Positions 1-64,000 of a DNA stretch of 64,000 bases are shown piece by piece; positions within the stretch are counted from its first letter, which is position 1; the number at the start of each line of letters is the position of its first letter. Below the pieces are notes generated by a model that saw only the letters and a list, made by a program, of their open reading frames with translations, was not told the DNA's origin and made no database searches. The position numbers were made by a program, and so were the translations under genes. This stretch comes from a virus: the IMG/VR virus record IMGVR_UViG_3300028392_000053, positions 1 through 64,000 of that record; one strand, written 5' to 3'.

Positions 1-7
1 ATGTAAG

Positions 8-202
8 ATGATTATGTTTAAAGTGATAGGAAAAGAAGAATCGTTTAAGGTTCTTACACTTGCAGAAGCAATGAATCTTGCTAAAAATATGAATGAGTTT
101 GTGACCATCCGTGGTCCTGATTTTGAAGTTGTTGGCAAATTCGGTGTGGATGTTGTGACCGATCCAAACTATGATGGTTGGATATCACGGAAAAAAGGTT
201 AA
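8..202 (+). CDS. hypothetical protein
   Basis: 64-aa ORF ending just before tRNA-Cys. Confidence 0.6.
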   Translation: MIMFKVIGKEESFKVLTLAEAMNLAKNMNEFVTIRGPDFEVVGKFGVDVVTDPNYDGWISRKKG

Positions 203-203
203 T

Positions 204-279
204 GTCGGCATGACCCGAATGGCTAGGGAACGGATTGCAACCCCGTTATATGCAGGTTCGACTCCTGTTGCCGACTCCA
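204..279 (+). tRNA. trnC: tRNA-Cys(GCA)
   Basis: Acceptor GTCGGCA/TGCCGAC, anticodon GCA, TTCGA T-loop, encoded CCA. Confidence 0.92.
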
Positions 280-357
280 CTTTTCATAAAGGTTGTTTTT
301 ATGACCTTTATGACTGGTTTTTGTTCGTAATGGCTCTTTTTAAGACCTTTATGACAG

Positions 358-418
358 TGTTGTTTTTTAACAACAACATGCAAATAGATGTTGACAAAGC
401 CGCTGGTTCTGTTATACT
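358..418 (+). promoter_or_regulatory. sigma70-type promoter with upstream TGTTG-N8-CAACA palindrome
   Basis: Palindrome 358-375, TTGACA 391-396, TATACT 413-418. Confidence 0.7.
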
Positions 419-463
419 CTATGCATAGATTGAGAAATCAATAAGTAACTGCGAAAAAGCAGA

Positions 464-524
464 TGTTGTTTTTAAGCAACAAAGCGAAAAAAGTAGTTGC
501 CAAGAAAGATAGTTGTGTTATAAT
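464..524 (+). promoter_or_regulatory. sigma70-type promoter with upstream TGTTG-N8-CAACA palindrome
   Basis: Palindrome 464-481, TTGCCA 497-502, TGnTATAAT ending 524. Confidence 0.7.
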
Positions 525-591
525 AGACACATAGCAACAAATGATTGAGTCAGTTGCAAGAAAGTTCTTTAAAAAGTTAAGTGTAATTTGT

Positions 592-666
592 GCTCCTGTC
601 GTCTACTGGCTAGGACGCTGCCCTTTCAAGGCGGAAAAGAGGGATCGAAACCCTTCAGGAGTACCA
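592..666 (+). tRNA. trnE: tRNA-Glu(TTC)
   Basis: Cloverleaf, anticodon loop CTTTCAA, CCA. Confidence 0.92.
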
Positions 667-880
667 TATTAAAATGCATTAGGTTACCAACCCAGTAGGT
701 ACCTTAGCAGAGAACTATTCCTAGTGACGGCTAGGCTCTGCTAAGACTACATGAAGCCCCCCGAAGGTGCTGGAACAAGTTGGAATGTAATGTGTTTGAC
801 AAACAAGTCCGTGGACGGCACGGTAGGGCAGGATCAAAACTGTTATTTTTGTCAAACATCCTAGTGTGTTTTAATATGGT
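663..880 (+). ncRNA. structured ncRNA closed by 21-bp stem (family B)
   Basis: 663-683 pairs with 860-880 with G-U pairs; internal TGTTTGACAAA/TTTGTCAAACA helix; no ORF. Confidence 0.65.
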
Positions 881-882
881 AG

Positions 883-1010
883 TGTCATTTGTTTTGTTGA
901 TGTAAGCCATGAGGGAAACGTCAACCTTGAGTAACTATGTACAGAAACGGTAATTGTTGCAACTGACTCCGTTGAGCATAGCAAATAGTGCGTCAACAAA
1001 ACAAATGATA
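883..1010 (+). ncRNA. structured ncRNA closed by 22-bp stem
   Basis: TGTCATTTGTTTTGTTGATGTA pairs with TGCGTCAACAAAACAAATGATA; ends 1 nt before tRNA-Lys. Confidence 0.6.
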
Positions 1011-1011
1011 T

Positions 1012-1085
1012 GGGGGTATAACTTAGTGGTAAAGTAGTAGGCTTTTAACCTATTAACCAGAGTTCAATTCTCTGTGCCCCTACCA
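1012..1085 (+). tRNA. trnK: tRNA-Lys(TTT)
   Basis: Cloverleaf, loop CTTTTAA, CCA. Confidence 0.93.
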
Positions 1086-1093
1086 AAGATTTT

Positions 1094-1159
1094 AGGATAA
1101 GTTCAGCAAACATTTATACATTTGACTTTTAATCAAAACCGTAAAAAATTATCCTGTTG
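1094..1159 (+). ncRNA. Y-RNA-like ncRNA (family A) carrying a Lys(UUU) anticodon stem-loop
   Basis: AGGATAA/TTATCCT closing stem, GTTCAGCAA motif, internal TTTGA-CTTTTAA-TCAAA. Confidence 0.75.
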
Positions 1160-1165
1160 TATTTT

Positions 1166-1241
1166 GCCCTGGTGACGGAATGGTATACGTACTGGTCTTA
1201 GAAACCAGGTTCTGAGAGTTCGAGTCTCTCCTAGGGCACCA
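1166..1241 (+). tRNA. trnL: tRNA-Leu(TAG), short variable loop
   Basis: Cloverleaf, loop CTTAGAA, 5-nt variable region, CCA. Confidence 0.9.
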
Positions 1242-1371
1242 AATCGGAAAGCAAAAACTTTCTGTTAATCCATACATTATGTGTATGGCGGGTCCAGCGG
1301 GGCATCACATGGTGTTCTTTCGGTGTCCACGTTAGAGACACGGCTAAAGTTCGTAATGCCACATATTTTTA

Positions 1372-1446
1372 GGTCTTAAAGTGTTCATGGACGCACACAT
1401 GCCTGTCACGCATGAAGAAGGGGATCGTTACCCCTTAAGACCGCCA
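1372..1446 (+). tRNA. trnD: tRNA-Asp(GTC)
   Basis: Cloverleaf, loop CTGTCAC, GCCA end. Confidence 0.9.
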
Positions 1447-1452
1447 AGATTT

Positions 1453-1526
1453 CCTCCGTTAGCTCAATGGTAGAGCAATCGGCTGATAACCGATAGACAG
1501 AAGTTCAATTCTTCTACAGAGGACCA
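1453..1526 (+). tRNA. trnI: tRNA-Ile(GAT)
   Basis: Cloverleaf, loop CTGATAA, CCA. Confidence 0.9.
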
Positions 1527-1532
1527 AGTTTT

Positions 1533-1590
1533 AGAATCCATTCAGCAAATAAAAACTTTCACTGGAAATGAAAAAAAGCGGATTCTGTTG
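1533..1590 (+). ncRNA. Y-RNA-like ncRNA (family A) carrying a Ser(GGA) anticodon stem-loop
   Basis: AGAATCC/GGATTCT closing stem, ATTCAGCAA motif, internal TTTCA-CTGGAAA-TGAAA. Confidence 0.75.
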
Positions 1591-1597
1591 TATTTTT

Positions 1598-1685
1598 GGA
1601 GCCTGTTCCCTTCAGCGGACTGTAAATCCGTTGCCTTTAATTGGAGGGTGGTTGGCGGATGGTTCGATTCCTTCAGGCTCCACCA
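1598..1685 (+). tRNA. trnY: atypical tRNA-Tyr(GTA) lacking a canonical D-arm
   Basis: Acceptor GGAGCCT/AGGCTCC-ACCA, loop CTGTAAA, T-loop TTCGATT; only ~10 nt between acceptor and anticodon stems. Confidence 0.7.
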
Positions 1686-1687
1686 GT

Positions 1688-1716
1688 TGCCAACATATAT
1701 AAAGTATGTTATAATA
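1688..1716 (+). promoter_or_regulatory. sigma70-type promoter inside tRNA array
   Basis: TTGCCA followed by TGTTATAAT just upstream of tRNA-fMet. Confidence 0.6.
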
Positions 1717-1723
1717 GTTTTAT

Positions 1724-1798
1724 CGCGGGATAGGAAAGAGGTAATCCGCTAGGTTCATACCCTAGAGATCGGTGGTTCAATTCCACCTCCCGCAACCA
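1724..1798 (+). tRNA. trnM: tRNA-fMet(CAT), initiator-like
   Basis: C1:A72 mismatch, CAT anticodon, CCA. Confidence 0.85.
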
Positions 1799-1804
1799 GT
1801 TTTC

Positions 1805-1878
1805 GCCCTATTAGTATAATGGTATTACACCTGTTTTGTAATCAGGTTACGGCAGTTCGATTCTGTCATGGGGCACCA
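1805..1878 (+). tRNA. trnT: tRNA-Thr(TGT)
   Basis: Cloverleaf, loop TTTGTAA, CCA. Confidence 0.92.
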
Positions 1879-1887
1879 AGTTTTTTT

Positions 1888-1961
1888 GCGGGGTTAGTTT
1901 AATGGTAAAACTACAGATTTCCAATCTGTTGTTGAGAGTTCGATTCTCTCACCCCGCTCCA
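1888..1961 (+). tRNA. trnG: tRNA-Gly(TCC)
   Basis: Cloverleaf, loop TTTCCAA, TCCA end. Confidence 0.93.
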
Positions 1962-1967
1962 GTTTAT

Positions 1968-2033
1968 GCAGTCGGATATTAACCGTGTTGGGGTCCACCC
2001 AATATCTACGTGGGAATCGTAGTGACTGCTCCA
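1968..2033 (+). ncRNA. 66-nt miniature tRNA-like RNA ending TCCA (Gly-like)
   Basis: GCAGTC/GACTGC acceptor-like stem, three hairpins, central loop GGTCCAC, no TTCG T-loop. Confidence 0.6.
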
Positions 2034-2038
2034 GTTTT

Positions 2039-2112
2039 CTCGGTGTGGTGAAATGGTATCATGCATGGTTTGGGACCATGTGGCGAAGGTTCGATTCCTT
2101 CTACCGAGACCA
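2039..2112 (+). tRNA. trnP: tRNA-Pro(TGG)
   Basis: Cloverleaf, loop TTTGGGA, CCA. Confidence 0.92.
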
Positions 2113-2130
2113 GTTTTATAGTTAGAATAT

Positions 2131-2206
2131 TCCGGTGAAGCAAACTAGGTGTGGGCAGAGGACTGTTAATCCTTGAAGCCAGGTTCGAATCCTGGGACCG
2201 GAGCCA
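2131..2206 (+). tRNA. trnN: tRNA-Asn(GTT)
   Basis: Cloverleaf, loop CTGTTAA, GCCA. Confidence 0.88.
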
Positions 2207-2211
2207 ATTTT

Positions 2212-2285
2212 GGGGAATTAGTATAATGGTATTACGGCAGCCTTGCAAGTTGTTCATAGGAGTTCGATTCTCCTATTCTCCACCA
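2212..2285 (+). tRNA. trnA: tRNA-Ala(TGC)
   Basis: Cloverleaf, G3:U70, loop CTTGCAA, CCA. Confidence 0.93.
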
Positions 2286-2291
2286 AATTTA

Positions 2292-2366
2292 GGTGATATG
2301 ACGTAGATGGATGCGTAACGGTTTCATAAGCCGATGAGGAAGGCTCGGTACCTTCTATCACCACCA
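2292..2366 (+). tRNA. trnM: tRNA-Met(CAT)
   Basis: Cloverleaf, loop TTCATAA, atypical T-loop CTCGGTA, CCA. Confidence 0.82.
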
Positions 2367-2380
2367 AAAGATACGAAACT

Positions 2381-2388
2381 TATAAATA
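2381..2388 (+). promoter_or_regulatory. T4-type late promoter TATAAATA
   Basis: Exact T4 gp55 consensus upstream of RBS AAGGAG and HNH ORF. Confidence 0.6.
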
Positions 2389-2411
2389 GTTCGTATACTT
2401 AAGGAGATAAC

Positions 2412-2840
2412 ATGAAAATATGTTCTTGTTGTAAAATAGAATATCCAATAGAAAAATTTGCCTTTAAAAATAAGGCATTAGATAAAAGAAATGCAATGTG
2501 TGATGATTGTAGGCAAGAGAGACAAAAACTTTCTTATTATAAACACCACGAAACGAATTTGAAAAGAATTAAACAATATAAAAAAGACAATAAAGAATGG
2601 TTTTTCGAAATGAAAAATAAACTATCTTGTTGTGTTTGTGGTGAATCGGAATCTTATTGTTTAGATTTTCACCATCTTGATGTTGCTAAAAAAGAGTTTG
2701 ATATTTCCACAAAAGTGGATGCTAGTAAAAATAAAATTTTAGAAGAAATCAATAAGTGTGCTTGTCTATGTGCAAATTGTCACAGAAAACATCACGCCGG
2801 CAAATTAAATGCGCCTTTGGTGAAACTGGATATCACATGA
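2412..2840 (+). CDS. HNH endonuclease (zinc-finger type)
   Basis: CxxC pairs, LDFHH...LCANCHRKHH; RBS AAGGAG; 3' end overlaps tRNA-Arg. Confidence 0.85.
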   Translation: MKICSCCKIEYPIEKFAFKNKALDKRNAMCDDCRQERQKLSYYKHHETNLKRIKQYKKDNKEWFFEMKNKLSCCVCGESESYCLDFHHLDVAKKEFDISTKVDASKNKILEEINKCACLCANCHRKHHAGKLNAPLVKLDIT

Positions 2841-2886
2841 GTCTACGAAATTCAGATTGGGGATTCGAATTCCTCAGGGCGCACCA
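2811..2886 (+). tRNA. trnR: tRNA-Arg(ACG)
   Basis: GCGCCTT/AGGGCGC-ACCA, loop CTACGAA. Confidence 0.9.
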
Positions 2887-2903
2887 ATTTTTAGGAGTTT
2901 TAA

Positions 2904-3038
2904 ATGGCTAATGTTAAAAAAGGCAATCTGACTGGTGCTCCACAATGGTGGAAACACCTCAAAGATTTCAAACGAGTGTTTTGGAAAACAGAACGCAAGG
3001 CTCAACAAAAAGACCTAAAAGGAAGATTGTATGAGTGA
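2904..3038 (+). CDS. small basic hypothetical protein (44 aa, MANVKKGNLTGAPQWWKHLK...)
   Basis: RBS AGGAG, overlaps start of next ORF; below ORF-track cutoff. Confidence 0.6.
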   Translation: MANVKKGNLTGAPQWWKHLKDFKRVFWKTERKAQQKDLKGRLYE

Positions 3039-3237
3039 TGGTGGAAAAGGTTCGTCACCCAGACCTTATAGTGTTTCGCAAAACGAATTCTCTAAGAATT
3101 GGGACACAATCTTTAGAAAAGATCCACGGGAAATTGAGGATCAAAAAAATGAAGATGAGGCTTTTGAAGAAATTTCACGGAGAGTCCTAGATATGCCTGG
3201 AACAATTGGTTCAGCTAAAATTGTTTTTTCCGTGTGA
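3031..3237 (+). CDS. hypothetical protein
   Basis: 68-aa ORF starting MSDGGKGSSPRP. Confidence 0.65.
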   Translation: MSDGGKGSSPRPYSVSQNEFSKNWDTIFRKDPREIEDQKNEDEAFEEISRRVLDMPGTIGSAKIVFSV

Positions 3238-3258
3238 TTCAGAAGTTAAAAATAATAT

Positions 3259-3332
3259 GTCTCGATAGTGTAATGGCAGCACTGCGGTCTCCAAAACCGT
3301 AAGTCTAGGTTCGAGTCCTAGTCGGGATGCCA
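3259..3332 (+). tRNA. trnW: tRNA-Trp(CCA)
   Basis: Cloverleaf, loop CTCCAAA, GCCA. Confidence 0.92.
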
Positions 3333-3346
3333 AATAAGGAAATGAT

Positions 3347-3838
3347 ATGAAAAATTTTGATATCCAAAAAGTAAAAGATTTTATTTTGGCTCAAGGACCA
3401 GACACACGTGTTTACCTTGGTGCAGACTCCGAACGTATGCGTGTAAACGGAGTTTGGTATGCGGATTACGCTTTGGCTGTCGTTGTTCATATCGATGGTT
3501 GTCACGGATGTAAAATCTTCGGATTTGTTGACCGTGAATTAGATTATGACCACAAGAAGTCCAAGCCTGCAATGCGTTTGATGACAGAAGTTTACAAAGT
3601 ATCCGCTCTGTTCCAAGAAATGCAGGATGTATTGGAAGACCGTCACGTTGAAGTTCACTTGGACCTTAACAAGTCAACTGAACACGGTTCTTCTTGTGTT
3701 GTTCAACAAGCAATTGGTTATATCAAAGGTACATGTAACATGACACCAATGGTTAAGCCAGATGCGCCGGCCGCTTCTTTCTGTGCAGACCGTCTAAAGC
3801 GGATTCTAGCAGAACAAGAATTGACCGAAGCCCACTAA
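3347..3838 (+). CDS. RNase H-like YkuK (DUF458) family protein
   Basis: YLGADS, RLMTEV, EVHLDLN, ASFCAD motifs. Confidence 0.75.
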   Translation: MKNFDIQKVKDFILAQGPDTRVYLGADSERMRVNGVWYADYALAVVVHIDGCHGCKIFGFVDRELDYDHKKSKPAMRLMTEVYKVSALFQEMQDVLEDRHVEVHLDLNKSTEHGSSCVVQQAIGYIKGTCNMTPMVKPDAPAASFCADRLKRILAEQELTEAH

Positions 3839-3877
3839 TCTCCTACATAAGGGTTTAACTACCCTTAGGAGATTAGT

Positions 3878-4261
3878 ATGGCTAGAAAACCAAATTTAGC
3901 AAAGACTGCGAATAGAGATACACACGTTGGTCATGGAATGGATAGAAGTCCTAAATGGCCTGGTGTTCAGAAACTACATTTGAAGTTTCATCCTGTTTGC
4001 GAATCTTGTGGTTCAACTAACAATTTGAATGTCCATCATAAGAAGCCATTCCATTTGTTTCCAGAACATGAATTGGATTTAAATAATCTAATTACACTTT
4101 GTATGGATCCATTGAAAGAGTGTCATATTAAAATTGGACATGGTGATAACTTTAAAGACTACAATCCAGAAGTAGAAACAGATGCACAAAAAGTTCGATT
4201 AGATGTTAATTTATTTGAATCGGTTGTAGCAGAAGCAAAGAAGAAACGTTTAATATCTTAA
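3878..4261 (+). CDS. HNH endonuclease
   Basis: CESCG...NVHHKKP...NLITLC...CHIKIGH. Confidence 0.8.
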   Translation: MARKPNLAKTANRDTHVGHGMDRSPKWPGVQKLHLKFHPVCESCGSTNNLNVHHKKPFHLFPEHELDLNNLITLCMDPLKECHIKIGHGDNFKDYNPEVETDAQKVRLDVNLFESVVAEAKKKRLIS

Positions 4262-4302
4262 ACACGGCTGGACCCTCTGCGAAAGTGCGGTCCAGTTCTC
4301 AT

Positions 4303-4376
4303 GCGGGTATGATGTAATGGTAGCTTATGACCTTGCCAAGGTTAATGTGAGAGTTCGATTCTCTCTACCCGCTCCA
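4303..4376 (+). tRNA. trnG: tRNA-Gly(GCC)
   Basis: Cloverleaf, loop TTGCCAA, TCCA. Confidence 0.92.
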
Positions 4377-4384
4377 GTTTTTAT

Positions 4385-4459
4385 GTGGTTGTTAGTTTAG
4401 TGGCAAAACCGCGGGTTGTGATTCCGCTATCACGGGTTCGATTCCCGTACATCCACCCA
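4385..4459 (+). tRNA. trnH: tRNA-His(GTG)
   Basis: G-1:C73, loop TTGTGAT, CCA. Confidence 0.92.
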
Positions 4460-4478
4460 ATTTTATTAAGGATATTTT

Positions 4479-4718
4479 ATGACGTATGTTCCATTGAATC
4501 GTAATGTAATTGTTGAACGAAAAGCACCAGAGAAAGTTTCTGCTGGTGGTATCATTCTTCAATCTTCACTTGAACCAGACCGTGCAACTGTTGTTGCTAC
4601 CTCTGACGAATCCCTTTCAATTGGTGAAGAACTATTGATTAATTGGAACAAAGCATATAAGATTGAAAATGAAACATATCGTATTCACATTGATGATGTG
4701 ATTGCAGTATTTGAATAA
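4479..4718 (+). CDS. groES: GroES-like co-chaperonin
   Basis: PLNRNVIVER...SAGGIIL mobile loop...DDVIAV. Confidence 0.85.
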   Translation: MTYVPLNRNVIVERKAPEKVSAGGIILQSSLEPDRATVVATSDESLSIGEELLINWNKAYKIENETYRIHIDDVIAVFE

Positions 4719-4793
4719 GCCTTGTTAACTCAGCGGTAGAGTGCCCTCCTTACAAGTGGGAAGCCGGCGGTTCGATCCCGTCACAAGGTACCA
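4719..4793 (+). tRNA. trnV: tRNA-Val(TAC)
   Basis: Cloverleaf, loop CTTACAA, CCA. Confidence 0.92.
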
Positions 4794-4796
4794 AGT

Positions 4797-4975
4797 TTTG
4801 TAAGTGTAGATGTAGTGAAAGTAAGGCGTCGAAAACCTTATGAGGCAACGGTTCGAGTCCGGCAACATGGCAACGGCTAAGTAACTACTATTACTACGTA
4901 CCTCTATCCTGTCCGCGGCTTTAAAGAAAATACAGGTAGAATGGTTTCGATGAGTGAGGTGGAACTACTTACAAA
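4797..4975 (+). ncRNA. putative structured ncRNA (~180 nt)
   Basis: TTTGTAAGT/ACTTACAAA closing stem, internal hairpins, T-loop-like CGGTTCGAGTCCG, no ORF. Confidence 0.5.
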
Positions 4976-5028
4976 TTCAATTTCTCCATAACACACGGAG
5001 TATAATAGGATAAGTTGTGTGTTAATTT

Positions 5029-5102
5029 GCTTTTATCGTACAGTGACAGTACACGCCCTTGGTACGGGCGAAACCCAAGTTTGATTCTTGGTAGAAGCAC
5101 CA
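5029..5102 (+). tRNA. trnT: tRNA-Thr(GGT)
   Basis: Cloverleaf, loop TTGGTAC, CCA. Confidence 0.87.
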
Positions 5103-5106
5103 ATTT

Positions 5107-5182
5107 GCGTCTTTAGCTGATATGGTTATAGCACCGGTTTGAAGCACCGAGGAAAGTGGTTCGATTCCACTAGGACGCACCA
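5107..5182 (+). tRNA. trnF: tRNA-Phe(GAA)
   Basis: Cloverleaf, loop TTGAAGC, CCA. Confidence 0.9.
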
Positions 5183-5305
5183 TATTGAAACATATTCATC
5201 ATTGGTTGGGAGCCTGTAGCGGATGGCATCCGGGACTACTCAACGAAACAGCATTAGCCAGCGTGATGAAAAGCCTCTTGACGGCGAGAGTATGTTTCAA
5301 TATGG
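5180..5305 (+). ncRNA. structured ncRNA closed by 18-bp stem (family B)
   Basis: CCATATTGAAACATATTC pairs with GAGTATGTTTCAATATGG. Confidence 0.65.
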
Positions 5306-5378
5306 GTTGTAAACTTAAGTGGTGAAGTAACCGGCTCTTAACCGGAAGAACAGAGTTCGATTCTCTGACAGCCCACCA
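5304..5378 (+). tRNA. trnK: tRNA-Lys(CTT)
   Basis: Cloverleaf, loop CTCTTAA, CCA. Confidence 0.92.
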
Positions 5379-5383
5379 AATTT

Positions 5384-5510
5384 GGAGATGTGATGTAATG
5401 GTAGCATAGCATAGCAAAAAAATTATCCTGTAAAGGATAAGTTCTGCAACAACTACGCTCTAACTCTGTAAAAGTTCTTGTGTGCGGTTCGAATCCCACC
5501 ATCTCCACCA
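5384..5510 (+). ncRNA. chimeric tRNA / family A RNA (circularly permuted, CCA-ended)
   Basis: Acceptor GGAGATG/CATCTCC-ACCA with D- and T-arms; insert TTATCCT-GTAA-AGGATAA-GTTCTGCAA plus AACT-CTGTAAA-AGTT hairpin. Confidence 0.75.
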
Positions 5511-5517
5511 ATTTTAT

Positions 5518-5593
5518 GCCCCGATGACGGAATGGTATACGTGCTTGATTCAAAATCAAGATTCTGTGGGTTCGAGTCCCACTTGGGGTACCA
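5518..5593 (+). tRNA. trnL: tRNA-Leu(CAA), short variable loop
   Basis: Cloverleaf, loop TTCAAAA, CCA. Confidence 0.9.
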
Positions 5594-5594
5594 T

Positions 5595-5683
5595 GGAAGA
5601 TGCAGTAAGATGGTTCTTACACCTGCTTGGAAAGCAGGCCACTGGCTTTGCCGGTGGGGGTTCAATTCCTCCTTCTTCCACCA
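5595..5683 (+). tRNA. trnS: tRNA-Ser(GGA)
   Basis: Long variable arm, loop TTGGAAA, CCA. Confidence 0.9.
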
Positions 5684-5684
5684 T

Positions 5685-5759
5685 GTCTCTGTAGTTCAAC
5701 GGATAGAATACATTCCTCCTAAGAATGGGATACAGGCTCGATTCCTGTCGGAGACACCA
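5685..5759 (+). tRNA. trnR: tRNA-Arg(CCT)
   Basis: Cloverleaf, loop CTCCTAA, CCA. Confidence 0.9.
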
Positions 5760-5820
5760 TGTTGTTTTTAGGTAACAATGCAAGAAAAGTCTTGCCAAAT
5801 TACACTTAACGTGATATAAT
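5760..5820 (+). promoter_or_regulatory. promoter for Y-like RNA + DUF2828 unit
   Basis: TGTTG-N8-TAACA 5760-5777, TTGCCA 5792-5797, 17-nt spacer, TATAAT 5815-5820. Confidence 0.75.
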
Positions 5821-5848
5821 CTTTATATGGAGATTATATAAGTTTTTT

Positions 5849-6060
5849 AGGATGGATTCAGCAATTATAAACTTAATTGACTAAAGACCCGTTACTACAG
5901 GAGGACCACCGCAAGGTGTAATTACGTAACTAGGGAATCAACCTGAATTAAATTTGACGCTGGAAAAGACAGCAAAGATGATGGTAGTCCATTAGGGTTT
6001 GAGTGGTTCAATTGCACTCCGGTTAGAGTAAACCGAAAATTACAGAACGACCATCCTGTT
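5849..6060 (+). ncRNA. long Y-RNA-like ncRNA (family A)
   Basis: AGGATGG/CCATCCT stem, ATTCAGCAA motif, multi-hairpin interior with T-arm-like GAGTGGTTCAATTGCACTC. Confidence 0.72.
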
Positions 6061-6079
6061 ATTTTATTTTGAGAGTTTT

Positions 6080-6188
6080 AGAGTAGGTTCAGCAAAACAA
6101 AACTAGCTGGTTCGATTCCAGCATTATCCACCCAAACTCGAAAGAGACTCGGATCATGTGCCATGGTGGCAATCAAACTACTCTGTTG
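6080..6188 (+). ncRNA. YrlA-like Y RNA (family A)
   Basis: AGAGTAG/CTACTCT stem, GTTCAGCAA, T-arm GCTGG-TTCGATT-CCAGC preceding a D-like hairpin. Confidence 0.78.
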
Positions 6189-6193
6189 TTTTT

Positions 6194-6314
6194 AGGTTAA
6201 GTTCCGCAAAACAAATTAATGCAAATGGAAACTGAAAGGCCGGTTCGATTCCGGGTTCCCTTAGAGGATAAAGTGTAATGGTTGCACATCGGATGCTAAA
6301 AGTTTAACCTGTTG
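6194..6314 (+). ncRNA. YrlA-like Y RNA (family A)
   Basis: AGGTTAA/TTAACCT stem, GTTCCGCAA, T-arm CCGG-TTCGATT-CCGG then D-arm GTGTAATGGTTGCAC. Confidence 0.8.
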
Positions 6315-6332
6315 ATTGAAAAGGAGTTCATT

Positions 6333-7754
6333 ATGTCAACATTTGTCGAAGCCGTTATGAATCAAGAAGCCCGTACCGAAAACGGTATGAAGGCTCGCAA
6401 GTCTACCGCCAATGCGGTGGTTGATTTGTTTTACAATGCGGGTGCATCCCGTGGAAAAGATATTAAGCCTGCATTTGCGGCTGCCTTGGCAGAGAACCGT
6501 GAATTGGCTCTCCGTGTTGCCGCATGGCTACGTGATGCACGTGGTGGTGCTGGTGAACGTCAACTGTTCCGTGATATCCTAGTGTATCTGGAAAAGACTG
6601 ATACGGAAGCCGCTAAGGCTCTGTTGGCTAAGGTGCCTGAATTGGGACGTTGGGATGACTTGTTCATCTTCAAGACCAAGGTTTTGAAAGAAGCCGCATA
6701 TACCTTGCTTGGCAACGCTTTGCGTGAAAAGAATGGTTTGGCGGCTAAGTGGTCTCCTCGCCAAGGTCCAATTGCGGCAGAAATCCGTACATTCTTCGGA
6801 ATGTCACCAAAGTTCTACCGCAAGTCTTTGGTTGAAATGACCAAGGTTGTTGAAACAAATATGTGTGCAAAGGACTGGGATTCCATTAACTTTTCACATG
6901 TTCCTTCCGTAGCGGCTGCCCGTTACAAGAAGGCCTTTAATCGTAACACCCAAACATATGCAACTTATGTTGCGGCTTTGGTAAAGGGTGACAACCCTGA
7001 AGTTAAGGTTAACGCATCTGTGGCATTCCCATATGATGTGCTGAAGGGTCGTATCTCCAACTATGGAGTTTCATTCAACAAGACCGAATTGGACTTGATT
7101 GAAGCACAATGGAATGCATTGCCTAACTATGTTGGGGATGCTAACATTCTGCCTCTAGTTGACGTATCTGGTTCTATGACCTGCACCGCAGGCAAGACCG
7201 GTAAGTTGACCTGTTTGGAAGTTGCAGTCTCTTTGGGATTGTACCTTGCTGACAAGAACAAGGGTGCGTTCAAGGACACATTCTTGACCTTCTCTGGCAA
7301 GCCAGAATTGATGCACCTAAAAGGTGGTATCAACTCTAAGATTGACCAAATGGTTAAGTCCAACTGGGATATGAACACTGACCTGAACAAGGCCTTTGCG
7401 AAAATCCTAGACGTTGCTGTAAAAGGTAACGTAGCACAAGAAGATATGCCAGGAATGGTGTTGATTCTGTCTGACATGCAATTTGACGCTTGCGTTAAGC
7501 ATGATGACTCTGCAATCGAAATGATTGCACGTAAGTACGAAGCCGCAGGATACACTTTACCAAAGGTTGTATTCTGGAACTTGAACGCCTCATATGGTAA
7601 CTCACCTGTGAAGTTTGACAAGTCTGGTACTGCACTGGTGTCTGGTTTCTCTCCAGCCGTGGTTAAGCCACTCCTTGCTGGTGACCTAGAAACCTTCACA
7701 CCAGAATCTGTGATGCTTAAGACCATCATGGATGACCGTTACAAAGTGCTGTAA
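6333..7754 (+). CDS. DUF2828-type helical + vWA protein, Ro60/TROVE-like putative RNA-binding protein
   Basis: RTENG, LRDARGGAGER, GRWDDL, LAAKW, MIDAS DVSGS, ILSDMQFD, VFWNL, LVSGFS; RBS AAGGAG before ATG 6333. Confidence 0.8.
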   Translation: MSTFVEAVMNQEARTENGMKARKSTANAVVDLFYNAGASRGKDIKPAFAAALAENRELALRVAAWLRDARGGAGERQLFRDILVYLEKTDTEAAKALLAKVPELGRWDDLFIFKTKVLKEAAYTLLGNALREKNGLAAKWSPRQGPIAAEIRTFFGMSPKFYRKSLVEMTKVVETNMCAKDWDSINFSHVPSVAAARYKKAFNRNTQTYATYVAALVKGDNPEVKVNASVAFPYDVLKGRISNYGVSFNKTELDLIEAQWNALPNYVGDANILPLVDVSGSMTCTAGKTGKLTCLEVAVSLGLYLADKNKGAFKDTFLTFSGKPELMHLKGGINSKIDQMVKSNWDMNTDLNKAFAKILDVAVKGNVAQEDMPGMVLILSDMQFDACVKHDDSAIEMIARKYEAAGYTLPKVVFWNLNASYGNSPVKFDKSGTALVSGFSPAVVKPLLAGDLETFTPESVMLKTIMDDRYKVL

Positions 7755-7774
7755 CGCAGTGGGCACCGAAAGGT

Positions 7775-7860
7775 GTCCATTTTGAAATACATTACTGAAG
7801 TTGGTTCAGTCAGACAGGGATATCCAATTGCCTATGTCGTTAGTGTGTTTCAAAATGGAC
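7775..7860 (+). ncRNA. structured ncRNA closed by 20-bp stem (family B)
   Basis: GTCCATTTTGAAATACATTA pairs with TAGTGTGTTTCAAAATGGAC. Confidence 0.62.
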
Positions 7861-7862
7861 AT

Positions 7863-7940
7863 GCGGATGTAGCCGAATTTGGTATAGGCAATGGACTTAA
7901 AATCCATAATCTGAGGGTTCGAGTCCCTCTATCCGCACCA
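7863..7940 (+). tRNA. trnL: tRNA-Leu(TAA), short variable loop
   Basis: Cloverleaf, loop CTTAAAA, CCA. Confidence 0.9.
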
Positions 7941-7943
7941 AAT

Positions 7944-8018
7944 GCTCCGATAGCTTAATGGTAAAGCAGTGAACTCATAATTCATTGAGTCTAGGTTCAA
8001 TTCCTAGTCGGAGCACCA
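7944..8018 (+). tRNA. tRNA(CAT), Met or Ile2
   Basis: Cloverleaf, loop CTCATAA, CCA; third CAT tRNA in the array. Confidence 0.85.
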
Positions 8019-8039
8019 ATGTTTTGGATATATAAGGCC

Positions 8040-8474
8040 ATGAAAAAGCTAATTCCTATTCAATCTCTGGACCATCCACTTGCAGGTCACCTAAAAGACG
8101 ATCCAATTCGTCCAGAAATTCCTCATGAAATGAGAGTTGGTATTAACTGTGAGGTACTAGCACTCCAGTTAGAAGAAATTTTAGGTGCAATGGTATGCGT
8201 CAAATACCATGATTCAATTCCATCAAGCGTAGATGAATTGCTAGAGACCGCAAAGAATCCTTCAGTTGCTGTATTTTACACAATATGGAGTTATGCCGCA
8301 GGCGCAGGCAGAGATTTACTCCTTGAAGCCAGAAAATACATTGAGGGTAATAATCCAAACATAAAAGAGTTTGTGACTTATAGCCCAAAAACTGAAATGG
8401 CCAAACGTTTTCATTTAAAAAACGGTGCGTCCATTTACAGAGAAAATCTCGATTCAGTAAACTACAAATATTGA
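8040..8474 (+). CDS. hypothetical protein (possible GNAT-like fold)
   Basis: FYTIWSY..GAGR.LL and A.RFH.KNGA motifs. Confidence 0.6.
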   Translation: MKKLIPIQSLDHPLAGHLKDDPIRPEIPHEMRVGINCEVLALQLEEILGAMVCVKYHDSIPSSVDELLETAKNPSVAVFYTIWSYAAGAGRDLLLEARKYIEGNNPNIKEFVTYSPKTEMAKRFHLKNGASIYRENLDSVNYKY

Positions 8475-8553
8475 TTCCCACTTTGCCGGTTTGATAAATA
8501 GTTGTGTTGGTGTGAAACCAACCACAATTTTGTCAACACCCTAAAGGAAAAAA

Positions 8554-9684
8554 ATGTTCAAAAAGATGCCTTTTATGGTACTTTTTGTCATGTCTACATC
8601 AATTTCCGTTGCTCAGACAACGTATGATTCGAAAACTCTGGTAGATACAAACAGTACCTCTACCAGCACAAGTACCGTTAATACCAATAACGTAAACTCT
8701 GGAACAATTACAAACATCAATAATACTGATGTTAAAAGTATTTCCACGAACAACAATAACAACGTTAACGCAAGTACGTCTACCAGTGTAAACACGAATA
8801 ACAACGTAAACTCTGGCTCTATGACCTACACGAATAACAACGTAAACTCTGGTACGTTGACCAACAATAACAATAACGTCAACGCCAGCACAAACACAAA
8901 CATCAATAGTGGAACAATGACATACAACAATGTCAACTCTGGTTCCATGACAAACACCAATAATAACTCAAACGTTAGTACAAACACTAACAATAACGTT
9001 AACACTGGTGATATGACTAATCGAAACATCAACACATCCACTGCGGCTTCAACCTCAACAAACGTAAACACGAACAACAACATAAACTCCGGTACAATGA
9101 CAAACAACAATGTCAATACTGGTGATATGACTAATCGTAACATCAATACGTCTACAGCCGCTACGGATAACAAAAATACAAACGTCAACACCTCAACTAA
9201 CGTTAATCAAAATGTACAGACTGGTGATATGACTAATCGTAACATCAATGAAACAACCATTACACAAAAAGTAATACAACCTCCACCAACAGCAGTTGCT
9301 CCAACAATGATGAGTGGTGGTAATGCAGATTTATGTTCTACTGGTACATCAGGTTCCGTGCAAACACAAATCTTCGGCGTTTCTTCTGGTGGCACTGTTA
9401 GAGATATGAATTGTGAACGTTTAAAATTGTCTAAGACTCTTTACGATATGGGAATGAAAGTGGCTGCCGTTGCAACCATGTGTCAAGACCGTAGGGTATT
9501 TGATGCTATGTTGGCTGCCGGCACACCATGTCCTTATGAAGGCAAAATTGGTGAACAAGCTAAACAACTATGGGAAGATAATCCCGGAAAGCTACCAGTA
9601 ATGGAAGAGGTTAAATCTGATGACACGTATAAGAAAATTGGCATTGGTGCTTTGCTCGGCGCTATTGTCTTTAAACTATTCTAA
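8554..9684 (+). CDS. secreted Asn/Thr-repeat protein with Cys-containing C-terminal domain and membrane anchor
   Basis: Signal peptide, NNNVNSG/TGDMTNRNIN repeats, C-terminal hydrophobic segment. Confidence 0.8.
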   Translation: MFKKMPFMVLFVMSTSISVAQTTYDSKTLVDTNSTSTSTSTVNTNNVNSGTITNINNTDVKSISTNNNNNVNASTSTSVNTNNNVNSGSMTYTNNNVNSGTLTNNNNNVNASTNTNINSGTMTYNNVNSGSMTNTNNNSNVSTNTNNNVNTGDMTNRNINTSTAASTSTNVNTNNNINSGTMTNNNVNTGDMTNRNINTSTAATDNKNTNVNTSTNVNQNVQTGDMTNRNINETTITQKVIQPPPTAVAPTMMSGGNADLCSTGTSGSVQTQIFGVSSGGTVRDMNCERLKLSKTLYDMGMKVAAVATMCQDRRVFDAMLAAGTPCPYEGKIGEQAKQLWEDNPGKLPVMEEVKSDDTYKKIGIGALLGAIVFKLF

Positions 9685-11359
9685 TGCTCAAGAGATTTCA
9701 ACCACAGGCAATTTAATTGATAATCGTGGTTGGACTAACATAAAGTATACCGATAACAATGGTGTAAGTCAATGTTGTTCGGGTGGTCCTGGTCCAGCAA
9801 TGAATCAGGATACCAATACTATTCGTTTTTCTTATGGAATGTCTACGACCTCCCAAATTATTGGCATCAACACTGCACTTCAAAATGCTGGTGTAAATGT
9901 GCAGATTAAAGGATACAACTATTCTTGGTTGTATCAAAATGATGGTTCAACCTCGGGTACATTGAATGCTTCTATTGCTTTAGGTGGTACAAACGGTTCT
10001 ATGCTGGAGGTGCATAATTACACGATGGGCCCCACAAACGGAAATCTTCAATTATTTCAAGGCAAACAAACTTTTAATTCACCATATGATTTAAACACAG
10101 CAAGTTGGCTGGGTGTTGCATTTACAGGTAAAGATAGTCGTTATTGGGCTGGTTATTATGGACCAAGAGTTAGAGACATTTCTCTATCATTAGATTATTC
10201 TGCGGCCGTTGCACCACCAACTCCGGACCCAAAACCAGTAACACCATCGATACCAAATTCGGGTCAAACAAACGTAGTATTACCTCCATCAGTATCAAAA
10301 ACAGTTGCTGGTGCCGCTAGTGCAGACCCTTCTTCTTCACCTGTGACTAATGTGAATGTTGGTGGTGTTGAATTATCTACGACAGGTTCAATTTCGGCAC
10401 CGGATGGAGTTCCTCAAACTGTAAAAGATGCAGTTGCAATGACACCACAAGGTACACAACAGAATGATAAACCTGCTCAGGGGCAAGAATCACCTATCGC
10501 TTCTAGTGCTGGTCCTGGTGGTGGCCAAGGAGGTGGACCCGATAAAGTGGAATCAAAACCTGGTGCACCTATGTCATTGGTTATGAGTACAATCAGTAAG
10601 ATACAAGAAAACGATAGAGCAACACAAAAGGCTGCTGTTCAGAATGCGGCTCAACAAGTTTCATTGAGTGTTTCTAAGTCTCAAGAACAGGCAATGTCGG
10701 TTGTTAGTTCATTAAATTCTATGTCACTGGCCAGTTCTCAAGCATCGTTGCAAACTACATTGAACGTACAATCAAGCCAAACAGGTCAAGCATTAAACTT
10801 ACCAGGAGTACAAACACCAATACAAACAAGTTCACAATCAAACTCACAAGGAACACAAGGAACCTCATTTGGTTTGCCGCAAGCAAAAATGCCTTTACAG
10901 TCATATTCTCTGTTTTCAGTTAATACAAGTTTAAATTATAGTTTGAATGCCCCTACTTTTGTACAATCACAACAACAAACCTATGTTCCACAAAACACGA
11001 ATGTTCAAGTAGAAATGCCTTCTATTTTGGTCAATACGATTACAACAAGAAGTAATCCATTGGCTGAATTAATGGAAAGCAAAACACCACTTGACAGTTT
11101 AAGAGTTGAAACCTCAACAGAAACAGTGAATAAAAATGTACAATCAAATGAATTGGCAGGCGGTGTTGATATTGCAATGATGGCTTTACAACCAAAAGGT
11201 TATGAATCCTATTCGTTTGTTATGAAAGATGTGTCATTCTATGAGCCAAAAGAAATTTACAACAAGCAAAATAATGTGGATAACATTAAGGCCTTGCGCC
11301 AGTTATCAAGCGATAAACTACACCAAGAAATGGTGAATCAACAATACAAAGGAAAATAA
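9620..11359 (+). CDS. secreted low-complexity protein
   Basis: Signal peptide, beta-rich N-domain, Q/S/P-rich linker. Confidence 0.75.
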   Translation: MTRIRKLALVLCSALLSLNYSNAQEISTTGNLIDNRGWTNIKYTDNNGVSQCCSGGPGPAMNQDTNTIRFSYGMSTTSQIIGINTALQNAGVNVQIKGYNYSWLYQNDGSTSGTLNASIALGGTNGSMLEVHNYTMGPTNGNLQLFQGKQTFNSPYDLNTASWLGVAFTGKDSRYWAGYYGPRVRDISLSLDYSAAVAPPTPDPKPVTPSIPNSGQTNVVLPPSVSKTVAGAASADPSSSPVTNVNVGGVELSTTGSISAPDGVPQTVKDAVAMTPQGTQQNDKPAQGQESPIASSAGPGGGQGGGPDKVESKPGAPMSLVMSTISKIQENDRATQKAAVQNAAQQVSLSVSKSQEQAMSVVSSLNSMSLASSQASLQTTLNVQSSQTGQALNLPGVQTPIQTSSQSNSQGTQGTSFGLPQAKMPLQSYSLFSVNTSLNYSLNAPTFVQSQQQTYVPQNTNVQVEMPSILVNTITTRSNPLAELMESKTPLDSLRVETSTETVNKNVQSNELAGGVDIAMMALQPKGYESYSFVMKDVSFYEPKEIYNKQNNVDNIKALRQLSSDKLHQEMVNQQYKGK

Positions 11360-11360
11360 A

Positions 11361-12002
11361 ATGGCAGAAGAAATCAAAGACGTTAATGCTAAGATTGACA
11401 AAGCGGAAGAAGCGGTAAAAAAGTATGCAAGTAAAGATACAGTCATCAGTATTGGTGGGTATGAATTTACTCCAGCCAAATTGATGGTTGCTTTTACAAT
11501 TGTGTCCAGTTTGCTAGGTGGTCTATATGGCTCATTTGAGGTTTATAAAGATTATGTTGGCATGAAGAAAAAAATTGCCGAATATTCAGCACCAGACCTA
11601 ACGGAGTTTGATAAGCGTATATCTATACTCGATGAAAAAATTAAAAAGGCCGAAGATTCAGTCACTGAAGCAAATGGATACACACGTGATATTAAAAATG
11701 ATTTAAAAAGTGATCTACGTAGAAACGAATCGGTTACTGAGCAAGTTGAACGTTTTGTTAAAGCGGCTCAGCGTGATTCCGAAGGTGAAATGCGTGAAAT
11801 GCGTAAAGGTGTTAGAGAAGATTTGGATAAAGCCCGTGCCGAAGCTAATGCTGTAAGAACCGAAATGGCCCTAGCACGCAGAGAAATTAACTCAGAAACA
11901 CAAGCATTAAAGAAAGAAGTTACTAAAGATGTTGAAGTGTTAAAGAAAGAAATTGACGCTAAAATTCAAAAAGCGATAGACAATCCTTTATCAAACAAAT
12001 AA
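11361..12002 (+). CDS. membrane-anchored coiled-coil protein
   Basis: One TM segment then long heptad region. Confidence 0.75.
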   Translation: MAEEIKDVNAKIDKAEEAVKKYASKDTVISIGGYEFTPAKLMVAFTIVSSLLGGLYGSFEVYKDYVGMKKKIAEYSAPDLTEFDKRISILDEKIKKAEDSVTEANGYTRDIKNDLKSDLRRNESVTEQVERFVKAAQRDSEGEMREMRKGVREDLDKARAEANAVRTEMALARREINSETQALKKEVTKDVEVLKKEIDAKIQKAIDNPLSNK

Positions 12003-12003
12003 A

Positions 12004-12210
12004 ATGAGTTTTAAAATTCTGCCGGTCTTGTTATTGCTGACTGTACTGGCTGGTTCGGCAGAACAAACAATTGATAAAGATGCACCGTGGATTTGTGTTC
12101 GATGGCAATGGACCGGAGATGTTTATAACAGAACCGTTTATTGTTTAGAATGGAAGAAGAAAGATTGTTCTAATAGACTATACAAAGATATATGTAAACT
12201 TGGTGTGTGA
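12004..12210 (+). CDS. small secreted Cys-containing protein
   Basis: Signal peptide, 4 Cys. Confidence 0.6.
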   Translation: MSFKILPVLLLLTVLAGSAEQTIDKDAPWICVRWQWTGDVYNRTVYCLEWKKKDCSNRLYKDICKLGV

Positions 12211-12216
12211 TAAATT

Positions 12217-12831
12217 ATGGATCCAATTACTATTGGCCTGGCTTTTGCGGCCGCACAAAGCGCCGTAGGCCATATTAAACAGGCGATAGCCTTAGGAAAA
12301 GACGTTCATGGTCTTGTGGGTCAATTCAGCAAATTTTTCGATTCTGCCGATAGCATACATCGGGCCCGCATACAAGTTAAAGCTAAATCCTTACATCTTG
12401 GAAAATCTGATGCGGAACTAGGGCGCGAAGCCTTAGAGATTGCAATGCATAGTGATGCTCTGCGTCAAGCTGAACGTGAATTAAAAGATACTATTATTTG
12501 GACTTTAGGTAAGCCTGAATTATGGGAACATATGATTAAGGAGCGCACTAGACTATTTAAAGAGCGTGCCGAGGCTGAAAGAAAATCCAAAGAAGCAGAA
12601 CTGGCACATAAGAAAAAAATAGCCGAGCAATTTTTGTTTGGCATGTATTTTATAGGTTTTGCGATTGCATTATTTTGTATGACAATGGTGGGTATTGGCA
12701 TATATGGTGCTGTAGAAGATCAACGCATCTATCAAGAAAAATTAACAAAAGCCGCAAATGTAAGGTTTCAGCAACAACGTGCAAGAGAATTGGAAGAAAA
12801 AAAACAATTAGCTGATTATGCTAAAAACTAA
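12217..12831 (+). CDS. membrane protein
   Basis: MDPIT start, C-terminal TM helix. Confidence 0.7.
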   Translation: MDPITIGLAFAAAQSAVGHIKQAIALGKDVHGLVGQFSKFFDSADSIHRARIQVKAKSLHLGKSDAELGREALEIAMHSDALRQAERELKDTIIWTLGKPELWEHMIKERTRLFKERAEAERKSKEAELAHKKKIAEQFLFGMYFIGFAIALFCMTMVGIGIYGAVEDQRIYQEKLTKAANVRFQQQRARELEEKKQLADYAKN

Positions 12832-12912
12832 TTAATAATTATACCAATTTATATCTTGCCTGCAATCGGGTTATGTGTTACCATATCACTATATAATTCT
12901 TTGAGCATTTAA

Positions 12913-13482
12913 ATGACACCTTCATTGATGATTTTCGACAACTTCTACTCTAATGCCATGGGTGTTAGAGACTTTGCACTATCTTTACCGTTCAATGTTA
13001 CTGGTAACTATCCAGGTGCTAGAACTAATATCATGCAAGGTGAACAGAACACAAATGCCAAATCTATGTTTGAGGACATACTTCAAAAGAAAATTATTTG
13101 GTGGCCACAAGAATACAATACCGCTTTTCAATACACAACCGCACAAGATAAAACATGGATACACTATGATCCAACAAACTGGGCGGCCGTACTCTATCTA
13201 ACACCAGATGCCCCACTGGAAGCTGGAACTGCTATTTACCAAAATAAAGAATCAAAAATCTTCATGTTGGATCGAAACGATCCGAAAACTGATTATAATT
13301 CATCTTCCAACGACCTAAATGATGTTGATAGATGGGAACCAATTGTTCAAGTTTCCAACATATTTAATCGTTTGGTTATTTACCGAGGTGAATATTACCA
13401 CAGAAGTATGTTGCCAGGCTTTGGCGATTCGAAGTATAATGGACGATTGTTCCAAACATTCTTTTTTAACACAGAGGTATAA
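12913..13482 (+). CDS. 2OG-Fe(II) oxygenase-like protein (DUF6445-like)
   Basis: WIHYD, AAVLYLTP, YHRS, RLFQTFFF. Confidence 0.75.
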   Translation: MTPSLMIFDNFYSNAMGVRDFALSLPFNVTGNYPGARTNIMQGEQNTNAKSMFEDILQKKIIWWPQEYNTAFQYTTAQDKTWIHYDPTNWAAVLYLTPDAPLEAGTAIYQNKESKIFMLDRNDPKTDYNSSSNDLNDVDRWEPIVQVSNIFNRLVIYRGEYYHRSMLPGFGDSKYNGRLFQTFFFNTEV

Positions 13483-13484
13483 TT

Positions 13485-13790
13485 ATGAGTATTAAAGGTT
13501 TCAAACTTGTTACAGGTGAAGAAGTCATTTCAGAAACAACTATCAGTCAAGATGGTCGAGCATTGCTTAAAAATCCAATGCAACTTAGAGTTGTTCCTCC
13601 AAAAATTAATGGTGCACCACCTTCTATGGGTTTTGTGCCATTTCCAGCATTTGCAGATCAATCAAAAGAAGTTTCAATTATGATTGAACCGTTACATATC
13701 GCATACACATATGAACCAGACCAAAATATCATTGAAAACTACAATGCAATGATGTCCGGTAGTTCTTCAAATCAACTAATCACAGGTTAA
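13485..13790 (+). CDS. small T4-like conserved protein (Sm-like fold)
   Basis: KLVTGEEVI motif, position directly upstream of gp43. Confidence 0.65.
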   Translation: MSIKGFKLVTGEEVISETTISQDGRALLKNPMQLRVVPPKINGAPPSMGFVPFPAFADQSKEVSIMIEPLHIAYTYEPDQNIIENYNAMMSGSSSNQLITG

Positions 13791-16327
13791 TGTCTCTTTT
13801 CTATACAAATGTACAATCTGTCGGTAACAACATTCTATATCGTGGTGTTGCTGATGGTAAACGCACAAAAATTAAAATCCCTTATCAGCCAACTCTTTAC
13901 GAACATTCGAAGAAAGTAACTAACTACACCTCACTCGATGGCCATTATCTTCAAGGTAATAAATTCGATTCGATGCGCGAAGCACGTGACTATCTCCGTC
14001 AATTCGAAGGTGTTTCTGGTAAAAAAATCTATGGTCAAAATCGTTTCGAATATGCCTACATTGGTGAACAACATAAAGAAATGATTGATTGGGATTTCGA
14101 TAAAGTCTCTATTGCTATTATCGATATTGAAGTTGGTTCTGAGAATGGCTTTCCCGATCCTTATCTAGCGAATGAACCTGTTACTGCTATTGCTCTCCGT
14201 TTTATCGGTGGGCATATGTTCGTTTTCGGATGCGGTGATTATGAGGTCAAAGGCCAAGAACGATACATGAAGTGTAAAGATGAGTATCACTTGCTAAAGT
14301 TCTTCCTTAAACTCTGGCAAGAGAAATGTCCTGATGCACTTACCGGCTGGAATACAAAGTTCTTTGACGTACCATATCTTGTGAATCGTATGCGTAAAGT
14401 TCTCGGTGAAGATGAAGCGAAGAAGTTGTCTCCGTGGAACATTATCTCCGAACGTCAAGCGTTTGTTATGAACCGTAAAATGACGGTGTATGAACTTGTT
14501 GGTGTCGGTGAACTCGATTATCTAGAACTGTACAAATGGTATTCTCCTAATGGTAAGTCACAAGAATCCTATCGTCTTGATGCCATTGCACAATTTGAAC
14601 TTGGTGAAGGTAAAATCTCATATGAAGAATATGATAACCTTAACCAATTGTATCGATTGAATTATCAACTCTTTATCGAATATAACATTAAAGACGTTGA
14701 CTTGATTCTTAAACTAGAAGATAAGTTGAAGTTGATTGAACTAGCACTTACTTTGGCTTATGATACAAAGACTAACTATGATGATGTGTTTGCACAGACA
14801 CGCATGTGGGATGCTCTGACATATAACAACTTGATGAATAAGAACATCGTTGTTCCACCACGTATCATCAAGGATAAGAGTGAGGCATTTGAAGGCGCAT
14901 ATGTAAAAGACCCACAAGTTGGACTACATGAATTTGTTGCCAGTTTTGACTTGAATTCTTTGTATCCTCACTTGATGATGCAGTATAATATTTCACCGGA
15001 AACACTCATTGAACCAGCAGATTATACACAAGAGATGCGCGACATTCTTTCACAAGGTGTGTCTGTTGTTAAACTCTTGAAAAGACAAGTTGACATTTCA
15101 AGTTTGGAGAATGCAACATTGACTCCGAACGGTCAATTCTTCCGCACAGACATTCAAGGTTTCTTACCAAAGATGATGGAAGACATGTACGAAGACCGTA
15201 AGAAGTTTAAGAAGATGATGATTCAGGCCAAGAAAGACTATGAAGCTGAAACAGACGATTCTAAAAAATATGAAATCGAAAAACGTATTGCAAGATTTAA
15301 CAATCTACAACTTGCAAAGAAAGTCTCTCTCAATTCCGCTTATGGTGCTCTAGGTTCTCAGTATTTTAGATTTTATGATTTACGTATGGCCTTGGGTGTC
15401 ACTACTGCTGGTCAGTTGTCAATCAAATGGATTGAAAACAAGATTAACCTTTACATGAACAAGTTACTGTCAACAGAGGAAAAAGATTATGTAATTGCGT
15501 CTGACACAGATTCAATTTATTTAAAACTTGGTCCTTTAGTTGACAAAGTGTATGGTGCTGATGGTGTAGTTTCTATGCCGAAAACTAAAGTGATTGATTT
15601 TATGGATCGTGTTTGTAAAGACAAGATTGAACCTTACATTAATGAATCATACAATGAGTTGGCTGAGTATATACATGCATATGCACAGAAGATGCAGATG
15701 AAACGTGAAGCACTGGCCGACAAAGGTATTTGGACTGCCAAAAAGCGTTACATTATGAACGTGTATGATAATGAAGGTGTTCGATACACCGAACCTGATA
15801 TGAAGGTTATGGGTCTCGAAATGATTAAATCATCCACGCCTGCGCCTGTGCGTGACAAGATGAAACAAGCACTTCAGATTATGATGAAGGGTACTGAAGC
15901 TGATATGCATATTTTCATTGAAGATTTTCGTACAAAATTCAAGAAGCTGAATGTGGAAGATATTTCTTTTCCACGTGGCATCAATGGTCTGAAAGAATAT
16001 GGAAACAAAACTACCATATATTCAAAAGGTACACCAATTCATGTGAGAGGTGCCCTACTATATAATAAGTACCTTGAAGAAAAAGGTCTATCTAAGAAGT
16101 ATCCGTTGATTCAAGAGGGTGAAAAGATTAAATTTACTTATCTTAAAACCCCAAACACATTCAAAGAAAACGTGGTGTCATTCCCAGGAAGATTACCTCC
16201 TGAATTTGGTCTCCAAGAATATATCGATTACAATATGCAATTCGATAAAACTTTTTTAGAACCAATTAAAATCATTCTTGATTGTATGAATTGGACAACA
16301 GAACGAACAAACTCACTATTCGATTAA
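13790..16327 (+). CDS. gp43: DNA polymerase family B (T4 gp43)
   Basis: DIEV exonuclease, SFDLNSLYPH, KVSLNSAYG, ASDTDS. Confidence 0.98.
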   Translation: MSLFYTNVQSVGNNILYRGVADGKRTKIKIPYQPTLYEHSKKVTNYTSLDGHYLQGNKFDSMREARDYLRQFEGVSGKKIYGQNRFEYAYIGEQHKEMIDWDFDKVSIAIIDIEVGSENGFPDPYLANEPVTAIALRFIGGHMFVFGCGDYEVKGQERYMKCKDEYHLLKFFLKLWQEKCPDALTGWNTKFFDVPYLVNRMRKVLGEDEAKKLSPWNIISERQAFVMNRKMTVYELVGVGELDYLELYKWYSPNGKSQESYRLDAIAQFELGEGKISYEEYDNLNQLYRLNYQLFIEYNIKDVDLILKLEDKLKLIELALTLAYDTKTNYDDVFAQTRMWDALTYNNLMNKNIVVPPRIIKDKSEAFEGAYVKDPQVGLHEFVASFDLNSLYPHLMMQYNISPETLIEPADYTQEMRDILSQGVSVVKLLKRQVDISSLENATLTPNGQFFRTDIQGFLPKMMEDMYEDRKKFKKMMIQAKKDYEAETDDSKKYEIEKRIARFNNLQLAKKVSLNSAYGALGSQYFRFYDLRMALGVTTAGQLSIKWIENKINLYMNKLLSTEEKDYVIASDTDSIYLKLGPLVDKVYGADGVVSMPKTKVIDFMDRVCKDKIEPYINESYNELAEYIHAYAQKMQMKREALADKGIWTAKKRYIMNVYDNEGVRYTEPDMKVMGLEMIKSSTPAPVRDKMKQALQIMMKGTEADMHIFIEDFRTKFKKLNVEDISFPRGINGLKEYGNKTTIYSKGTPIHVRGALLYNKYLEEKGLSKKYPLIQEGEKIKFTYLKTPNTFKENVVSFPGRLPPEFGLQEYIDYNMQFDKTFLEPIKIILDCMNWTTERTNSLFD

Positions 16328-16336
16328 AGGAAAATT

Positions 16337-17395
16337 ATGAGCATTTTGGACAAAATTAAAAAGAACAGTTCTATTAAAGAATCTGCTATATTAGCTAAAT
16401 CAAAATTCTTTCTGGATAAAGATATGATTTCTACCTCAGTACCAATTATCAATGTTGCATTGAGTGGTAAAATTGATGGCGGTTTAACACCGGGTCTTAC
16501 AATGTGGGCTGGCCCCTCAAAACACTTTAAGACAGCATTCTCATTATTAATGGCCAAATCTTACTTGGACAAATATCCTGAGGCCGCTTTGCTATTCTAT
16601 GATTCTGAATTTGGTACTCCGCAATCATATTTCGATTCGTTTGGTATTGATACCAACCGCGTTCTACATACACCACTCACTGATATCGAACAACTAAAGT
16701 TTGATGTTATGCAACAACTTAAAGATTTAGACCGGTCAGATAAACTAATCATCATCATCGATTCGATTGGTAATCTTGCATCAAAGAAAGAAGTTGATGA
16801 TGCACTTGAAGGTAAATCTGTGGGTGATATGACTCGTGCAAAGCAAATCAAATCTTTATTCCGTATGGTAACACCACATCTTTCAATGAAAGATATTCCA
16901 ATGGTTGTTGTCAATCACACATATAAGACAATGGAACTTTATTCCAAGGATGTTGTTGGTGGTGGAACAGGCTCTTATTATTCAGCCGATAATATTTTTA
17001 TTATTGGTCGTCAGCAAGAAAAAGAAGGAACGGAAGTTATTGGTTATAACTTCATTATCAATGTTGAAAAATCTCGTTATGTTAAAGAAAAATCTAAAAT
17101 ACCTGTGTCTGTATCTTTTGATGGTGGCATTAGCAAGTGGAGCGGTTTACTTGACCTGGCTCTTGAATCCGGACATGTTATTAAACCATCAAATGGCTGG
17201 TATTCAAAAGTAGATAAAACTACAGGTGAAGTTTCGGACAAAAAATATCGGACCAAAGATACCGATAGCAAAGAATTTTGGTTACCGATTTTGAAAGAAA
17301 AGTCTTTCCGTGATTTTATCGAAGACAAATATCGTGTTGCGTCCGGAAGTATCATGCAATTAGAAATGGAAGGAGAATTGGATGAAGACGTATAA
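16337..17395 (+). CDS. uvsX: RecA-like recombinase UvsX
   Basis: AGPSKHFKT, YDSEFG, IDSIGNLAS. Confidence 0.96.
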   Translation: MSILDKIKKNSSIKESAILAKSKFFLDKDMISTSVPIINVALSGKIDGGLTPGLTMWAGPSKHFKTAFSLLMAKSYLDKYPEAALLFYDSEFGTPQSYFDSFGIDTNRVLHTPLTDIEQLKFDVMQQLKDLDRSDKLIIIIDSIGNLASKKEVDDALEGKSVGDMTRAKQIKSLFRMVTPHLSMKDIPMVVVNHTYKTMELYSKDVVGGGTGSYYSADNIFIIGRQQEKEGTEVIGYNFIINVEKSRYVKEKSKIPVSVSFDGGISKWSGLLDLALESGHVIKPSNGWYSKVDKTTGEVSDKKYRTKDTDSKEFWLPILKEKSFRDFIEDKYRVASGSIMQLEMEGELDEDV

Positions 17396-17714
17396 AGAGG
17401 GTGTAGATTTCAACTATGTAATTCCAGAAAGTGAAGACACAACTGTGGGTGTTAAATTGCTCACAGGAGAATATTCGGATACTGTTTATCAATATGGTAA
17501 AGTAAAGTTCGAAGAAGAAAAAGATGGTGCCATCTATCTTCAATTCGTGTATAATGTGATGGAAACACCTCTAGAAAAGGATGTGCTTGAAAAAGACATG
17601 AATTTTAAAAATCACATTGGTGATATTTTGGTAAGCATAATGTCGCAAAACATTGACAAGGGAATTATTGATGAAGTTGGAACAAACTATTCTGAGGAAT
17701 CTATTACAGAATGA
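17382..17714 (+). CDS. gp40-like head vertex assembly chaperone (putative)
   Basis: Position between uvsX and gp41 as in T4; size. Confidence 0.5.
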   Translation: MKTYKEGVDFNYVIPESEDTTVGVKLLTGEYSDTVYQYGKVKFEEEKDGAIYLQFVYNVMETPLEKDVLEKDMNFKNHIGDILVSIMSQNIDKGIIDEVGTNYSEESITE

Positions 17715-19065
17715 TGACTATATGAGGAAGGTTTTACCTTTCCTCAAAGATGAATATTTTTCAGATAGAACCGAAAAAGTAATTTATGATGAAATCTTAT
17801 CGTTTACAAATACTTACAATAGTACACCATCAGTTGAAGCGATTGCATTGGCCGTCAAAGAAAGGCGTAATCTCACAAATGATGAAGTGGAGAAGTGTGA
17901 AACTTATCTACAGGAAATTGAACAATCTTCAAAGACGGAACAAAAAACTGATAACAGTTGGCTCATTGACAAAACTGAAAAGTTTTGCCAGGAAAAAGCC
18001 ATTTATAATGCAGTCTTAAATTCTATTTCCATTCTTGACGGTAAAGATAAGGCGAATGACAAAGGTGCCATTCCTAAAATTCTGTCTGATGCTCTGGCCA
18101 TCAGTTTTGATAATTCTGTAGGTCACGATTATCTAGAAGATTCTGATGGACGATTTGAATTCTACCACCGAACAGAAGAACGAATTCCATTTGACCTCGA
18201 CTATTTTAACAAAATCACAAAGGGTGGTCTACCTAAGAAAACCCTTAATATCGCCTTGGCTGGTACTGGTGTTGGTAAATCTCTTTTTATGTGTCATGTT
18301 GCCGCTGGTGCTATGTCACAAGGTAAAAATGTACTTTACATCACTATGGAAATGGCTGAGGAGAAAATTGCAGAACGTATAGATGCAAACTTGTTGAATG
18401 TGACTATTGATGACTTGATACAATTACCAAAGGACATGTATGACAAAAAGGTCAATCGTGTCAAAGATATGACAACAGGTAAATTAATCATCAAAGAATA
18501 TCCAACCGCTTCTGCCTCAGCAACACACTTTAGAACACTATTAAATGAACTTAACCTTAAAAAGTCTTTTGTACCTGATATTATTTTCATTGATTATCTT
18601 AATATATGTTGTTCTTCTCGGATTAAAGCAGGTGCAAACATTAACTCTTACACCTATGTCAAATCTATCGCAGAAGAATTGCGAGGACTTGCCGTTGAAT
18701 TCGGAGTTCCAATTGTTTCTGCTACACAAACAACACGGTCAGGTTTTACTTCATCCGACCCCGGACTCGAAGATACAAGTGAGAGTTTCGGTTTGCCGGC
18801 TACGGCAGACTTAATGTTTGCACTCATTTCTTCCGAAGAACTTGAAGCACTTGGCCAAATTATGGTCAAACAGTTGAAGAATCGTTATTCAGACCCATCA
18901 AAATACAAAAGATTCGTTCTCGGTGTTGACAGATCAAAAATGAAACTGTATGATGTTGAACAAGATGCACAACTTGGCTTAGCTGATGCGGGACATAATC
19001 CAATACAAAAACCACCACAAAACAACAACTTCAAGAAGAAAGATTTTGGAGGGTTTAAAGTGTAG
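17671..19065 (+). CDS. gp41: replicative DNA helicase (T4 gp41)
   Basis: AGTGVGKS, IFIDYLNIC, SATQTTR, QLKNRY. Confidence 0.97.
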   Translation: MKLEQTILRNLLQNDDYMRKVLPFLKDEYFSDRTEKVIYDEILSFTNTYNSTPSVEAIALAVKERRNLTNDEVEKCETYLQEIEQSSKTEQKTDNSWLIDKTEKFCQEKAIYNAVLNSISILDGKDKANDKGAIPKILSDALAISFDNSVGHDYLEDSDGRFEFYHRTEERIPFDLDYFNKITKGGLPKKTLNIALAGTGVGKSLFMCHVAAGAMSQGKNVLYITMEMAEEKIAERIDANLLNVTIDDLIQLPKDMYDKKVNRVKDMTTGKLIIKEYPTASASATHFRTLLNELNLKKSFVPDIIFIDYLNICCSSRIKAGANINSYTYVKSIAEELRGLAVEFGVPIVSATQTTRSGFTSSDPGLEDTSESFGLPATADLMFALISSEELEALGQIMVKQLKNRYSDPSKYKRFVLGVDRSKMKLYDVEQDAQLGLADAGHNPIQKPPQNNNFKKKDFGGFKV

Positions 19066-19093
19066 GCCTAAATATTTTCATTTAGGATGCAAA

Positions 19094-19888
19094 ATGGCTC
19101 AAGAAGGTTTTTTATACGAAGAAAATGCGGCAAAAGCACTAATAAAGAAAAATTGGGTTAAAAAAGATTATAAACCAGCTGGAGCATCTTCTGATAGACC
19201 TGATTTGGATTTATTAATTGGTGGAAAAGAATATGGTTGTGAATTAAAAAAGGATCTTGCATCAGCAGGTTCTTTGGTAATACACTATCTTGGTAATGGT
19301 AAATATGATTATGGCGATACAGAAGGTAGCAAAGAAAAAGAATTTCTCAAAGGCCTTGGTGTAAATGCTAAGGTTCTGCAAGCTATTAAGACTAAATGGA
19401 AAGTTGAACCATTTATTCAGAAGGTGCGTGATGCTAAATGGATTGCTAGGGCCAGAAAGTCTGGATTGTCTTTGAGAGAAAGATATGACCACGACATTAA
19501 AAATTTAAGAGATATATATTTTCCATTGCCTTCAAATACAATAAGTAAATATTACAATATCAAAAAAACTTATTATGTTAATGTTGCAACACACGGTTTT
19601 TATCTGTTGGGTCGAAATGATCCGGCTGAATTAAATGATAATGCTAATCCAAAAATACCTTTATGGGATGACCACCACACCGCAGTTTTAAGAATTCGTG
19701 TACAATCTAAAGGTGTTACAAAAGCCGCAGAAGATGAAAAAAGAAAAGGTTGGCCTTCAGCAGGCTCACAGGGTTATCAAATTACTATGGAAATACAATT
19801 TAAATCCGTGACTAAATCTCCGTACAACATAGGTCCAATTGTTGGCAAAACTGCCACGATTGATGAAAAGAAAATAGTTTTACCGTAA
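19094..19888 (+). CDS. putative PD-(D/E)XK nuclease
   Basis: YE...PDL...ELK spacing; AT-rich. Confidence 0.5.
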   Translation: MAQEGFLYEENAAKALIKKNWVKKDYKPAGASSDRPDLDLLIGGKEYGCELKKDLASAGSLVIHYLGNGKYDYGDTEGSKEKEFLKGLGVNAKVLQAIKTKWKVEPFIQKVRDAKWIARARKSGLSLRERYDHDIKNLRDIYFPLPSNTISKYYNIKKTYYVNVATHGFYLLGRNDPAELNDNANPKIPLWDDHHTAVLRIRVQSKGVTKAAEDEKRKGWPSAGSQGYQITMEIQFKSVTKSPYNIGPIVGKTATIDEKKIVLP

Positions 19889-19892
19889 AAAT

Positions 19893-20174
19893 ATGGCACT
19901 AGATAAAGACACACAAAAAATTCTCAGTGAATACGATGATGATTTTGATTTCGGCTTTACCGCTACAAATGAAGAGGAATACAATTCGATCATTTCACAG
20001 AAAGAAGATACTGTAGAACAGTATAAAGCCAAATTGGCGGAAGTTGAAAAATTGATTCTTCCGTTTCTGATGAAACTGTTGAAAACTTCAGACCAACCTA
20101 TCATCAAATGGCCTAATCGTAAACCTGTCATCGAAGCACAAATTGAAAGAATCCTAAAAGTAACACGGAGCTAA
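19893..20174 (+). CDS. hypothetical protein (T4-like conserved)
   Basis: DFDFGF, IKWPNR motifs. Confidence 0.7.
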   Translation: MALDKDTQKILSEYDDDFDFGFTATNEEEYNSIISQKEDTVEQYKAKLAEVEKLILPFLMKLLKTSDQPIIKWPNRKPVIEAQIERILKVTRS

Positions 20175-20177
20175 ATT

Positions 20178-20912
20178 ATGAAACCATTAGTGACGGTCAT
20201 TACGCCGACTACGGCAAGTGACCAATTAGAAGATGTATTGAAATCAATCGACAGACAAACATACCAAAATATACAGCACCTTGTTGTTGTTGATGGTTTT
20301 GACAAGTATGGTGCAAAAACCACACAACTCATGGAAGGTGCAACACGTTCCTCAACAATCTCACTTCCTCACAATACTGGATACGACCAATACAATGGTC
20401 ATAAAATCTATGGTGCAATGTCATTTATTGCTGAAGGTGACTATATTTGTTTCTTGGATCAAGATAACTGGTATGAAGATAATCATATCGAATCTTTGGT
20501 TGATGTTATTAACCAGGGAAACGATTGGGCATATTCACTGAGAAAAATTGTTTCACAGGAAGGAACATACATATGTAACGATGATTGTGAATCTCTTGGT
20601 AAATGGAACTCGGTTATCAATGATAAATTTATTGATGTGAATTGCTTTATGATTCCAAAGATGGCGGCAATTAATTTTTCCCCTTATTGGTATCGCCGTG
20701 CAAGGCATCCACAAGAACAACCAGAAGTTGATAGAATTTTATCTCCATTTATGATGCAAAACTTTCAAAAATTTGACACGAATGGTGAGTACACTGTAAA
20801 CTACAGAGTAGCCAGCCGAGCAGATTCAGTACAAGATGTTTTCTTTATTAAAGGAAATGAAGTGATGAAACAGAAAATGAATGGAGAATACCCATGGCGC
20901 AAAAAGACCTAA
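20178..20912 (+). CDS. glycosyltransferase family 2
   Basis: VTVITPT, HLVVVDG, FLDQD. Confidence 0.88.
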   Translation: MKPLVTVITPTTASDQLEDVLKSIDRQTYQNIQHLVVVDGFDKYGAKTTQLMEGATRSSTISLPHNTGYDQYNGHKIYGAMSFIAEGDYICFLDQDNWYEDNHIESLVDVINQGNDWAYSLRKIVSQEGTYICNDDCESLGKWNSVINDKFIDVNCFMIPKMAAINFSPYWYRRARHPQEQPEVDRILSPFMMQNFQKFDTNGEYTVNYRVASRADSVQDVFFIKGNEVMKQKMNGEYPWRKKT

Positions 20913-21784
20913 TCATAGGCGCATTCAACAACTATACAGATTATGATGTACTCAAACCTTGGGTGCAGTCAATCAAAGATACCGGTTTCAAAGGTGATAC
21001 TGTATTATTTGCAATTGGAACTACACCAGAATTGGTGAAGAAACTAGGTGAAGAAAGTGTGATTGTCATATCACTTCCTAAAAATGATAGCATGATGATT
21101 CATATGCAACGTTTCATACACATCTATAACTTTCTGAAACAAAAAGATTATCGTTATGTTGTTTCAACTGATGTGCGTGATGTTATCTTTCAATCGAACC
21201 CATTCGACTATATTGAAGATAAAATGAATTCAATGTACGTAAAAGGACTTATCGCATCATCAGAAGTAATTAAAATTCAAGACGAAGAATGGAACAGAGA
21301 CAACATTCTCAAAAATTTTGGAGAATACTTTTATAATGAAGTGAAAGAAAATGAAGTTTGTAATGTAGGTATTCTTGCAGGTCGTTCTGAAACAATTAAA
21401 GAATTGTGTTTTTATCTTTATCAGTTTTCATTGAACCGCCCTGATTGGGTTTGCGACCAAGCCGCTTATAATGTGTTGCTTGGTACAAGACTTTGGTCAT
21501 CACACACACATGTGACAAAATTAAAAGATGCATGGGCTGTGAATGCACATGTGACAAACAAACCAGACCTTGTTGAAAAGCTGAAACCATATTTATTGGA
21601 AAAGGCACCTACAATGTCCAAAGAAGGTCTTATTGTAAATTCAAATGGTAAACCTTTTGTTATTGTTCATCAGTATGATAGAGTTCCAGAATGGATGGAA
21701 TATTTCTCTAAAAAATATGGAACAAATATAACAAAAGACACCAATACTGGCAGTTCGCCTAAATACTTTCTGTACAACACATAA
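20894..21784 (+). CDS. GT-A fold glycosyltransferase
   Basis: TDVRDV DxxD, DQAAYN, VHQYDR. Confidence 0.75.
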   Translation: MAQKDLIIGAFNNYTDYDVLKPWVQSIKDTGFKGDTVLFAIGTTPELVKKLGEESVIVISLPKNDSMMIHMQRFIHIYNFLKQKDYRYVVSTDVRDVIFQSNPFDYIEDKMNSMYVKGLIASSEVIKIQDEEWNRDNILKNFGEYFYNEVKENEVCNVGILAGRSETIKELCFYLYQFSLNRPDWVCDQAAYNVLLGTRLWSSHTHVTKLKDAWAVNAHVTNKPDLVEKLKPYLLEKAPTMSKEGLIVNSNGKPFVIVHQYDRVPEWMEYFSKKYGTNITKDTNTGSSPKYFLYNT

Positions 21785-21816
21785 AATTCGTAATTTAATA
21801 AATATGGGACTTTGAA

Positions 21817-22647
21817 ATGAGCAAAATTAGTATTGTAACCGCATTCTATGATATCGGCCGTGGTGACTGGTCAACAAGCACCGAGAAAAATGGTGGACCC
21901 CTTCCACATTATCTACAACGTTCAGTTGACAAATATATCGATCACTTCACACGCATGTGTGAGATTGATACTGAAATCATTGTATACACTTCACCTGACA
22001 TTGCGCCACGTTTGGCCGCAATTTCTCCTAATGTTAAAGTAGTTGAGTATGACTACTTCAATATTCACCAAGAACTCCGTGATAAGATTGAAGAAATTCA
22101 AAAATCACCAGAGTTCGTCAAAAAAATTAATCCTTATCAAGTCCGTAATCCAGAATATTGGTCGAAAGACTATGTTGGTGTTACATCACTCAAAGCATTC
22201 TATGTTGCAGATGCATTTGAACGTGGTCTAATCACGAATGAATTTGCCGCATGGGTTGACTTTGGTTATTGCCGTGATGATGAACATATTCCAACAAGCA
22301 AAACTTGGGAATATGATTTCACTCCAGGACTGATGCACTATTTTAATTATCGTGATCCAGAATTCAAACAGGCTAAACAACAAGTTTCGATGGCTGTACA
22401 GAATAATGTTGTATTCGTTATTGGTGGTGTATTTGTTGCACAGAAAGAACCGTGGCAAGTTTTGGCTGTTGACATGAAAGAAGCCCTCGAATATTTGATG
22501 AGCATTGGTCTTGTTGACGATGACCAAGGTTTGTTGCTGATGGCATATTTTAAAAATCCCGACATGTATGAACTTCATAAGATGCCTCTTGATGCGCCTA
22601 TTGAAGATGTACGTTCTATTTTAAGAAAGTTTAATAAACATGAGTAA
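21817..22647 (+). CDS. HtrL/YibB (WlaTC) family glycosyltransferase
   Basis: IVTAFYDIGRGDW, AWVDFG, DDDQ. Confidence 0.85.
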   Translation: MSKISIVTAFYDIGRGDWSTSTEKNGGPLPHYLQRSVDKYIDHFTRMCEIDTEIIVYTSPDIAPRLAAISPNVKVVEYDYFNIHQELRDKIEEIQKSPEFVKKINPYQVRNPEYWSKDYVGVTSLKAFYVADAFERGLITNEFAAWVDFGYCRDDEHIPTSKTWEYDFTPGLMHYFNYRDPEFKQAKQQVSMAVQNNVVFVIGGVFVAQKEPWQVLAVDMKEALEYLMSIGLVDDDQGLLLMAYFKNPDMYELHKMPLDAPIEDVRSILRKFNKHE

Positions 22648-24022
22648 GTTAGTTATTTTCGACCTTGATGGAGTTTTGATTGATTCGCGTGAACTACATT
22701 ATGATGCACTCAATGATGCACTCCGTAAAGTTGGTGAAGAATTTGTAATTACACGTGAAGAACATCTCAGTAAGTATGATGGTCTGAATACGACTAGAAA
22801 ATTAAAAATGTTGACCGAACAAAAAGGTCTTCCAATTTCAACGTATGACCAAGTTTGGCAAGACAAACAAGAAGCAACATTCAAGTTAGTGCGTGGTTTT
22901 TGTAAAGAGTATTTGTTACAAACTATCTTCCGCCAAATCAAGGCGCGTGGTTATAAAATTGCTGTAGCATCAAATGCAATTCGTGAAACTGTAAAATTAT
23001 CTCTACTAAGTATTGGTGTGATGGACGAAGTTGATTATTTCGTCAGTAATGAGGATGTGGCGAGGGCTAAACCTTATCCAGAAATGTACTGGAAATGTAT
23101 GACAGCACTCAATGCACTTCCTAAAAATACAATTATTGTAGAAGATAGTCACATTGGACGCCAAGGCGCATTGGACTCTGGAGCGCACCTGCTTGCAGTT
23201 GAAAATGCAAAAGAAGTTAACTCTGAACATATGATGCAAAGGATTTATGACCTGATGAATACGATTGAAGGTACAAGCAAAAAGTCTCTACCATGGAGAG
23301 ATAAAAAATTGAATATTTTGATTCCAATGGCTGGCGCTGGCTCACGTTTTGCACAAGCTGGATACACTTTCCCTAAACCTCTTATTGAAGTTCGTGGTAA
23401 ACCAATGATTCAAGTTGTGGTAGAGAACCTGAATATCGAAGCAAATTATATTTTCTTAGTTCAAAAAGAACACTATGACAAATACAATCTGAAGTATCTT
23501 TTAAATTTGATTGCACCAAATTGCAAGATTGTTCAAGTTGATGGCATCACAGAGGGTGCGGCTTGCACAACTCTCCTTGCTAAAGAATACATCGATAATG
23601 ATGCACCGTTGGTTATGGCTAACTCCGACCAGTTTGTTGAATGGAACTCCAATGAATGTATGTACGCATTCTCAGCAGATTCTATCGATGGTGGTATTCT
23701 CACATTCAAAGCAACACATCCAAAATGGTCCTATGCTAAACTAGACGAAGATGGTTTTGTTTCAGAAGTTGCAGAGAAGAAAGTCATTTCAGATGAAGCA
23801 ACAGTTGGTATTTACTACTGGCGTCACGGCTCGGACTATGTTAAATATGCTGAACAGATGATTAAGAAAGACATTCGGACTAATGGTGAGTTCTACACTT
23901 GCCCCGTGTTCAACGAAGCCGTTGGTGATGGTAAAAAAGTTCGCGTAAAAAATATTGAAAAAATGTGGGGCATCGGCACACCTGAAGACCTGAATTATTT
24001 CTTAGACAATCATAAGGAATAA
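22640..24022 (+). CDS. HAD phosphatase fused to sugar nucleotidyltransferase
   Basis: DLDGV, KPYP, EDS; PMAGAGSRF...PKPL. Confidence 0.92.
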   Translation: MSKLVIFDLDGVLIDSRELHYDALNDALRKVGEEFVITREEHLSKYDGLNTTRKLKMLTEQKGLPISTYDQVWQDKQEATFKLVRGFCKEYLLQTIFRQIKARGYKIAVASNAIRETVKLSLLSIGVMDEVDYFVSNEDVARAKPYPEMYWKCMTALNALPKNTIIVEDSHIGRQGALDSGAHLLAVENAKEVNSEHMMQRIYDLMNTIEGTSKKSLPWRDKKLNILIPMAGAGSRFAQAGYTFPKPLIEVRGKPMIQVVVENLNIEANYIFLVQKEHYDKYNLKYLLNLIAPNCKIVQVDGITEGAACTTLLAKEYIDNDAPLVMANSDQFVEWNSNECMYAFSADSIDGGILTFKATHPKWSYAKLDEDGFVSEVAEKKVISDEATVGIYYWRHGSDYVKYAEQMIKKDIRTNGEFYTCPVFNEAVGDGKKVRVKNIEKMWGIGTPEDLNYFLDNHKE

Positions 24023-24024
24023 AA

Positions 24025-24636
24025 ATGATTTTATTTGATGTAGGCACGCATCACGGGCAAAATTCTTTGAACATAACACATCGTAATCCTGATGTTATTT
24101 GTTATGCGTTCGAACCCACACCTGAACTTGCAAGGCTTCTCCGTATTGCCGCTGAAGCAAGGAATATGAAAGAACGTTATCATGTTTACGAACATGCTAT
24201 TTCAGATTTTGACGGAGAAGCGGATTTTCATATGGTACAAGGTGATACTGGTTCAGCTTCACTCAATGAATTCTCAGATAACTTATCCGAAATTTGGCCA
24301 GGTCGAACAGACTTTGTTGTTCGTGGCTCCAAAAAAGTTAATGTGTATAGACTGGACACTTGGTTAACAATTTTTGCACCAGAAATTACTTGTATTGGCC
24401 ATCTACACATTGATGCACAAGGTTCAGACCTCGCCGTACTCAAAGGACTTGGAGAAAAAATATCGATGGTACAATCTGGTGTTATTGAAGTGCCACAAGA
24501 AGATAACCTAAGACTTTATAAAGGTCAACACACCAAACAAGATGCACTTGACTTTTTGGAACAAAACGGATTTGTGATTGATAAGATTATATCACAAGTA
24601 AATGAAGAAAACTTATATTTTGTGAGGAAAAAATGA
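24025..24636 (+). CDS. FkbM family methyltransferase
   Basis: FDVG...AFEP, HIDAQGSDL. Confidence 0.88.
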   Translation: MILFDVGTHHGQNSLNITHRNPDVICYAFEPTPELARLLRIAAEARNMKERYHVYEHAISDFDGEADFHMVQGDTGSASLNEFSDNLSEIWPGRTDFVVRGSKKVNVYRLDTWLTIFAPEITCIGHLHIDAQGSDLAVLKGLGEKISMVQSGVIEVPQEDNLRLYKGQHTKQDALDFLEQNGFVIDKIISQVNEENLYFVRKK

Positions 24637-25349
24637 AAGTAGCATTGTTATTAACCGGTCATTTGCGTTGTTGGGAACAGGTTGCTCCCAATACAAGACA
24701 ACATATTATCGACAAATACAATGCTGATGTTTTTCTCGAAACGTGGGACTCGGAAGCATATTGGGACCCACATTCACAAAAAGGTATAACTGATACAGGA
24801 CCTAAAATTGATTTCGGTAAAGTGAATGAAGCATACAAACCTGTGCGACAAATGCGTTTCGATAGATATGAAATTTTTGAAGAAAACTTTTCAAAACGTG
24901 CGGAACAATTTACCAATTTTTATCATGTGCCGAAGAATCAAGTTTCTATGTGGTTTAAAGTCGGCCGTGGAATGACGATGGTCGAAGACTATATGATGTT
25001 AACTGGAGAACCATATGACCTAGTAATACGTATGCGTCCAGATTTATATTTGAATGAACCTTTGCCGGATTTTGATCCGAATAAATTCTATACACTAGGT
25101 TATAGAAATCATATGGGTCAGGGTACTTCTGACATGATTCAGATTGGTAATTTCTTTTCAATGAGTTTGTTTTGTAAAGTTCTAAATCATCTACCTCAAC
25201 TTTATAAAGAAACTGGTTTGTTATGCCCTCATGTTATCTCAGAGCATTTCATTAAACGCCTAGGTTTACCTTGGGAAGAATTTATGATTAACAAAACACT
25301 CATGCATACACCACTCGGTGAATATAAACATAAGAGTCTCTATCAATGA
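24633..25349 (+). CDS. putative glycosyltransferase-associated protein
   Basis: ALLLTGHLR, YDLVIRMRPD; paralog of 25773. Confidence 0.65.
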   Translation: MKVALLLTGHLRCWEQVAPNTRQHIIDKYNADVFLETWDSEAYWDPHSQKGITDTGPKIDFGKVNEAYKPVRQMRFDRYEIFEENFSKRAEQFTNFYHVPKNQVSMWFKVGRGMTMVEDYMMLTGEPYDLVIRMRPDLYLNEPLPDFDPNKFYTLGYRNHMGQGTSDMIQIGNFFSMSLFCKVLNHLPQLYKETGLLCPHVISEHFIKRLGLPWEEFMINKTLMHTPLGEYKHKSLYQ

Positions 25350-25837
25350 TTTACATTGCACACCGTGGACTCTTTGAAGGTCCAGATAAAGAAAAAGAAA
25401 ATCATCCGGACCAAATACGCACAGCATTAAAAAAAGGATACGATTGCGAAGTAGACCTTTGGAGAATTGAAAGAGAATGGTGGTTGGGTCATGATGAACC
25501 AACATATCGTGTTGATGAACCTTTCATTGGCCAACAAGGGTTGTGGTTACATTGTAAAAATTTAGATGCGCTCTATGAATTGATAAAAAGACCATTTAAA
25601 TACATTTACTTTTGGCACCAAGAAGATGATTTTACTTTAACATCCAACGATGTTATTTGGACATATCCTGGAAAACACCTGACTAATAGATCAGTTGCCG
25701 TTGTTCCAGAAAGGTGTGAAGGATATTGGAAGCATGTTAAAACTTTAGACTTAGTTGGAGTGTGTACAGATTATGTTGAAAAATTCATTTCCGAAACTAG
25801 CACTTTGCCTGTCGGGTCAAGCCAGAAGCAGATTTGA
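25346..25837 (+). CDS. glycerophosphodiester phosphodiesterase-like protein
   Basis: IAHRG, EN, EVD, GVCTD. Confidence 0.75.
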   Translation: MIYIAHRGLFEGPDKEKENHPDQIRTALKKGYDCEVDLWRIEREWWLGHDEPTYRVDEPFIGQQGLWLHCKNLDALYELIKRPFKYIYFWHQEDDFTLTSNDVIWTYPGKHLTNRSVAVVPERCEGYWKHVKTLDLVGVCTDYVEKFISETSTLPVGSSQKQI

Positions 25838-26501
25838 AGCATACCGATACATCAAAAAGAACTTGCTTGATGTATATGATGTTGATGTTTTTTGCCATAC
25901 ATGGAAACCACAAAGTTCCGCAATTAAGTTATTTGAAGAATTAAATACGCTTTACAAACCTGTACTTTTTTCTTATGATACACCACTATCAGAATCAATA
26001 AATTCCGATCTATTTGTTCCGAATGCATCACATCCGGCAAACTTTTGCACATCGATGTTTTATTCAATATACCGAACAAATGACCTCAGGATTCGCCACC
26101 AGACACTAAATGATGTAAAATATGATTTTGTTATTAGAAGTAGATTTGACTTGGCACTTAATAAAGTCATTGACTTTTCTTCCTTGGAGAAAGGTAAAGT
26201 CTACGTATCAAAAGATACGGCCGGACCGAATCCTTTACTGAATGACCAGTTTGCTATCTCTGACCCCGACACGATGAACGTGTACGCTTCAACTTTTCTA
26301 CACCTAAGAAAGTTGCATGATTCTGGTGTTCAGTTATGTGGCCATGAAATGCTCCATGAGCAACTCACAAGTAATTCTATACCAGTTGAACGTATTGATA
26401 TAGATCATCCATTTGTTGATGGTAAATTTAACATAGGAAAGCATTCTTTAATTAGAGATGACATGAATAAATGGGTGGATATTAAGATTTGGGGTTACTA
26501 A
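25773..26501 (+). CDS. putative glycosyltransferase-associated protein
   Basis: ALCLSGQAR, YDFVIRSRFD. Confidence 0.65.
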   Translation: MLKNSFPKLALCLSGQARSRFEAYRYIKKNLLDVYDVDVFCHTWKPQSSAIKLFEELNTLYKPVLFSYDTPLSESINSDLFVPNASHPANFCTSMFYSIYRTNDLRIRHQTLNDVKYDFVIRSRFDLALNKVIDFSSLEKGKVYVSKDTAGPNPLLNDQFAISDPDTMNVYASTFLHLRKLHDSGVQLCGHEMLHEQLTSNSIPVERIDIDHPFVDGKFNIGKHSLIRDDMNKWVDIKIWGY

Positions 26502-26538
26502 ATAACATATAGTCACAGTGTACTAACCAGAGAATTTA

Positions 26539-27735
26539 ATGATACCTTTTTCCCGATTTTTGACCGAACAGGAAGACCCTGAAGACGGTGCCAGCCGACA
26601 GATTAAACACCTGACGCACGTTGAAGACCGACCACTCCAGACTGGAGAAAAGGGTGCAAAACATGCTATCAAATCTTTAACTGCTGCCGCAAATCACATA
26701 CAACAAGGTAAAAAAAGTTCAGAGTTAACCACAAAATATGATGGTTCTCCTGCTATCGTTTATGGTCATCAACCTGAAAACGGTAAGTTCTTTGTAGCAT
26801 CAAAATCAGCTTTCAACAAGACTCCAAAGATTAACTACACACCCGCTGATATTGAAAGGAACCACGGCCACGCGCCAGGTTTGGTTAGCAAATTAAAAGA
26901 CGCACTGAAACATCTACCGAAGGTTGCACCAGAGAAAGGCGTATACCAAGGCGACATGATGTTTTCACAAGATGACAAAAAACCAGTCAAAGGCGGTGGA
27001 ACATCTTTTCATCCAAACCCATCAGGATTAACATATACTGCACACGGCACACATGAAAGTGCCGTTAAGAAGGCTAAAATTGGTGTTGTTACACATCTTT
27101 CCTATACAGGTAAAGATGCTGGCAGTTTAAATGCATCACATGAAGTTGACCACGAAAACTTCAAGCCACACCCCGATGTATTCTCAGTTGATCCTAGAAT
27201 GGATACATCAAAAGTTCATTTTGGTCCTAAAGATCGTGCAGAATTTAATAAACATATTGCTGCCGCACAGGCTGTACATGACACACACGGTGATGACATG
27301 TATGCTGGTACATCAACACATCGTGGAGTTGGTGGAGCATTAGAAACATATATGAACCATACGGTTCGCTCGGGTGAAACGCCGCACCACCAGAATTTTA
27401 AAAATTGGTTAGAAACAACCGAAAATAAAAAGATAGATAAGCTAAAGGTTGAAAAGAACAGAACAGTAAAACAAAAAGAACTAAAAGACCAACTTGGTAA
27501 AATTGAAAGAAACAAAAAACACTACAATAATTTATTCAAAATGCATCAGCATTTGCAGAAAGCAAAAAACGTGCTAATTAATGTAATGAATCAACATCAA
27601 GAGTTTCAACATACACATGGTGGTGAAGCGGCAAATCCAGAAGGATATGTTTTTCATCACGGAAAAGAATCTGATAAGTTTGTTAACCGTGCAGAATTTT
27701 CACGTAGGAACTTTGCGGGAATTAGAAACATATGA
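26539..27735 (+). CDS. T4-like conserved protein (DUF6267-like, ligase-like motifs)
   Basis: HLTHVED, KYDGSP, QGD, PEGYV, K.V.R.EFS. Confidence 0.7.
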   Translation: MIPFSRFLTEQEDPEDGASRQIKHLTHVEDRPLQTGEKGAKHAIKSLTAAANHIQQGKKSSELTTKYDGSPAIVYGHQPENGKFFVASKSAFNKTPKINYTPADIERNHGHAPGLVSKLKDALKHLPKVAPEKGVYQGDMMFSQDDKKPVKGGGTSFHPNPSGLTYTAHGTHESAVKKAKIGVVTHLSYTGKDAGSLNASHEVDHENFKPHPDVFSVDPRMDTSKVHFGPKDRAEFNKHIAAAQAVHDTHGDDMYAGTSTHRGVGGALETYMNHTVRSGETPHHQNFKNWLETTENKKIDKLKVEKNRTVKQKELKDQLGKIERNKKHYNNLFKMHQHLQKAKNVLINVMNQHQEFQHTHGGEAANPEGYVFHHGKESDKFVNRAEFSRRNFAGIRNI

Positions 27736-29630
27736 AAAAGTTTTTACAAAAAGTAGAAGAAGACATGCAAACACATAAGCCTGTTGTTATGGCTTTTGGG
27801 CGTATGAATCCGCCGACTATTGGACATGAAAAGTTAGTTAATCGTGTTCAACAAATTGCACACGATTATCATGCGCCACACCACATTATCCTTTCACATT
27901 CCGTTGATGCTAAAAAGAATCCTTTGGATGTTAAACGCAAACTAATCCACGCCAGAAGATTCTTTCCTGGTGCAAACATCGAAGCATCAAGCAAAGAACA
28001 ACCAACATTCTTACAACATGCGGCAAGACTGAATGCTATGGGACATGACCATTTGGTTATGGTTGCCGGTTCTGACCGTATTCCAGAATATGAAAAGAAA
28101 CTCCATCAATACAACGGCGAAGGTCCTGGTAAACTATACGACTTCAAAAAGATTGAAGTGAAGTCTGCTGGCCAACGTGATCCTGATGCAGAAGGTGCAG
28201 AAGGTATGTCAGCATCAAAAATGCGCGAACACGCACAAAATAACCACTTCTATGATTATGTTGATGCTCAAGGTAAAAAACAACCTGGATTCAAAAGTGG
28301 CATTCCATCACATGTATCAGAAAAACATGCAAAAGAATTATTCCGTGATGTTCGTAAAGGTATGGGTTTACACGAAAGTATCAATCATGGTTTATTCAAA
28401 GCTATTTTCATTTCTGGTGGTCCTGGTTCCGGTAAAGATATTATCATTCGTGAAGCTATTGCTGAACAGAACGCAGTTGAAATAACATCAACCACAGCAA
28501 TATCAATATTGAATGATAAACATAAACTATATGAGTTCTCACGTGATTCTCGCCGTGAAGCAATACGTCAGCGACAGCCTTTAGTTATCACAGGTACCAC
28601 AAACGAACAATATAATATTATTGCCATACGTGAGGAACTTGAGGAACTTGGTTACGAAACTATGATGGTTTTTGTTAACACATCAAATGAATCATCTAGA
28701 AAGCGTAACGAAGGTCACGAAAGAATGATGGTAGAATCTGTTCGTCAGGAAAGATGGGAAGTCACACAACTTGTGGCAGAAAAATTCAATCAGGCCTTTA
28801 AAAAATATTTAGAGTTTGATAATTCAATGGACCTGAATGAAGCAACTGAATTTGAAACGTCAGAGAAAGAAGAAGATATTTCAATCATATATGAAATGTC
28901 AAATTGGTTCTTTGACACTCCCGTTGAGAATGAAATCGCCGAATCTTGGATGACAAGGCACAAAAAACATAATATCAATAAGATGTTTGAAAACTTTATA
29001 ACAAAACCTACATTAGAAAAGGGATATAAAAAATATGTTTCAGAAACTAAAACAAATGGCAAGACTTCTAATGCCAAAGCAGGAACCTGTAGTTGCGGAA
29101 GCACCAAAGGACTCTTTACCGACAACATCTGTCCAAGTTGCGAACTTGTCAGAAGACAAGGTAAACCAGACGACATTAAAGACGGAGGAATTACCTCAAA
29201 CTCAGGTTACACGTTCAGAACCTACGAAAGCAGTAGTCCAACCATCACCGTCAAAGGTGCAGAAAAAGAACCCCGTTTCCAACAAGACGCAGACAAACAA
29301 AAATCCAAGAGGCAAAAAGCCGCAGGCGCCGAAAGCGGCAAAGTCTTAAGACCAGCAGGTGTTTCTCCTGAGTATGATACCCGTGGTTCAGGCACAGTTT
29401 ATCCAATGGCTGGTTTAAGTAATGTTAACTTTAAAGAACAAAGTGAGTATAAATATACCAGTACCGCAGAGGTGACACGCAAATCTTTCAATAAGTTTAG
29501 AAAAGAATCGATTGATTCTCCTAGCACAGAAATGGGAGTCACCGGTGGTGAATATGGACCATCAAATAAAGAACCAATGGATACTCTGAATAAAATACCA
29601 GTGAATCCACCAAAGAAAAAAAAGAAATGA
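27732..29630 (+). CDS. cytidyltransferase fused to P-loop kinase-like domain
   Basis: FGRMNPPTIGH, SASKMR, GGPGSGK. Confidence 0.85.
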   Translation: MKKFLQKVEEDMQTHKPVVMAFGRMNPPTIGHEKLVNRVQQIAHDYHAPHHIILSHSVDAKKNPLDVKRKLIHARRFFPGANIEASSKEQPTFLQHAARLNAMGHDHLVMVAGSDRIPEYEKKLHQYNGEGPGKLYDFKKIEVKSAGQRDPDAEGAEGMSASKMREHAQNNHFYDYVDAQGKKQPGFKSGIPSHVSEKHAKELFRDVRKGMGLHESINHGLFKAIFISGGPGSGKDIIIREAIAEQNAVEITSTTAISILNDKHKLYEFSRDSRREAIRQRQPLVITGTTNEQYNIIAIREELEELGYETMMVFVNTSNESSRKRNEGHERMMVESVRQERWEVTQLVAEKFNQAFKKYLEFDNSMDLNEATEFETSEKEEDISIIYEMSNWFFDTPVENEIAESWMTRHKKHNINKMFENFITKPTLEKGYKKYVSETKTNGKTSNAKAGTCSCGSTKGLFTDNICPSCELVRRQGKPDDIKDGGITSNSGYTFRTYESSSPTITVKGAEKEPRFQQDADKQKSKRQKAAGAESGKVLRPAGVSPEYDTRGSGTVYPMAGLSNVNFKEQSEYKYTSTAEVTRKSFNKFRKESIDSPSTEMGVTGGEYGPSNKEPMDTLNKIPVNPPKKKKK

Positions 29631-29920
29631 TAAGTTTCAAACAATTTTTAGAAGAATCTGCCGCATGGAAGCGCAAAGAAGGTAAAAACCCCGAAGGTGG
29701 TTTAAACCGTAAAGGTATTGCTTCTTATCGCAGAGAAAATCCAGGTTCTAAACTTTCGATGGCTGTAACGACACCTCCTTCCAAGTTAAAAGCTGGAAGC
29801 AAAGCGGCTAATAGAAGAAAATCATTCTGTGCTAGAATGGGTGGAATGCCAGGTCCTATGAAGGATGAAAAAGGTAGACCAACTAGAAAAGCATTATCAC
29901 TACGCAAATGGAACTGCTAA
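29627..29920 (+). CDS. basic T4-like conserved protein (DUF6321-like)
   Basis: AAWKRKEGKNPEGGLN, RRKSFCARM, LRKWNC. Confidence 0.75.
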   Translation: MISFKQFLEESAAWKRKEGKNPEGGLNRKGIASYRRENPGSKLSMAVTTPPSKLKAGSKAANRRKSFCARMGGMPGPMKDEKGRPTRKALSLRKWNC

Positions 29921-29937
29921 TTTTAACGGAGACATAA

Positions 29938-31068
29938 ATGTTCAACAAAAACGTATTCACCCAAACTGATGCTGTCGCAGACCTCATCAAAGGTATCAAT
30001 GAAGCCGATTATAAGGCTAAGATGGAAGCACTCAAGGGCAATCAACCCGAAATTGATAAAAATAAGAACAACAAAATTGATGCTCACGACTTCAAAATTC
30101 TTCGTGGTGAAAAAAAAGTCAATGAAGAACAAGTTGAAGAAGCAGACACAAGTGTTAAGATTCCTACTTCAACCGGTACAAGAGTTTTGGGTCACCGTTA
30201 TGGTAACGCCGCAAAAACACACCGTGATTCACTGGCTGATCCGTTTGCTGTGGTTAGAGGTCCTGGTCAAAAAGACATGGAAGCCCTCGGAAAGAAAATG
30301 GCTAAAAAAGAAGAAATTGATCCGAATGTTACAACAACCGACACTCTAACGGGTAGAGTTGCTGGTAAGTCTGCTAATCCATTTCTAAAAGCTAAAGTTA
30401 AACTCAATGTTAACGAAGAAGATTTGGATGAAGCTACGGAGAAAAAATATGAACCCATGGTGACAAAAATCGCAGATTTCATGACCCGCCAAAATAGATT
30501 GGCTGCGGCCGGTGCTCAAACTGCAAAAGATCCAGCACGTTTAAAAAGAATGATGAATATTCCTGGATACTCAGCGGCAATGGATTTAGCTAAAAAAACA
30601 ACTACAAAAGAAGAAGTTGATAATCTACATCCAGCTGGTGCCGCTTTATTGAAGCATATCAAACCAGAACACCACAATTTGTATAAGCCACATTTGGCAC
30701 AGGGTACATTTAATGGTTCATTTGCAGACCGTCATGCAGTTTTAAGTGCCGCTAAACAAGCTGGTCACTTAAAAGAAGAAGCAAAAAAAGAAGACCCACC
30801 ATTTGATGGCCCCTACAAAAAACCAGATACAAAACCTGGCCACGGTGATGCTTCTAGAGTTAAACATTTAGCTAAAATGGCCATTCCAAAAACAACTAAA
30901 GAAGAAGTTGAAATGAATGAACGTTCATTGTCTCCTGCTGAAAAAGATGCAGTTGAAGTTAATGTTAAATCTATGAAAAAGAACTTAGCTGGCTTTAAAG
31001 CACGTTATGGCAAAGATGCAAAATCTGTAATGTATGCAACAGCAACAAAACAGGCCAAAAAGGACTGA
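29938..31068 (+). CDS. modular putative internal virion protein
   Basis: Short modules separated by KEE/NEE/LDE motifs. Confidence 0.65.
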   Translation: MFNKNVFTQTDAVADLIKGINEADYKAKMEALKGNQPEIDKNKNNKIDAHDFKILRGEKKVNEEQVEEADTSVKIPTSTGTRVLGHRYGNAAKTHRDSLADPFAVVRGPGQKDMEALGKKMAKKEEIDPNVTTTDTLTGRVAGKSANPFLKAKVKLNVNEEDLDEATEKKYEPMVTKIADFMTRQNRLAAAGAQTAKDPARLKRMMNIPGYSAAMDLAKKTTTKEEVDNLHPAGAALLKHIKPEHHNLYKPHLAQGTFNGSFADRHAVLSAAKQAGHLKEEAKKEDPPFDGPYKKPDTKPGHGDASRVKHLAKMAIPKTTKEEVEMNERSLSPAEKDAVEVNVKSMKKNLAGFKARYGKDAKSVMYATATKQAKKD

Positions 31069-31071
31069 AAA

Positions 31072-33303
31072 ATGAGCAATGCTGGTAAATTAGTCAAGAG
31101 TTTGTTGAAGGCCGAGAAAGAGTCTGTTATGGGCAAACTTGGCGATTCACCATATGAAGATCCAATGGAACCTTGGTCTGCAAAATATGCACAACCTGTT
31201 AAAGAAGAAATTCTGAATGAAGATGGACTTTTAATGAAGTACATCCGTTCACTTGGCTTTAATCCAGAGTTCATGTCTTTCGCACAGCGTTCTTCATATG
31301 CACGTTCAAATGCATTTAAGACTTATAAAACGGGTCACACTTTTGATGCTAAAAAACAGAATTTGAAAACTGAAGAAACCGAACAACTCGATGAAGCTGG
31401 TACTGGTCTTCTAATGTCGTTCATTAAGTCTAAAGGTTTGAATCCTTTGTCTATGGACGGAAACCAAAAGAAAGCATATGCACGTTCTTCTGAATTCAGA
31501 ATTTTCAAAATGCGCCACGTGAAAGAAGCATCTGGTATGGGTGAGCGTGGTGATGATTGGAATGAAGCATCGTCACCTGCACAACAAGCGGCTATTGCAA
31601 TTAATATGAAAAAACGTGGTATCAAGCCCAAGAATGTTCAAGAAGAAGCTGATGCCAAAGACACAGTTTGTTTTGATATTCCTTTACTCATTCGTGTTCT
31701 TGAGTTTACCCGTGAAGATATGAAGACTGATATCGAACTTCACAATATGGTTGAACGTTTGATTGATATGCGGAATGAAGTTCCATTGACCATGGACAAC
31801 TATGATGCTATCACCGGTAAATTAAAAGAATCTGTTTCATATGAACCGAATACTGGTCGCCAAACAAAAACTGGCGCAGGTCATACAATCGTAGGACACT
31901 CATTTCATTCAAATGGGACCAAACATGCCAACATCATGAAACATGGTGAAACAGGCAAATATTTTGCGTCTGGTGGAAGTTCTTCACATCCCGTTAAAAG
32001 CACAACATTCCATGATTCACCTGAACAGGCTGCACAAAGCAAGAAGTCTTATGTGAAAGAAAGTAAAGACGCCGGTGAATACGATTATGAAGGCGCAATG
32101 GCCAAGACTCAGCTACAAACAATTTGTAGAAACGCCGATGACTTGAAAAACATGCTGAAAGATGATGAAAATCTTCCAGAGTGGGTTCAAGCCAAAATAA
32201 CAAAAGCTGAAGATTATATCACAACTTCTTTGGACTACTTAAAGTCTACGCAAGAACTTGATGAAGAAGTTGTAAACGAATTATCAAACACCACTCTGAA
32301 ATCATACGTTGCCACTGTTGCAACCACACCTGGTCGTGGTATGACACCAAAAGGTACACTGAAAAGTATCAAGGCTATTGGTGGTGTTACAAAAGCAATC
32401 CGTAAACAATACGAAAAACCAATTTCAGAACTAAAAGATCAAGATGATAATCAAGAACTTGATAGCCGTATTACACGTGAAGATTTACGTAAATGGTTTA
32501 GCAAAACTGATCCTCAAGGTGATTGGAAAAGGATCAATTCAAAAGGTGATGCTATAGGTCCTTGTGCTAGAGAACCCGGTGAGCCAAAACCAAAATGTAT
32601 GTCCAAAGAAAAACGCAGTGAACTCAGTAAGAGTGAACGTGCGGCCGCAGTAGCCACCAAACGTAGAAATGATCCAGTTGCCGATAGAGCCGGCAAGGGT
32701 GGTAAACCCGTCAATGTTTCAAATTACGGCAAAGGTAAATTAAGCGAAGATGAAGTTGATGAAGCATGTTGGGATACACACAAACAAGTCGGCATGAAAA
32801 TGAAGGGTGGCAAAATGGTTCCAGATTGCAGACTTAAAAGTGAAGAAGCGGAACACATTGAAGAAAAAAACAGCCCAACGAATCCAGCACTATGGTCGAG
32901 AGCAAAGTCTATGGCACGCTCCAAGTTTGATGTTTACCCTTCTGCATATGCAAATGGTTGGGCATCAAAGTGGTATAAGTCAAAAGGTGGTGGATGGAAA
33001 TCCGTTTCCGAAGATGTTGTTCAAGAAGGTATCGGTGGTATCGAAGATTCACCAATGTCAGCAACAAATTCTGTAAAGGCTATGGAGTCTGAACAACGCA
33101 AAAAGAATATGAAATCTGCACGTATCATCAAATCCATCTATAAAAAGAAGGGTAAAAATGAAAGCATGTATGATTGGGAAAAAGATGATAAGCCCAACGC
33201 AAAAATTACATTACAAGGTGGTAGCACTATGACAGGAAAGCCACGCGACACAGTTGAAATTGAGCCTGTTCTTAAGACCAGACCTAATTCACAGAAACAA
33301 TAA
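31072..33303 (+). CDS. large modular putative internal virion protein
   Basis: Internal duplicated module, many xKE/xEE/LDE junctions, YPSAYANGW module. Confidence 0.7.
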   Translation: MSNAGKLVKSLLKAEKESVMGKLGDSPYEDPMEPWSAKYAQPVKEEILNEDGLLMKYIRSLGFNPEFMSFAQRSSYARSNAFKTYKTGHTFDAKKQNLKTEETEQLDEAGTGLLMSFIKSKGLNPLSMDGNQKKAYARSSEFRIFKMRHVKEASGMGERGDDWNEASSPAQQAAIAINMKKRGIKPKNVQEEADAKDTVCFDIPLLIRVLEFTREDMKTDIELHNMVERLIDMRNEVPLTMDNYDAITGKLKESVSYEPNTGRQTKTGAGHTIVGHSFHSNGTKHANIMKHGETGKYFASGGSSSHPVKSTTFHDSPEQAAQSKKSYVKESKDAGEYDYEGAMAKTQLQTICRNADDLKNMLKDDENLPEWVQAKITKAEDYITTSLDYLKSTQELDEEVVNELSNTTLKSYVATVATTPGRGMTPKGTLKSIKAIGGVTKAIRKQYEKPISELKDQDDNQELDSRITREDLRKWFSKTDPQGDWKRINSKGDAIGPCAREPGEPKPKCMSKEKRSELSKSERAAAVATKRRNDPVADRAGKGGKPVNVSNYGKGKLSEDEVDEACWDTHKQVGMKMKGGKMVPDCRLKSEEAEHIEEKNSPTNPALWSRAKSMARSKFDVYPSAYANGWASKWYKSKGGGWKSVSEDVVQEGIGGIEDSPMSATNSVKAMESEQRKKNMKSARIIKSIYKKKGKNESMYDWEKDDKPNAKITLQGGSTMTGKPRDTVEIEPVLKTRPNSQKQ

Positions 33304-33338
33304 ATAGTAAATAGAATTCTTTCAAGGAGAAAAATAAA

Positions 33339-33887
33339 ATGTCAACAGCTTTCTGGACAATGACAGATGCAAACACTGGTGTTCCACTTTTTGCACCGGC
33401 AGCTTTAAAAATATCACCAACACGTGCAAACGCAAACGTTATATATGCGAATGCCAACGTAGCACAAGCATTTTCTTCTGCTATAGGTGTTTGGGGTGTA
33501 GATACACAAGAAGCATCGAACACACAAGTAACACCTGCCGCAGGTAAAATGGCACACGCTGGTTGGGTGCAAAAGACCTCCGGTTTGGGACCAGTTGTAA
33601 CAATTAGAGCAAATGCCAGTTCTTATGGAACAAATAGTTTCGTAACATTCTCTGGTGGTGGCACAGGTAGCACAGTCGCTAATGCTACTGTTTCTGTTGC
33701 AACGAATGGTTTGATTCAATCGGTTACAATAAATTCTGGTGGCTTGTATATCACAACACCAACAGCCGTACCCGTGAGTGGTAACGCCGCATTCACCGTA
33801 ACAATGGGTGGTCGTGCAAATCGTTCCCAATATGAAACTCTAGTTGCAACCGGAAGTATCACCGGTAACGGTGCAGTTATCGTATAA
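33339..33887 (+). CDS. virion structural protein (putative)
   Basis: HAGWV...GGRANR.QYETLVA motif, ATAAATA upstream, strong RBS. Confidence 0.65.
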   Translation: MSTAFWTMTDANTGVPLFAPAALKISPTRANANVIYANANVAQAFSSAIGVWGVDTQEASNTQVTPAAGKMAHAGWVQKTSGLGPVVTIRANASSYGTNSFVTFSGGGTGSTVANATVSVATNGLIQSVTINSGGLYITTPTAVPVSGNAAFTVTMGGRANRSQYETLVATGSITGNGAVIV

Positions 33888-33921
33888 TATTTGGGTGGCG
33901 TAAGTCACCCATTTTATCATT

Positions 33922-34308
33922 ATGTTTGATGATTTGAATGAAGATAATTTTTTAATGTATGCTATGAAGGCTTATACTTCACCGCATTATGTTATGAGTG
34001 AATTCGAGAGCGATTTAAAACGCACTAAATATTTGAAAAGATTGTTCAGACGTTACAAGATCACAAAATCTCTCAAAGAAAGATTAGTTTTAAATCATTT
34101 GATTTTGCTTTATAATGTATTTGGTGCAGAACCAGCAACACGAATATTGTTCTTTAGGATTGATGAATCTGATTATGATGTACTAAAGACCTTTTTAATA
34201 TACCTAAATTACATGCCGGATATTGTCAAAGGTATAAACGGAAAAAATATAATTTCTTCCGATATACTTATGGACATGAACGTGGCGGAAATACTAAGAA
34301 AAATATGA
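33922..34308 (+). CDS. T4-like conserved hypothetical protein
   Basis: KYLKRLF...RLVLNHLILLYNVFG. Confidence 0.75.
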   Translation: MFDDLNEDNFLMYAMKAYTSPHYVMSEFESDLKRTKYLKRLFRRYKITKSLKERLVLNHLILLYNVFGAEPATRILFFRIDESDYDVLKTFLIYLNYMPDIVKGINGKNIISSDILMDMNVAEILRKI

Positions 34309-34493
34309 AAACGTTTAAGCAATTCATGTTAGAAGATGGTGGTGCCGTTGGTTCTGCTGGACCGGCTAATGCCGTGGGCACAGGTGCTATAGCAGGTACA
34401 GGTGGTAAAGGTGGTGAACCTGGTGTCAACCTAAAGAAAAAGAAAAATGTTGTGATGGCTCCAACATTTACACGCAAACCACCAAAGATGTAA
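34305..34493 (+). CDS. small Gly-rich protein
   Basis: MKTFKQF..E leader. Confidence 0.6.
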   Translation: MKTFKQFMLEDGGAVGSAGPANAVGTGAIAGTGGKGGEPGVNLKKKKNVVMAPTFTRKPPKM

Positions 34494-34494
34494 A

Positions 34495-34947
34495 ATGTGG
34501 ATACTTAACTGGTTACCTTTCTGGTTTTTCTATGCTGTGCTTGGTGTAGGCTTAATTGGTCTTGCTGTAACCTATTTGCTTAGGCTTGTTCCACTTCCTG
34601 CAATCTACATCTATAAAACTTCAATACAGTTAATCTCTGTGGCACTGATAGCCATAGGCACATACATGTCCGGCGCAATCTCAAATGAAGAAGCATGGAT
34701 AGCTAGAGTAAAAGAACTTGAAGCAAAAGTTGAAGCGGCTCAAGTTGAATCAGTAAAAGAAAACGTAAAGATAGAAACCAAAGTTGTAACAAAAACACAA
34801 GTTATCAAACAACGGGGCGAAGATATCATACAATATATCGACAAAGAAATTGTCAAGTATGATACAAAGTTTTTGCCTGGTGGTATATGTGAAATTCCAA
34901 AAGAATTTATAGAGGCACACAATAAAGCAGCCGAGGCTCCAAAATGA
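34495..34947 (+). CDS. inner-membrane spanin-like protein
   Basis: N-terminal TMs plus coiled coil, C-terminal Cys, precedes lipoprotein. Confidence 0.6.
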   Translation: MWILNWLPFWFFYAVLGVGLIGLAVTYLLRLVPLPAIYIYKTSIQLISVALIAIGTYMSGAISNEEAWIARVKELEAKVEAAQVESVKENVKIETKVVTKTQVIKQRGEDIIQYIDKEIVKYDTKFLPGGICEIPKEFIEAHNKAAEAPK

Positions 34948-35207
34948 AATATTTGATTGTCTTATTTTTTGTTCTATTAACTGGTTGTTCAACTACAGTT
35001 CCTGTTGTTGCTAAGTTTCCAGAAGTGCCACAACAACTTTTGGTAAAATGTCCCCAATTGCAAAAAGTAACTGATGATGCAAAAATGTCAGATATTACAA
35101 AAACAATTACTATTAACTACACAGAGTATTATACATGTGCTGTGAAAAATGATGCTTGGATTGAATGGTACCAAATACAAAAAATTATATTTGAGGGATT
35201 AAAATAA
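34944..35207 (+). CDS. outer-membrane spanin-like lipoprotein
   Basis: Lipobox LTGC, Pro-containing N-region, two further Cys. Confidence 0.65.
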   Translation: MKYLIVLFFVLLTGCSTTVPVVAKFPEVPQQLLVKCPQLQKVTDDAKMSDITKTITINYTEYYTCAVKNDAWIEWYQIQKIIFEGLK

Positions 35208-35830
35208 TGGAACTATCATTACAACAACTAAAACAATTACTTCCTAAAAATCCTTATGTTGACCACTGGCACCATGCGCTGGCTCAACTTTTACCGGACT
35301 ATGAAATTAATACACCGCAACGTATGGCAGCTTTCATTGCACAGTGTTCACATGAGTCTGGTGGGTTTACTGCACTTCAAGAAAACTTAAACTACAAACC
35401 ACCAACACTCCGTAAGATTTTCCCCAAGTATTTCCCTGATGATACAATTGCTAATGAATATTGTTCACGTAAAAATAAACAGGAAGCTATTGCAAATCGT
35501 GTTTATGCAAGCCGTATGGGTAATGGTGATGAAGCATCAGGTGACGGATACAAATATCGTGGTCGTGGACTCATTCAATTGACCGGTAAAGACAACTATA
35601 GTTTTTTTGCTGGTTCATTACAAATATCCGTAGAAGAAGCCGCAGAATATATGGCAACGTTTGAAGGTGCCGCGCAATCCGCTTGCTGGTTCTGGGAAAC
35701 AAACAACCTAAACCAATGGGCAGATAAGGGTGATATTTTAACATTGACTAAACGAATCAATGGTGGAACAATTGGTTTGGAAGACAGAATTAAACATTAT
35801 GAACATGCACTACATGTTTTAGGAGTTTAA
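35207..35830 (+). CDS. glycoside hydrolase family 19 endolysin
   Basis: AQCSHES, YRGRGLIQLTG, TKRINGG. Confidence 0.93.
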   Translation: MELSLQQLKQLLPKNPYVDHWHHALAQLLPDYEINTPQRMAAFIAQCSHESGGFTALQENLNYKPPTLRKIFPKYFPDDTIANEYCSRKNKQEAIANRVYASRMGNGDEASGDGYKYRGRGLIQLTGKDNYSFFAGSLQISVEEAAEYMATFEGAAQSACWFWETNNLNQWADKGDILTLTKRINGGTIGLEDRIKHYEHALHVLGV

Positions 35831-35831
35831 T

Positions 35832-36131
35832 ATGAAAGATAAACAATTGCTTTTGGGTGGAATTGCTTTAATTTTACTCCCTCTTTCATTAGCATTTTTT
35901 GGTGGGGATAGATTTCGTTATCCATGTCAAGACTCGTTGAATTGGGACAAACCAATTTGTCAAAAACCAGCTTGTGACATAACTAGAACTTGTGTAGAAC
36001 ATGTGTTCAAGGGACAAAGAGATCCTAGATTAGGTCCTCCTGAGGAACCACAGAATACATTAGCAAAACAACAATTAAATGCGGCATCTGCTTGCACACC
36101 AGTACACCAAGGAGCAAATTGTGGAAAATAA
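35832..36131 (+). CDS. membrane-anchored Cys-rich protein
   Basis: TM then DRFRYPCQD. Confidence 0.65.
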   Translation: MKDKQLLLGGIALILLPLSLAFFGGDRFRYPCQDSLNWDKPICQKPACDITRTCVEHVFKGQRDPRLGPPEEPQNTLAKQQLNAASACTPVHQGANCGK

Positions 36132-36600
36132 TGACGTAATGTATACAGAAGAACAATTGATGGCCAGATTGAAATTCTTTATTGGAGTTTGCTTGGCACT
36201 AACACTAACAGGAATCGTTTTCGTTGTCCTATATTCAATCATCTTTGTTACTCAACCACTCAATGCAATTTCTCCAATTGACCAAAAATTCTTTGAGTTG
36301 ATTATTCCAATTGCCACATTTTTGACTGGTACACTATCAGGTATCATGCTTGCTGGCAATGATAAAGATTTAAGGGCTCAAGCACTTACTGCGGCTAATA
36401 AACCACCAGTAGTTTCGGGACCACCGCCAAGTTCTCTTACACCTGCTCCAGCATTTTCATCGGCACCTAGCTTTTCCACACCAATCACAAATTCTTTTGG
36501 TGTACAATCGATGAATTTTGGAAGTGTAGCAGAACCACAAGTTGTAACAGGCTTTGGAGGAAAACCTGCTCCGGCACCTGCACCTCAACCTGAACTATGA
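36121..36600 (+). CDS. two-TM membrane protein with Pro-rich tail
   Basis: Two hydrophobic helices; GTG start after AGGAG. Confidence 0.65.
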   Translation: MENNDVMYTEEQLMARLKFFIGVCLALTLTGIVFVVLYSIIFVTQPLNAISPIDQKFFELIIPIATFLTGTLSGIMLAGNDKDLRAQALTAANKPPVVSGPPPSSLTPAPAFSSAPSFSTPITNSFGVQSMNFGSVAEPQVVTGFGGKPAPAPAPQPEL

Positions 36601-36827
36601 TGAATTTTTTAACCAGTATGTTGACTGATCGAACTAATGATTCGATCAGCAGTAAAAGGGTAATAACATTTTTAGCATTTTTAATGTGTGGTGTAGCTTT
36701 TATTGCTGAGTTGTTTTGGGGTTATAAAGTTTCAGTACAAACATTTGATGCCATGATGTACATTGTCGTGGCTGGATTAGGATTTACCGCATCAGAAAAA
36801 TTTGGCAAAAAGGAATTACTAAAATGA
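36597..36827 (+). CDS. small two-TM protein (holin candidate)
   Basis: SSKR then two TMs, basic C-terminus, in lysis cluster. Confidence 0.5.
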   Translation: MMNFLTSMLTDRTNDSISSKRVITFLAFLMCGVAFIAELFWGYKVSVQTFDAMMYIVVAGLGFTASEKFGKKELLK

Positions 36828-37030
36828 AAATACTAATATTATCACTCGCATTATTGTTTGGTATAACCACATCAGGTTATGCTAGTGCTGAAAAAACTAA
36901 AGTGTGTGTCGATGTTAAAGACAAAGCGGGCAATACTGTTAAAGATGCCAAAGGCAACATAAAACAGAACTGCAAGGAAATGAAAGTGCATAAAAAACTA
37001 GAAGGAACAGAAGTTCCTGTGAAAAAATAA
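36824..37030 (+). CDS. small secreted protein
   Basis: Signal peptide, two Cys. Confidence 0.6.
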   Translation: MKILILSLALLFGITTSGYASAEKTKVCVDVKDKAGNTVKDAKGNIKQNCKEMKVHKKLEGTEVPVKK

Positions 37031-37031
37031 A

Positions 37032-37337
37032 ATGGCAACAACGACAGAGCGACTTGGTATTGTAGAGACCAAGGTGGAAAACCTCAATGAAAAAATGGAC
37101 GATCTTAAAGTGGATGTCAAAGACATCCACGACTGTCTAGATAAGACACGCGATGACTTAAAAGGTGAACTCCAAAAAATGTATGGTGCTTCTTGTGAGC
37201 AACATGCCGCCTTGGCCAAGGATATTTCCGATTTGAAAAAAATGAAAGATAAATGGACTTGGATGATTGCCGGTGGCTTAGCTGTCGGTGGTTTTGTTGC
37301 AGGACATTCAGATAAAATCCTTTCTCTGTTAAGTTAA
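37032..37337 (+). CDS. coiled-coil protein with C-terminal TM
   Basis: Heptads then hydrophobic segment. Confidence 0.65.
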   Translation: MATTTERLGIVETKVENLNEKMDDLKVDVKDIHDCLDKTRDDLKGELQKMYGASCEQHAALAKDISDLKKMKDKWTWMIAGGLAVGGFVAGHSDKILSLLS

Positions 37338-37410
37338 TTACCAAAATTGGTCTTGCACTCCAAACAAAAATGTGCTATAATGATAGAATCTTTCATCATG
37401 ATGCATCGTT

Positions 37411-38436
37411 ATGTCCGTTTTTATTGACCGAAAATATCTCAAGCTACTCTCACCGAAGTTAAACAGGTTTTCTCAAAAAAAGGAAGACCTGTTTAACTTC
37501 CGGTGCCCGTTCTGTGGCGACTCGCAGAAACACCTCCATAAAGCACGTGGCTATGTTTACCGCAAAAAGAATGACTACTTCTATAAGTGTCAGAATTGCA
37601 GTGTTGGCCATACAATGTATAACTTTATCAATTTACTTGATGCAAACATGGTTAAAGAATATGCCATGGAACGTTATACCAACGGAGAAACTGGAAATCA
37701 AAACTATCAGAAACCTGAAAAACAGGAACTAAAGTTTGAAGCACCAGTATTCAAGAAAAAACGGGTAGAAATCAATCTACCAAAAATTATTGACCTTCCG
37801 ATGGATCACTATGCGTCAAAGTATTGCATAGGACGAAAAATTCCAGAGGCTACATATAATACACTATATTATGCACATGACTTCAAAATCTTTATCGATG
37901 AGTTACTTCCAGACCACGGTAAAGATTTGAAGGAAGATGATCCTAGACTTATTATACCCTTTTACGACAATGATGGTACATTGTTGGCGGTTCAAGGTCG
38001 TTCACTCCGTGATTCAAAGATTCGTTATATTACAATTAAAATAGCAGAAGAAAGTATTAAGATTTTTGGACTCGACAGGGTGAATTTAGAAGAAAAAATT
38101 TATGTAACTGAAGGTCCGATTGATTCACTTTTTCTTCCTAATGCTGTTGCTACTGCCGATGCTAATTTAACAAATGCAGTCAATTATATACCGAGAGAGA
38201 AGTTGGTTCTAGTGTTTGATAATGAACCAAGAAACAAAGACATATGTAAGATAATGGACAAGGCAATTGAAAATCATTTTGCAATTTGCATTTGGCCGGA
38301 GATGATGCAAGAGAAAGATGTTAACGATATGATTTTATCTGGGTTTACCAGTGATGAGATTGTTGATATCATAGACAAAAACACCTTTGTGAATTTGAGG
38401 GCAAAGATGGAATTTATTCAATGGAAGAAAGTATGA
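37411..38436 (+). CDS. gp61: DNA primase (T4 gp61)
   Basis: CPFCGDS zinc ribbon, TEGPIDSLF, DNEPRN TOPRIM. Confidence 0.96.
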   Translation: MSVFIDRKYLKLLSPKLNRFSQKKEDLFNFRCPFCGDSQKHLHKARGYVYRKKNDYFYKCQNCSVGHTMYNFINLLDANMVKEYAMERYTNGETGNQNYQKPEKQELKFEAPVFKKKRVEINLPKIIDLPMDHYASKYCIGRKIPEATYNTLYYAHDFKIFIDELLPDHGKDLKEDDPRLIIPFYDNDGTLLAVQGRSLRDSKIRYITIKIAEESIKIFGLDRVNLEEKIYVTEGPIDSLFLPNAVATADANLTNAVNYIPREKLVLVFDNEPRNKDICKIMDKAIENHFAICIWPEMMQEKDVNDMILSGFTSDEIVDIIDKNTFVNLRAKMEFIQWKKV

Positions 38437-39101
38437 ACGTTAAATTAATTAATTATTCACAAAGTCTTGATGGTATGAATTTATTAGAACAGGTGGCATT
38501 TGCCGCACGTGTTTCTAATCCATCAAACCAAAACAACTCGGAGACTGCTGAGAAGTTGGTTCGTTATCTGATTAAGAACCAGCATTGGTCGCCACTGGAG
38601 ATGGTCTCCGTGTGCTTGGAGATTGAAACTACACGTGACATTGCACGACAAATTCTCCGTCACCGTTCCTTTTCATTCCAAGAATTCTCACAACGGTACG
38701 CACGTGCCGATGACCTAGGTTTTGAACTCCGTCAAGCGAGATTGCAAGACACAAAGAATCGTCAAAATTCAATTGAAATGGATATTGCCGATGATGCCCA
38801 CCGCCAGATTGCATATCAATGGGAAAATTTACAAAATGATTTACTTAAACGCACAAAGGATGTTTACACGTGGGCTTTAAATAAAGGTATAGCGAAAGAG
38901 CAAGCACGTGCCATATTACCAGAAGGTAACACAAAATCACGCATGTACATGAACGGAACCCTCCGTTCTTGGGTACACTATATACAGCTCCGATCCGGTA
39001 ACGGAACACAAAAAGAACACCGTGATGTTGCACTAGCATGTGCAGATGCGATTCAACCAATTTTTCCAATGATTGAGGAGTATATTGATGGACAGTCATA
39101 A
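38433..39101 (+). CDS. thyX: flavin-dependent thymidylate synthase
   Basis: RQILRHRSFSFQEFSQRY signature. Confidence 0.97.
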   Translation: MNVKLINYSQSLDGMNLLEQVAFAARVSNPSNQNNSETAEKLVRYLIKNQHWSPLEMVSVCLEIETTRDIARQILRHRSFSFQEFSQRYARADDLGFELRQARLQDTKNRQNSIEMDIADDAHRQIAYQWENLQNDLLKRTKDVYTWALNKGIAKEQARAILPEGNTKSRMYMNGTLRSWVHYIQLRSGNGTQKEHRDVALACADAIQPIFPMIEEYIDGQS

Positions 39102-39450
39102 TGATGTTAAGACCTTTATGGATGCTTGTGACCAAAAGGAAACGGGATTCAATAAACAAGCAGACCTATATTTTAGGTTAATACGTGAAGAATTTGATGA
39201 ATTGGTCAAAGCGTATTTTGAAAAAGATATGGTTGAAATTGCCGATGGCTGTGCAGATTTAAAATGGGTGATTGAGGGATTAGAACATACGTTGCAACTT
39301 CCACAACAAGAAATTTGGAATGAAATTGCAAGAAGTAATTTAGCCAAGATTGACCAAGAAACCGGAAAAGTCTTAAAAAGAAATGATGGAAAAGTATTGA
39401 AGCCGGAAGGCTGGACACCACCCAACATTAAAGCAATTATAAAAAGGTAA
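39088..39450 (+). CDS. MazG-like NTP pyrophosphohydrolase
   Basis: EEFDEL, EIADGCAD, SNLAK, DGKVLKP. Confidence 0.85.
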   Translation: MDSHNDVKTFMDACDQKETGFNKQADLYFRLIREEFDELVKAYFEKDMVEIADGCADLKWVIEGLEHTLQLPQQEIWNEIARSNLAKIDQETGKVLKRNDGKVLKPEGWTPPNIKAIIKR

Positions 39451-39454
39451 GAAT

Positions 39455-41265
39455 ATGGAATATATGGGTATCAAAATAGATTTGGAAAAAGATAAGCTAT
39501 TTGATGAATTGGGTATAAAGCGATTGAAAGAATCATACATGCGTGATGATGAAACTTCACCACAGCAGAGGTTTGCATATGTATCATCATCTTTCGGTTC
39601 CAATACAGAGCATTCTCAACGTTTGTATGATTATGCCTCTAAACATTGGTTGAGTTATAGCACTCCAATCCTTTCTTACGGCCGGTCTAAGCGTGGGTTA
39701 CCCATCTCATGCTTTCTTAACTACATTGAAGATACTGCGGAGGGTCTAGTTGATAATCTTTCTGAAACTAATTGGCTGTCTATGTTTGGCGGTGGTGTTG
39801 GTATCGGTTTTGGCATACGTTCGGCGGATGATAAATCTACTGGCGTTATGCCTCACCTCAAAATTTACGATGCCTCTAGTCTTGCGTATCGTCAAGGACG
39901 CACTCGCCGTGGCTCTTATGCTGCCTACCTTGATATTAGTCATCCTGATCTTATTCCGTTCTTAGAAATGCGTAAGCCAACGGGTGATCCAAATGTACGC
40001 TGTTTGAATCTACATCACGGTATCAACATCACCGATGACTTCATGCAAATCATTGAAAAGTGTATGGTTGATCCTACCGCAAATGATGATTGGAAACTTG
40101 TTGACCCACATTCGGGTGAAGTTCGTGAAGTTGTATCAGCTAAACACCTCTGGCAACAAATTCTTGAACTACGTATGCACACAGGTGAGCCATACATTCA
40201 CTATATCGACACATCGAATCGTGCATTGCCACAGTGGTTAAAAAATAAAGGTCTGAAAGTACATCAATCAAACCTTTGCTCAGAAATCATTCTTCCCACA
40301 AATGAAGAACGCACTGCCGTTTGTTGTTTATCTTCCGTAAATTTGGAGTATTATGATGATTGGAAAAATGAGTCACTTTTTCTTCGGGACATTGCGGAGA
40401 TGCTTGATAACGTCCTACAGTATTTCATTGATAATGCTCCTGATAGCATATCACGCGCAAGATATTCTGCTTCTCTGGAACGCTCTATTGGTGTTGGTGC
40501 CCTCGGCTTTCATGCATTACTTCAAAAGAACAATGTTGCATTCGAAGGAGTGATGGCAAAAGTTTTAAATAACCAAATTTTTAAGCATATCAGGAGTAAA
40601 TTGAATGAAGCGAATCTTCAACTCGGCACTGAACGTGGTGAAGCACCCGATGCCGTGGGCACTGGCAAGCGTTTTAGTCATCTTATGGCTATTGCTCCAA
40701 ATGCTTCTTCGTCTATCATCATGGGAAATACTAGCCCTTCTATCGAGCCTTATCGTGCTAATGCATACCGTCAGGACACTCTATCTGGCTCATTTCTGAA
40801 TAAGAACCGTTGGCTTGATAAAGTTATTACAAAACATTTAGAACTTGATGGTGGCACCTGGACACCAAAAGGTGAAGAACTGTATCAACAAGTTTGGTCT
40901 TCCATTATTGCCAATGATGGTTCTGTACAACATCTTGATTGGATGGACGAAAATACAAAAGAAGTATTAAGACTTCTATGGAAATCGATCAACGTTGGGT
41001 AATTGAACATGCCGCAGACCGTCAAGTTTATATTGACCAAGCACAATCACTGAATGTTTTCTTCCGACCAGATTCTCACATCAAATATATACATGCTATT
41101 CACTTCTTAGCATGGAAAAAAGGAGTCAAAACTATGTACTACCTACGTTCCGAAAAATTAGCAAAAGCCGATAAGGTGTCTAGACGTATTGAACGTGATG
41201 TAATTAAAGAACTTGATATGACTGCACTTGCAGAAGGTAATGATTGTATTGCTTGTGAAGGATGA
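39455..41265 (+). CDS. nrdA: class I ribonucleotide reductase alpha subunit, split by a 1-nt frameshift near 40967
   Basis: SNLCSE, AIAPNASSS; continuation KTSMEIDQ..YIDQAQS..YYLRS..CIACEG in another frame. Confidence 0.93.
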
Positions 41266-41502
41266 AATGTGATGAGTTATATTGTTATTGGATTTTTATC
41301 GGCATTTGGTTGGTGGGGTGCTAATAAATTTGTCATTGAGCCCCACTTGGATCCTTATTTTAATAAAACAGAAATGAAAGAAAATGATGGAAAAGAAAAC
41401 CTCATGGCTAGACAATTATGAAAGAATAATTGATAATATTACAAGAATTTTGTGGATCATTCTTCTTGTAATGTGGATTAACTCTGGATATTCTGTTTTT
41501 AA

Positions 41503-42165
41503 ATGAAAACTATAGCATTATTCCAAGACGATAGATGTAAAGAATCATTATCTTGTGGTGATGGTGTGATTGAAGCATTATCTTCACATTATAATATTAA
41601 AATATTTAAGAAAGAAGAATGTACATCAAAAACCTTTGGGAATGTTGATATGCTGGCATTTCCTGGAGGAATTGGTAGCGCAGATGATTATTTTCATATG
41701 TTTCCAAGAAGAAATGCAAATGCAGTAGCAAAGTTTGTTGAAAGTGGTGGTGCATATCTTGGCATATGTGTGGGTGCTTATTGGGCTGGTCCAAATTATT
41801 TTGATATACTAAAGGGTGCTGAACCTGTACAATATATCAAAAGGCCAACCGCCGACATTATGAGAAGTTTTAACATTGCGGCTCATTGTATGTGGGAAGG
41901 AGAAGAAGAACAAATATTCTTCCGTGATGGTTGTACTTTTGTAGGAGACCTTAGTCATTCAGAAATAGTAAGCACATATTTTAATAAAGAACCAATGTGT
42001 ATTGTTCAAGGTAAGATTGGTGTAATGGGTGCATGTTTAGATTCATTAGAGTGGTGGTATGATAACAAAACTCTAAAACAATACTGGCATGAGGGTAGGC
42101 ACCACAAATTGTTATTGGAATTTGTTAATAAATTGATGAAAAATACAAATACATTTAACATTTAA
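41503..42165 (+). CDS. BPL_N / class I glutamine amidotransferase-like protein
   Basis: FPGG, GGAYLGICVGAY. Confidence 0.8.
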   Translation: MKTIALFQDDRCKESLSCGDGVIEALSSHYNIKIFKKEECTSKTFGNVDMLAFPGGIGSADDYFHMFPRRNANAVAKFVESGGAYLGICVGAYWAGPNYFDILKGAEPVQYIKRPTADIMRSFNIAAHCMWEGEEEQIFFRDGCTFVGDLSHSEIVSTYFNKEPMCIVQGKIGVMGACLDSLEWWYDNKTLKQYWHEGRHHKLLLEFVNKLMKNTNTFNI

Positions 42166-42172
42166 GGAAAAA

Positions 42173-42970
42173 ATGAAATATAAAAGCATATTCATTAGTG
42201 ATGTGCATTTGGGTACAAAGGATTGTAAAGCAGAGTTATTAAACAATTTTTTGAAACACAATAAATGTGAAACGCTATATCTTGTGGGAGATATATTGGA
42301 CGCATGGAAAATTCAACAAAATAACTGGCGCTGGAAACAAAGTCATACGAATGTTGTTAGGAGAATATTGGGACATGCCAAACGTGGAACAAGAGTGATT
42401 TATGTGGCAGGAAATCATGATGAATTCCTTAGAACATTAATACCTTATAATATAAGTTTTGGTAATGTGGAAATTGTAAATCAAAGCGAACATATTGGTG
42501 TAGATGGTAAGCATTATTTGGTCACGCATGGTGATTTGTTTGATGGTATTACTAGACTGGCACCTTGGTTAGCATTTTTAGGAGACAAAGCATATGATAT
42601 CATTTTATCGATCAATAGTAAATATAATTGGATACGCCATCGTTTTGGTTTTGGGTACTTTAGTCTTAGTCAGTATCTTAAAGCAAGAGTAAAGAAAGCT
42701 GTAGATTTTATTTTTCAATTTGAAAAAAACCTGGCAGGATATTGTAAAAAACGTGGATATGATGGAGTAATTTGTGGCCATATACATCACGCCGAAATTA
42801 AATATATAGATGATATTGTGTATATGAATGACGGTGACTGGGTTGAATCGTGTACAGCACTTGTAGAACATAATGATGGTCGTTGGGAAATAGTAACTTG
42901 GACACAGGAGAAAACTAATGAAAGTACAGAAAATACTAATGAAGATGTATCAAGCGTGTTTCAACCATAA
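42173..42970 (+). CDS. LpxH-like metallophosphoesterase
   Basis: SDVHLG, GD, GNHD, HGD, GHIH, GDWVE. Confidence 0.9.
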   Translation: MKYKSIFISDVHLGTKDCKAELLNNFLKHNKCETLYLVGDILDAWKIQQNNWRWKQSHTNVVRRILGHAKRGTRVIYVAGNHDEFLRTLIPYNISFGNVEIVNQSEHIGVDGKHYLVTHGDLFDGITRLAPWLAFLGDKAYDIILSINSKYNWIRHRFGFGYFSLSQYLKARVKKAVDFIFQFEKNLAGYCKKRGYDGVICGHIHHAEIKYIDDIVYMNDGDWVESCTALVEHNDGRWEIVTWTQEKTNESTENTNEDVSSVFQP

Positions 42971-43035
42971 TAAAGTTGAAGAAAAAAGATTGTGGTTGAA
43001 AGCATTAAAAAAATCATTGAAGCACAAAAATACAT

Positions 43036-43746
43036 ATGCCATTAGGTAATAAAATTACAATTGTTATTCCATGTAAGAATGAGGAAAATTACATCTCATA
43101 CCTGCTGGAAAATTTAAAAGAACAAAACATCGACAATACAAAAATAATTATTGCTGATTGTTCTACTGATAACACCAGGAAAATCATCGAAGAAAACAAA
43201 GGTGAATTGAATGTTGAAATTATTGAAGGCGGTACAGTTTCTATTGCTAAAAATAACGGTTCTAAATTAGTAACAACACCTTATATACTATTCATTGATA
43301 GTGATGTTAGATTTTTTTCAGATGCAGTTATAAATGATTGTGTACAAGAAATGGAAAATAAACAGTTGGATTTAATTGGTTTAAAAATAAAATGTTACGA
43401 TAAAAACAAACGGACTCAAATTGGTTTCATATTATTTAATATGATTAATAATATTATGAAATATAAAGTTCCCTTTGCAGTCGGCGCTTTCATGTTGACT
43501 AGAACAGATAAATTTAATGAGTTTGGTGGCTTTTCTGAAAAATATCAAACAAGTGAGGACTTCTTTTTATCTAAGAAATACGATATTAAAAAGTTTAAAT
43601 TAATGCATCATTATTTTGGACAAGATAGCAGGAGATTTGAGATAATGGGATATACAGGAATGGCTTGGTATCTGATTAAGAATTTTTGGAACAGAAATAA
43701 TAAAGAATATTGGAATAACTTAGACTACTCCAAATATTGGAAATAA
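43036..43746 (+). CDS. glycosyltransferase family 2
   Basis: IVIPCKNEE, STDNT, FIDSD. Confidence 0.9.
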   Translation: MPLGNKITIVIPCKNEENYISYLLENLKEQNIDNTKIIIADCSTDNTRKIIEENKGELNVEIIEGGTVSIAKNNGSKLVTTPYILFIDSDVRFFSDAVINDCVQEMENKQLDLIGLKIKCYDKNKRTQIGFILFNMINNIMKYKVPFAVGAFMLTRTDKFNEFGGFSEKYQTSEDFFLSKKYDIKKFKLMHHYFGQDSRRFEIMGYTGMAWYLIKNFWNRNNKEYWNNLDYSKYWK

Positions 43747-43761
43747 CTTAAGGAAAAAAGA

Positions 43762-44199
43762 ATGAAAATAATAATAGCAATAATCCTAGCACTTTGTATT
43801 TCACCAGCATTTGCTCAAAAGGAAAAAAGTGGTGTAACTTATGATGTGGTATTGACAAGAGTTATAGATGGTGATACAATAGCATTCCAAGCCAATTGGT
43901 TACCTGATCCGTTGAAGAAGGAACTAAGTCTCCGTGTCTTTGGTGTTGATACACCAGAAAAAGGATTCCGTGCAAAGTGTCCAAGTGAAGATGCCCGTGG
44001 CCAAGCGGCCTCAGCTTTCACTAAAGCACAAATTAGTGCATCACAAAAACGACAGATTATTTTGATGGATTGGGATAAGTATGGCGGCCGAGTATTAGGT
44101 GACTTGATACTTGATGGTAAGAGTTTAAGGCAAATGTTAATAGCAAATGGTTACGCACGTGAATATTACGGCGAAGCCAAAACCCCATGGTGCGAATGA
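43762..44199 (+). CDS. thermonuclease (SNase) family protein with signal peptide
   Basis: RVIDGDT, GVDTPE, DKYGGRVL. Confidence 0.9.
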   Translation: MKIIIAIILALCISPAFAQKEKSGVTYDVVLTRVIDGDTIAFQANWLPDPLKKELSLRVFGVDTPEKGFRAKCPSEDARGQAASAFTKAQISASQKRQIILMDWDKYGGRVLGDLILDGKSLRQMLIANGYAREYYGEAKTPWCE

Positions 44200-44200
44200 T

Positions 44201-44446
44201 ATGAAAAGAATTTTAAGATTTACGGCATCTTGGTGCCAACCTTGCAAATCAATGGCAATGATACTGGAAGAATGTAATACAAATCTTCCTATTGAAGTTA
44301 TTGATATTGACATCCATACAGAATTGGCAGTGGAATATGGAATTCGCTCGGTTCCGACATTGGTCATCCTCGATGGAAATGTTGAAGTTAAACGAATGAC
44401 TGGTTTGGTAACAAAAGAAAATTTGAAGAATTGGATTGAAGCATGA
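44201..44446 (+). CDS. trxA: thioredoxin
   Basis: WCQPC, IRSVPT. Confidence 0.9.
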   Translation: MKRILRFTASWCQPCKSMAMILEECNTNLPIEVIDIDIHTELAVEYGIRSVPTLVILDGNVEVKRMTGLVTKENLKNWIEA

Positions 44447-45426
44447 TTAAGAAAATTGCTTCCAGACTAACTGATGAAAGAAACAGTTTTAAACCTTTTA
44501 ATTATCCTTGGGCATATGATGCGTGGCTTAAGCATGAACAGTCTCATTGGCTTCATACAGAAGTTCCAATGTCGGAAGATGTAAAAGATTGGAAGAAAAA
44601 ATTATCCGATGAAGAAAAACAATTCCTTACAAATATCTTCCGCTTTTTTACTCAAGGTGATATTGACGTTGCTGGTGGTTATGTCAAAAACTATCTTCCT
44701 TATTTTCCACAACCTGAAGTGCGTATGATGTTATTGGGTTTTGCGGCACGTGAAGCACTTCATATTGCCGCATACTCACACTTGATTGAAACATTGGGTT
44801 TACCCGAAACAACATACAATCAATTCTTGGATTATCAAGAAATGAAAGATAAGCATGATTATGTAATGGACATTTCCGATAAAAATGGAACAAAAGAAAA
44901 TACTGCACGCCATATTGCCGTGTTCAGTGCATTTACTGAAGGTATGCAGTTATTTTCATCTTTTGTAATGTTGTTGAATTTCCCACGTACCGGTAAAATG
45001 AAAGGTATGGGTCAAATTGTTACTTGGTCTATTGTTGATGAGACAATGCATGCCGAGAATATGATGAAATTATTTAAAACATACATAAGCGAGAATCAAG
45101 AAATATGGAACGATGAACTAAAATCATCCATCTATACCATTGCTGAACGCATGGTTGAACTAGAAGATAAATTTATCGATTTGTCATTTGGTATCAATGA
45201 GATGGAAGGTCTAACAAAAGATGAATTGAAAAAATACATCCGTTATATCGCCGACCGTAGATTGATTGGTTTAGGTATGAAGGGTATCTTTAAAGTTAAA
45301 CGCAATCCACTACCATGGGTTGAGGAAATGATTAATGCACCCACTCATACCAACTTTTTTGAAAATCGTGCAACAGACTATGCCAAAGGTGCCACATCAG
45401 GAAACTGGGGTGACGTTTGGGCATGA
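44443..45426 (+). CDS. nrdB: ribonucleotide reductase beta subunit
   Basis: EALHIAAY, EG.QLFSSF, DETMH, NFFENR. Confidence 0.96.
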   Translation: MIKKIASRLTDERNSFKPFNYPWAYDAWLKHEQSHWLHTEVPMSEDVKDWKKKLSDEEKQFLTNIFRFFTQGDIDVAGGYVKNYLPYFPQPEVRMMLLGFAAREALHIAAYSHLIETLGLPETTYNQFLDYQEMKDKHDYVMDISDKNGTKENTARHIAVFSAFTEGMQLFSSFVMLLNFPRTGKMKGMGQIVTWSIVDETMHAENMMKLFKTYISENQEIWNDELKSSIYTIAERMVELEDKFIDLSFGINEMEGLTKDELKKYIRYIADRRLIGLGMKGIFKVKRNPLPWVEEMINAPTHTNFFENRATDYAKGATSGNWGDVWA

Positions 45427-45443
45427 AATAATAAGGATTAAAA

Positions 45444-45632
45444 ATGTCTGAAAAAATTACAACAGCCGAATGTGATAACTGTGAATCAATGTGTGAAATT
45501 GCGTTTGATGAAGATTATGTGTCTGATGAATCTCCCACCTTTTGCCCATTCTGTGGTGAAAGAATTGAAGTCCTAAAAGAAGAATATATAGAGGATGATG
45601 ACTTCAATGAGAACGAGGAATGGGACAAATAA
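45444..45632 (+). CDS. small zinc-ribbon acidic protein
   Basis: CDNC...CPFCG. Confidence 0.7.
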   Translation: MSEKITTAECDNCESMCEIAFDEDYVSDESPTFCPFCGERIEVLKEEYIEDDDFNENEEWDK

Positions 45633-46060
45633 ATTGGCAATATGACAATAAAGATTTTACAGAAAATGATATAGGTGATAATTATGGATTCGTCTATGTT
45701 ATCACCCATTTAAATACAGATAGAATGTATATTGGTAAAAAGTTTTTTTACTCTATGAAAACGAAAGTTCTCAAAGGTAAAAAGAAAAGGTATAAAATAT
45801 CATCAGACTGGCAAACTTATTACGGATCTAGTGCCGAGTTGCAAAATGATGTTATAATACATGGAAAAGAAAACTTCAAAAGAGAAATCTTACACCTATG
45901 TAAATCAAAAGGTGAATGTGGTTATCTAGAAGCTAAAGAGCAGTTTGATCGTAGTGTATTGGAGTCTAATAATTACTACAATGCATGGATTATGGTTAAA
46001 GTGAGAAAGTCACACATTAAGGCATTCAATGAGAGAATTCTTACAACAATTAAAGAATAA
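45620..46060 (+). CDS. GIY-YIG-like endonuclease
   Basis: GFVY...YIGKK, YYGSS, YYN. Confidence 0.75.
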   Translation: MGQINWQYDNKDFTENDIGDNYGFVYVITHLNTDRMYIGKKFFYSMKTKVLKGKKKRYKISSDWQTYYGSSAELQNDVIIHGKENFKREILHLCKSKGECGYLEAKEQFDRSVLESNNYYNAWIMVKVRKSHIKAFNERILTTIKE

Positions 46061-46406
46061 TGATTTTGATGGAATTAATTTCTATCGAAATGATGATGGA
46101 GATTTGGAATTCTCGCAATTTCAGTTTAAAGATCCGGGTGAAAAAATTGGTGGAACTGAATTGGGTGATTACTTTGATATTATCATTGTACAAGAAGATC
46201 CACCAAAAATGCCAGAACGCTTTCAAGCAATATTGATTTCACCAATAGATTATGTTGATAGAATGTCCGAAGATGGTTTTTATGGTGTCGTTACAAAATT
46301 CACCACAACATCAAAAGAAATTATGGATGATATTATGGTTAATATGGAAGATGAGAGTTTTGAATATATTAAAGATTATGAAAAGGAAATGAAAAATGTT
46401 CGATAA
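46029..46406 (+). CDS. hypothetical acidic protein
   Basis: In operon, overlapping neighbours. Confidence 0.65.
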   Translation: MREFLQQLKNNDFDGINFYRNDDGDLEFSQFQFKDPGEKIGGTELGDYFDIIIVQEDPPKMPERFQAILISPIDYVDRMSEDGFYGVVTKFTTTSKEIMDDIMVNMEDESFEYIKDYEKEMKNVR

Positions 46407-46677
46407 GTATGAATTGAAAGAGATTTTAACAAATAGTGTATCCACAGTTGTGTTTACTAAAATTGACGGTACCGAACGTGAATTGAAGTGTACACTTTTA
46501 CCGGAATATTTACCCGCAAAACCTGTTGTAGAGGGGCAACAACTTTTGACGGAGAACTTGCCAAGAGCAGAGAATCCTAGTACACTAGCAGTATGGGATA
46601 TGGAAAGTAACGGCTGGCGTTCTTTCCGAACCGATTCTGTTAAGGCTGTAATTACACATGAGACACGCATCAGTTAA
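46396..46677 (+). CDS. SH3/WYL_2-like beta-barrel protein
   Basis: FTKIDGTER...CTL, WDMESNGWRSFR. Confidence 0.75.
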   Translation: MFDKYELKEILTNSVSTVVFTKIDGTERELKCTLLPEYLPAKPVVEGQQLLTENLPRAENPSTLAVWDMESNGWRSFRTDSVKAVITHETRIS

Positions 46678-47749
46678 AGATTTTGAAAAAGCACTGTCTG
46701 GTGGAGAACCAACTTGGAAAAATGGCCAAGAATCACTATCAGCCGCTTTAAATTGGTATAACACACATTCTGATTATAAAGAAAGTAAAAAATTTACACT
46801 TTCTTATCTTAAAGAAATTGGTGCATCTAAAAAAGAAATCGAAGAAATCGAAAAGGTTTATGAAAACCATTTTCAAAATTTAGGTTTCATTTGCCGAATG
46901 AAACTGCGTGGCGCACCAATCACGGAAAAACAAGAAATGTGGATTTCCACTTTCATTGAAAAATTAAAAGGTAAAGTACCTGCACCAAAAAAGATTGAAA
47001 ATACTGAAGTTAAAGTAGTTTCAATCCAAGAACGTGTAGCAGAAAAAACACGTGATTACATAGGTGAGATAGAAGGTGCAATCGATGATTGTTTCTATTT
47101 GAGAGAATTCAAAAATGTTTTTGATCCTTATGAATTGATGCGTTCTTTAGAAATCAAAGGCGCACACACAAAATATATTGTGCCAGTTTATGAGAAAAAA
47201 CTAAAAGAAATTGAAATTGTCATTAAAGGTAAAGATGAGCAACTTGTTGAAGGTTATTCCTTTCTTTCCAAAAAACAATTAAAAGACTATGCTTCACTTT
47301 TAAAATGCATCATTGATGATTGTGGAAGAATTGCACATACTGCAAAACTTACACGTGCGCCTAGGAAGAAAAAAGTCAAACCTGTTGATAAGGTGATTGA
47401 AAAGTTGCAATTCAAAAAGGAAGACAATGAGTATAAGACTGCTTCTATTAATCCTGTTGATATTATTGGCGCTTCACAGTTGTGGATTTTCAATACAAAA
47501 ACCCGAAAACTTGGATGCTACAATGCAACGGATTCTGGTGGATTGAATATCAAAGGTACAACACTTACCAATTTCAATGAAGAAACTTCAGTACACAAAA
47601 CAATCCGTAAACCAGAAGTTGTTTTACCTGCAACACTGAAAGCTGGTAAAGTTGCACTACGGAAAGTGCTTCCCGACATTAATGCAGTCGAACAGGCCTT
47701 GACAGGTCGTATTAATTCTGATACAATATTACTCAGAGTAATTAAATAA
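46658..47749 (+). CDS. T4-like conserved hypothetical protein
   Basis: LWIFNTKTRKL, GRINSDTILL; upstream of rnh. Confidence 0.75.
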   Translation: MRHASVKDFEKALSGGEPTWKNGQESLSAALNWYNTHSDYKESKKFTLSYLKEIGASKKEIEEIEKVYENHFQNLGFICRMKLRGAPITEKQEMWISTFIEKLKGKVPAPKKIENTEVKVVSIQERVAEKTRDYIGEIEGAIDDCFYLREFKNVFDPYELMRSLEIKGAHTKYIVPVYEKKLKEIEIVIKGKDEQLVEGYSFLSKKQLKDYASLLKCIIDDCGRIAHTAKLTRAPRKKKVKPVDKVIEKLQFKKEDNEYKTASINPVDIIGASQLWIFNTKTRKLGCYNATDSGGLNIKGTTLTNFNEETSVHKTIRKPEVVLPATLKAGKVALRKVLPDINAVEQALTGRINSDTILLRVIK

Positions 47750-47757
47750 GGTATATT

Positions 47758-48609
47758 ATGATTCTTGTTGACTTAAACCAGGTTTTACTGGCAGGTCTTA
47801 TGGTCCAAATTTCTGGCCAGAAAAATGTAAAACTCGAAGAAGATTTAATTCGACACCTTGCATTGAATATCCTACGTGGTCATATTAAACAATTTCGCCA
47901 TGAATATGGTGAAGTTGTACTATGCTGTGACAATAAAAAATATTGGCGCAAAGAATTCTTTCCATTCTACAAAGCTGGACGTAAAAAGACACGTGAAAAG
48001 TCCGATTTAGACTGGCACCTGATTTTTGACATTCTTGGTAAAATCAAACAAGAACTTAAAGACAATTTCCCATATCGTGTTATTGATGTTGATGGTGCAG
48101 AAGCCGATGATATTATTGGAACACTTACACCAATTTATTCAAAAACTGAGAAAGTGTTGATTCTCTCAAGTGATGGTGACTTCTTACAACTTCAAATGTG
48201 GGGTAAGAATGTTAAGCAATATAATCCAACACAAAAGAAATTTCTTACTTCTAAAAATCCATTAGAAGAACTAAAGGCGAAGATTATTGGCGGTGACCGT
48301 GGTGATGGTATTCCAAATATTCTTTCACCGGGAGACACCTTTGTCCGAGAAATCCGTCAAAAGGTTATGACTGAAGCTAGGTTGACAACTTTCATGTCTG
48401 CAAACTATGGTGAATATGAAGATGAAACTGCACGTATTGGTTATTCGAGAAACCAGACTTTAATTGACCTCCGTCTAATTCCGGGTGAAATTAAAAATTC
48501 AATTATTGATACATATAATAATACAACGCCGGCCACTCGCTCTAAGTTAATACCTTATTTCATGGCCAAGAGACTTAAAAATTTGATGGATGTAATAGAG
48601 GAATTCTAA
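47758..48609 (+). CDS. rnh: T4-type RNase H (5'-3' exonuclease)
   Basis: ILVD, YKAGR, EADD, SSDGDFLQL, GDRGDG. Confidence 0.95.
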   Translation: MILVDLNQVLLAGLMVQISGQKNVKLEEDLIRHLALNILRGHIKQFRHEYGEVVLCCDNKKYWRKEFFPFYKAGRKKTREKSDLDWHLIFDILGKIKQELKDNFPYRVIDVDGAEADDIIGTLTPIYSKTEKVLILSSDGDFLQLQMWGKNVKQYNPTQKKFLTSKNPLEELKAKIIGGDRGDGIPNILSPGDTFVREIRQKVMTEARLTTFMSANYGEYEDETARIGYSRNQTLIDLRLIPGEIKNSIIDTYNNTTPATRSKLIPYFMAKRLKNLMDVIEEF

Positions 48610-49031
48610 TGAGAAAAAATGTTTATGAAGTGTTTGATGAATTTGAAAAAGCAGATTCGAAACAAGATAAGATTAATGTACTTGCCAACAATTGGACACC
48701 AACAGTAAAATTGGTACTTCAATTGGCATATCGACCTGAAATGGAATGGAAGTTTAAGGATTATCCAAAAAGATATAAGAAACCGGATACAAAACCCGGA
48801 ATCTCTTATGCCACACTTGATACTGAACTTAAACGACTTTATATGTTTCGTGTTGGTAATGAAACCGCCGAGAAGTTGACAGAAAAACGTGCAGAAGAAA
48901 TTCTCATGGTTTTATTGGAATCTCTTGAACCCCTTGAAGCGGATGTTGTTATTGGAATTTTTAAGAAAGATTTGGGTGTTAAAGGATTGACATATAAGTT
49001 TATCCGTGATAACATTCCTGATGTATTATAA
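48609..49031 (+). CDS. T4-like conserved hypothetical protein
   Basis: Typical gene downstream of rnh. Confidence 0.7.
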   Translation: MRKNVYEVFDEFEKADSKQDKINVLANNWTPTVKLVLQLAYRPEMEWKFKDYPKRYKKPDTKPGISYATLDTELKRLYMFRVGNETAEKLTEKRAEEILMVLLESLEPLEADVVIGIFKKDLGVKGLTYKFIRDNIPDVL

Positions 49032-49048
49032 ACAAACGGAGAAAAAAA

Positions 49049-49234
49049 GTGGGAAAATTTGTTCCTAAGTTTCGTCCATTTGATGATGAATATTCGAGTG
49101 AATATAATTCATCAAAGGAATTTAATAAAAATAAGAAGCGTAAAAAAGAAGTTACAGAGTTACGAAGGATGCGCCAGCGTCAACATGATGATAACGATTA
49201 TGGTTTTTTAGAAAAACGTTACACTAAGTTGTAA
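49049..49234 (+). CDS. small basic hypothetical protein
   Basis: GTG start after GGAG. Confidence 0.5.
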   Translation: MGKFVPKFRPFDDEYSSEYNSSKEFNKNKKRKKEVTELRRMRQRQHDDNDYGFLEKRYTKL

Positions 49235-49279
49235 AAAAACAACAAACCTCTTGACTTTTATCTTTAAATCGATTATAAT
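49227..49279 (+). promoter_or_regulatory. promoter with GTTG-N8-CAAC palindrome
   Basis: Palindrome 49227-49244, TTGACT 49251, TATAAT 49274. Confidence 0.7.
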
Positions 49280-49306
49280 AGGGATATTCGATCTTGGAGA
49301 TATATT

Positions 49307-49642
49307 ATGATGATATACATTAGAACTGGAAAATCCAAACCCAAACTCAAGCCTAAAAAAGAGCGTGAGGAATATGAGGCTTGGTTAGCTAAACACCAGA
49401 TTCCAATTACTAAAAAGGTGATGCCGAGTGTCCAACCGTGGCCATATACATTATCGGGTTCTATTCGTGAAACCAGAAAAATTCCATCGTTAAATTCTTC
49501 AGTGATGGATGGCGGAACTGTTAAACCTAAACATTTTTACACAGGTGATAAAATGCTAGGTATTGGAACTCTACATAAGTCTAATGCTGTTCCTGTTTTT
49601 TCTGTTGAAGAAGCACAAGATATGGCAAAAATGCGGAGATAA
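49307..49642 (+). CDS. T4-like conserved hypothetical protein
   Basis: YTG...GIGTLHKSNAVPVF. Confidence 0.75.
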   Translation: MMIYIRTGKSKPKLKPKKEREEYEAWLAKHQIPITKKVMPSVQPWPYTLSGSIRETRKIPSLNSSVMDGGTVKPKHFYTGDKMLGIGTLHKSNAVPVFSVEEAQDMAKMRR

Positions 49643-49644
49643 AA

Positions 49645-49770
49645 ATGAAGATAACAATCAAGATACCAAAACCAGTTTGTCGTACTCCTATCAAACCTGC
49701 ACAAAAACACAGGATTGAGACAAAGTACAATCGTCAACCTAAGCACCGTCAAAAGGAAAATTATGCTTAA
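49645..49770 (+). CDS. 41-aa basic peptide (ArfA-like tail)
   Basis: MKITIKIPKPVCRTPIKPAQKHRIETKYNRQPKHRQKENYA; GGAG RBS. Confidence 0.55.
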   Translation: MKITIKIPKPVCRTPIKPAQKHRIETKYNRQPKHRQKENYA

Positions 49771-49901
49771 TGAAAGAGAAGTCCAAAAAATCGCCGATAA
49801 GTTGGAAAAAATGAATTATGAAGAAGTTATGGAGACATTGATGCAGGTAAACCTTCTAGTTGCAGAAAAACAGAATAAAATCGTTTTTTTGGAGTGTGAT
49901 T

Positions 49902-50225
49902 ATGTACACTGATACACAAAGACTCGCAAAAGCGATAATTCAAAGTGATCCTGAGTTGGCCAACGACATTTATTTTGCTTTAGATGAGGAATTAGTTGGA
50001 AAACGACAACCATGGGAACATCTAAGTGAAATTGTGCATCAGTGGGTAAATCCTAAGCCAAAAACTTATGGTCCGATTCAAATTGAAGATGCGGATGACG
50101 ATTCAGGAGACGGAATTCTGACTTTTCCTCCGGAATTAATCGAAGAAACCGGTTGGAAAGAAGGAGACACACTAAATCTTGAAGTTTCCGAAGCCGGAAC
50201 GCTAATTATCACAAAAAAAGAGTAA
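49902..50225 (+). CDS. protein with C-terminal AbrB/MazE-like domain
   Basis: ILTFPPELIEETGWKEGDTL...LII. Confidence 0.65.
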   Translation: MYTDTQRLAKAIIQSDPELANDIYFALDEELVGKRQPWEHLSEIVHQWVNPKPKTYGPIQIEDADDDSGDGILTFPPELIEETGWKEGDTLNLEVSEAGTLIITKKE

Positions 50226-50238
50226 TTTGTGACAAATT

Positions 50239-50290
50239 TGTGACAAAAAAACAACAAAGCACTTGACATTTTCTGTGGCTGTGTTATAAT
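50239..50290 (+). promoter_or_regulatory. strong sigma70-type promoter with palindrome
   Basis: TGTGA-N8-CAACA, TTGACA 50263, TGTTATAAT ending 50290. Confidence 0.75.
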
Positions 50291-50317
50291 ACATACTACA
50301 GACTCACAAGGAAACAC

Positions 50318-52531
50318 ATGTTAGTTGAATCAAAATCCAATCTTGCACGCCTCATGGCTACCGAAAACCTGATTGTCGAACAACGTCAGGTTCCGACAGC
50401 ATTTTTCGATATTAAAAATCGTGTTTTGACAGTTCCTGTTCTAAACGGCAATCTTTCTAACGAAGTAATTGATCTTCTCCTTGGTCACGAAGTTGGACAC
50501 GCACTGGAAACTCCAGAACAAGGTTGGCACGATTCTATTGTTGACCTCAAAGTCAATCGTTCAATTCTTAACGTGTGTGAAGATGCACGTATCGAAAAGA
50601 AAATCAAACGTAAATTTCCTGGTATCCGTATTTCCTTTGTCAAAGGTTATCGTGAACTGATGGAGATGGACTTCTTTGGCACCGAAGGTAAAAACCTCAA
50701 TACAATGAATTTCATTGACCGAATCAACCTTTACACTAAAGGTGGTGCGGCTCAAGGTATCGATTTCAATTCCGAAGAATATTCTCTGGTGCGTGAAGTT
50801 GAAGATGCTGAAACATTTGAAGAAACTGTGGCAATTGCCATGAAAATTCAAAAGTTTATGAAAGAACAACCAGAAAAGCCAAAAACTCAACCGAAAAAAG
50901 ATGAGAACTCACAAGGAAACGAAGAACCTGGTGAAGAACCTGGTGGAGAAGTTGGTGGTCGTATGAATTTCGATTTCAATGAACCTCAAGAACAAGCGGA
51001 AGGCGAATCGAAACCAAAAGAAGGTGATCCTAAAGAAGGTGACCTTACCGCAGGTTCTTCCAGTGAAGAAGAATTGGCCAAAGAAGAAAAAGAAGGTGAA
51101 TCTCCACTTGAAACTGGTGGAACAGGTTCTGCCGGTTCAGACGATACTAAGATTGAATCAGAGACCGACAATGCTTTCCGTGAAAAAGAAAAACAACTGT
51201 ATTCTGATGAAAAGCGGAAAGATGTTATGTATTCTAACATTCCCGAAATCATTCCAGAAAATATCATTGTCGGTCACAAAACTTTGATTTCTGAAATTGA
51301 ACGGTACAATTCAGAAACATTTCGTAACGAATGGTTTTATCCAGAAAAAATGCGTCAGAATTTTAGCAAGTTTCGGAATGAATCAAACAAGGTTGTTTCT
51401 TACCTTGTCAAAGAATTTGAAATGCGTAAGAATGCTGAACAGCAAACACGCGCACAAATCTCTAAGACTGGTGAACTCAACATGTCCAAAATCCATGAAT
51501 ACAAATTCACGGATGACATTTTCGCACGGATGACAAAAGTACCAAATGGTAAATCCCACGGCTTGGTGATGTTCATTGATTGGTCTGGTTCCATGTGTGA
51601 CCATATGAGTCCAACAGTGAAACAACTATTGAACCTTGTGATGTTCTGCAAGAAGGTTAATATTCCTTATGAAGTGTATGCATTTACAACAGGAACAATG
51701 TTAGATCGAGAATACAGGCAAACTCAAAAGTTGAAAGTTGGTGATTTGCTTGTCCATGACTTCTCGCTACTCAACATTCTTTCGCACAAGATGAGTGCAA
51801 ATGAATTCACAAAGATGGCATCATTCCTGCTTGATTATGGTACTGGTCGCCGTGGTACTTGTACAAACATGGAACCTCCAAGTATTATGGAACTCGGTGG
51901 TACTCCACTCAACGAAGCAGTGATTGCCGCATTCAAACTGATTCCCCAATTTAAAACAGATAACAAACTTCAAATTGTAAATACTGTGTTCCTGACTGAT
52001 GGTGAAGGTTCTTCATTATCAGGTAGAATTGAAACCCTTGATGGTAAACGTTATGAAATCACGAATGCTGATGCTAACTGGAAAATGCGTTCTTTCTTCC
52101 GTGACACTGTGACTAAAGCATCGGTTGAAGTTACTGAATCTGGTTATGGTTATGGTGGGCGCGGTGTTTCTCAAACCACTGCACTCCTGAAACTATTGAA
52201 GCAACGCACGAATGCAAATGTTGTTGGTTTCTATGTTGCAAAGGTTCGTGATATTCGTAATGCACTGACACTCTATACACCAAAAGATGAACAAGTAAAA
52301 ACTGAAAGGCTTGTGGCAGAGTTCCGCAAAAATAACTTTACGTATCTAAATAACGTTGGATACGATGAATATTACTTCCTCCGTTCCGATAAACTGGACA
52401 CCGATGAAGATGATGAATTCGAAGTTTCTTCAACAACGACACGTGGGCTTGTCTCCGCTTTTTCTAAGTACACAAGCAACCGTGTTTCTAATCGTATCGT
52501 GTTGAATCGCTTCATTAACTTAATTGCATGA
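50318..52531 (+). CDS. HExxH metallopeptidase-like + vWA (CobT-like) protein
   Basis: HEVGH, EDARIE, acidic linker, DWSGSM, GGTPL, LTDGE. Confidence 0.88.
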   Translation: MLVESKSNLARLMATENLIVEQRQVPTAFFDIKNRVLTVPVLNGNLSNEVIDLLLGHEVGHALETPEQGWHDSIVDLKVNRSILNVCEDARIEKKIKRKFPGIRISFVKGYRELMEMDFFGTEGKNLNTMNFIDRINLYTKGGAAQGIDFNSEEYSLVREVEDAETFEETVAIAMKIQKFMKEQPEKPKTQPKKDENSQGNEEPGEEPGGEVGGRMNFDFNEPQEQAEGESKPKEGDPKEGDLTAGSSSEEELAKEEKEGESPLETGGTGSAGSDDTKIESETDNAFREKEKQLYSDEKRKDVMYSNIPEIIPENIIVGHKTLISEIERYNSETFRNEWFYPEKMRQNFSKFRNESNKVVSYLVKEFEMRKNAEQQTRAQISKTGELNMSKIHEYKFTDDIFARMTKVPNGKSHGLVMFIDWSGSMCDHMSPTVKQLLNLVMFCKKVNIPYEVYAFTTGTMLDREYRQTQKLKVGDLLVHDFSLLNILSHKMSANEFTKMASFLLDYGTGRRGTCTNMEPPSIMELGGTPLNEAVIAAFKLIPQFKTDNKLQIVNTVFLTDGEGSSLSGRIETLDGKRYEITNADANWKMRSFFRDTVTKASVEVTESGYGYGGRGVSQTTALLKLLKQRTNANVVGFYVAKVRDIRNALTLYTPKDEQVKTERLVAEFRKNNFTYLNNVGYDEYYFLRSDKLDTDEDDEFEVSSTTTRGLVSAFSKYTSNRVSNRIVLNRFINLIA

Positions 52532-53078
52532 TATGATTAAAATTATAGATGACGTACTCTCTCAAGGTTATATTGACGAACTCCTAGCATGGAACGATGG
52601 AACAAAGGCATCTGATGTTTGGGCTTCAAACCAGACAAAATGGATTGATGTTCTTAAATATGCTACGACTGGTACAATACTTTCGAGGGCGCTTCCGGAC
52701 GAATGGAAGAATCCAATTTATTATGATTTAGCGAATCGTGGAAAGTTGGATTATCTTCCATACTCATCTTCGGCCATTCTCTATATGGGTTTCTCCACTT
52801 CTTGTGTAAATTGGCATCCAGACTATCCTGATTATGATGCAATGTCAATTTACCTCAACAAAGAATGGGATTCAAATTGGGGTGGTTGGTTTGCATGGAC
52901 AGAAGAAGATAAGGGTGTAGATTCGCCGAATATCAATCCAAAACGAGGACAGTTCTACTCTCCACAATACAATACAGCCGTGTACTCAACAGAGAGGGAA
53001 TGGCATTGTACGACTCCAATTGCTACTACAGCACCACCTAGAATTTCTATTCAACTATTCTTCTCAAAGAAGCCATGA
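52524..53078 (+). CDS. 2OG-Fe(II) oxygenase (prolyl hydroxylase-like)
   Basis: WHPD, IYLN..W...WGG, WHC, RISIQ. Confidence 0.82.
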   Translation: MHDMIKIIDDVLSQGYIDELLAWNDGTKASDVWASNQTKWIDVLKYATTGTILSRALPDEWKNPIYYDLANRGKLDYLPYSSSAILYMGFSTSCVNWHPDYPDYDAMSIYLNKEWDSNWGGWFAWTEEDKGVDSPNINPKRGQFYSPQYNTAVYSTEREWHCTTPIATTAPPRISIQLFFSKKP

Positions 53079-53470
53079 CTTTACGAAAAAAAAAATTTAA
53101 GGCGGCTCTGATAAAGTATAAACATGTGGGTGTCGAGGGTGAAGTTTGGTTCTGGATTAATCCAAGTTCTGGAACAAAACTATCACCACAGTTTACGACA
53201 CATTCCGAAGCTGAGTATTGGTTTGATTCTGTGATAGCCATACACAATGAGACTTATGATTTTTTAGACCGAATCAAAAACGGAAAGTTTTACACACTAA
53301 AAGGTAGAATTGATGTTGGTGATGTAATCTCTTCCAAAAAAGCGAACGAATGCCCCTTTACAATGCACCTGAATGATGATATACTTGAGTTAGAGGTCCT
53401 CTCTACCTCCTTTGAAAATGCAAAGGAACGAGCAGAGGAGTATTTTGAAATTTTAGAATGGATAGAATGA
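53075..53470 (+). CDS. hypothetical protein
   Basis: ATGA overlap in operon. Confidence 0.6.
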   Translation: MTLRKKKFKAALIKYKHVGVEGEVWFWINPSSGTKLSPQFTTHSEAEYWFDSVIAIHNETYDFLDRIKNGKFYTLKGRIDVGDVISSKKANECPFTMHLNDDILELEVLSTSFENAKERAEEYFEILEWIE

Positions 53471-53667
53471 TGAAAACATATACGATACTTATCTACCTTG
53501 CATTTGTTATAGCCGCAATTACCCTCGGACCTCTTGCAACAATTTGGTCAATCAACACACTTTTCACACTCACGATTCCGTACACACTTGAAACATGGGG
53601 AGCAGTAGTATGGCTCACAATGGTAACATTCGGTAACGTGGTATCAACAATCAGGTCCAAAAAATGA
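53458..53667 (+). CDS. small membrane protein
   Basis: Two hydrophobic segments. Confidence 0.6.
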   Translation: MDRMMKTYTILIYLAFVIAAITLGPLATIWSINTLFTLTIPYTLETWGAVVWLTMVTFGNVVSTIRSKK

Positions 53668-53921
53668 TTTCAGAAAAAACTATAGGAATAGCGAATAGAG
53701 CAAGAGACTATCTGAAAGAAAACGTAATCTATACCTCAGAGGAAGTAGAGTATGGTTACACACAAAAGGTAATTGAAATCGCTCTTGAGGAAGCTATCGA
53801 AGCCGTAAATAGGGCTAACCTAAAGGATCGAACATTTACAACATATGATGAGAGTATGATGAATTTCTGTAGAGAGAGAGTAAAGAAAGAAATCGAAGGA
53901 ATTATCGGAGAACAGAAATGA
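53664..53921 (+). CDS. hypothetical protein
   Basis: ATGA overlap. Confidence 0.6.
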   Translation: MISEKTIGIANRARDYLKENVIYTSEEVEYGYTQKVIEIALEEAIEAVNRANLKDRTFTTYDESMMNFCRERVKKEIEGIIGEQK

Positions 53922-54157
53922 ACCTAGCTGATTACTTTAGAGATAACCGATACAAACCGACATTCGAAATGGGTGAAAGAGTATTCGGAAAGAAAGAAGG
54001 TATACCCTTCATTGGAACGGTAGGGAACGACACCGAAATCTCTAAGGAAGAAGGACCAAGAGTATCGATACACCTCGACCTTCCATTCCCAAAGAACAAG
54101 AGTTCTATATTGGTAGTGAAGCCAGAGGTACTCAAGAGACTGAAAAGCTATGACTAA
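53918..54157 (+). CDS. hypothetical protein
   Basis: ATGA overlap; PFIGTVGND. Confidence 0.6.
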   Translation: MNLADYFRDNRYKPTFEMGERVFGKKEGIPFIGTVGNDTEISKEEGPRVSIHLDLPFPKNKSSILVVKPEVLKRLKSYD

Positions 54158-54359
54158 ACGCTGGAGTATCTCCTTCCCTGGAGAGTTTGACCAAGATGTG
54201 GTGGAGACATGGACAGAGGAACAAATCCTGAAGTCCTACTACACGTATTGGTCAACTAAGATGATTCAGGTGGGAAAGGGTGACGATATTTCAAAAGAAC
54301 GTTGTATCGAAGACTGGTGCATAGTCCACTGGGCATGGGAAAATTTCGAAAAAGTGTAG
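54150..54359 (+). CDS. Trp-rich hypothetical protein
   Basis: CIEDWCIVHWAW. Confidence 0.6.
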   Translation: MTKRWSISFPGEFDQDVVETWTEEQILKSYYTYWSTKMIQVGKGDDISKERCIEDWCIVHWAWENFEKV

Positions 54360-54519
54360 TGGGGTCCGGAGAAAATTCCAGCTGGGAAGAAAACTCGAAA
54401 ATGTGCTTCCGGCCCCAGAAAATAAAAATGGGAAGAAAAGAGTTTGGGCCATAGCACAACATTACTTACACTATGATACCTTTAAGGGCACTGCCCCTGG
54501 ACCTTTAAGGCGTGAGCAC

Positions 54520-54546
54520 AAAAAAAGAGGTGCCAAAGCACCCCCT
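54520..54546 (-). terminator. intrinsic terminator for leftward operon
   Basis: GGTGC/GCACC hairpin followed by T-run on minus strand. Confidence 0.55.
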
Positions 54547-54566
54547 AAACCACTGCCACCTAACCT

Positions 54567-54671
54567 TTAGCCTACCACGCGCCACACCCACAGGTCCAGC
54601 GCCACCACCACCAAGCCTAACACCAGCACCACCTGGAATGCCAGGTTCTCCCACTTATTTTCTGAAAACAT
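54567..54671 (-). CDS. 34-aa membrane peptide
   Basis: MFSENKWENLAFQVVLVLGLVVVALDLWVWRVVG with AAGGA RBS. Confidence 0.5.
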   Translation of the reverse strand: MFSENKWENLAFQVVLVLGLVVVALDLWVWRVVG

Positions 54672-54685
54672 AATAATTCCTTTAT

Positions 54686-54916
54686 TTAAACCGAATGGCC
54701 ACGGGCATCCATCATTTCCGAGAGGATGAATTTAGCCACGTTCAATTGCTTCCGCATCGCCTCATTGTGGCCCATAGCCTGTAGTTCCTGACAATCGGAC
54801 AGGATGCCCATGACCACCATCTCCAAACCAGAGAATTTAGCGGTGATGGAGCCCATGTACTGGTCACGGATGTCGGCTTGGCTCATGCCATAGCACTTGG
54901 TTTCGAATTCTGTCAT
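54686..54916 (-). CDS. hypothetical protein
   Basis: Start MTEFETKCYG after AAGGA and promoter. Confidence 0.65.
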   Translation of the reverse strand: MTEFETKCYGMSQADIRDQYMGSITAKFSGLEMVVMGILSDCQELQAMGHNEAMRKQLNVAKFILSEMMDARGHSV

Positions 54917-55007
54917 TTTGGTTCCTTTTCTTAACAACATGGTTGGATTATGGCGGAAGGGCATGGTTTTGGCAACCATGCATGGAATACACCACCGGAC
55001 TGTAAGG

Positions 55008-55229
55008 TCAATCCAGGAGCACCATGTAAGCCTTGGCATAGTGGCGCCTGAACCAATCCAGCCCCTTTTGCATTCTCTTATAATCACCGACCATTTGGCA
55101 ACCCATAATGGTATCGTATACCGCCACTGCCTCTGGAGATAATGTAATGGATTCTCCTGAGAATGGATTGGTTACCACCTCATTCTCGGTTCCAACCATG
55201 CATTCGAATGGTAATTTGATTTTGGACAT
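55008..55229 (-). CDS. hypothetical protein
   Basis: NPFSGE..L...AVYD.I.G motif; AAGGA RBS. Confidence 0.65.
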   Translation of the reverse strand: MSKIKLPFECMVGTENEVVTNPFSGESITLSPEAVAVYDTIMGCQMVGDYKRMQKGLDWFRRHYAKAYMVLLD

Positions 55230-55245
55230 AATGTTTCCTTTCAGT

Positions 55246-55995
55246 TTAAACGGATGCCATCATAATGGCGGGATACTTTACAAAGCCAGTATTATCTTTT
55301 TTGGCTTTACCTTTGGCATATAAACCAACAACCACATTCGAAGGATCAAGGAAGCGGAGGTCCGATTCGTCACCATTGAATACTGGCATATTGAGATAAT
55401 CGGCAGGCATTGGGAGGGTTTTCTTAATACCAAACACCACTGCCACGTTATAACCCTGGAGAATGGCATTCGAAACGTCCGAATCATTACCATCGGCTGC
55501 CGAAAATGTCAGGTGATAATTAGGATAATCCTTGATTTTACGTCCGAGAATCTTGGTATAATCATAGAATTGTAATTCAGGGAATGCCATGAAAATGTTT
55601 TTATATTCCACACCATTACGGATAGCGGCATACTTTTCAAAGGAAAGGTCGGAAGTACCATTCAGGCGAATAACTGGAATCATGGAGATTTTCTCCGATT
55701 GTTTAATCGCCAATTCAATATCCTTTACCAACAAAGCCATAAAGGTTTCGCGGTTATTGAAAAACAATTGGGTTTTGCGGATACGCGCCTTTTGAATGAC
55801 GTTGGTATTCTCGCCTTTTTTGAACATACCACCACGTCCTGCGGTATTGAGGCAAGCGGCCGTGCAACCAGCGGTTGCCTTAGGGCAGGTATTGAAACCG
55901 GAGAGGGAGGCTGGTGCAAGGTGCAGGATGTAAGTATTGAAACCGCGAACCATGCCTTTGAGGACCTTAGGATTGCCAGTGGAGAGTAAATTCAT
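55246..55995 (-). CDS. GP88-like (radical-SAM-like) phage protein
   Basis: CP.A..GC...C, RLNGTSD, FYDYTK, DLRFLD. Confidence 0.75.
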   Translation of the reverse strand: MNLLSTGNPKVLKGMVRGFNTYILHLAPASLSGFNTCPKATAGCTAACLNTAGRGGMFKKGENTNVIQKARIRKTQLFFNNRETFMALLVKDIELAIKQSEKISMIPVIRLNGTSDLSFEKYAAIRNGVEYKNIFMAFPELQFYDYTKILGRKIKDYPNYHLTFSAADGNDSDVSNAILQGYNVAVVFGIKKTLPMPADYLNMPVFNGDESDLRFLDPSNVVVGLYAKGKAKKDNTGFVKYPAIMMASV

Positions 55996-56255
55996 TTTTT
56001 GACCTTTGTTTGATTGTATGAGTGTATTATACCACAATTGGAGAGAATGGCAACCATCCTCGGAATAGTTGACCGGCTGGCTGGGTATTGGAGTGGGGGC
56101 TTGCCTTCCCTGCTGGTTGTGGTATAATTGATCCTATGATTCGAAGCAAAGGCGGGGTGGACGTGGAGGCTGGGCACCATAATAATACACCATCCCTCCG
56201 GTCGACTATTATTTCAATGGTTGCCAAACCTGCTGGAACCTGTAGAATCCAACCC

Positions 56256-56468
56256 ATGATAAACACAAAAACCTACACCGCCGAATACCACGATAAAACC
56301 ATGGACTTCCGTGTGGTCCGCTGGACACCAATGGTTGACGGTATCCGCATGGGTACCAATGTTGACCGATTCGACACCGAACAGGAAGCCATGGAAGTGT
56401 CTCGAATCCTGAACCAAGCCGAGGACCTGAGCCTGTACCTGGACCAGTCCTGCGAATTTGATACCTGA
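56256..56468 (+). CDS. early hypothetical protein
   Basis: ORF following promoter cassette. Confidence 0.5.
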   Translation: MINTKTYTAEYHDKTMDFRVVRWTPMVDGIRMGTNVDRFDTEQEAMEVSRILNQAEDLSLYLDQSCEFDT

Positions 56469-56550
56469 CCGGATTGGTCAAGTATTATTCGAATGGTTGC
56501 CAAACCTGCTGGTTATGCTATAATTCACCCATATTTTGAAAGGACACCCA

Positions 56551-56736
56551 ATGAAATTTATGACCTTCCCCCAAGCCATGGAAATTGTCTCCCAATTCGG
56601 CTATGCTAATAAGTGCGAATCCTTATTGGTCGCCATTTCCGATATGGAAGACAATTGGGACAATTTATCGTTGGATGAAATTGCCGCCTATAACGTGATT
56701 ATATCGGAATATGATATGATTGCGGAATTGGCTTAA
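56551..56736 (+). CDS. early hypothetical protein
   Basis: Promoter plus AAGGA RBS. Confidence 0.55.
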   Translation: MKFMTFPQAMEIVSQFGYANKCESLLVAISDMEDNWDNLSLDEIAAYNVIISEYDMIAELA

Positions 56737-56820
56737 CCCAGTAAATCGGTCAAGTATTGGTTGCCAAACCTACCGAAACCTGTATAATTAGACCCATATT
56801 GTAAAAGAAAAGGAAAGAAA

Positions 56821-57090
56821 ATGTCCCGATTGATAACCGAAACCGAAGCCTTGGAAATGTTTAATGAAATGCTGGACGATTGTGAGGGTCCGGTTGAACT
56901 CTGCGGAATGACCTATTCGGCATCCAACGTCCTGCGCGAAATTGATCCGGTAGCATACCGTTGCGGTTTTAATGATTATGTTGATTCCTTAACCGATGAT
57001 GACATTTTCGTGGAAGGACTCACCGAGTCCGAGGATGATGGTCAACCGGATGAAGCCCAAGAATGGGAGTCCTTTGATCCTGATTGTTGA
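56821..57090 (+). CDS. early acidic hypothetical protein
   Basis: Promoter plus RBS; DPVAYRCGF, DGQPDEAQEW..FDPDC. Confidence 0.7.
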   Translation: MSRLITETEALEMFNEMLDDCEGPVELCGMTYSASNVLREIDPVAYRCGFNDYVDSLTDDDIFVEGLTESEDDGQPDEAQEWESFDPDC

Positions 57091-57165
57091 CCAGTCCGGT
57101 CGAGTATTGGTTGCCAGACCATTCAAAATCTGGTATAATGGTTTTTTAAATTGAAAAGGTATATT

Positions 57166-57441
57166 ATGACAGTTAAGACAGACACCCAGGTGGCCTTGGT
57201 CGCCGCCCGTACGGCTTTGGCTCTAGCTAAGGTCTCCGTTAAGGAATTGGTCGAAGCCGTGAAGGTCGAAAAGGAAAAGGCTCTACAGGCTAAGGTGACC
57301 GCTAAGGAAGCAAAGCGCCAGACCGCTATCCGCAAGGCTCAAGCCACACTGGCTCGGCTCCTTGATAAAAACAATCCAGTAGGTGTGAAGGCTCGCAAAG
57401 CCGCACGGAAACCTGGTCCTGTGATTGTGACAAAAGGTTGA
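57166..57441 (+). CDS. early Lys/Ala-rich basic protein
   Basis: Promoter plus RBS. Confidence 0.6.
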   Translation: MTVKTDTQVALVAARTALALAKVSVKELVEAVKVEKEKALQAKVTAKEAKRQTAIRKAQATLARLLDKNNPVGVKARKAARKPGPVIVTKG

Positions 57442-57561
57442 CCAGTCCGGTCGAGTATTGGTTGCCAGAACCCGCAGGTTCTGGTATAATCGATACCATA
57501 TTCAAGAGCACCTCTCCCGGTGGTGTTTTTCAACATGGTATTGCAAATTGAAAGGAAAATT

Positions 57562-58446
57562 ATGATTGAAGTGAAATTCATTAATGGTAAATACGTTGCC
57601 AACATCAACGGCAAGGTGGTGAAGCGTGCCAATAAATCCCACATGGACTATGTGATCCGTAAAGCCACCGGTGGTGCATCCTCGCTGGCACCGTTGGCTC
57701 TCAAGGAGTCCCGTTTCACCATCAACCAGCGGTTCGGTTTTGTCTCGGACATGGTTTCCATGTTGGTGAAAGGTGACCAGTCCTCGGTGGTAGTGTCTGG
57801 TCCTGGTGGCCTCGGCAAGTCCCACACCGTCACCAAGGCACTGAATGATGCCGGCATGCGTGATGTTACTCTCCTCGATGAATTCGAGGTAGGTGGTAAA
57901 ATCAACACCTCAAAATCCTACCGCGTTATCAAGGGTTATTCTACACCTAAGGGCCTGTACCGTACACTGTATGAAAACAAGGACGGCGTGGTTGTGTTCG
58001 ATGATTGCGACTCGGTGCTAAAAGATCCGGTCTCCCTGAACCTGCTTAAAGGTGCTCTCGATTCCTACTCTCGCCGTGTTATCTCATGGCGTGCGGATAT
58101 GCGTGATGAGGAACTACCACAATCCTTTGAATTCAAGGGTCGCGTGGTGTTTATCTCCAATATCTCCTCTGATTCGATGGACCAAGCCATCATCACCCGT
58201 TCGATGGCGGTTGACCTGACAATGACAACCGAGCAAAAGGTCGAGCGTATGCGCCACCTGGTGTCCCTCCCAGAGTTTATGCCTGATTATTCAAAGACAG
58301 AAAAGTCCGAGGCTCTGGACCTGATTGACAACCTCCAAGATGAGGTGAAAGAACTTTCTCTCCGTACACTGATCCAGACTACCAAGATTCGTAAGTCTGC
58401 CGGTGCAAAGTGGAAAGACCTTGCAGAATATACCATCTGCGGTTAA
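57562..58446 (+). CDS. P-loop (AAA-type) ATPase
   Basis: GPGGLGKS Walker A, VFDDCD Walker B. Confidence 0.85.
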   Translation: MIEVKFINGKYVANINGKVVKRANKSHMDYVIRKATGGASSLAPLALKESRFTINQRFGFVSDMVSMLVKGDQSSVVVSGPGGLGKSHTVTKALNDAGMRDVTLLDEFEVGGKINTSKSYRVIKGYSTPKGLYRTLYENKDGVVVFDDCDSVLKDPVSLNLLKGALDSYSRRVISWRADMRDEELPQSFEFKGRVVFISNISSDSMDQAIITRSMAVDLTMTTEQKVERMRHLVSLPEFMPDYSKTEKSEALDLIDNLQDEVKELSLRTLIQTTKIRKSAGAKWKDLAEYTICG

Positions 58447-58565
58447 TAGGAGAAAATTATGGACATTCGTTGGACTTATATGATTAATTGGTTAAAGGAC
58501 CGCACCCACGTTCTGCCGGTCATTCCAGTTAAACGCACTCACATATACAAAATAAAGGTGAAATA

Positions 58566-58748
58566 ATGAGAACAAAATCCAATGAGATGGCATCGACCAT
58601 TTCCCACTCTGAGGATTGCATCCTCGAGGTGCAACACCGGCTGGAAAAACAAAACAATCCACACAATGAAAACCTGCTGGCAGCCATCCAACAGGCGCTG
58701 GACATCCTTGCTGACGTTTATTATGACCTAAGGGAAGACAATGAGTAA
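58566..58748 (+). CDS. hypothetical protein
   Basis: AAGGTG RBS. Confidence 0.5.
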   Translation: MRTKSNEMASTISHSEDCILEVQHRLEKQNNPHNENLLAAIQQALDILADVYYDLREDNE

Positions 58749-58962
58749 ATTTAAAAACCTGATAATCGATGTTGAATCCTGCATTACCAATGGCGATGCA
58801 TTCGAGGACATTATTGCATTCGTGAGACACACCACTGGTTGTGATGAAAAGACAGCCACCGACCTGGTGTTCCAGGTGGAGGGTCAACTATGCACTGAGG
58901 AAGAACAGGACTATTGGATAACAGGAGAACCTATTCCGAATGAAAATGAATTGATGTTGTAA
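58741..58962 (+). CDS. hypothetical protein
   Basis: MSKFKNL start, overlaps previous ORF. Confidence 0.55.
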   Translation: MSKFKNLIIDVESCITNGDAFEDIIAFVRHTTGCDEKTATDLVFQVEGQLCTEEEQDYWITGEPIPNENELML

Positions 58963-59370
58963 AGAAACAACAGTGAGTCACCAGGTGGTTGCCAGGTGGC
59001 TTTTTTTGAGTTATAATAGATGCATGGTTCGAACAGCACACTGGGGATGGACGTGGCGGCTGCCTGATGGATTAATCCAGTCTAATCCAGTGCATATTCC
59101 AGTATACCACTGCGGTGCTCTGAATGGTACTCTACCAGACCATCACCGGACACGCTGGAACGTGCTGTGGTCGTGCTGTGGTACCACTGTGGTACTCTGA
59201 GGCTCGCTGAGAATATTTCAGGGCTTGGCAGCCAGACACTAAGTCCCACTGGTACTTACACACCAACGACACACCGCGACACAGCCAGCGACATATGCAG
59301 TATAATGCATGTCGCATCCGTTACATATGCGCTATAATGCATACTGGTTTCCCAAACACATTCCAAAAAG

Positions 59371-59402
59371 ATATCCACAACTTATCCACAGCTTTATCCA
59401 CA
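59371..59402 (+). promoter_or_regulatory. three tandem DnaA boxes
   Basis: ATATCCACA 59371, TTATCCACA 59382, TTATCCACA 59394. Confidence 0.7.
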
Positions 59403-59478
59403 GATTTTTTTGTTGTTTTTTCACAACAAACGCAAATATTCCATTGCCATTCCTACCAGTACCGCTATAATACTCTAC

Positions 59479-59685
59479 ATGATGAAACAAAACTTCTTCC
59501 CTACTCTCAATTCTGCTCTCGAATCTGAGGGACTGCTGGAATCTTGGGCACTTAATTTCCCTCCACTTTCTTATGATTCCACGTACTCTTACACTTTTGA
59601 TGATGGTTCAAAGCATGGTCATTATGTCTCTCTTTATCGTGATTCTGGAGGTCGTTATGAACGTCCGGTTCACTATAAGCGGTAA
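59479..59685 (+). CDS. hypothetical protein
   Basis: After promoter; YRD..GRYERPVHY. Confidence 0.6.
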   Translation: MMKQNFFPTLNSALESEGLLESWALNFPPLSYDSTYSYTFDDGSKHGHYVSLYRDSGGRYERPVHYKR

Positions 59686-59784
59686 GGTGAATACTTGACC
59701 GGAGAAATGGATTACTTTTCTCTTACTTGCCATTCTTCTTTGGAACCTGTATAATAGACTCTATTGATTGATAAGGAACTCTCT

Positions 59785-59970
59785 ATGAAAATTACTACTG
59801 CTATCTCCATTCTCGAAAAAGAACGGAACTTTCTTGGTCTCGGTTTTCTTGAAGTCCTACAGGACATCCAGAAACATGGGAAAATGGTTTATTCTGAAAA
59901 GACTATGGTTGCATTCCATGTTTTTATGAACGAAGGTGCTAAACTCTTTGCTACGGTGGAGGAAGAATAA
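59785..59970 (+). CDS. hypothetical protein
   Basis: Promoter plus AAGGA RBS. Confidence 0.55.
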   Translation: MKITTAISILEKERNFLGLGFLEVLQDIQKHGKMVYSEKTMVAFHVFMNEGAKLFATVEEE

Positions 59971-60191
59971 TGTTTTTCAATATCTTTCGTTTTTATTCTC
60001 GGTCGAATACTTCCGCAGTATTCACTAACATACCTATTCATTTATTAAATGAGTTTCGCTCCGTATATCCAGGGAAATACAAGGTTCGGTATCGTGGACC
60101 TAGGGCACATCGGAAAAATGAATTTCCAAATAATCGTGCATCATATTGTCTGATGAAGGACGCAAAAACTTTCTCCGCTTATACCTATTGA
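59970..60191 (+). CDS. hypothetical protein
   Basis: RYRGPR motif; TAATG overlap. Confidence 0.55.
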   Translation: MFFNIFRFYSRSNTSAVFTNIPIHLLNEFRSVYPGKYKVRYRGPRAHRKNEFPNNRASYCLMKDAKTFSAYTY

Positions 60192-60590
60192 TGGAAGTAT
60201 ATAAAATGAACGAACTCGAAACACTTCAGGCACGTGCAAAGTCTATTTTAGAATCCCAAGCACATTGGAAAAGCTGCCAAGATGGCTCTTATGAAATGGC
60301 TCTCCATAATTTGGGCTATTCTGAAATATTAGAAAAAATTAAGGAATTATCAAATGAAAGATTATAAAGAATATTTTGATTATCTCGTTGCACTACGGGA
60401 TTCCGGTGAAACCAATATGTGGGGTGCGGCTCCGTACATCCAACGGGAATTCGGTGTTACATACCAAGAAGCTAAGGAAATCCTGCTGGCATGGATCAAA
60501 TCATTCGAGAAATGAATACTTCCAGTCCACTTGCCAAGCACCAAGAAATCTGGTATAATACACACACAAACAAACTTTAAAGGAAATATT

Positions 60591-61001
60591 ATGGGCACTC
60601 GTTCACTCACTTTTGTTTACACCGACCACTATGGCTCTGAGACTGGTCCTGAACCAATCGTCAATATGTACCGTCAGTTTGATGGCTACCCCTCTGGTCA
60701 TGGGCTTGAACTCTCCGAATTCTTAAATTCGTTTGAAGCCATTACCAATGGCATTCCCTTTGGTGATACACGGAAACTGGCAAACGGAATGGGATGCTTG
60801 GCTGCCCAACTCATTGCACATTTTAAACAGTCTGTCGGTGGCTTTTACATCTACCCTGTGACCTCCAAAGATTGTGGTCAAGATTATGAATACCATGTTT
60901 ACTCTGACCGTATCACCGTTTATGGCTACGATAAAGAACACCTGTTCACTGGTCCATGGTCCGCTTTTACTGAATTTTGTACTGAAAAGGAGAATGCATA
61001 A
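60591..61001 (+). CDS. conserved phage early protein
   Basis: MGTRS...YRQFDGYP.GHG, NGMGCLAAQL. Confidence 0.75.
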   Translation: MGTRSLTFVYTDHYGSETGPEPIVNMYRQFDGYPSGHGLELSEFLNSFEAITNGIPFGDTRKLANGMGCLAAQLIAHFKQSVGGFYIYPVTSKDCGQDYEYHVYSDRITVYGYDKEHLFTGPWSAFTEFCTEKENA

Positions 61002-61231
61002 TGCCGTACGTAAACACCTATATTGAAGTTGATGATGTTCTTGATGAACTCTCTGATGATGAACTTATCGATGAATTGAAACGCCGTGGAAAAGATTACA
61101 ATACACAGTTTGTCGATGGTGATGAAATGCGTATGGTTCTCCAAACTCTCTATGAAAAACGTAGGATTGGTAAGGATTATCAATCCGAACTGGACCAATT
61201 GATTTACGGAATTCTGGGTAAAATTGTATGA
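61001..61231 (+). CDS. hypothetical protein
   Basis: DDELIDELKRRG. Confidence 0.6.
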   Translation: MPYVNTYIEVDDVLDELSDDELIDELKRRGKDYNTQFVDGDEMRMVLQTLYEKRRIGKDYQSELDQLIYGILGKIV

Positions 61232-61458
61232 ACGAACGACTTAAAAAATTGATGGGTCTAACCCTAGATGAGAAATTCTCTGGCACATGGTCAAGAATGG
61301 ATATGCAAGACTTGGAAAAGTTTGCTGACGGATTTGCTGACTTGATTATTCGGGAATGTATGGATATTGCATGGCGGCATACGCCTGACACAGAAGAATG
61401 TGAATATTCTTGGTTAATTCACGATAAGATTAAACAATATTTCGGAGTTAAAGAATGA
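61228..61458 (+). CDS. MNERI-family paralog 1
   Basis: MNERL...FADLIIREC...YFGVKE. Confidence 0.7.
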   Translation: MNERLKKLMGLTLDEKFSGTWSRMDMQDLEKFADGFADLIIRECMDIAWRHTPDTEECEYSWLIHDKIKQYFGVKE

Positions 61459-61877
61459 TTGAAGATGATGAATTTGAAGATGGCACTTTTACAATTAAGT
61501 ATGCCAATGTAATAAAGCAGAAAGATTTTCTACCGCTTACCCGCACACTTGCTATGGACCTGTCGGAGACTGGTTATATGCGACCAGGTGATTTTCTAAA
61601 GTCACTCACTGATGGTGATGTATCGGCTCTCCTTACGATTGCTGACAATGACGAAAACCCACGCCTTGAAGAAATTCTACTGATTGCTGAAATGTTGGCT
61701 ACCGGTGAAGGCCTTGAACAATCAAAAAATGCCGATGAAATTACACTCCGAATGAATACATTCTGTGGTTTCCTTGCTATTGAAGGACTCAAGCGGAAAG
61801 GTATAGTGAAGGTTTACTATGATAATATGTCATTTGGTGAAGATTTTGGAAATAAAATTATTGTTGAAAAACTATGA
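61455..61877 (+). CDS. hypothetical protein
   Basis: ATGA overlap. Confidence 0.65.
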   Translation: MIEDDEFEDGTFTIKYANVIKQKDFLPLTRTLAMDLSETGYMRPGDFLKSLTDGDVSALLTIADNDENPRLEEILLIAEMLATGEGLEQSKNADEITLRMNTFCGFLAIEGLKRKGIVKVYYDNMSFGEDFGNKIIVEKL

Positions 61878-62104
61878 CACTCCCTATAGAACGAACAAAT
61901 GCGGTGACTAGGACTCAAAAGTTCCTATATGACCTACTTGATCCAAAGAAAACTCCACGTGTACCACTCTCTGTTCGGAAAGATGCAAGGTCATTACTCC
62001 GTCACTACCCATCCGAATTTGAAATGAATATGATTGCAGACCGTGAAGATACTGAAGGTAATAATGGTATCTCATATAAAGTTTTTGGAAAAGGATACGA
62101 ATAA
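61874..62104 (+). CDS. BPSL0761-like protein
   Basis: MTLP.ER..AV...FL..L...PRVP..VR..A..LLRHYP. Confidence 0.7.
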   Translation: MTLPIERTNAVTRTQKFLYDLLDPKKTPRVPLSVRKDARSLLRHYPSEFEMNMIADREDTEGNNGISYKVFGKGYE

Positions 62105-62267
62105 TGTATTGGGCTATTCTAGTAATTTCCACAATGACAACATCAGTTATTGCATATGTTGGACATTTTGAAAAAGAATCTGATTGTAACAAGGCTGTGA
62201 TTGAATTGAAAACACAAAATTTGCCTTATTCAACTAAAATTGCATGTGTGCAGATGGAAGCTAAAAA

Positions 62268-62513
62268 GTGAACGAACGAATTAAACAACTTGCTCTACAG
62301 GCTGGATGGGATTTGTGGGAAGGTAGAGCACAAGCGGATATGACTGGCTGTGAGACCGAATTACAAAAGTTCGCCGAGTTGATTGTGGCAGAATGTTTGA
62401 AAATTGCTAAAAACAGAGAAGACGAGTTTGAAAGTGCCGGCTTCCTCGAAGAATCAAATGCAGTAGGCAATGTGGCATATCAAATTTCACGACAATTTGG
62501 AGTTGAACGATGA
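62268..62513 (+). CDS. MNERI-family paralog 2
   Basis: KFAELIVAEC...FGVE. Confidence 0.7.
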   Translation: MNERIKQLALQAGWDLWEGRAQADMTGCETELQKFAELIVAECLKIAKNREDEFESAGFLEESNAVGNVAYQISRQFGVER

Positions 62514-62719
62514 ACGAACGAATTAAAGAACTTGCTGAACATGCAAACTACTTGGCGACAGAGAAAGAATTTCCATATGATGAGGATTGGTTTTATCTCT
62601 ATAACAAAAAGTTCGCCGAGTTGATTGTTAGGGAATGTGCTAACATTGGTGAACGATATGCCGACGGCAACTACGAAGTTTATAATCAGATTTTAGCACA
62701 TTTTGGAATTGAGGAATGA
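62510..62719 (+). CDS. MNERI-family paralog 3
   Basis: KFAELIVREC...HFGIEE. Confidence 0.7.
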   Translation: MNERIKELAEHANYLATEKEFPYDEDWFYLYNKKFAELIVRECANIGERYADGNYEVYNQILAHFGIEE

Positions 62720-62985
62720 ACGAACGAATTAAAGAATTGATGAACAAGGCTACAACTATTGAAGAACATGGTTGGGGTGCCAGTTATGAAAATTTTGATA
62801 GACTTAAGTTCGCCGAGTTGATTGTTAGGGAATGTGCTAAAATTTGTATTGAACAGAATGTATCTAATCTTGATTTGGATGTTATTCGTGAGTCTGGCAA
62901 ATTTACTTTACAGGATCTTGCCACTAAATCGTGTGGTGAGAATTTGTCTAAACAGATTAAGAAACATTTCGGAGTTGAAGAATGA
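62716..62985 (+). CDS. MNERI-family paralog 4
   Basis: KFAELIVREC...HFGVEE. Confidence 0.7.
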   Translation: MNERIKELMNKATTIEEHGWGASYENFDRLKFAELIVRECAKICIEQNVSNLDLDVIRESGKFTLQDLATKSCGENLSKQIKKHFGVEE

Positions 62986-63200
62986 ACATGCCCGTCATAC
63001 CTGACCATGTATTCAAGATGTGGAATGATCCTAGATTTGAAATTCTAGCAGAGGTCGATAAACTATTGAATGGCAGCCGTATATGGGCCGGCCAGGATTG
63101 GACTTATAATCCAATTCATCCTGTCAAGTATATGCCCGTGGCTAATAAGATTCGCAAGGCATTGGATGAACTCCATAAAGAATATGGAATTGAAGAATGA
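62982..63200 (+). CDS. hypothetical protein
   Basis: ATGA overlap; ends GIEE like the paralog family. Confidence 0.6.
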   Translation: MNMPVIPDHVFKMWNDPRFEILAEVDKLLNGSRIWAGQDWTYNPIHPVKYMPVANKIRKALDELHKEYGIEE

Positions 63201-63631
63201 GATTTTTTCTTGATACTGAATTCAATGGATTTGGTGGTAAACTTATATCGATGGCTTTGGTGCCAGAGAATGATACGTTTCCCGAATTCTATAAAGAACT
63301 GGAGATGAATGACCAGTTAGAACCATGGGTGCGTGATAATGTGGTGCCTCACCTTTTTCAGCCTCCATGCACACACCATGAATTCCAGCAAAGCCTTGCT
63401 AACTATTTGTGGAATAATAAAGAAGAAACAATCATTATTGCAGACTGGCCTGATGACATTCGATATTTTTGTGATTCACTCATTACAGGTCCAGGTATGA
63501 TGTTGAGTCTAATGTTCAATATTAAATTTGAACTCGACTTTGGTATTGAATACGAATCATTGGTGCCACATAATGCACTTTTTGATGCTAGAGCGATTCG
63601 TGATTTCTATATGAAAAGAGAAAATAAATGA
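63197..63631 (+). CDS. DEDDh 3'-5' exonuclease (Rv2179c-like)
   Basis: FLDTEF, LIS, HNALFDAR. Confidence 0.8.
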   Translation: MRFFLDTEFNGFGGKLISMALVPENDTFPEFYKELEMNDQLEPWVRDNVVPHLFQPPCTHHEFQQSLANYLWNNKEETIIIADWPDDIRYFCDSLITGPGMMLSLMFNIKFELDFGIEYESLVPHNALFDARAIRDFYMKRENK

Positions 63632-63969
63632 GCCTCGATGTTGATTTGATGATAGTGCAACCCACTTCCGTTTACTCCGACAATATTACACATAATCTAG
63701 GTAAAATGGCCGGAGAAGTTAAACTCTCAAATGGCCTGACCCTGTATGATGTGCTGTGGAGACCGGATGAGCACTCCTTGAAGTTTGCGAAAGATATATC
63801 CGAACTTCTGGATGAAGGATGGAATATTCTGCTATCAGACCCAAAACACTTTATGACATTCAATCCAGATAATGGATGGGGTTCATATGAGGGACTGGAG
63901 AAATTCGTATACAAGTATCGTAATGCATGTTGGGATAATCCTGATGCTGAACTGAGTATATCAAGATGA
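63628..63969 (+). CDS. conserved phage hypothetical protein
   Basis: MSLDV, NITHNL, NP.NGWGSYE. Confidence 0.7.
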   Translation: MSLDVDLMIVQPTSVYSDNITHNLGKMAGEVKLSNGLTLYDVLWRPDEHSLKFAKDISELLDEGWNILLSDPKHFMTFNPDNGWGSYEGLEKFVYKYRNACWDNPDAELSISR

Positions 63970-64000
63970 ACAAAAAACCTAATCTGTACATGATGATTGG

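What the first reader, a model, noticed from the sequence alone, without database searches (positions are those of the whole stretch)
1533..1590. Mini-RNA displaying a free tRNA-Ser(GGA) anticodon arm
Same scaffold with a different stem sequence, and again a 5-bp stem plus 7-nt loop: TTTCA-CTGGAAA-TGAAA (1557-1573), held on A-rich linkers. Two copies with canonical anticodon loops of different identity argue for a modular anticodon-display design rather than chance. A full tRNA-Ser(GGA) is also encoded at 5595.
Basis: partly seen in the sequence, partly recalled or inferred. Interest (0 to 1): 0.85.

Follow-up and report, generated by a model that had tools for sequence, protein, structure and literature searches.

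The report
Anticodon-arm look-alike on phage handle RNA
A 52-base gene inside a freshwater phage's tRNA cluster encodes a small RNA with a look-alike of a tRNA anticodon hairpin on a conserved "handle"; the handle travels with a Ro60-like protein gene, so the RNA may serve as bait for enzymes that read or cut tRNA anticodon loops.

Summary
Window 1533-1586 has a 7-bp end helix, a single-stranded AUUCAGCAAA motif, A-rich linkers, and the hairpin UUUCA-CUGGAAA-UGAAA at 1557-1573.

It is one of five direct copies of a "handle" RNA in this phage, plus one permuted copy. Three copies sit in one operon with a DUF2828/DUF7788 gene, a helical plus vWA protein whose vWA domain is Ro60-like.

- **RNA family:** a covariance model finds 170 copies in the window plus 77 related loci, all on the gene strand. 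Both helices covary.
- **Anticodon-like hairpin:** of 60 distinct small copies, 48 carry a 5-bp/7-nt hairpin (shuffles: 4.2). Of these, 40 have U33 and a purine at 37 (shuffles: 0.6).
- **Variable triplet:** copies on the same backbone read GGA, GUU, GUC, GAA or GUA. Serine identity is therefore not conserved.
- **Sibling copy (1095-1154):** it shows the published PARIS AriB site of tRNA-Lys exactly.
- **Linkage to the protein:** the handle lies beside the same gene in Felix O1, RSP15 and P100.

Best reading: a partner RNA of the Ro60-like protein that displays a swappable anticodon-loop bait. Binding and the decoy role are untested.

This scan has noted the same system on other DNA at least 144 times. 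I found no paper or Rfam family describing it.

The parts
1533..1539 (+). 5' strand of the end helix of the handle (AGAATCC)
   Evidence: Pairs with 1580-1586. In the model-fitted alignment of 116 distinct copies, 100% of cells are paired and 6 of 7 pairs change on both sides.
1540..1549 (+). Conserved single-stranded handle motif ATTCAGCAAA
   Evidence: TTC.GCAA is invariant in all five window copies and in 55 aligned minis. It is the part matched by the Rfam Dicty_Class_I_RNA consensus.
1550..1556 (+). A-rich 5' linker
   Evidence: Read. Its length and sequence vary among relatives.
1557..1573 (+). Anticodon-arm look-alike: 5-bp stem TTTCA/TGAAA with 7-nt loop CTGGAAA (triplet GGA)
   Evidence: The inner helix is 94-97% paired, with double changes at all 5 pairs.
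1574..1579 (+). A-rich 3' linker (AAAAGC)
1580..1586 (+). 3' strand of the end helix (GGATTCT)
1587..1596 (+). 3' tail GTTGTATTTT. With T1586 it gives the invariant UGUU. It ends where the next tRNA begins.
   Evidence: CTGTT is invariant. Minis end 10-13 nt before the next tRNA.
1453..1526 (+). Upstream tRNA-Ile(GAU), same transcription unit
   Evidence: ARAGORN. An RNA-library contig spans 1374-1597.
1597..1682 (+). Downstream tRNA-Tyr(GUA)-like gene with a long variable arm, missed by ARAGORN here
   Evidence: Rfam tRNA-Sec model, 33.6 bits. In relatives ARAGORN calls tRNA-Tyr(GTA) 11-13 nt after the orthologous mini.
497..524 (+). Sigma-70-like promoter (11 of 12, TG extension), the likely start of the unit that holds both minis
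   Evidence: The next such promoter is at 1687-1715.
1095..1154 (+). Sibling mini RNA: handle stem GGATAA/TTATCC with hairpin TTTGA-CTTTTAA-TCAAA (UUU, 1121-1137)
   Evidence: 49.4 bits. Positions 36-41 read UAAUCA, the AriB site given for E. coli tRNA-Lys in PMC12409363.
5850..6056 (+). Large handle RNA 1 (stem GGATGG/CCATCC)
   Evidence: (z -3.05).
6081..6183 (+). Large handle RNA 2 (stem GAGTAG/CTACTC) with a T-arm-like GCTGGTTCGATTCCAGC
   Evidence: A relative without it is seen as a joint from 6065 to 6190 in an RNA-library contig.
6195..6309 (+). Large handle RNA 3 (stem GGTTAA/TTAACC) with a T-arm-like CCGGTTCGATTCCGG. It ends 11 nt before the ribosome-binding site of the protein gene.
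   Evidence: 36.7 bits.
5792..5820 (+). Promoter of the operon holding three handle RNAs plus the protein gene
   Evidence: 11 of 12.
6312..7754 (+). DUF2828 + DUF7788 (vWA) protein, the putative partner of the handle. The likely start is ATG 6333, after AAGGAG.
   Evidence: Pfam 1e-48 and 1.6e-21. PHROG 850 'RNA-binding protein'. The vWA part is homologous to that of Ro60.
5384..5510 (+). Permuted copy: a tRNA-like frame (acceptor stem, D and T arms, CCA) whose anticodon arm is replaced by TTATCC-TGTAAA-GGATAA-GTTCTGCAA
   Evidence: z -2.53. Weak tmRNA hit, 17.8 bits.

Best explanation
Window 1533-1586, with its short tails, is a gene for a small stable RNA of an undescribed 'handle RNA' family.

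1. It is transcribed within a tRNA operon (inferred).
2. It is freed by the enzymes that trim its neighbours. 3' maturation of tRNA-Ile sets its 5' end, and RNase P cutting at the next tRNA sets its 3' end, ...CUGUUGUAUUUU (inferred from spacing).
3. It folds into a 7-bp end helix flanked by the single-stranded motifs RUUCAGCAA and UGUU, which together form the handle. It also folds into an inner 5-bp/7-nt hairpin shaped like a tRNA anticodon arm (shown by covariation).
4. The handle docks the RNA on the phage's DUF2828/vWA protein, a Ro60-like RNA binder encoded 4.7 kb downstream in one operon with three larger handle RNAs (inferred from linkage and from the Ro60/Y-RNA precedent).
5. The hairpin is exchangeable cargo. 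It presents an anticodon-loop look-alike, here GGA, to a factor that reads anticodon loops. That factor is most likely a host tRNA-cutting defence nuclease that is baited or sequestered. Less likely it is a tRNA-modifying or repair enzyme that is recruited (speculative).
For: **Real RNA family**
- The motif-plus-closure scan finds 165 elements at 280 motif sites on the gene strand and 6 at 190 on the other strand, in 1.15 Mb.
- The covariance model finds 170 of 170 hits on the gene strand.
- The covariation score is 0.502 against 0.126 shuffled (0 of 500 shuffles reach it). Slid partners give at most 0.069.

**Anticodon-like cargo**
- 48 of 60 distinct minis have a 5-bp/7-nt hairpin (shuffles: mean 4.2, maximum 12).
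- 40 of 60 have U33 plus R37 (shuffles: mean 0.6, maximum 4). There are 20 different compensated stems.
- Position 34 is G or U in 37 of 38 and A in 1 of 38, although the interiors are A-rich.

**Exchangeable triplet**: 15 triplets occur. GGA, GUU, GUC, GAA and GUA all sit on the same GAATCC backbone.

**Processing**: minis sit 7-10 nt after one tRNA and 10-13 nt before the next. There are strong promoters at 497-524 and 5792-5820, and no terminator-like site at the mini. A 234-nt contig from an RNA library spans tRNA-Asp, tRNA-Ile and the mini.

**Link to the protein**
- Three copies share an operon with the gene. In many relatives a mini ends 1-12 nt before the gene.
- A DNA-pattern scan found 44 contigs with closed handles, and 27 of them carry the gene. 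15 of the 17 others are at most 20% complete.
- Handles lie beside the gene in Felix O1 (4), RSP15 (6) and P100 (3), whose proteins are 34-44% identical.

**Ro60 likeness**
- The four best PDB profile hits are all Ro60 (E 0.03-0.07).
- hhalign against a TROVE alignment gives E 2.1e-5 over the vWA domain.
- Depositors call the homologs 'Ro-like RNA binding protein'.

**Nuclease link**
- The sibling mini carries U36AAUCA41, the AriB site. UGU, UUU and GUU, the three AriB targets (abstract and passages of PMC12409363), are among the commonest triplets.
- 37 of 40 real tRNA-Lys(UUU) genes of these phages have C39 instead of U39.
- P100 and LeBron carry RNA-repair genes.
Against: - No experiment shows that the RNA accumulates, binds the protein, or meets a nuclease. 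The RNA-library evidence is contigs only, and these can hold DNA.
- Folding energy alone gives nothing (z -0.09), and the MFE of this copy does not form the hairpin.
- The helical N-terminal part of the protein did not align to TROVE. The ring fold was therefore not tested here.
- About a quarter of loops break tRNA rules (A32 in 9 of 38, U37 in 7 of 38). RSP15 minis have C at position 33.
- One class of minis (GCTAAC...CTAGC) has no anticodon-like loop.
- No nuclease known to me targets tRNA-Ser(GGA) in a relevant host, and the host is unknown.
- AriB also needs D-loop contacts, which a bare hairpin lacks.
- A 114-kb contig, 71% complete, has a handle but no DUF2828 gene.
- The terminal-helix count on alignment A3 is circular, because my scan demanded pairing.
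Confidence: 0.5

Rival explanations
1. The RNA is a handle RNA of the DUF2828 protein, but the inner hairpin is only a structural U-turn loop of the particle, for example a contact for the protein or for a host exonuclease as in Ro60/Y-RNA/PNPase. The three 'anticodon' bases are simply the least constrained positions and drift. No tRNA is being imitated.
For: On the same backbone, variation concentrates at loop positions 35-36 while positions 33, 34 and 38 stay fixed. The stem is generic, AU-only and shared among different triplets, and is unlike any phage tRNA stem. A32 occurs in 24% and U37 in 18% of loops, against 1% each in real tRNAs. Phage phiLo Ro60 with its Y-like RNAs binds host PNPase (abstract and passages of PMC12135203).
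Against: Larger family members carry unmistakable tRNA parts: T-arms, D-arms, and in L032 a tRNA body without the acceptor stem. A34 is almost absent, as in real anticodons (1 of 38 against 4% in tRNAs), despite A-rich interiors. The sibling mini reproduces six consecutive bases of the published tRNA-Lys cleavage site. The loop of this copy equals real tRNA-Ser(GGA) loops.
Confidence: 0.27
2. It is only a structured spacer that helps tRNA precursor processing or insulates neighbouring tRNAs. It has no life of its own after cleavage.
For: The spacing to both neighbouring tRNAs is very regular, at 7-10 and 10-13 nt. It sits inside a tRNA operon.
Against: The same handle occurs away from tRNAs, directly before the DUF2828 start codon, in this window and many relatives. 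It also occurs upstream of the gene in P100, where no tRNA on that strand adjoins it. Most tRNA junctions in the array have no such element. A spacer would not need a conserved single-stranded motif plus an anticodon-like loop.
Confidence: 0.08
3. It is a decayed remnant of a tRNA gene, of which only the anticodon arm survives.
For: It lies in a tRNA array. Minis tend to show anticodons whose tRNA is missing from the fetched part of the same phage: 35 of 56 have a cognate tRNA present, against 41.6 expected.
Against: The handle is conserved and covaries over phages whose proteins are only 34-44% identical. The stems are not those of the phages' tRNAs. A remnant would not keep a perfect helix in 116 distinct copies.
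Confidence: 0.04
4. The hairpin is a chance feature of an AT-rich spacer.
For: Folding energy is no better than for shuffles.
Against: as given above.
Confidence: 0.01

Closest known systems
Ro60 (Rsr, TROVE + vWA) with Y RNAs: bacterial and mycobacteriophage YrlA/YrlB (Rfam RF02553; Chen et al. 2014, PMC4201824, passages read) and Thermus phage phiLo Ro60 with Yrl1/Yrl2 (PMC12135203, abstract and passages read)
   Same: Small RNAs are encoded next to, and on the strand of, a helical + vWA RNA-binding protein gene. The 5' and 3' ends pair into a stem with a conserved motif beside it. A variable module imitates tRNA parts. There are several different RNAs per genome. The vWA domains are homologous (E 2.1e-5).
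   Different: The protein is DUF2828/DUF7788, not Pfam TROVE. The motif is RUUCAGCAA plus UGUU, not GNCGAA/CGAA. There is no Rfam YrlA or Y_RNA match on it. The cargo here is a bare anticodon-arm look-alike with a swappable triplet, whereas YrlA mimics the T/D-arm body and lacks a canonical anticodon loop. Many copies sit inside tRNA operons, kilobases from the gene.
Class I RNAs of Dictyostelium (Rfam RF01414; Kjellin et al. 2021, PMC7919456, passages and section 15 read)
   Same: The length is similar: 42-65 nt there, 52-60 here. Both have a 6-bp end stem whose sequence covaries, a conserved first G preceded by A, a conserved motif directly after the 5' strand (model consensus CCUUACAGCAA against AUUCAGCAA here and UUACAGCAA in Felix O1), an end in CUGU, and a variable A/U-rich interior. 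The Rfam model hits exactly the handle RNAs, full length, in three phages: 34.5 and 17.0 bits here, 20.1 in Felix O1, and 23.1 and 19.1 in P100.
   Different: No hit reaches the gathering score of 41.5. The Dictyostelium RNAs are eukaryotic genes with their own DUSE promoter. Their known direct binder is the RRM protein Rnp1A, and their authors found none outside dictyostelids. Homology and convergence cannot be told apart here.
Phage tRNA variants that escape anticodon nucleases (T5 tRNA-Lys, tRNA-Thr and tRNA-Asn against PARIS AriB; PMC12409363, abstract and passages read)
   Same: The same battlefield, the anticodon stem-loops of Lys(UUU), Thr(UGU) and Asn(GUU), and the same kind of phage, rich in tRNA genes. 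That paper itself raises the idea that viral tRNAs may inhibit AriB when overexpressed.
   Different: Those are full, functional tRNAs with a mutated site. Here the RNA cannot be charged, and in the sibling mini it keeps the sensitive-looking site U36AAUCA41, while the phage's real tRNA-Lys has C39.

Membership tests
tRNA (RF00005) | Cloverleaf with acceptor stem, D arm, anticodon arm and T arm | tested here: not met
   ARAGORN and the Rfam tRNA model call nothing at 1527-1596. Only an anticodon-arm-like hairpin is present.
Anticodon stem-loop mimic (descriptive class) | 5-bp stem, 7-nt loop, U33, purine 37 | tested here: met
   The hairpin is TTTCA-CTGGAAA-TGAAA. The features are kept in 40 of 60 distinct relatives, against 0.6 in shuffles.
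Anticodon stem-loop mimic (descriptive class) | A conserved identity (the same anticodon) in orthologs | tested here: not met
   The same backbone carries GGA, GUU, GUC, GAA and GUA.
Y RNA / YrlA (RF00019, RF02553) | Match to the Rfam covariance model | tested here: not met
   No Y_RNA hit at E <= 1 in 1-9000. The only YrlA hit (24.8 bits, gathering score 69) lies over two tRNAs at 7884-7997.
Y RNA / YrlA (RF00019, RF02553) | Ro60-binding motif GNCGAA(N)G / CGAA in the end stem region | tested here: not met
   The handle motif is ATTCAGCAAA with UGUU. The YrlA motif is as given in PMC4201824 and PMC12135203.
Y RNA / YrlA (RF00019, RF02553) | Encoded near, and on the strand of, a TROVE-domain Ro60 gene | tested here: inconclusive
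   Near, and on the strand of, a DUF2828/DUF7788 gene. Pfam TROVE does not match this genome even at E <= 10. Only the vWA part aligns to Ro60.
Y RNA / YrlA (RF00019, RF02553) | The RNA binds the Ro60-type protein | not testable with these tools
   Needs EMSA or co-purification.
Dictyostelium Class I RNA (RF01414) | Score at or above the Rfam gathering score (41.5 bits) | tested here: not met
   34.5 bits (E 0.0014 over 9 kb).
Dictyostelium Class I RNA (RF01414) | 42-65 nt, a 6-bp covarying end stem starting with G, a conserved motif after the 5' strand, and an end in CUGU | tested here: met
   The features are as described in PMC7919456.
Dictyostelium Class I RNA (RF01414) | DUSE promoter about 60 nt upstream; a dictyostelid gene | tested here: not met
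   This is a phage tRNA operon with sigma-70-like promoters.
Handle RNAs linked to DUF2828 genes (undescribed; named so in this scan) | Covarying end helix plus RUUCAGCAA and UGU flanks | tested here: met
Handle RNAs linked to DUF2828 genes (undescribed; named so in this scan) | Co-occurrence with a DUF2828 gene on the same genome | tested here: met
   The gene is at 6312-7754. 27 of 44 pattern-found contigs carry it, and most of the others are small fragments. The handle lies beside the gene in Felix O1, RSP15 and P100.

The most novel reading that the evidence does not exclude
Handle RNAs plus DUF2828 proteins are a second, undescribed branch of the Ro60/Y-RNA world, present in hundreds of phages including Felix O1, P100 and KVP40-type phages. 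In this reading the RNA cargo is a programmable bait. Phages swap the three 'anticodon' bases on a fixed backbone to track whichever tRNA their hosts' defence nucleases cut, for example Lys, Thr and Asn for PARIS and the GUN set for colicin-E5-like enzymes, and the protein holds or destroys the captured enzyme. The unexplained Class I RNAs of Dictyostelium would be eukaryotic members of the same RNA family. If so, the uncharacterised protein DDB_G0281243, pulled down with a Class I RNA (bioRxiv 10.1101/2020.04.05.026054, passage read), could be their DUF2828-type partner.
Probability: 0.12. Interest if true: 0.92.

Novelty: new variant of a known kind. Interest (0 to 1): 0.72.

Why it matters
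If the reading holds, large tRNA-rich phages carry a ribonucleoprotein system that nobody has described. These phages include model and commercial ones such as Felix O1, P100 and the staphylococcal and campylobacter myoviruses. The protein family has 710 phage records and more than 6,000 clusters at 50% identity.

The bare anticodon hairpins would be the first RNA-level baits aimed at tRNA-targeting immunity. That would complement the known strategy of encoding nuclease-resistant tRNAs.

The swappable triplet gives a direct, cheap experimental handle: change three bases and re-test host range on strains with defined defences in laboratory hosts.

The close match to Dictyostelium Class I RNAs, whose function has been open since 2004, offers a testable partner hypothesis for that field.

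Tried and rejected
**Folding and structural ideas**
- Single-sequence folding gave no energy signal on either strand, so the case rests on comparison.
- I considered a pseudoknot between CAGCA of the motif and UGUUG of the tail. I rejected it on topology, by inference: 3 nt cannot span two stacked helices.
- I considered reading the motif GCA-AAY as a tmRNA-like resume codon with a short tag. Nothing supports it beyond short open frames, which are expected in AT-rich sequence. ARAGORN finds no tmRNA.

**Protein tests**
- Protein against PDB by single sequence: no hit at E <= 10.
The Ro60 ring fold of this protein was therefore not tested here, and I used profile searches instead.
- RtcB, Rnl2-type and T4 Rnl1-type ligase families in the window's own 84.5-kb contig: none. 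The contig is about half a genome, and the Rnl1 control rang nowhere, so this shows little.

**Hypothesis tested and rejected**
- Hypothesis: a mini accompanies a resistant tRNA of the same anticodon. Result: 35 of 56 have a cognate tRNA present, against 41.6 +/- 2.4 expected, so if anything the reverse holds. The loci are partial and related.

**Searches with limits**
- Rfam at gathering threshold on 7 loci: 169 matches, of which the 150 listed are all tRNA. The 19 lowest-scoring were not shown. I cannot say whether a Class I hit passed there.
- My regex on LeBron found no convincing handle. In some searches I dropped, by eye, regex rows inside coding regions or without the conserved TTA-G...C-TG flanks.
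- Read laying: parts of the stretch without cover in RNA libraries (for example 2517-2978 in three runs) prove nothing. Depths were not used to rank genes.
- The small-share RNA runs that I did not lay are no evidence.

**Papers**
- Avesson et al. 2011 is not held.
- Supplements are closed. The YrlA tables of Chen et al. 2014 (22 phages) and figure S3 of PMC12409363 might bear on overlap with this family and on the exact target sites.

**Not used**: complex prediction, because it scores protein partners only.

**Literature searches behind 'not in print'**. I saw listings and abstract starts, plus the passages named above.
Full report
**What is there**

The window is the first 64 kb of an 84.5-kb IMG/VR phage contig, about half a genome. 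Freshwater and lake metagenomes hold it. Its first 8 kb are a tRNA array: 26 genes by ARAGORN, plus a tRNA-Tyr-like gene at 1597-1682 seen only by Rfam.

The finding lies between tRNA-Ile (ends 1526) and that tRNA-Tyr-like gene.
- A1533-C1539 pairs with G1580-U1586.
- AUUCAGCAAA follows the 5' strand.
- A-rich linkers hold the hairpin UUUCA-CUGGAAA-UGAAA (1557-1573).
- After the helix comes UGUUGUAUUUU, up to the next tRNA.

The sibling at 1095-1154 has the same plan, with another helix (GGAUAA/UUAUCC) and the hairpin UUUGA-CUUUUAA-UCAAA.

**The scaffold is a family, and it leads to a protein gene**

Reading on, I found three larger copies of the same plan at 5850-6056, 6081-6183 and 6195-6309. 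Each has its own perfectly complementary helix: GGAUGG/CCAUCC, GAGUAG/CUACUC and GGUUAA/UUAACC. Two of them contain T-arm-like GGUUCGAUUCC hairpins.

These three lie between a strong sigma-70-like promoter (5792-5820) and an ORF (6312-7754). The likely start is ATG 6333, after AAGGAG. The ORF is DUF2828 plus DUF7788 in Pfam (1.6e-21 and 1e-48) and PHROG 850 'RNA-binding protein'.

A sixth, circularly permuted copy sits inside a tRNA-shaped frame at 5384-5510. This shows that the helix with its two flanking motifs is the unit, not the free ends. Alignment of the five direct copies leaves UUUUAG, UUC and GCAA invariant.

**Relatives**

The protein brought in 77 IMG/VR loci, at 67-97% identity.
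- A plain scan looked for a 6-nt stem, one base, TTCNGCAA, then a perfect complement followed by TGT within 330 nt. It found 165 elements at 280 motif sites on the gene strand, and 6 at 190 sites on the other strand. The other strand serves as an internal control for chance closure.
- A covariance model built from eight in-register minis found 170 matches at E <= 0.01, all on the gene strand.
- On its alignment of 116 distinct rows, the end helix is paired in 100% of cells, with changes on both sides at 6 of 7 pairs. The inner helix is paired in 94-97% of cells, with double changes at all 5 pairs.
- The covariation score is 0.502, against 0.126 in shuffles (0 of 500 reach it) and at most 0.069 with slid partners.

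Two cautions apply. That alignment is fitted to the model. The earlier count on A3 is circular for the six pairs that my scan demanded.

I tabulated the inner hairpins of all 60 distinct small copies (45-64 nt).
- 48 have a 5-bp stem with a 7-nt loop, and any other loop size occurs in at most 7 of them. Shuffled interiors give 4.2 on average (maximum 12 in 1000).
- 40 have U33 and a purine at 37, against 0.6 in shuffles (maximum 4).
- There are 20 different stems, all complementary. For example, UUUGA/UCAAA, UUAGA/UCUAA and UUGAA/UUCAA occur in copies of the sibling mini.

In the model-based table, the 38 seven-base loops compare with 822 distinct real tRNAs of the same loci as follows:

| Position | Minis (of 38) | Real tRNAs |
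|---|---|---|
| 32 | C 26, A 9 | A 1% |
| 33 | U 36 | U 100% |
| 34 | G 21, U 16, A 1 | A 4% |
| 37 | A 31, U 7 | U 1% |
| 38 | A 31 | A 80% |

The loops are therefore clearly anticodon-like, but about a quarter break a tRNA rule. The stated refutation, random loop size with no U33 or R37, did not happen.

**The triplet is the variable part**

Fifteen triplets occur: UGU 11, GGA 7, GUU 5, UUU 5, UCU 4, GUC 3, and others.

On the very backbone of this finding (helix GAAUCC, stem UUUCA/UGAAA), close relatives differ almost only in the loop:
- GGA here.
- GUU in L004, L006, L012 and L013.
- GUC in L008.
- GAA in L003.
- GUA in L230.

Serine identity is thus not conserved. The AU-only stem is generic and unlike the GC-containing anticodon stems of the phages' own tRNAs.

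The presence of a real tRNA-Ser(GGA) at 5595 is true but is the exception. Only 1 of 10 GGA minis has that tRNA in the fetched locus. Overall, minis show a cognate tRNA less often than shuffling predicts (35 of 56 against 41.6 +/- 2.4). The loci are partial and related to each other.

**Processing and expression**

Minis lie 7-10 nt after one tRNA and 10-13 nt before the next, or end 1-12 nt before the DUF2828 start.

The unit holding both window minis probably starts at the promoter at 497-524. No terminator-like site lies at the mini. I infer release by the tRNA-processing enzymes, with RNase P setting the 3' end.

In four metatranscriptome runs (contigs only):
- A 234-nt contig spans 1374-1597, covering tRNA-Asp, tRNA-Ile and the mini.
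- A 1486-nt contig covers the protein gene.
- A 353-nt contig joins 6065 to 6190. This is a relative without large copy 2, so the copies behave as cassettes.

This shows presence in RNA libraries, not transcription.

**The protein**

The protein family has 710 phage records, in phages of Escherichia, Salmonella, Vibrio, Listeria, Staphylococcus, Campylobacter, Mycobacterium and others. It has 6082 clusters at E <= 0.001.

| Test | Result |
|---|---|
| Pfam TROVE against this genome, Felix O1 and P100 | no match, though it matches phage Bxz1 |
| Profile of 134 family members against PDB | four best hits are all Ro60, E 0.03-0.07 |
| hhalign against a 33-sequence TROVE alignment | probability 76.6%, E 2.1e-5, over 156 columns of the vWA domain, with the shared DVSGSM and C-terminal VSGF motifs |

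'Ro60-like' therefore rests here on the vWA homology, the domain order and depositors' names. Earlier notes of this scan claim a ring fold from predicted structures, which I could not check.

LeBron gp53, a homolog, is moderately toxic when overproduced. LeBron also has an RNA ligase and a polynucleotide kinase (passages of PMC13148394). P100 has an RtcB-type ligase and an RNA ligase 1.3-4 kb downstream of its copy.

**Does the handle travel with the gene?**

From the gene side, handles lie beside it in three of four distant phages:
- Felix O1: 4, in the tRNA array just downstream.
- RSP15: 6.
- P100: 3, just upstream.
- LeBron: none by my regex.

From the RNA side, a DNA pattern for the 5' half alone returned 80 loci. 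44 of them close a handle, and 40 of those hold at least 3 tRNAs. A pattern that I mis-spaced by one base returned 80 loci, none of which closes a handle and 2 of which have the gene.

Of the 44 contigs with closed handles, 27 carry the DUF2828 gene. Of the other 17, 15 are at most 20% complete. One contig, 71% complete, lacks the gene.

**Known systems**

It works like a Y RNA: end helix, motif, tRNA-like module, next to a Ro60-type gene. It fails the membership tests for YrlA: no model match, a different motif, and a non-TROVE protein.

The Rfam model for Dictyostelium Class I RNA hits the handle RNAs full length and at exactly their coordinates in three phages, but always below threshold (34.5, 17.0, 20.1, 23.1 and 19.1 bits against 41.5). 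The published description of that family fits point by point: 42-65 nt, a 6-bp covarying stem, a first G, a motif after the 5' strand, and an end in CUGU (PMC7919456). One protein pulled down with a Class I RNA, DDB_G0281243, has no known function (preprint passage). Whether it is a DUF2828 protein I could not look up.

**The nuclease link**

PARIS AriB cuts tRNA-Lys(UUU), Thr(UGU) and Asn(GUU) at U36AAUC|A41. UAAU is conserved, and a change at U39 abolishes cutting (PMC12409363).
- The sibling mini reads U36AAUCA41 exactly.
- The phage's real tRNA-Lys next to it reads UAACCU, and 37 of 40 real tRNA-Lys(UUU) genes in these phages have C39.
- UGU, UUU and GUU are among the commonest mini triplets.
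- The G34 series on this finding's backbone includes the GUN set.

This fits a bait, but it is correlation. AT-rich sequence favours UAAU. AriB also needs the D loop. The host and its defences are unknown, and GGA has no known nuclease that I can name.

**Verdict**

The RNA family and its anticodon-like, swappable cargo are well supported. The protein partnership is supported by linkage only. The decoy role is a reasoned guess.

The same system has been noted by this scan on other DNA: 172 notes in at least 144 genomes, including notes on this window. I reached the handle and DUF2828 reading, before opening those notes, and they agree.

New here:
- The same-backbone triplet series.
- The spacing rule.
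- The negative cognate-tRNA test.
- The exact AriB-site match beside a C39 tRNA-Lys.
- The RNA-to-protein co-occurrence test with its accidental control.
- The DDB_G0281243 lead.

Noticed in passing
window 1597-1682: A tRNA-Tyr(GUA)-like gene with a long variable arm and encoded CCA. ARAGORN missed it here, but Rfam's tRNA-Sec model hit it (33.6 bits), and it is called tRNA-Tyr in relatives.
   Followed up: partly
window 5384-5510: A tRNA-shaped frame (acceptor stem, D and T arms, CCA) whose anticodon arm is replaced by a circularly permuted handle (TTATCC-TGTAAA-GGATAA-GTTCTGCAA). There is a weak tmRNA hit (17.8 bits), and the fold has z -2.53.
   Followed up: partly
window 6065-6190: An RNA-library contig of a relative joins 6065 to 6190 with six other letters between, so it lacks large handle RNA 2. 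The copies are gained and lost as cassettes.
   Followed up: no
window 1012-1085 and 1121-1137: The phage's real tRNA-Lys(UUU) reads UAACCU at positions 36-41. The mini 10 nt downstream reads UAAUCA, the published AriB site of E. coli tRNA-Lys.
   Followed up: partly
related loci: Minis tend to show anticodons whose tRNA is absent from the fetched part of the same phage: GGA 1 of 10, UCU 1 of 4, UGA 0 of 2, GUU 2 of 5. This is the opposite of what I expected.
   Followed up: partly
L274 (IMG/VR 3300043409_002417), mini with stem GGATCC: One mini has the loop CTTCAAC, triplet UCA, which would read the UGA stop codon.
   Followed up: no
G020 = contig of L248 (114 kb, 71% complete): The contig carries a closed handle RNA in a 30-tRNA stretch but has no DUF2828 match. 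It is a possible exception to the RNA-protein linkage.
   Followed up: no
window 667-1011, 1242-1371, 1962-2038, 4794-5028, 5183-5303: Non-coding gaps of 75-345 nt inside the tRNA array, with neither a tRNA call nor a handle. 1962-2038 ends in CTCCA like a tRNA 3' end.
   Followed up: no
window 2412-2840 and 3878-4261: Small Cys-rich or HNH endonuclease ORFs lie between tRNA genes (Pfam HNH 1.8e-5 for 3878-4261), as in Felix O1 and RSP15.
   Followed up: no
L082 (Listeria phage P100) 7123-11509; LeBron genome: Genes annotated as RNA repair lie near or with the DUF2828 gene: an RtcB-type tRNA splicing ligase, an RNA ligase, an HD phosphohydrolase and a tRNA amidotransferase. LeBron gp53 is toxic when overproduced (PMC13148394).
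   Followed up: partly
window 1541-1545 with 1562-1566: In this copy the handle motif UUCAG can pair with the loop bases CUGGA, and this pairing is the predicted MFE. C32-U33-G34 of the whole G34 series is complementary to the CAG of the motif.
   Followed up: no

Follow-up and report, generated by a model that had tools for sequence, protein, structure and literature searches.

How can a gene that carries a tyrosine anticodon, and stands among the tRNA genes of a phage, encode a tRNA when it has no room for a D-arm? The question is raised by positions 1598-1685 of the viral record IMGVR_UViG_3300028392_000053. The record has 84,531 bases and is judged to be about half complete; the stretch analyzed here, which we call the window, is its first 64 kb (64,000 nucleotides). 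The window contains a T4-type replication module (family B polymerase, UvsX, gp41-like helicase, RNase H, NrdAB and ThyX), and its polymerase is ~50% identical to cyanomyovirus polymerases. It also contains a tRNA array at 204-8018, in which ARAGORN called 26 genes. None of the 26 is a tyrosine tRNA, nothing was called at 1598-1685, and ARAGORN called no tyrosine tRNA anywhere in the record. An earlier reading made from the letters alone (the sequence-only reading) had described 1598-1685 as the only tRNA-Tyr in the window; this agrees with our results, since the locus carries GTA and ARAGORN has no other tyrosine tRNA in the window or the record.

The locus in its array

We compared the locus with known RNA families and phage genomes. 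The best Rfam match at 1598-1685 was tRNA-Sec (RF01852), with 33.6 bits, which is under the gathering score of 47. The general tRNA family (RF00005) did not reach its gathering score there and gave no row; the other 25 tRNAs of the window listed under RF00005 scored 34.8-75 bits. A blastn search with the 88 bases against GenBank phages, at E values up to 1e-3, produced no match, and megablast of window positions 1-9000 against GenBank phages yielded a sole match of tRNA-Asp size, in one phage under two accessions. No phage TyrRS or tRNA-repair gene was found nearby among 35 ORFs searched with Pfam or 8 ORFs searched with PHROGs. Four RNA-library runs were compared with the locus as assembled contigs, which hold no information on ends, strand or transcription. 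One contig from one run spanned 1533-1717, where DNA carry-over is possible, and the three other runs gave almost no cover at the gene. The 71-base spacer upstream (1527-1597) matched Dicty Class I RNA at 34.5 bits against 41.5, which is probably a chance match.

Several other elements of the array and the record were recorded along the way. The sequence-only reading had placed a second Tyr-type RNA at 5384. The 127-base RNA at 5384-5510 has an acceptor stem, a D arm, a T arm and CCA, with an insertion of ~50 bases in the place of the anticodon arm; it matched tmRNA at 17.8 bits against a threshold of 47 and is 86-100% identical in relatives, with a variable inner segment. Two of five distinct relatives (L057 and L071) have GAC in place of the hairpin-loop GTA, and the tyrosine assignment was not upheld for this RNA. 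Elsewhere in the same viral record (G000:C1:77946-78313), ARAGORN identified a permuted two-piece tmRNA with the tag ANDSQFALAA. All three tRNA-Leu genes, at 1166-1241, 5518-5593 and 7863-7940, are only 76-78 nt long with a 5-nt variable loop; a long variable arm is expected in bacterial tRNA-Leu. Similar tRNA-Leu genes of 78-79 nt, with a like D loop, occur in the planctomycete arrays described below. The tRNA-Ser(gga) at 5595-5683 scored 45.2 bits on the tRNA-Sec model, just under the threshold, and ARAGORN placed a mismatch at its seventh acceptor pair. Possibly it belongs to the 8/4 tRNA-Ser that the available parts of Mukai et al. describe in phages (PMC5389517). A 480-aa protein is encoded inside the array at 6312-7754 and conserved in 77 related loci; it matches DUF2828, DUF7788 and PHROG 850 ('RNA-binding protein'). 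We rejected the possibility that it is Ro60-like, as these were its sole matches. The tRNAs Leu-taa and Met just after it (7863-8018) gave a joint match to YrlA (Y-RNA-like) of 24.8 bits against 69.

Anatomy of the gene and its pseudoknot

When the acceptor stem is counted as seven base pairs (1598-1604/1675-1681), just ten bases (1605-1614) are left before the anticodon stem, and the absence of a D-arm noted in the sequence-only reading was thus borne out. No local D hairpin was found in this interval; its 9-10 nt pair with the loop of the variable arm instead. The gene is 85-88 nt long (85 nt plus CCA), the same as a full class II tRNA-Tyr, and its variable region of 26 bases contains GGAGGG.

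All features lie on the plus strand. The 8-nt 5' strand of the acceptor stem (1598-1605) pairs with 1674-1681, and all eight pairs change on both sides among 70 distinct homologues. The eighth pair (pair 8-83) is GC in 59, AU in 7, UA in 2 and UG in 1 of the 70. Position 8 adds a further pair to the acceptor stem, with the base that precedes the seven-pair 3' strand as its partner, which makes the fold 8/4 and not 7/5. A two-base connector, TT (1606-1607; T in 63/70 and 65/70 distinct sequences), is followed by CCCTTC (1608-1613), which stands in place of a D-stem strand. This strand is complementary, with one G-U pair, to the GGAGGG at 1643-1648, and TGGTT comes next at 1649-1653, as had been noticed from the letters; we refer to the CCCTTC/GGAGGG pairing as helix X. 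The base at 1614 is a junction base, like position 26, and can pair with 1632 (standard in 68/70) or with 1642 (62/70).

The anticodon arm (1615-1631) consists of a 5-bp stem (1615-1619/1627-1631) and the 7-nt loop CTGTAAA (1620-1626), with the anticodon GTA at 1622-1624. G34, U35, A36 and A37 were each present in 70/70 distinct sequences and U33 in 68/70. The 5' strand of the variable-arm stem (T, then GCC; 1632-1635) pairs with its 3' strand (GGC, then G; 1654-1657). Three segments occupy the loop between them: an A/T-rich linker (1636-1642), which is 7 or 8 nt long in 66/70 distinct sequences; the 3' strand of helix X (1643-1648); and the TGGTT segment (1649-1653), a possible stand-in for the G18 G19 of the D loop, with TGG in 68/70. 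Helix X and the variable-arm 3' strand are separated by 4 or 5 nt in 68/70. The T arm (1659-1673) has a 4-position stem (1659-1662/1670-1673), with a T-T mismatch at one of the four positions in the window copy, and the loop TTCGATT. Across the family, the two inner T-stem pairs are paired in 70/70, the outermost position is mostly U-U in phages and G-C in planctomycetes, and the loop is TTCGATT or TTCAATT in 67/70. The gene ends with the acceptor 3' strand (1674-1681), the discriminator A73 and an encoded CCA (1682-1685). A73 was found in 70/70 sequences and CCA in 66/67 distinct viral sequences.

Relatives were gathered through the neighboring DUF2828/DUF7788 protein (77 loci), and further viral contigs through the anticodon arm. 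Four loci on separate contigs (L032, L012, L008 and L163) hold copies with 100% identity to the D-armless gene of the window, and fourteen others hold diverged copies at 83-99%, four of them at 95-99% and others at 83-87%. The pattern used on viral contigs held just three elements constant: the anticodon loop, a portion of the variable-arm 5' strand and a portion of the GGAGGG strand. No search pattern contained the 5' strand of helix X or the strand that closes the variable-arm stem on its 3' side. The scan returned 89 stretches. Among 70 distinct 92-nt strings, 64 passed a test of the T loop and acceptor; all 64 have 8/8 acceptor pairs and 63 have an encoded CCA. The six strings left out were L203, L242, L248, L266, L271 and L278. 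The L248 copy (3979-4064) scored 68.4 bits with the covariance model R1; in its acceptor stem just four of the eight 5' bases find a partner in the 3' strand. It looks like a copy with a damaged 3' acceptor strand and may have arisen by recombination or be decaying.

We also searched without regard to the anticodon. A pattern from the 3' half alone returned 79 stretches, and an anticodon-blind detector gave 67 distinct sequences in 178 loci among the viral loci examined. The anticodon is GTA in all 67, and A73 is likewise present in 67, CCA in 66 and G1-C72 in 66; no anticodon other than GTA was found by the 3'-half pattern and the detector. ARAGORN called none of 100 copies of the gene. The results confirm that 1598-1685 is a conserved gene and neither a deletion remnant nor an assembly error.

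The pairing of helix X was evaluated in two alignments. The first (A2) is a MAFFT alignment of 66 sequences, 58 of them distinct, and was not fitted to any structure; its helix columns (11-16/48-53) are paired in 100% of cells, and three pairs vary on both sides. RNAalifold, run without a given structure, predicted the 8-bp acceptor stem, helix X (with one additional pair) and the anticodon stem. The second (A3) was made with R1 from 78 matches, 70 of them distinct, and includes the divergent phage copies L050 and L016 and nine cellular copies. It is fitted to the nested structure of R1 and so biased toward it; the variable-arm stem is not part of R1. In A3, the share of paired cells was 98.9% for the acceptor stem (compensatory changes in 8/8 pairs), 99.8% for helix X (5/6), 100% for the anticodon stem (5/5), 98.6% for the variable-arm stem (3/4) and 79% for the T stem (3/4), where most phage copies lower the value with a U-U at the outermost position. 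None of 500 shuffles of A3 equaled the observed values in any of the five helix measures, and pairing fell to 38-58% when the 3' partners were slid by 1-3 columns. The sequence-only reading had named covariation of 1608-1613 with GGAGGG in homologues as its check, and the 99.8% of standard pairs with compensatory changes at five of six positions in 70 distinct sequences came out in its favor. With copies on many separate viral contigs and this covariation, the CCCTTC/GGAGGG complementarity is far beyond chance.

Compensatory changes in the variable-arm stem come from few sequences: GCC/GGC becomes GGC/GCC in L050 and L016, ACC/GGT in L026 and L227, and GCA/TGC in L352. L351 has CGGC/GCCG misaligned by one column, and it was hence scored as broken. 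The stem (1633-1635/1654-1656) is thus kept, covaries and encloses the 3' strand of helix X, in agreement with the earlier suggestion of a pseudoknotted D-arm substitute. Since the 3' strand of helix X lies within the loop that the variable-arm stem closes, the two helices constitute a pseudoknot. These data show that helix X and the variable-arm stem are both under selection for pairing.

We considered single-sequence folding as a guide to the structure and set it aside. For the window copy, minimum free energy (MFE) folding gave another structure (-34.1 kcal/mol, compared to -25.1 for the nested part of the proposed fold), and helix X appears in the MFE fold of just 27/70 family members; as the window copy folds unrelatedly, we took these folds to have no bearing on the conserved structure. 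Helix X could stack on the anticodon stem, as the D stem normally does, given that 1608-1613 runs straight into it. In a normal tRNA the D loop, with its G18 G19, comes after the 5' strand of the D stem; similarly, TGG comes after the 3' strand of helix X in the D-armless gene. This hints that TGG might substitute for the GG of the D loop and contact the T loop at the elbow. L171 and L050, seemingly one lineage, have AAG instead of TGG, and both have altered T loops.

The tyrosine slot in phage and planctomycete arrays

R1 gave nine matches of at least 65.6 bits over the 77 related loci, and all others were at most 30.2 bits. The weak matches in relatives (23-30 bits) were rejected as ordinary tRNAs, being canonical tRNA-Tyr where coordinates were comparable and Ser(gct) in three that were checked. 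The order Asp(gtc), Ile(gat), Tyr contains the D-armless form in the window, L003, L008, L012, L013, L016 and L032, and a canonical tRNA-Tyr in L004, L006, L011 and L021. The order Lys(ttt), Tyr, Asp(gtc), Asn likewise contains the D-armless form in L026 and the canonical form in L043 and L044. Phages whose neighboring protein is 93-96% identical differ in the form that they carry. Among viral loci with at least 15 ARAGORN tRNAs, 53 had only the D-armless form, 29 only the canonical form, 10 neither and none both, some contigs being counted twice. After identical 200-nt contexts were merged, there were 77 D-armless and 102 canonical contexts, and again no locus with both. Our results show that the D-armless gene fills the canonical tRNA-Tyr slot in phage arrays and never stands beside a canonical one in the loci examined. 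Of the evidence on function, this placement is the strongest.

The sequence-only reading had treated a normal D-arm in relatives as a sign of simple deletion or assembly error. Close relatives do possess a canonical tRNA-Tyr in the same slot, and that part of the expectation stood. The consequence drawn from it did not: the canonical genes are unrelated in sequence to the D-armless gene, which indicates that one gene was swapped for the other and not that a D-arm was deleted, and the D-armless reading is not refuted.

We applied the same pattern to one genome per prokaryotic species and obtained 59 stretches. Four are true members, in records labeled Planctomycetota, Tepidisphaerales or Pirellulaceae (the latter two within that phylum), and R1 matched all four of these genomes. 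R1 also produced matches of at least 65 bits in 6/151 sampled Planctomycetota genomes, and it matched 8/23 genomes of one family. The five weaker matches among the 151 genomes (27-31 bits) consisted of four canonical tRNA-Tyr and one degenerate look-alike, the 31.4-bit match in G102 (L353), which was not counted as a member. The pseudoknotted design is not confined to phages.

Cellular copies stand in small arrays of irregular tRNAs with short tRNA-Leu lacking a long variable arm, 8/4 tRNA-Ser and tRNA-Cys. Two short Leu, the D-armless Tyr, an 8/4-looking Ser and Cys are found at 9693-10325 of L384 (G001:C1:1158000-1176000) and at 9033-9608 of L385 (G154). The array site in two near-complete genomes is between topA and an ATP-grasp gene, ~5 kb upstream of a Thr-Tyr-Gly-Thr-tuf operon. 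A pattern search of G001 and G154 located a canonical tRNA-Tyr within this operon, and the D-armless gene is therefore an extra copy in these two genomes. The D-armless Tyr of both G154 and G065 carries C33, an uncommon base for an elongator tRNA at that position.

Comparison with known tRNAs and possible function

The D-armless gene has in common with canonical class II tRNA-Tyr(GUA) the anticodon arm, the variable-arm stem, the T loop, A73, G1-C72, the length and the slot in the array; many canonical phage tRNA-Tyr have a 17-nt anticodon arm identical to that of the D-armless gene. It differs from them by the lack of a D hairpin, by the 8/4 arrangement in place of 7/5, and by a variable-arm loop of ~18 nt instead of ~4 nt, half of which is paired to the 5' region. 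With tRNA-Sec (RF01852) it shares an eight-bp acceptor stem, a six-bp helix in the D position and a long variable arm, but the anticodon is GUA, not UCA, and the match reaches 33.6 bits against 47. A closed D hairpin and a 5-bp T stem are present in tRNA-Sec.

Animal mitochondrial D-armless tRNAs such as tRNA-Ser(AGY) also have no D hairpin, and a short segment finds partners elsewhere in the molecule; as described in the parts of the papers available to us, they are truncated and belong to reduced organelle systems with adapted partner proteins (PMC4013460, PMC7609411). In contrast, the gene described here belongs to phages and free-living bacteria, is full length and has a six-bp Watson-Crick replacement helix within a pseudoknot. 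A precedent is given by the 8/4 tRNA-Ser, 8/4 tRNA-His and allo-tRNAs of Mukai et al. (PMC5389517, available in part), of which the 8/4 tRNA-Ser and tRNA-His occur in phages. In common with our gene, those tRNAs have a branch of 8 + 4 positions and a long variable arm, belong to phage or irregular clusters, and were first seen as sub-threshold matches to tRNA-Sec (PMC5389517). The 8/4 tRNAs and allo-tRNAs keep a D stem-loop, with a long stem and a tetraloop, whereas the D-armless tRNA-Tyr is without one and draws its helix from the variable-arm loop (PMC5389517). We found no tyrosine member and no pseudoknot in the available main text of Mukai et al. (PMC5389517), where 'Tyr' is confined to the reference list. 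DNAVirus_1423 of the partly available PMC10690425, which is said to overlap tRNA-Tyr calls, was rejected as another family, being 66 nt long with five soil sequences. Our search of the full-text literature, including two supplements covered incompletely, found no published description of such a pseudoknotted tRNA. The gene is a real and conserved form of tRNA-Tyr gene with a new structure, and it probably has a role in translation.

On the evidence of its position, sequence and conservation, it is likely that 1598-1685 encodes a working phage tyrosine tRNA (GUA) with a rebuilt, non-canonical core. In such a tRNA the 12-position acceptor/T branch would be split 8 + 4, helix X would continue into the anticodon stem, and the core would be a pseudoknot. 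The RNA would presumably be cotranscribed with the rest of the array, then processed and used for decoding on the ribosome; the host TyrRS would charge it through A73, G1-C72 and U35, and the TGG past helix X may touch the T loop and so produce the elbow. Tyrosine identity depends on A73, U35 and, in bacteria, G1-C72, according to the available part of PMC9976931, and the identity set of GUA, A73 and G1-C72 is kept in the D-armless gene. EF-Tu reads the acceptor/T branch, and 8/4 and 9/3 tRNAs function in E. coli translation (PMC5389517). The slot in the array, the kept identity elements, the invariant anticodon loop, the 12-position branch and the precedent of EF-Tu and 8/4 tRNAs make a working tRNA-Tyr the most likely reading. 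We counted against it the weak T stem, the rejection by ARAGORN and Rfam, the differing MFE fold, the planctomycete coexistence with canonical tRNA-Tyr, the C33 of two cellular copies and the small number of sequences behind the covariation of the variable-arm stem. The same study, in the parts available, found several irregular allo-tRNAs inactive in translation; some were charged but unused, and two were toxic (PMC5389517).

Some of these points would fit a tRNA-like decoy or regulator whose tyrosine identity marks serve to bind or absorb a recognizing factor, such as a defense nuclease, TyrRS or a modification enzyme, and which delivers no tyrosine on the ribosome. In the planctomycetes G001 and G154 the gene is accompanied by a canonical tRNA-Tyr, and two cellular copies have C33; both points keep this explanation alive. 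The weak T stem, the frequent inactivity of the allo-tRNAs tested by Mukai et al., with two of them toxic (PMC5389517), and the known targeting of tRNA-Tyr by Septu and retron-Eco7 (PMC13096335, as available) also speak for it. We nevertheless consider a decoy unlikely: the gene is the sole tyrosine gene of otherwise near-complete phage arrays, in the canonical slot, with no canonical one alongside in any of 77 contexts, and a decoy would have no need for the invariant G34, U35, A36 and A37 (70/70), the 12-position branch and the encoded CCA together.

The pseudoknot itself could be questioned, in that helix X and a plain variable-arm hairpin might form in turn, for example around processing or protein binding. 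The short stretch between helix X and the 3' side of the variable-arm stem (4 or 5 nt in 68/70), the ambiguous single-sequence folds and the two possible partners of position 1614 are consistent with such switching, but both helices are paired in nearly all sequences and the 7-8-nt linker on the other side gives room for both simultaneously; we regard switching as quite improbable. A decaying tRNA-Tyr pseudogene formed by D-arm deletion, or an assembly error, with complementarity by chance, would explain the canonical, normally D-armed tRNA-Tyr of close relatives and the rejection of 1598-1685 by tRNA finders. This explanation we take as refuted by the occurrence of the gene in 77 distinct viral contexts and in cellular genomes, by 100% identical copies on separate contigs, by compensatory changes in every helix with none of 500 shuffles as good, by the unrelated sequences of the canonical genes of relatives, and by a length (85-88 nt) equal to a full class II tRNA-Tyr, from which nothing is simply missing.

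The proposed tRNA-Tyr may also bear on phage defense. Septu cleaves tRNA-Tyr within its variable arm; a similar cut has been reported for retron-Eco7, which the tRNA-Tyr of T5 reportedly resists through a distinctive variable loop (available portions of PMC13096335 and PMC11555353). As two defense systems cut the variable arm of tRNA-Tyr, a tRNA whose variable loop is locked in a helix is a candidate escape form, and we speculate that the rebuilt variable arm protects against host nucleases that cut there. A broader proposal, which we offer tentatively and hold to be possible but doubtful, is that the gene represents a second, unrecognized build of working elongator tRNA, with a pseudoknotted core and one strand of the 'D' helix drawn from the variable-arm loop. 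This build would have spread with irregular arrays among freshwater T4-like phages and Planctomycetota, and was maybe kept because, with its variable arm buried, it escapes nucleases of the Septu or retron-Eco7 PtuAB type, whose cut falls in precisely this arm.

To our knowledge, the cloverleaf is treated as universal outside animal mitochondria. If the proposed reading is true, the D-armless tRNA-Tyr would be a naturally occurring exception in phages and free-living bacteria and would reveal how far the synthetase, EF-Tu, RNase P and the ribosome depend on the standard tRNA core. It may also provide a natural scaffold for orthogonal tRNA design. With ARAGORN calling none of the 100 copies, phage tRNA arrays that seemingly have no tyrosine tRNA may be complete.

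What the first reader, a model, noticed from the sequence alone, without database searches (positions are those of the whole stretch)
5384..5510. Circularly permuted tRNA / Y-like chimera with open acceptor end and CCA
The acceptor stem (GGAGATG/CATCTCC-ACCA), D-arm and T-arm are present. The anticodon region instead holds the family A scaffold in reversed order: TTATCCT-GTAA(GNRA)-AGGATAA-GTTCTGCAA, the same stem as the 1094 RNA. A hairpin with a Tyr-type loop (AACT-CTGTAAA-AGTT) follows. This is the circular permutation of the YrlA-like RNAs at 6080 and 6194, where the T-arm precedes the D-arm and the acceptor is closed. It may be an aminoacylatable Y-like RNA or an evolutionary link between tRNA and YrlA. 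tRNA scanners would probably call it a pseudo or intron-containing tRNA.
Basis: partly seen in the sequence, partly recalled or inferred. Interest (0 to 1): 0.88.

Follow-up and report, generated by a model that had tools for sequence, protein, structure and literature searches.

The report
tRNA-shaped handle RNA in phage
A phage gene inside its tRNA cluster makes a tRNA-shaped RNA with a normal CCA end whose anticodon arm is replaced by the same "handle" that marks the small RNAs lying before the phage's Ro60-like protein gene; it is conserved in dozens of related freshwater phages and is probably a partner RNA of that protein, not a decoding tRNA.

Summary
Window 5384-5510 has a 7-bp acceptor stem, A73 and an encoded CCA, a D arm, a T arm with a one-base bulge, an 18-nt hairpin carrying the "family A" handle in reversed strand order, and a 4-bp hairpin with a 7-nt anticodon-like loop. 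It is not a one-off. Thirty-five IMG/VR contigs hold full-length homologs, giving 26 distinct sequences. Thirteen of 31 pairs show changes on both sides (0 of 500 shuffles reach this). All 5 complete genomes tested that carry it also encode the DUF2828/vWA protein.

The circular-permutation reading is supported: its 5' part matches the 3' part of a YrlA-like RNA (36 of 41 bases). It is unlikely to be a decoding tRNA-Tyr. The loop is GUA or GUG on the same acceptor stem, 19 of 36 loci also hold an ordinary tRNA-Tyr, the T-stem bulge is always kept, and ARAGORN does not call it. GNRA closure (6 of 26) and the shared stem with the 1094 RNA (1 of 38) are not conserved.

Binding to the protein, aminoacylation and RNA ends remain untested. 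The scan had already noted the handle-RNA/DUF2828 system, and this tRNA-framed form, on other DNA. My paper searches found no description.

The parts
5384..5510 (+). Whole element: 127-nt tRNA-shaped RNA with the handle in place of the anticodon arm
   Evidence: Sequence. Model R1 scores 160.1 bits. 26 distinct homologs with covariation.
5384..5390 (+). Acceptor stem, 5' strand (GGAGATG)
   Evidence: Pairs with 5500-5506. 5 of 7 pairs change on both sides among the 26 sequences.
5393..5407 (+). D arm ATGT-AATGGTA-GCAT with A14, A15, G18 and G19 equivalents
   Evidence: Invariant in the 26 sequences, so it gives no covariation. It is 83% identical to the D-arm half of the YrlA-like RNAs of L002 and L029.
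5409..5422 (+). Junction strand GCATAGC plus a run of seven A on the 5' side of the handle stem
   Evidence: AGC can pair with GCT at 5457-5459, with one compensatory change in L080. Alternatively GC can pair with GC of the GCAA motif. The junction is not resolved.
5423..5440 (+). Handle hairpin TTATCCT-GTAA-AGGATAA: the family A closing stem with its two ends joined by a loop
   Evidence: 3 of 7 pairs change on both sides. The CT/AG end is invariant. The loop varies from 4 to 6 nt. The regex for the hairpin form hits only here in the window.
5441..5449 (+). Handle motif GTTCTGCAA (consensus YCNGCAA) 3' of the AG strand
   Evidence: C61, G63, C64 and A65 are invariant in the 26 sequences. The same motif follows the stem in the five linear family A RNAs of the window.
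5462..5476 (+). Anticodon-arm-like hairpin AACT-CTGTAAA-AGTT in the variable-region position
   Evidence: The stem covaries: AACT/AGTT in 22 sequences and CCCT/AGGG in 4. The loop is CUGUAAA in 21, CUGUGAA in 4 and UUGUAAA in 1. These loops equal the phages' own tRNA-Tyr and tRNA-His loops.
5482..5499 (+). T arm GTG[C]GG-TTCGAAT-CC-CAC with a bulged pyrimidine at 5485
   Evidence: 2 of 5 pairs change on both sides. The bulge (C or U) is kept in 26 of 26 sequences.
5500..5510 (+). Acceptor 3' strand CATCTCC, discriminator A, encoded CCA
   Evidence: ACCA is invariant in 26 of 26 sequences. The next tRNA starts 7 nt downstream.
6333..7754 (+). DUF2828 + DUF7788 (vWA-like) protein gene, the presumed protein partner
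   Evidence: Pfam E-values 1.5e-21 and 1e-48. PHROG 850 'RNA-binding protein'. Present in 5 of 5 complete genomes that hold the element.
6194..6310 (+). Linear (YrlA-like) handle RNA ending 23 nt before the start codon; the permuted counterpart of the element
   Evidence: Regex hit. A linear handle RNA ends 17-37 nt before the gene in 47 of 61 loci.
6080..6184 (+). Linear handle RNA with T arm, 7-bp acceptor, ACCC, spacer hairpin and D arm
   Evidence: Relatives keep ACCA after a covarying acceptor 3' strand.

Best explanation
The element is a handle-tagged tRNA mimic. It is a small non-coding RNA of the phage's DUF2828 (Ro60-like) handle-RNA system, built in tRNA order instead of YrlA order.

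Inferred course of events:
1. It is transcribed with the neighbouring tRNAs.
2. RNase P cuts it at G5384, and it is trimmed to the encoded CCA at 5510.
3. It folds into a tRNA-like L through the conserved D- and T-loop nucleotides.
4. In place of an anticodon arm it carries the handle: a 7-8-bp stem with a CU/AG end, an A-rich strand, and YCNGCAA.
5. The handle docks the RNA on the DUF2828/vWA protein.
6. The tRNA-like body offers a free CCA end and an anticodon-loop look-alike (GUA or GUG type) to some tRNA-recognising factor.

Shown: the anatomy, conservation and covariation, the permutation relation to the YrlA-like RNAs, placement in tRNA arrays, and co-occurrence with the protein gene. 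Inferred: processing, protein binding, and the bait or effector role.

It is most simply derived from a head-to-tail pair of YrlA-like genes. It is what tRNA-processing enzymes would cut out of such a pair.
For: Structure and conservation: 26 distinct homologs, 98.1% of cells paired, 13 of 31 pairs with double changes, 0 of 500 shuffles as high. RNAalifold agrees on four helices.

Shared handle: the same stem end and motif occur in five linear RNAs of the window. In relatives a linear handle RNA ends 17-37 nt before the DUF2828 start codon in 47 of 61 loci, and 56 of 61 have at least one upstream.

Co-occurrence: 5 of 5 complete genomes with the element encode the protein at 67-79% identity.

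Permutation: 36 of 41 bases between the element's 5' part and the 3' end of a YrlA-like RNA. Linear 6080-type relatives keep a covarying 7-bp acceptor followed by ACCA.

tRNA-like placement: same strand inside tRNA arrays, with the next tRNA starting 4-10 nt after the CCA in 26 of 36 loci.

Against a decoding role: the loop is GUA or GUG on the same acceptor stem. An ARAGORN tRNA-Tyr lies in the same locus in 19 of 36 loci. The T-stem bulge is kept in 26 of 26 sequences.

Other tRNA-order chimeras with the hairpin handle but no anticodon-like hairpin exist: L093, L117 and L123.

Precedent: M. smegmatis YrlA is cut by RNase P and receives CCA in vivo (PMC4201824, passages read).
Against: The protein is not a detectable TROVE/Ro60 by sequence. 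The TROVE model gives no match in the genome at E <= 10, and a profile of 25 homologs finds no Ro60 chain in the PDB. Its 'Ro-like' name rests on database labels and on earlier unchecked notes of this scan.

The element is absent from 5 of 5 other DUF2828 genomes tested and from 73 of the 78 DUF2828 loci (which reach at most 4 kb upstream of the gene). The protein therefore does not need it.

In this element the handle's ends are closed by a loop. If the protein needs free 5' and 3' ends, as Ro60 does with some ligands, it may not bind.

The invariant A73-CCA, G1-C72 and G2-C71 would also fit a chargeable RNA.
Confidence: 0.55

Rival explanations
1. It is a working tRNA (Tyr, or His in some relatives) with a large expansion between the D arm and the anticodon arm. 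The AACU-CUGUAAA-AGUU hairpin would be the real anticodon arm, followed by a 4-nt variable loop. The handle would add a second function such as protein binding or protection.
For: It has a full acceptor stem, A73 and CCA, D and T arms with all the elbow nucleotides, and a 7-nt loop with U33 and the GUA anticodon. The spacing from the hairpin to the T stem (U.C pair, then UUGU) fits a class I tRNA. The window has no ARAGORN tRNA-Tyr. The Rfam tRNA model passes its threshold on the L123 homolog (33.7 bits against 29).
Against: The third 'anticodon' base is A in 22 and G in 4 of the 26 sequences, with no matching change of acceptor identity (window and L121 both have GGAGATG). 19 of 36 loci also hold an ordinary tRNA-Tyr. 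The window has a syntenic tRNA-Tyr-like gene at 1598-1685. The stem has only 4 pairs plus a conserved U.C. The T-stem bulge lies where EF-Tu contacts tRNA (established knowledge, not tested). The Rfam tRNA hit uses only the acceptor, D and T arms. The frame is not closest to tRNA-Tyr.
Confidence: 0.1
2. The handle is not a protein-binding site. It would be a processing or regulatory signal, for example an RNase site or a leader that controls DUF2828 translation. The tRNA-framed copy would then be a by-product of recombination between neighbouring handle RNAs and tRNAs that is tolerated but has no function of its own.
For: A linear handle RNA abuts the ribosome-binding site of the gene in 47 of 61 loci, as a cis-acting leader would. 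The element moves around the tRNA array (14 different upstream tRNA neighbours, 11 different downstream). It is missing from most DUF2828 phages. One relative has it broken by an inserted ORF (L108).
Against: A by-product would not keep 13 covarying pairs, a conserved bulge and an invariant ACCA across relatives whose DUF2828 proteins are only 67-96% identical. Handle RNAs also lie kilobases away from the gene.
Confidence: 0.15
3. The roughly 52-nt insert (5409-5460) is an intron that is spliced out to give an ordinary 75-nt tRNA.
For: ARAGORN fails on the gene as it stands. In L108 the same place holds a 181-aa Seg-like GIY-YIG ORF, a gene type that often travels with introns.
Against: No Rfam intron family matches at E <= 10 over 5250-6400 or at E <= 1 over the L108 insert. 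Bacterial and phage tRNA introns are group I introns of about 200 nt or more in the anticodon loop (established knowledge). The insert carries the conserved, covarying handle shared with non-tRNA RNAs. The spliced product would still have a 4-bp anticodon stem and a variable anticodon. No joint was seen in RNA contigs, but cover there was too thin to count.
Confidence: 0.03
4. It is a miniature tmRNA-like molecule: a tRNA-like domain that is charged and enters stalled ribosomes.
For: The Rfam tmRNA model aligns end to end (17.8 bits, E 7.2e-5 for the 1.15-kb search). The 3' end resembles the tmRNA consensus.
Against: The score is far below the threshold of 47. Pair 3-70 is A-U or G-C, never G.U. 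There are no tag frame and no pseudoknots. It has a full D stem. The same genome already has a two-piece tmRNA (122.8 bits).
Confidence: 0.02

Closest known systems
YrlA-type bacterial and phage Y RNAs (Rfam RF02553; Chen et al. 2014, PMC4201824; Wang et al. 2018, bioRxiv 10.1101/312249; passages read)
   Same: It has a tRNA-like D/T elbow joined to a protein-binding stem that sits where the anticodon stem would be. It is encoded near the gene of a ring or vWA RNA-binding protein. M. smegmatis YrlA is opened by RNase P and receives CCA.
   Different: Here the order is that of a tRNA (D arm before T arm). The acceptor is open and its CCA is encoded, and the binding stem is closed by a loop. The motif is YCNGCAA, not GNCGAAN0-1G. 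The neighbouring protein is DUF2828, not a detectable TROVE protein. Rfam YrlA does not match the element. It matches a linear relative only below threshold (28.8 bits against 69).
Handle RNAs of DUF2828 phages, as noted earlier by this scan (unpublished AI notes e1-6126064, e1-5495724, e1-5358238 and others)
   Same: It has the same stem end, motif and A-rich strand, and the same link to the DUF2828 gene. A tRNA-framed form was noted on other DNA.
   Different: The usual members have free 5' and 3' ends forming the stem. This one has the stem as an internal hairpin and tRNA-type ends.
Thermus phage phiLo Ro60 with Yrl1 and Yrl2 (PMC12135203, passages read)
   Same: A phage-encoded Ro60-type protein has partner RNAs encoded just upstream of its gene. 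Binding was shown experimentally there.
   Different: That protein is a canonical Ro60 and its RNAs carry a CGAA motif in a stem-bulge-stem. No tRNA-like element is mentioned in that paper (the word tRNA-like occurs 0 times).
tmRNA tRNA-like domain and plant-virus tRNA-like structures
   Same: These are tRNA mimics with a free CCA end that are processed, and in those cases charged, like tRNA.
   Different: The element has no G3.U70, no messenger part and no pseudoknotted acceptor. Charging of this element is untested.
Dictyostelium Class I RNAs (Kjellin et al. 2021, PMC7919456, passages read)
   Same: As that paper describes them, they have a short stem joining the 5' and 3' ends, a conserved 11-nt motif next to the 5' strand, a 5' G and a 3' CUGU. 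This is the layout of the linear handle RNAs here (AG-N5 ... N5'-CU-GU). The lead came from earlier notes of this scan. The letters of the 11-nt motif are recalled by me and were not seen in the passages.
   Different: They are eukaryotic and no tRNA parts are described. The element itself has looped, not free, stem ends.

Membership tests
Decoding tRNA | 7-bp acceptor stem, discriminator base, 3' CCA | tested here: met
   5384-5390 pairs with 5500-5506, then ACCA. 5 of 7 pairs covary.
Decoding tRNA | D and T arms with the conserved elbow nucleotides | tested here: met
   U8, A14, A15, GG, UUCGAAU and U48 are present and nearly invariant. The T stem, however, has a conserved one-base bulge.
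Decoding tRNA | 5-bp anticodon stem directly after position 26, with a 7-nt loop whose anticodon fits the identity | tested here: not met
   A 52-nt module lies between position 26 and the hairpin. The stem is 4 bp plus U.C. The loop is GUA or GUG on the same acceptor stem.
Decoding tRNA | Recognised by tRNA finders | tested here: inconclusive
   ARAGORN makes no call, with or without introns. The Rfam tRNA model is not reported for the window copy but scores 33.7 bits against a threshold of 29 on the L123 homolog, using the acceptor, D and T arms only.
YrlA / Y RNA | Encoded beside a Ro60 (TROVE) gene | tested here: not met
   The neighbouring gene is DUF2828 + DUF7788. The TROVE model finds nothing in the genome at E <= 10, while it does hit control genomes.
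YrlA / Y RNA | GNCGAAN0-1G motif near the 5' end (PMC4201824) | tested here: not met
   The conserved motif here is YCNGCAA.
YrlA / Y RNA | T arm before D arm, acceptor-like stem closed, no free CCA (bioRxiv 312249) | tested here: not met
   The D arm comes before the T arm, the acceptor is open and the CCA is encoded.
YrlA / Y RNA | Rfam RF02553 score at or above 69 bits | tested here: not met
   No match at E <= 10 over 5250-6400.
DUF2828 handle RNAs (this scan's working class, unpublished) | 7-bp stem with a CU/AG end, YCNGCAA after the AG strand, and an A-rich run before the CU strand | tested here: met
   Seen at 5416-5449. The stem covaries and the motif is conserved.
DUF2828 handle RNAs (this scan's working class, unpublished) | Stem formed by the RNA's own 5' and 3' ends | tested here: not met
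   The two strands are joined by a loop of 4-6 nt.
DUF2828 handle RNAs (this scan's working class, unpublished) | Co-occurrence with a DUF2828 gene | tested here: met
   5 of 5 complete genomes with the element have the gene. The converse fails in 0 of 5 genomes.
DUF2828 handle RNAs (this scan's working class, unpublished) | Physical binding to the protein | not testable with these tools
tmRNA | G3.U70, tag reading frame, pseudoknots, Rfam threshold | tested here: not met
   Pair 3-70 is A-U in 18 sequences and G-C in 8. The element is only 127 nt long. It scores 17.8 bits against a threshold of 47.
Intron-containing tRNA | A recognisable self-splicing or enzyme-cut intron | tested here: not met
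   No intron family matches. Whether the RNA is spliced in vivo was not testable; the RNA contigs were too thin.

The most novel reading that the evidence does not exclude
The element would be a genome-encoded, CCA-ended and possibly aminoacylatable Y-like RNA. It would be a complete tRNA decoy held by a Ro60-like protein, offering both an acceptor end and a GUN-type anticodon loop to tRNA-targeting host enzymes such as anticodon nucleases, acceptor-end toxins or modification enzymes. It would work beside sister RNAs that display other anticodon loops.

It would also be a living intermediate showing that tRNA-order and YrlA-order mimics interconvert simply by where tRNA-processing enzymes cut a tandem array.
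Probability: 0.25. Interest if true: 0.85.

Novelty: new variant of a known kind. Interest (0 to 1): 0.64.

Why it matters
Published Y RNAs of the YrlA type are described as circularly permuted tRNAs without a free CCA end. Only one, from M. smegmatis, is known to be opened and to receive CCA after transcription.

This element encodes that open, CCA-ended form directly, in tRNA order, and it is conserved with strong covariation in at least 35 phage contigs. That makes two open questions testable:
- What is the tRNA-like half of such RNAs for? A free acceptor end invites tests of charging, EF-Tu binding and toxin targeting.
- How did these mimics arise from tRNA genes?

It also warns annotators that phage tRNA arrays hold tRNA-shaped genes that tRNA finders miss and that should not be counted as tRNA-Tyr.

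Tried and rejected
The profile search found nothing relevant: 6 hits, all with E >= 0.77 and none Ro60. NCBIfam gave nothing. The ESM Atlas returned only DUF2828 clusters and holds no structure for this protein.

RNA evidence. Six metatranscriptome runs hold small shares of the region. I laid four of them (X15-X18, contigs only). Cover over 5353-5469 was 0-2.4, and no joint lay inside the element. This gives no verdict on expression, ends or splicing. The one joint seen (6065 to 6190) comes from a relative that lacks the 6080 RNA.

Origin of the frame. A global comparison of the tRNA frame with 1161 distinct tRNAs gave no clear nearest isoacceptor. Ser, Leu and Tyr all fall at 0.77-0.80, and the measure favours long tRNAs.

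Cultured phages. blastn of 5200-6400 against 50,697 phage records hit only tRNA pieces in 27 records, and none overlaps the element.

Companion enzymes. RtcB, TGT and the CCA-adding-enzyme head domain were each found in 0 of 5 genomes, 4 of which are complete. A phage-encoded repair, queuosine or CCA partner is therefore not supported.

Alanine identity in a sister chimera. L129 7513-7632 has G3.U70 and A73. That is too few to judge conservation.

Shared stem with the 1094 RNA. It occurs in 1 of 38 strand-loci, so I rejected it as a rule.

Literature. Searches found no paper describing handle RNAs with DUF2828 or a tRNA-order Y-like RNA. The library lacks most subscription journals. PMC10870794 is not held.

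Rows left out of alignment A6:
- Duplicates: L087, L093, L104, L114, L115, L102, L088, L112, L123, L127.
- L101, cut by the contig end.
- L108, disrupted by an inserted ORF.
- L129:7513, a paralogue.
Full report
**Setting.** The window is the first 64 kb of an 84.5-kb single-contig virus record. Bases 200-8020 hold a tRNA array. ARAGORN tRNAs, none of them Tyr or Gln, and none at 5384-5510. Allowing introns or lowering the score threshold does not change this. At gathering thresholds Rfam reports 24 tRNAs and nothing at the element. A gene for a 473-aa protein with DUF2828 and DUF7788 domains starts at 6333. PHROGs names that family 'RNA-binding protein'. Of 710 phage records with a homolog, mycobacteriophage records label it 'Ro-like RNA binding protein'.

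**The observation.**
- Acceptor GGAGATG/CATCTCC, followed by A and CCA.
- D arm ATGT-AATGGTA-GCAT.
- T arm with loop TTCGAAT.
- Hairpin TTATCCT-GTAA-AGGATAA, followed by GTTCTGCAA.
- Hairpin AACT-CTGTAAA-AGTT.

One detail was missed. The T stem pairs only if C5485 bulges out (GTG[C]GG with CC-CAC).

A strict regular expression for the 'family A' pattern is AG-N5, a short gap, YCNGCA, and later the complement of N5 followed by CT. It finds the hairpin (reversed) form only at 5423.

**Is it more than chance?** A search with the DUF2828 protein fetched 78 related IMG/VR loci. BLAST and a covariance model built from the first five sequences found the element in 5 of them, at 151.7-160.1 bits. The best ordinary tRNA scored 36.6 bits.

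Two exact-pattern scans of IMG/VR widened the set:
- A 20-mer from the anticodon-like hairpin gave 41 stretches. Of these, 27 hold the full element, 1 is cut by a contig end, 1 is disrupted, and 12 are unrelated coding sequence.
- A 19-mer from the D arm gave 34 stretches, of which 11 were new. Eight of the new ones hold the element and 3 are unrelated.

That makes 35 contigs and 26 distinct full-length sequences. On these:
- 98.1% of cells form standard pairs.
- 13 of 31 pairs change on both sides: acceptor 5 of 7, handle hairpin 3 of 7, anticodon-like hairpin 2 of 4, T stem 2 of 5.
- No shuffle out of 500 reaches the observed values.
- Sliding the partners by 1-3 columns drops pairing to 38-45%.

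RNAalifold, run without my structure, recovers the acceptor, the handle hairpin, the anticodon-like hairpin and the bulged T arm.

Three caveats apply. The D stem never varies, so nothing can be said for it. The invariance of the D arm and of the 20-mer is partly built in by how I collected sequences, although each scan does show variation in the other region. The helix joining the handle to the tRNA core is unresolved. One option is AGC with GCT, supported by one compensatory change in L080. The other is GC with the GC of GCAA.

**What varies and what does not.**
- ACCA, G1-C72 and G2-C71 are invariant.
- The bulge is C or U in 26 of 26 sequences.
- The handle stem changes freely except for its CU/AG end.
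- The handle loop is GTAA in only 6 of 26. Elsewhere it is GACA (8), GATA (1), GTTTT (2) or a 6-nt loop (9). GNRA closure is therefore not a feature.
- The anticodon-like stem is AACT/AGTT (22) or CCCT/AGGG (4).
- Its loop is CUGUAAA (21), CUGUGAA (4) or UUGUAAA (1).

CUGUAAA is the commonest loop of these phages' own tRNA-Tyr (27 of 39 calls). CUGUGAA is a common loop of their tRNA-His (29 of 80 calls).

**Is it a tRNA-Tyr?** Probably not.
- The third anticodon base switches between A and G while the acceptor stays the same (window and L121 both have GGAGATG).
- An ARAGORN tRNA-Tyr lies on the same strand of the same partial locus in 19 of 36 cases.
- The window has a tRNA-Tyr-like gene at 1598-1685, in the place after tRNA-Ile(GAU) where relatives have tRNA-Tyr.
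- The hairpin stem has 4 pairs plus a conserved U.C.
- The conserved bulge sits in the part of the T stem that EF-Tu contacts (textbook knowledge, not tested).
- The Rfam tRNA model does pass its threshold on the L123 homolog (33.7 bits against 29). However, its alignment uses only the acceptor, D and T arms and skips 67 nt.
- The tRNA frame is not closest to tRNA-Tyr. Ser, Leu and Tyr tie at 0.77-0.80.

The intron reading also lacks support. No intron family matches. The insert is too short for a group I intron. It carries a conserved module shared with RNAs that are not tRNAs.

**Relation to the YrlA-like RNAs.**
- Positions 8-48 of the element align with the 3' end of the 6194-type RNA of L029 at 36 of 41 bases. 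The score is 47 against a maximum of 22 in 500 shuffles.
- Positions 51-69 align with the first 19 bases of that RNA at 17 of 19. This is not significant alone (score 28 against a shuffle maximum of 30), but it lies in the order a circular permutation predicts.
- A different tRNA-order chimera, L117 5519-5618, matches the window's 6080 RNA in the same crosswise way, at 37 of 39 bases (score 49 against 33).
- Many linear 6080-type RNAs of relatives have this layout: T arm, a covarying 7-bp acceptor 3' strand, ACCA, a spacer hairpin, the acceptor 5' strand, and the D arm. That is the junction of two tRNA-like units.

From this I infer that the element is what RNase P and 3' trimming would release from a head-to-tail pair of such genes. 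I also infer that the two topologies give the same folded object: a tRNA-like L with an open CCA end and the handle where the anticodon arm should be. M. smegmatis YrlA is known to be cut by RNase P and to receive CCA (PMC4201824, passages). Published YrlA RNAs are otherwise described as permuted tRNAs lacking a free CCA end (bioRxiv 312249, passages).

**Link to the protein.**
- In 47 of 61 loci with at least 450 nt of upstream sequence, a linear handle RNA ends 17-37 nt before the DUF2828 start codon. In 56 of 61 there is at least one upstream. Downstream, only one locus has any.
- All 5 complete (about 170 kb) genomes tested that hold the element encode the protein.
- None of 5 other DUF2828 genomes holds the element. 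It is therefore an optional member of the set.
- By sequence, the protein is not a TROVE/Ro60 protein.
- That it folds like Ro60 is stated in earlier notes of this scan.
- A canonical phage Ro60 does bind RNAs encoded just upstream of its gene (PMC12135203, passages).

**Context of the family.**
- Among 92 distinct short linear handle RNAs, 61 enclose an anticodon-arm-like hairpin. The loops are of Thr(UGU), Ser(GGA), Asn, Lys, Arg(UCU), Tyr and other types.
- Other members enclose a D arm, anticodon arm and T arm, with the handle replacing the acceptor.
- Displaying tRNA parts is thus the common theme. The element displays the acceptor end, the elbow and a GUN-type loop at once.
- RtcB, TGT and a CCA-adding enzyme are absent from 5 of 5 genomes tested.

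**Placement.**
- The element always lies in a tRNA array on the tRNA strand, between varying tRNAs.
- The next tRNA starts 4-10 nt after its CCA in 26 of 36 loci.
- In the window it lies upstream of the one strong promoter (5792-5820, 11 of 12 matches), which precedes the three tandem handle RNAs and the gene. It therefore belongs to the preceding tRNA transcription unit.

**Verdict.** The most likely reading (0.55) is a handle-tagged tRNA mimic that partners the DUF2828 protein. A decoding tRNA (0.10), a function-less by-product of a cis signal (0.15), a spliced tRNA (0.03) and a tmRNA-like RNA (0.02) are less likely.

With respect to print it is a new variant of a known kind, the tRNA-like Y RNAs. 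My seven literature searches found no description, with the limits stated above. Within this scan, the system and a tRNA-framed copy had already been noted on other DNA.

Noticed in passing
genome G000:C1:77925-78276 (outside the window; locus L136 226-577): The phage record carries a two-piece tmRNA of the betaproteobacterial type (Rfam beta_tmRNA 122.8 bits against 84; tmRNA_permuted 112.7 bits). ARAGORN reads the tag as ANDSQFALAA. This hints at a betaproteobacterial host.
   Followed up: partly
window 1598-1685: A tRNA-Tyr-like gene has an acceptor stem, a CTGTAAA anticodon arm, a T arm and CCA, but no ordinary D arm. It lies after tRNA-Ile(GAU), where relatives have a normal tRNA-Tyr. ARAGORN and Rfam miss it. 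Similar copies are at L008 516-603, L015 147-234 and L129 7414-7503.
   Followed up: partly
L108 5694-6330 (minus strand): In one relative the element is split. Its first 25 bases and its last roughly 60 bases flank a 181-aa ORF with weak GIY-YIG/SegE matches (E 0.008, below cut-off). The ORF replaces the handle module. No intron family matches there.
   Followed up: partly
L129 7513-7632 and L250 (minus strand, near 13570): A sister tRNA-order chimera has the hairpin handle, a regular T stem, an ACGATAA or ACGTTAA loop hairpin, and a G3.U70 pair with A73 (the alanine identity set). Only two near-identical copies were found.
   Followed up: partly
L093 (minus strand, near 5319), L117 5519-5618, L123 near 5657: Three more tRNA-order RNAs have an open acceptor, NCCA, a D-like hairpin, the hairpin handle and a T arm, but no anticodon-like hairpin. 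The discriminator is A or G.
   Followed up: partly
window 6080-6184 and relatives: Linear handle RNAs of this type keep a covarying 7-bp acceptor followed by ACCA or ACCC and a spacer hairpin. They look like RNase P substrates, as shown for M. smegmatis YrlA.
   Followed up: partly
L108 6333-6446 (minus strand): The Rfam YrlA model matches a linear handle RNA end to end, but below threshold (28.8 bits against 69, E 0.0007).
   Followed up: no
window 1094-1155, 1533-1586 and 92 short relatives: 61 of 92 distinct short handle RNAs enclose an anticodon-arm-like hairpin. The loops copy those of tRNA-Thr(UGU) (19), Ser(GGA), Asn, Lys, Arg(UCU), Tyr and others.
   Followed up: partly
window 56070-56634: With introns allowed, ARAGORN calls a tRNA-Thr with a 482-nt intron. 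Rfam reports nothing there at gathering thresholds. It is probably a false call.
   Followed up: no
window 2412-2840 and 3878-4261: Two HNH endonuclease ORFs (PHROG matches) lie between tRNA genes of the array.
   Followed up: no
window 5849-6400 in RNA runs X15 and X17: Freshwater metatranscriptome contigs of close relatives cover the 5849 RNA (193-nt contig, 3 differences) and the DUF2828 gene. One contig skips 6066-6189, so it comes from a relative without the 6080 RNA.
   Followed up: partly
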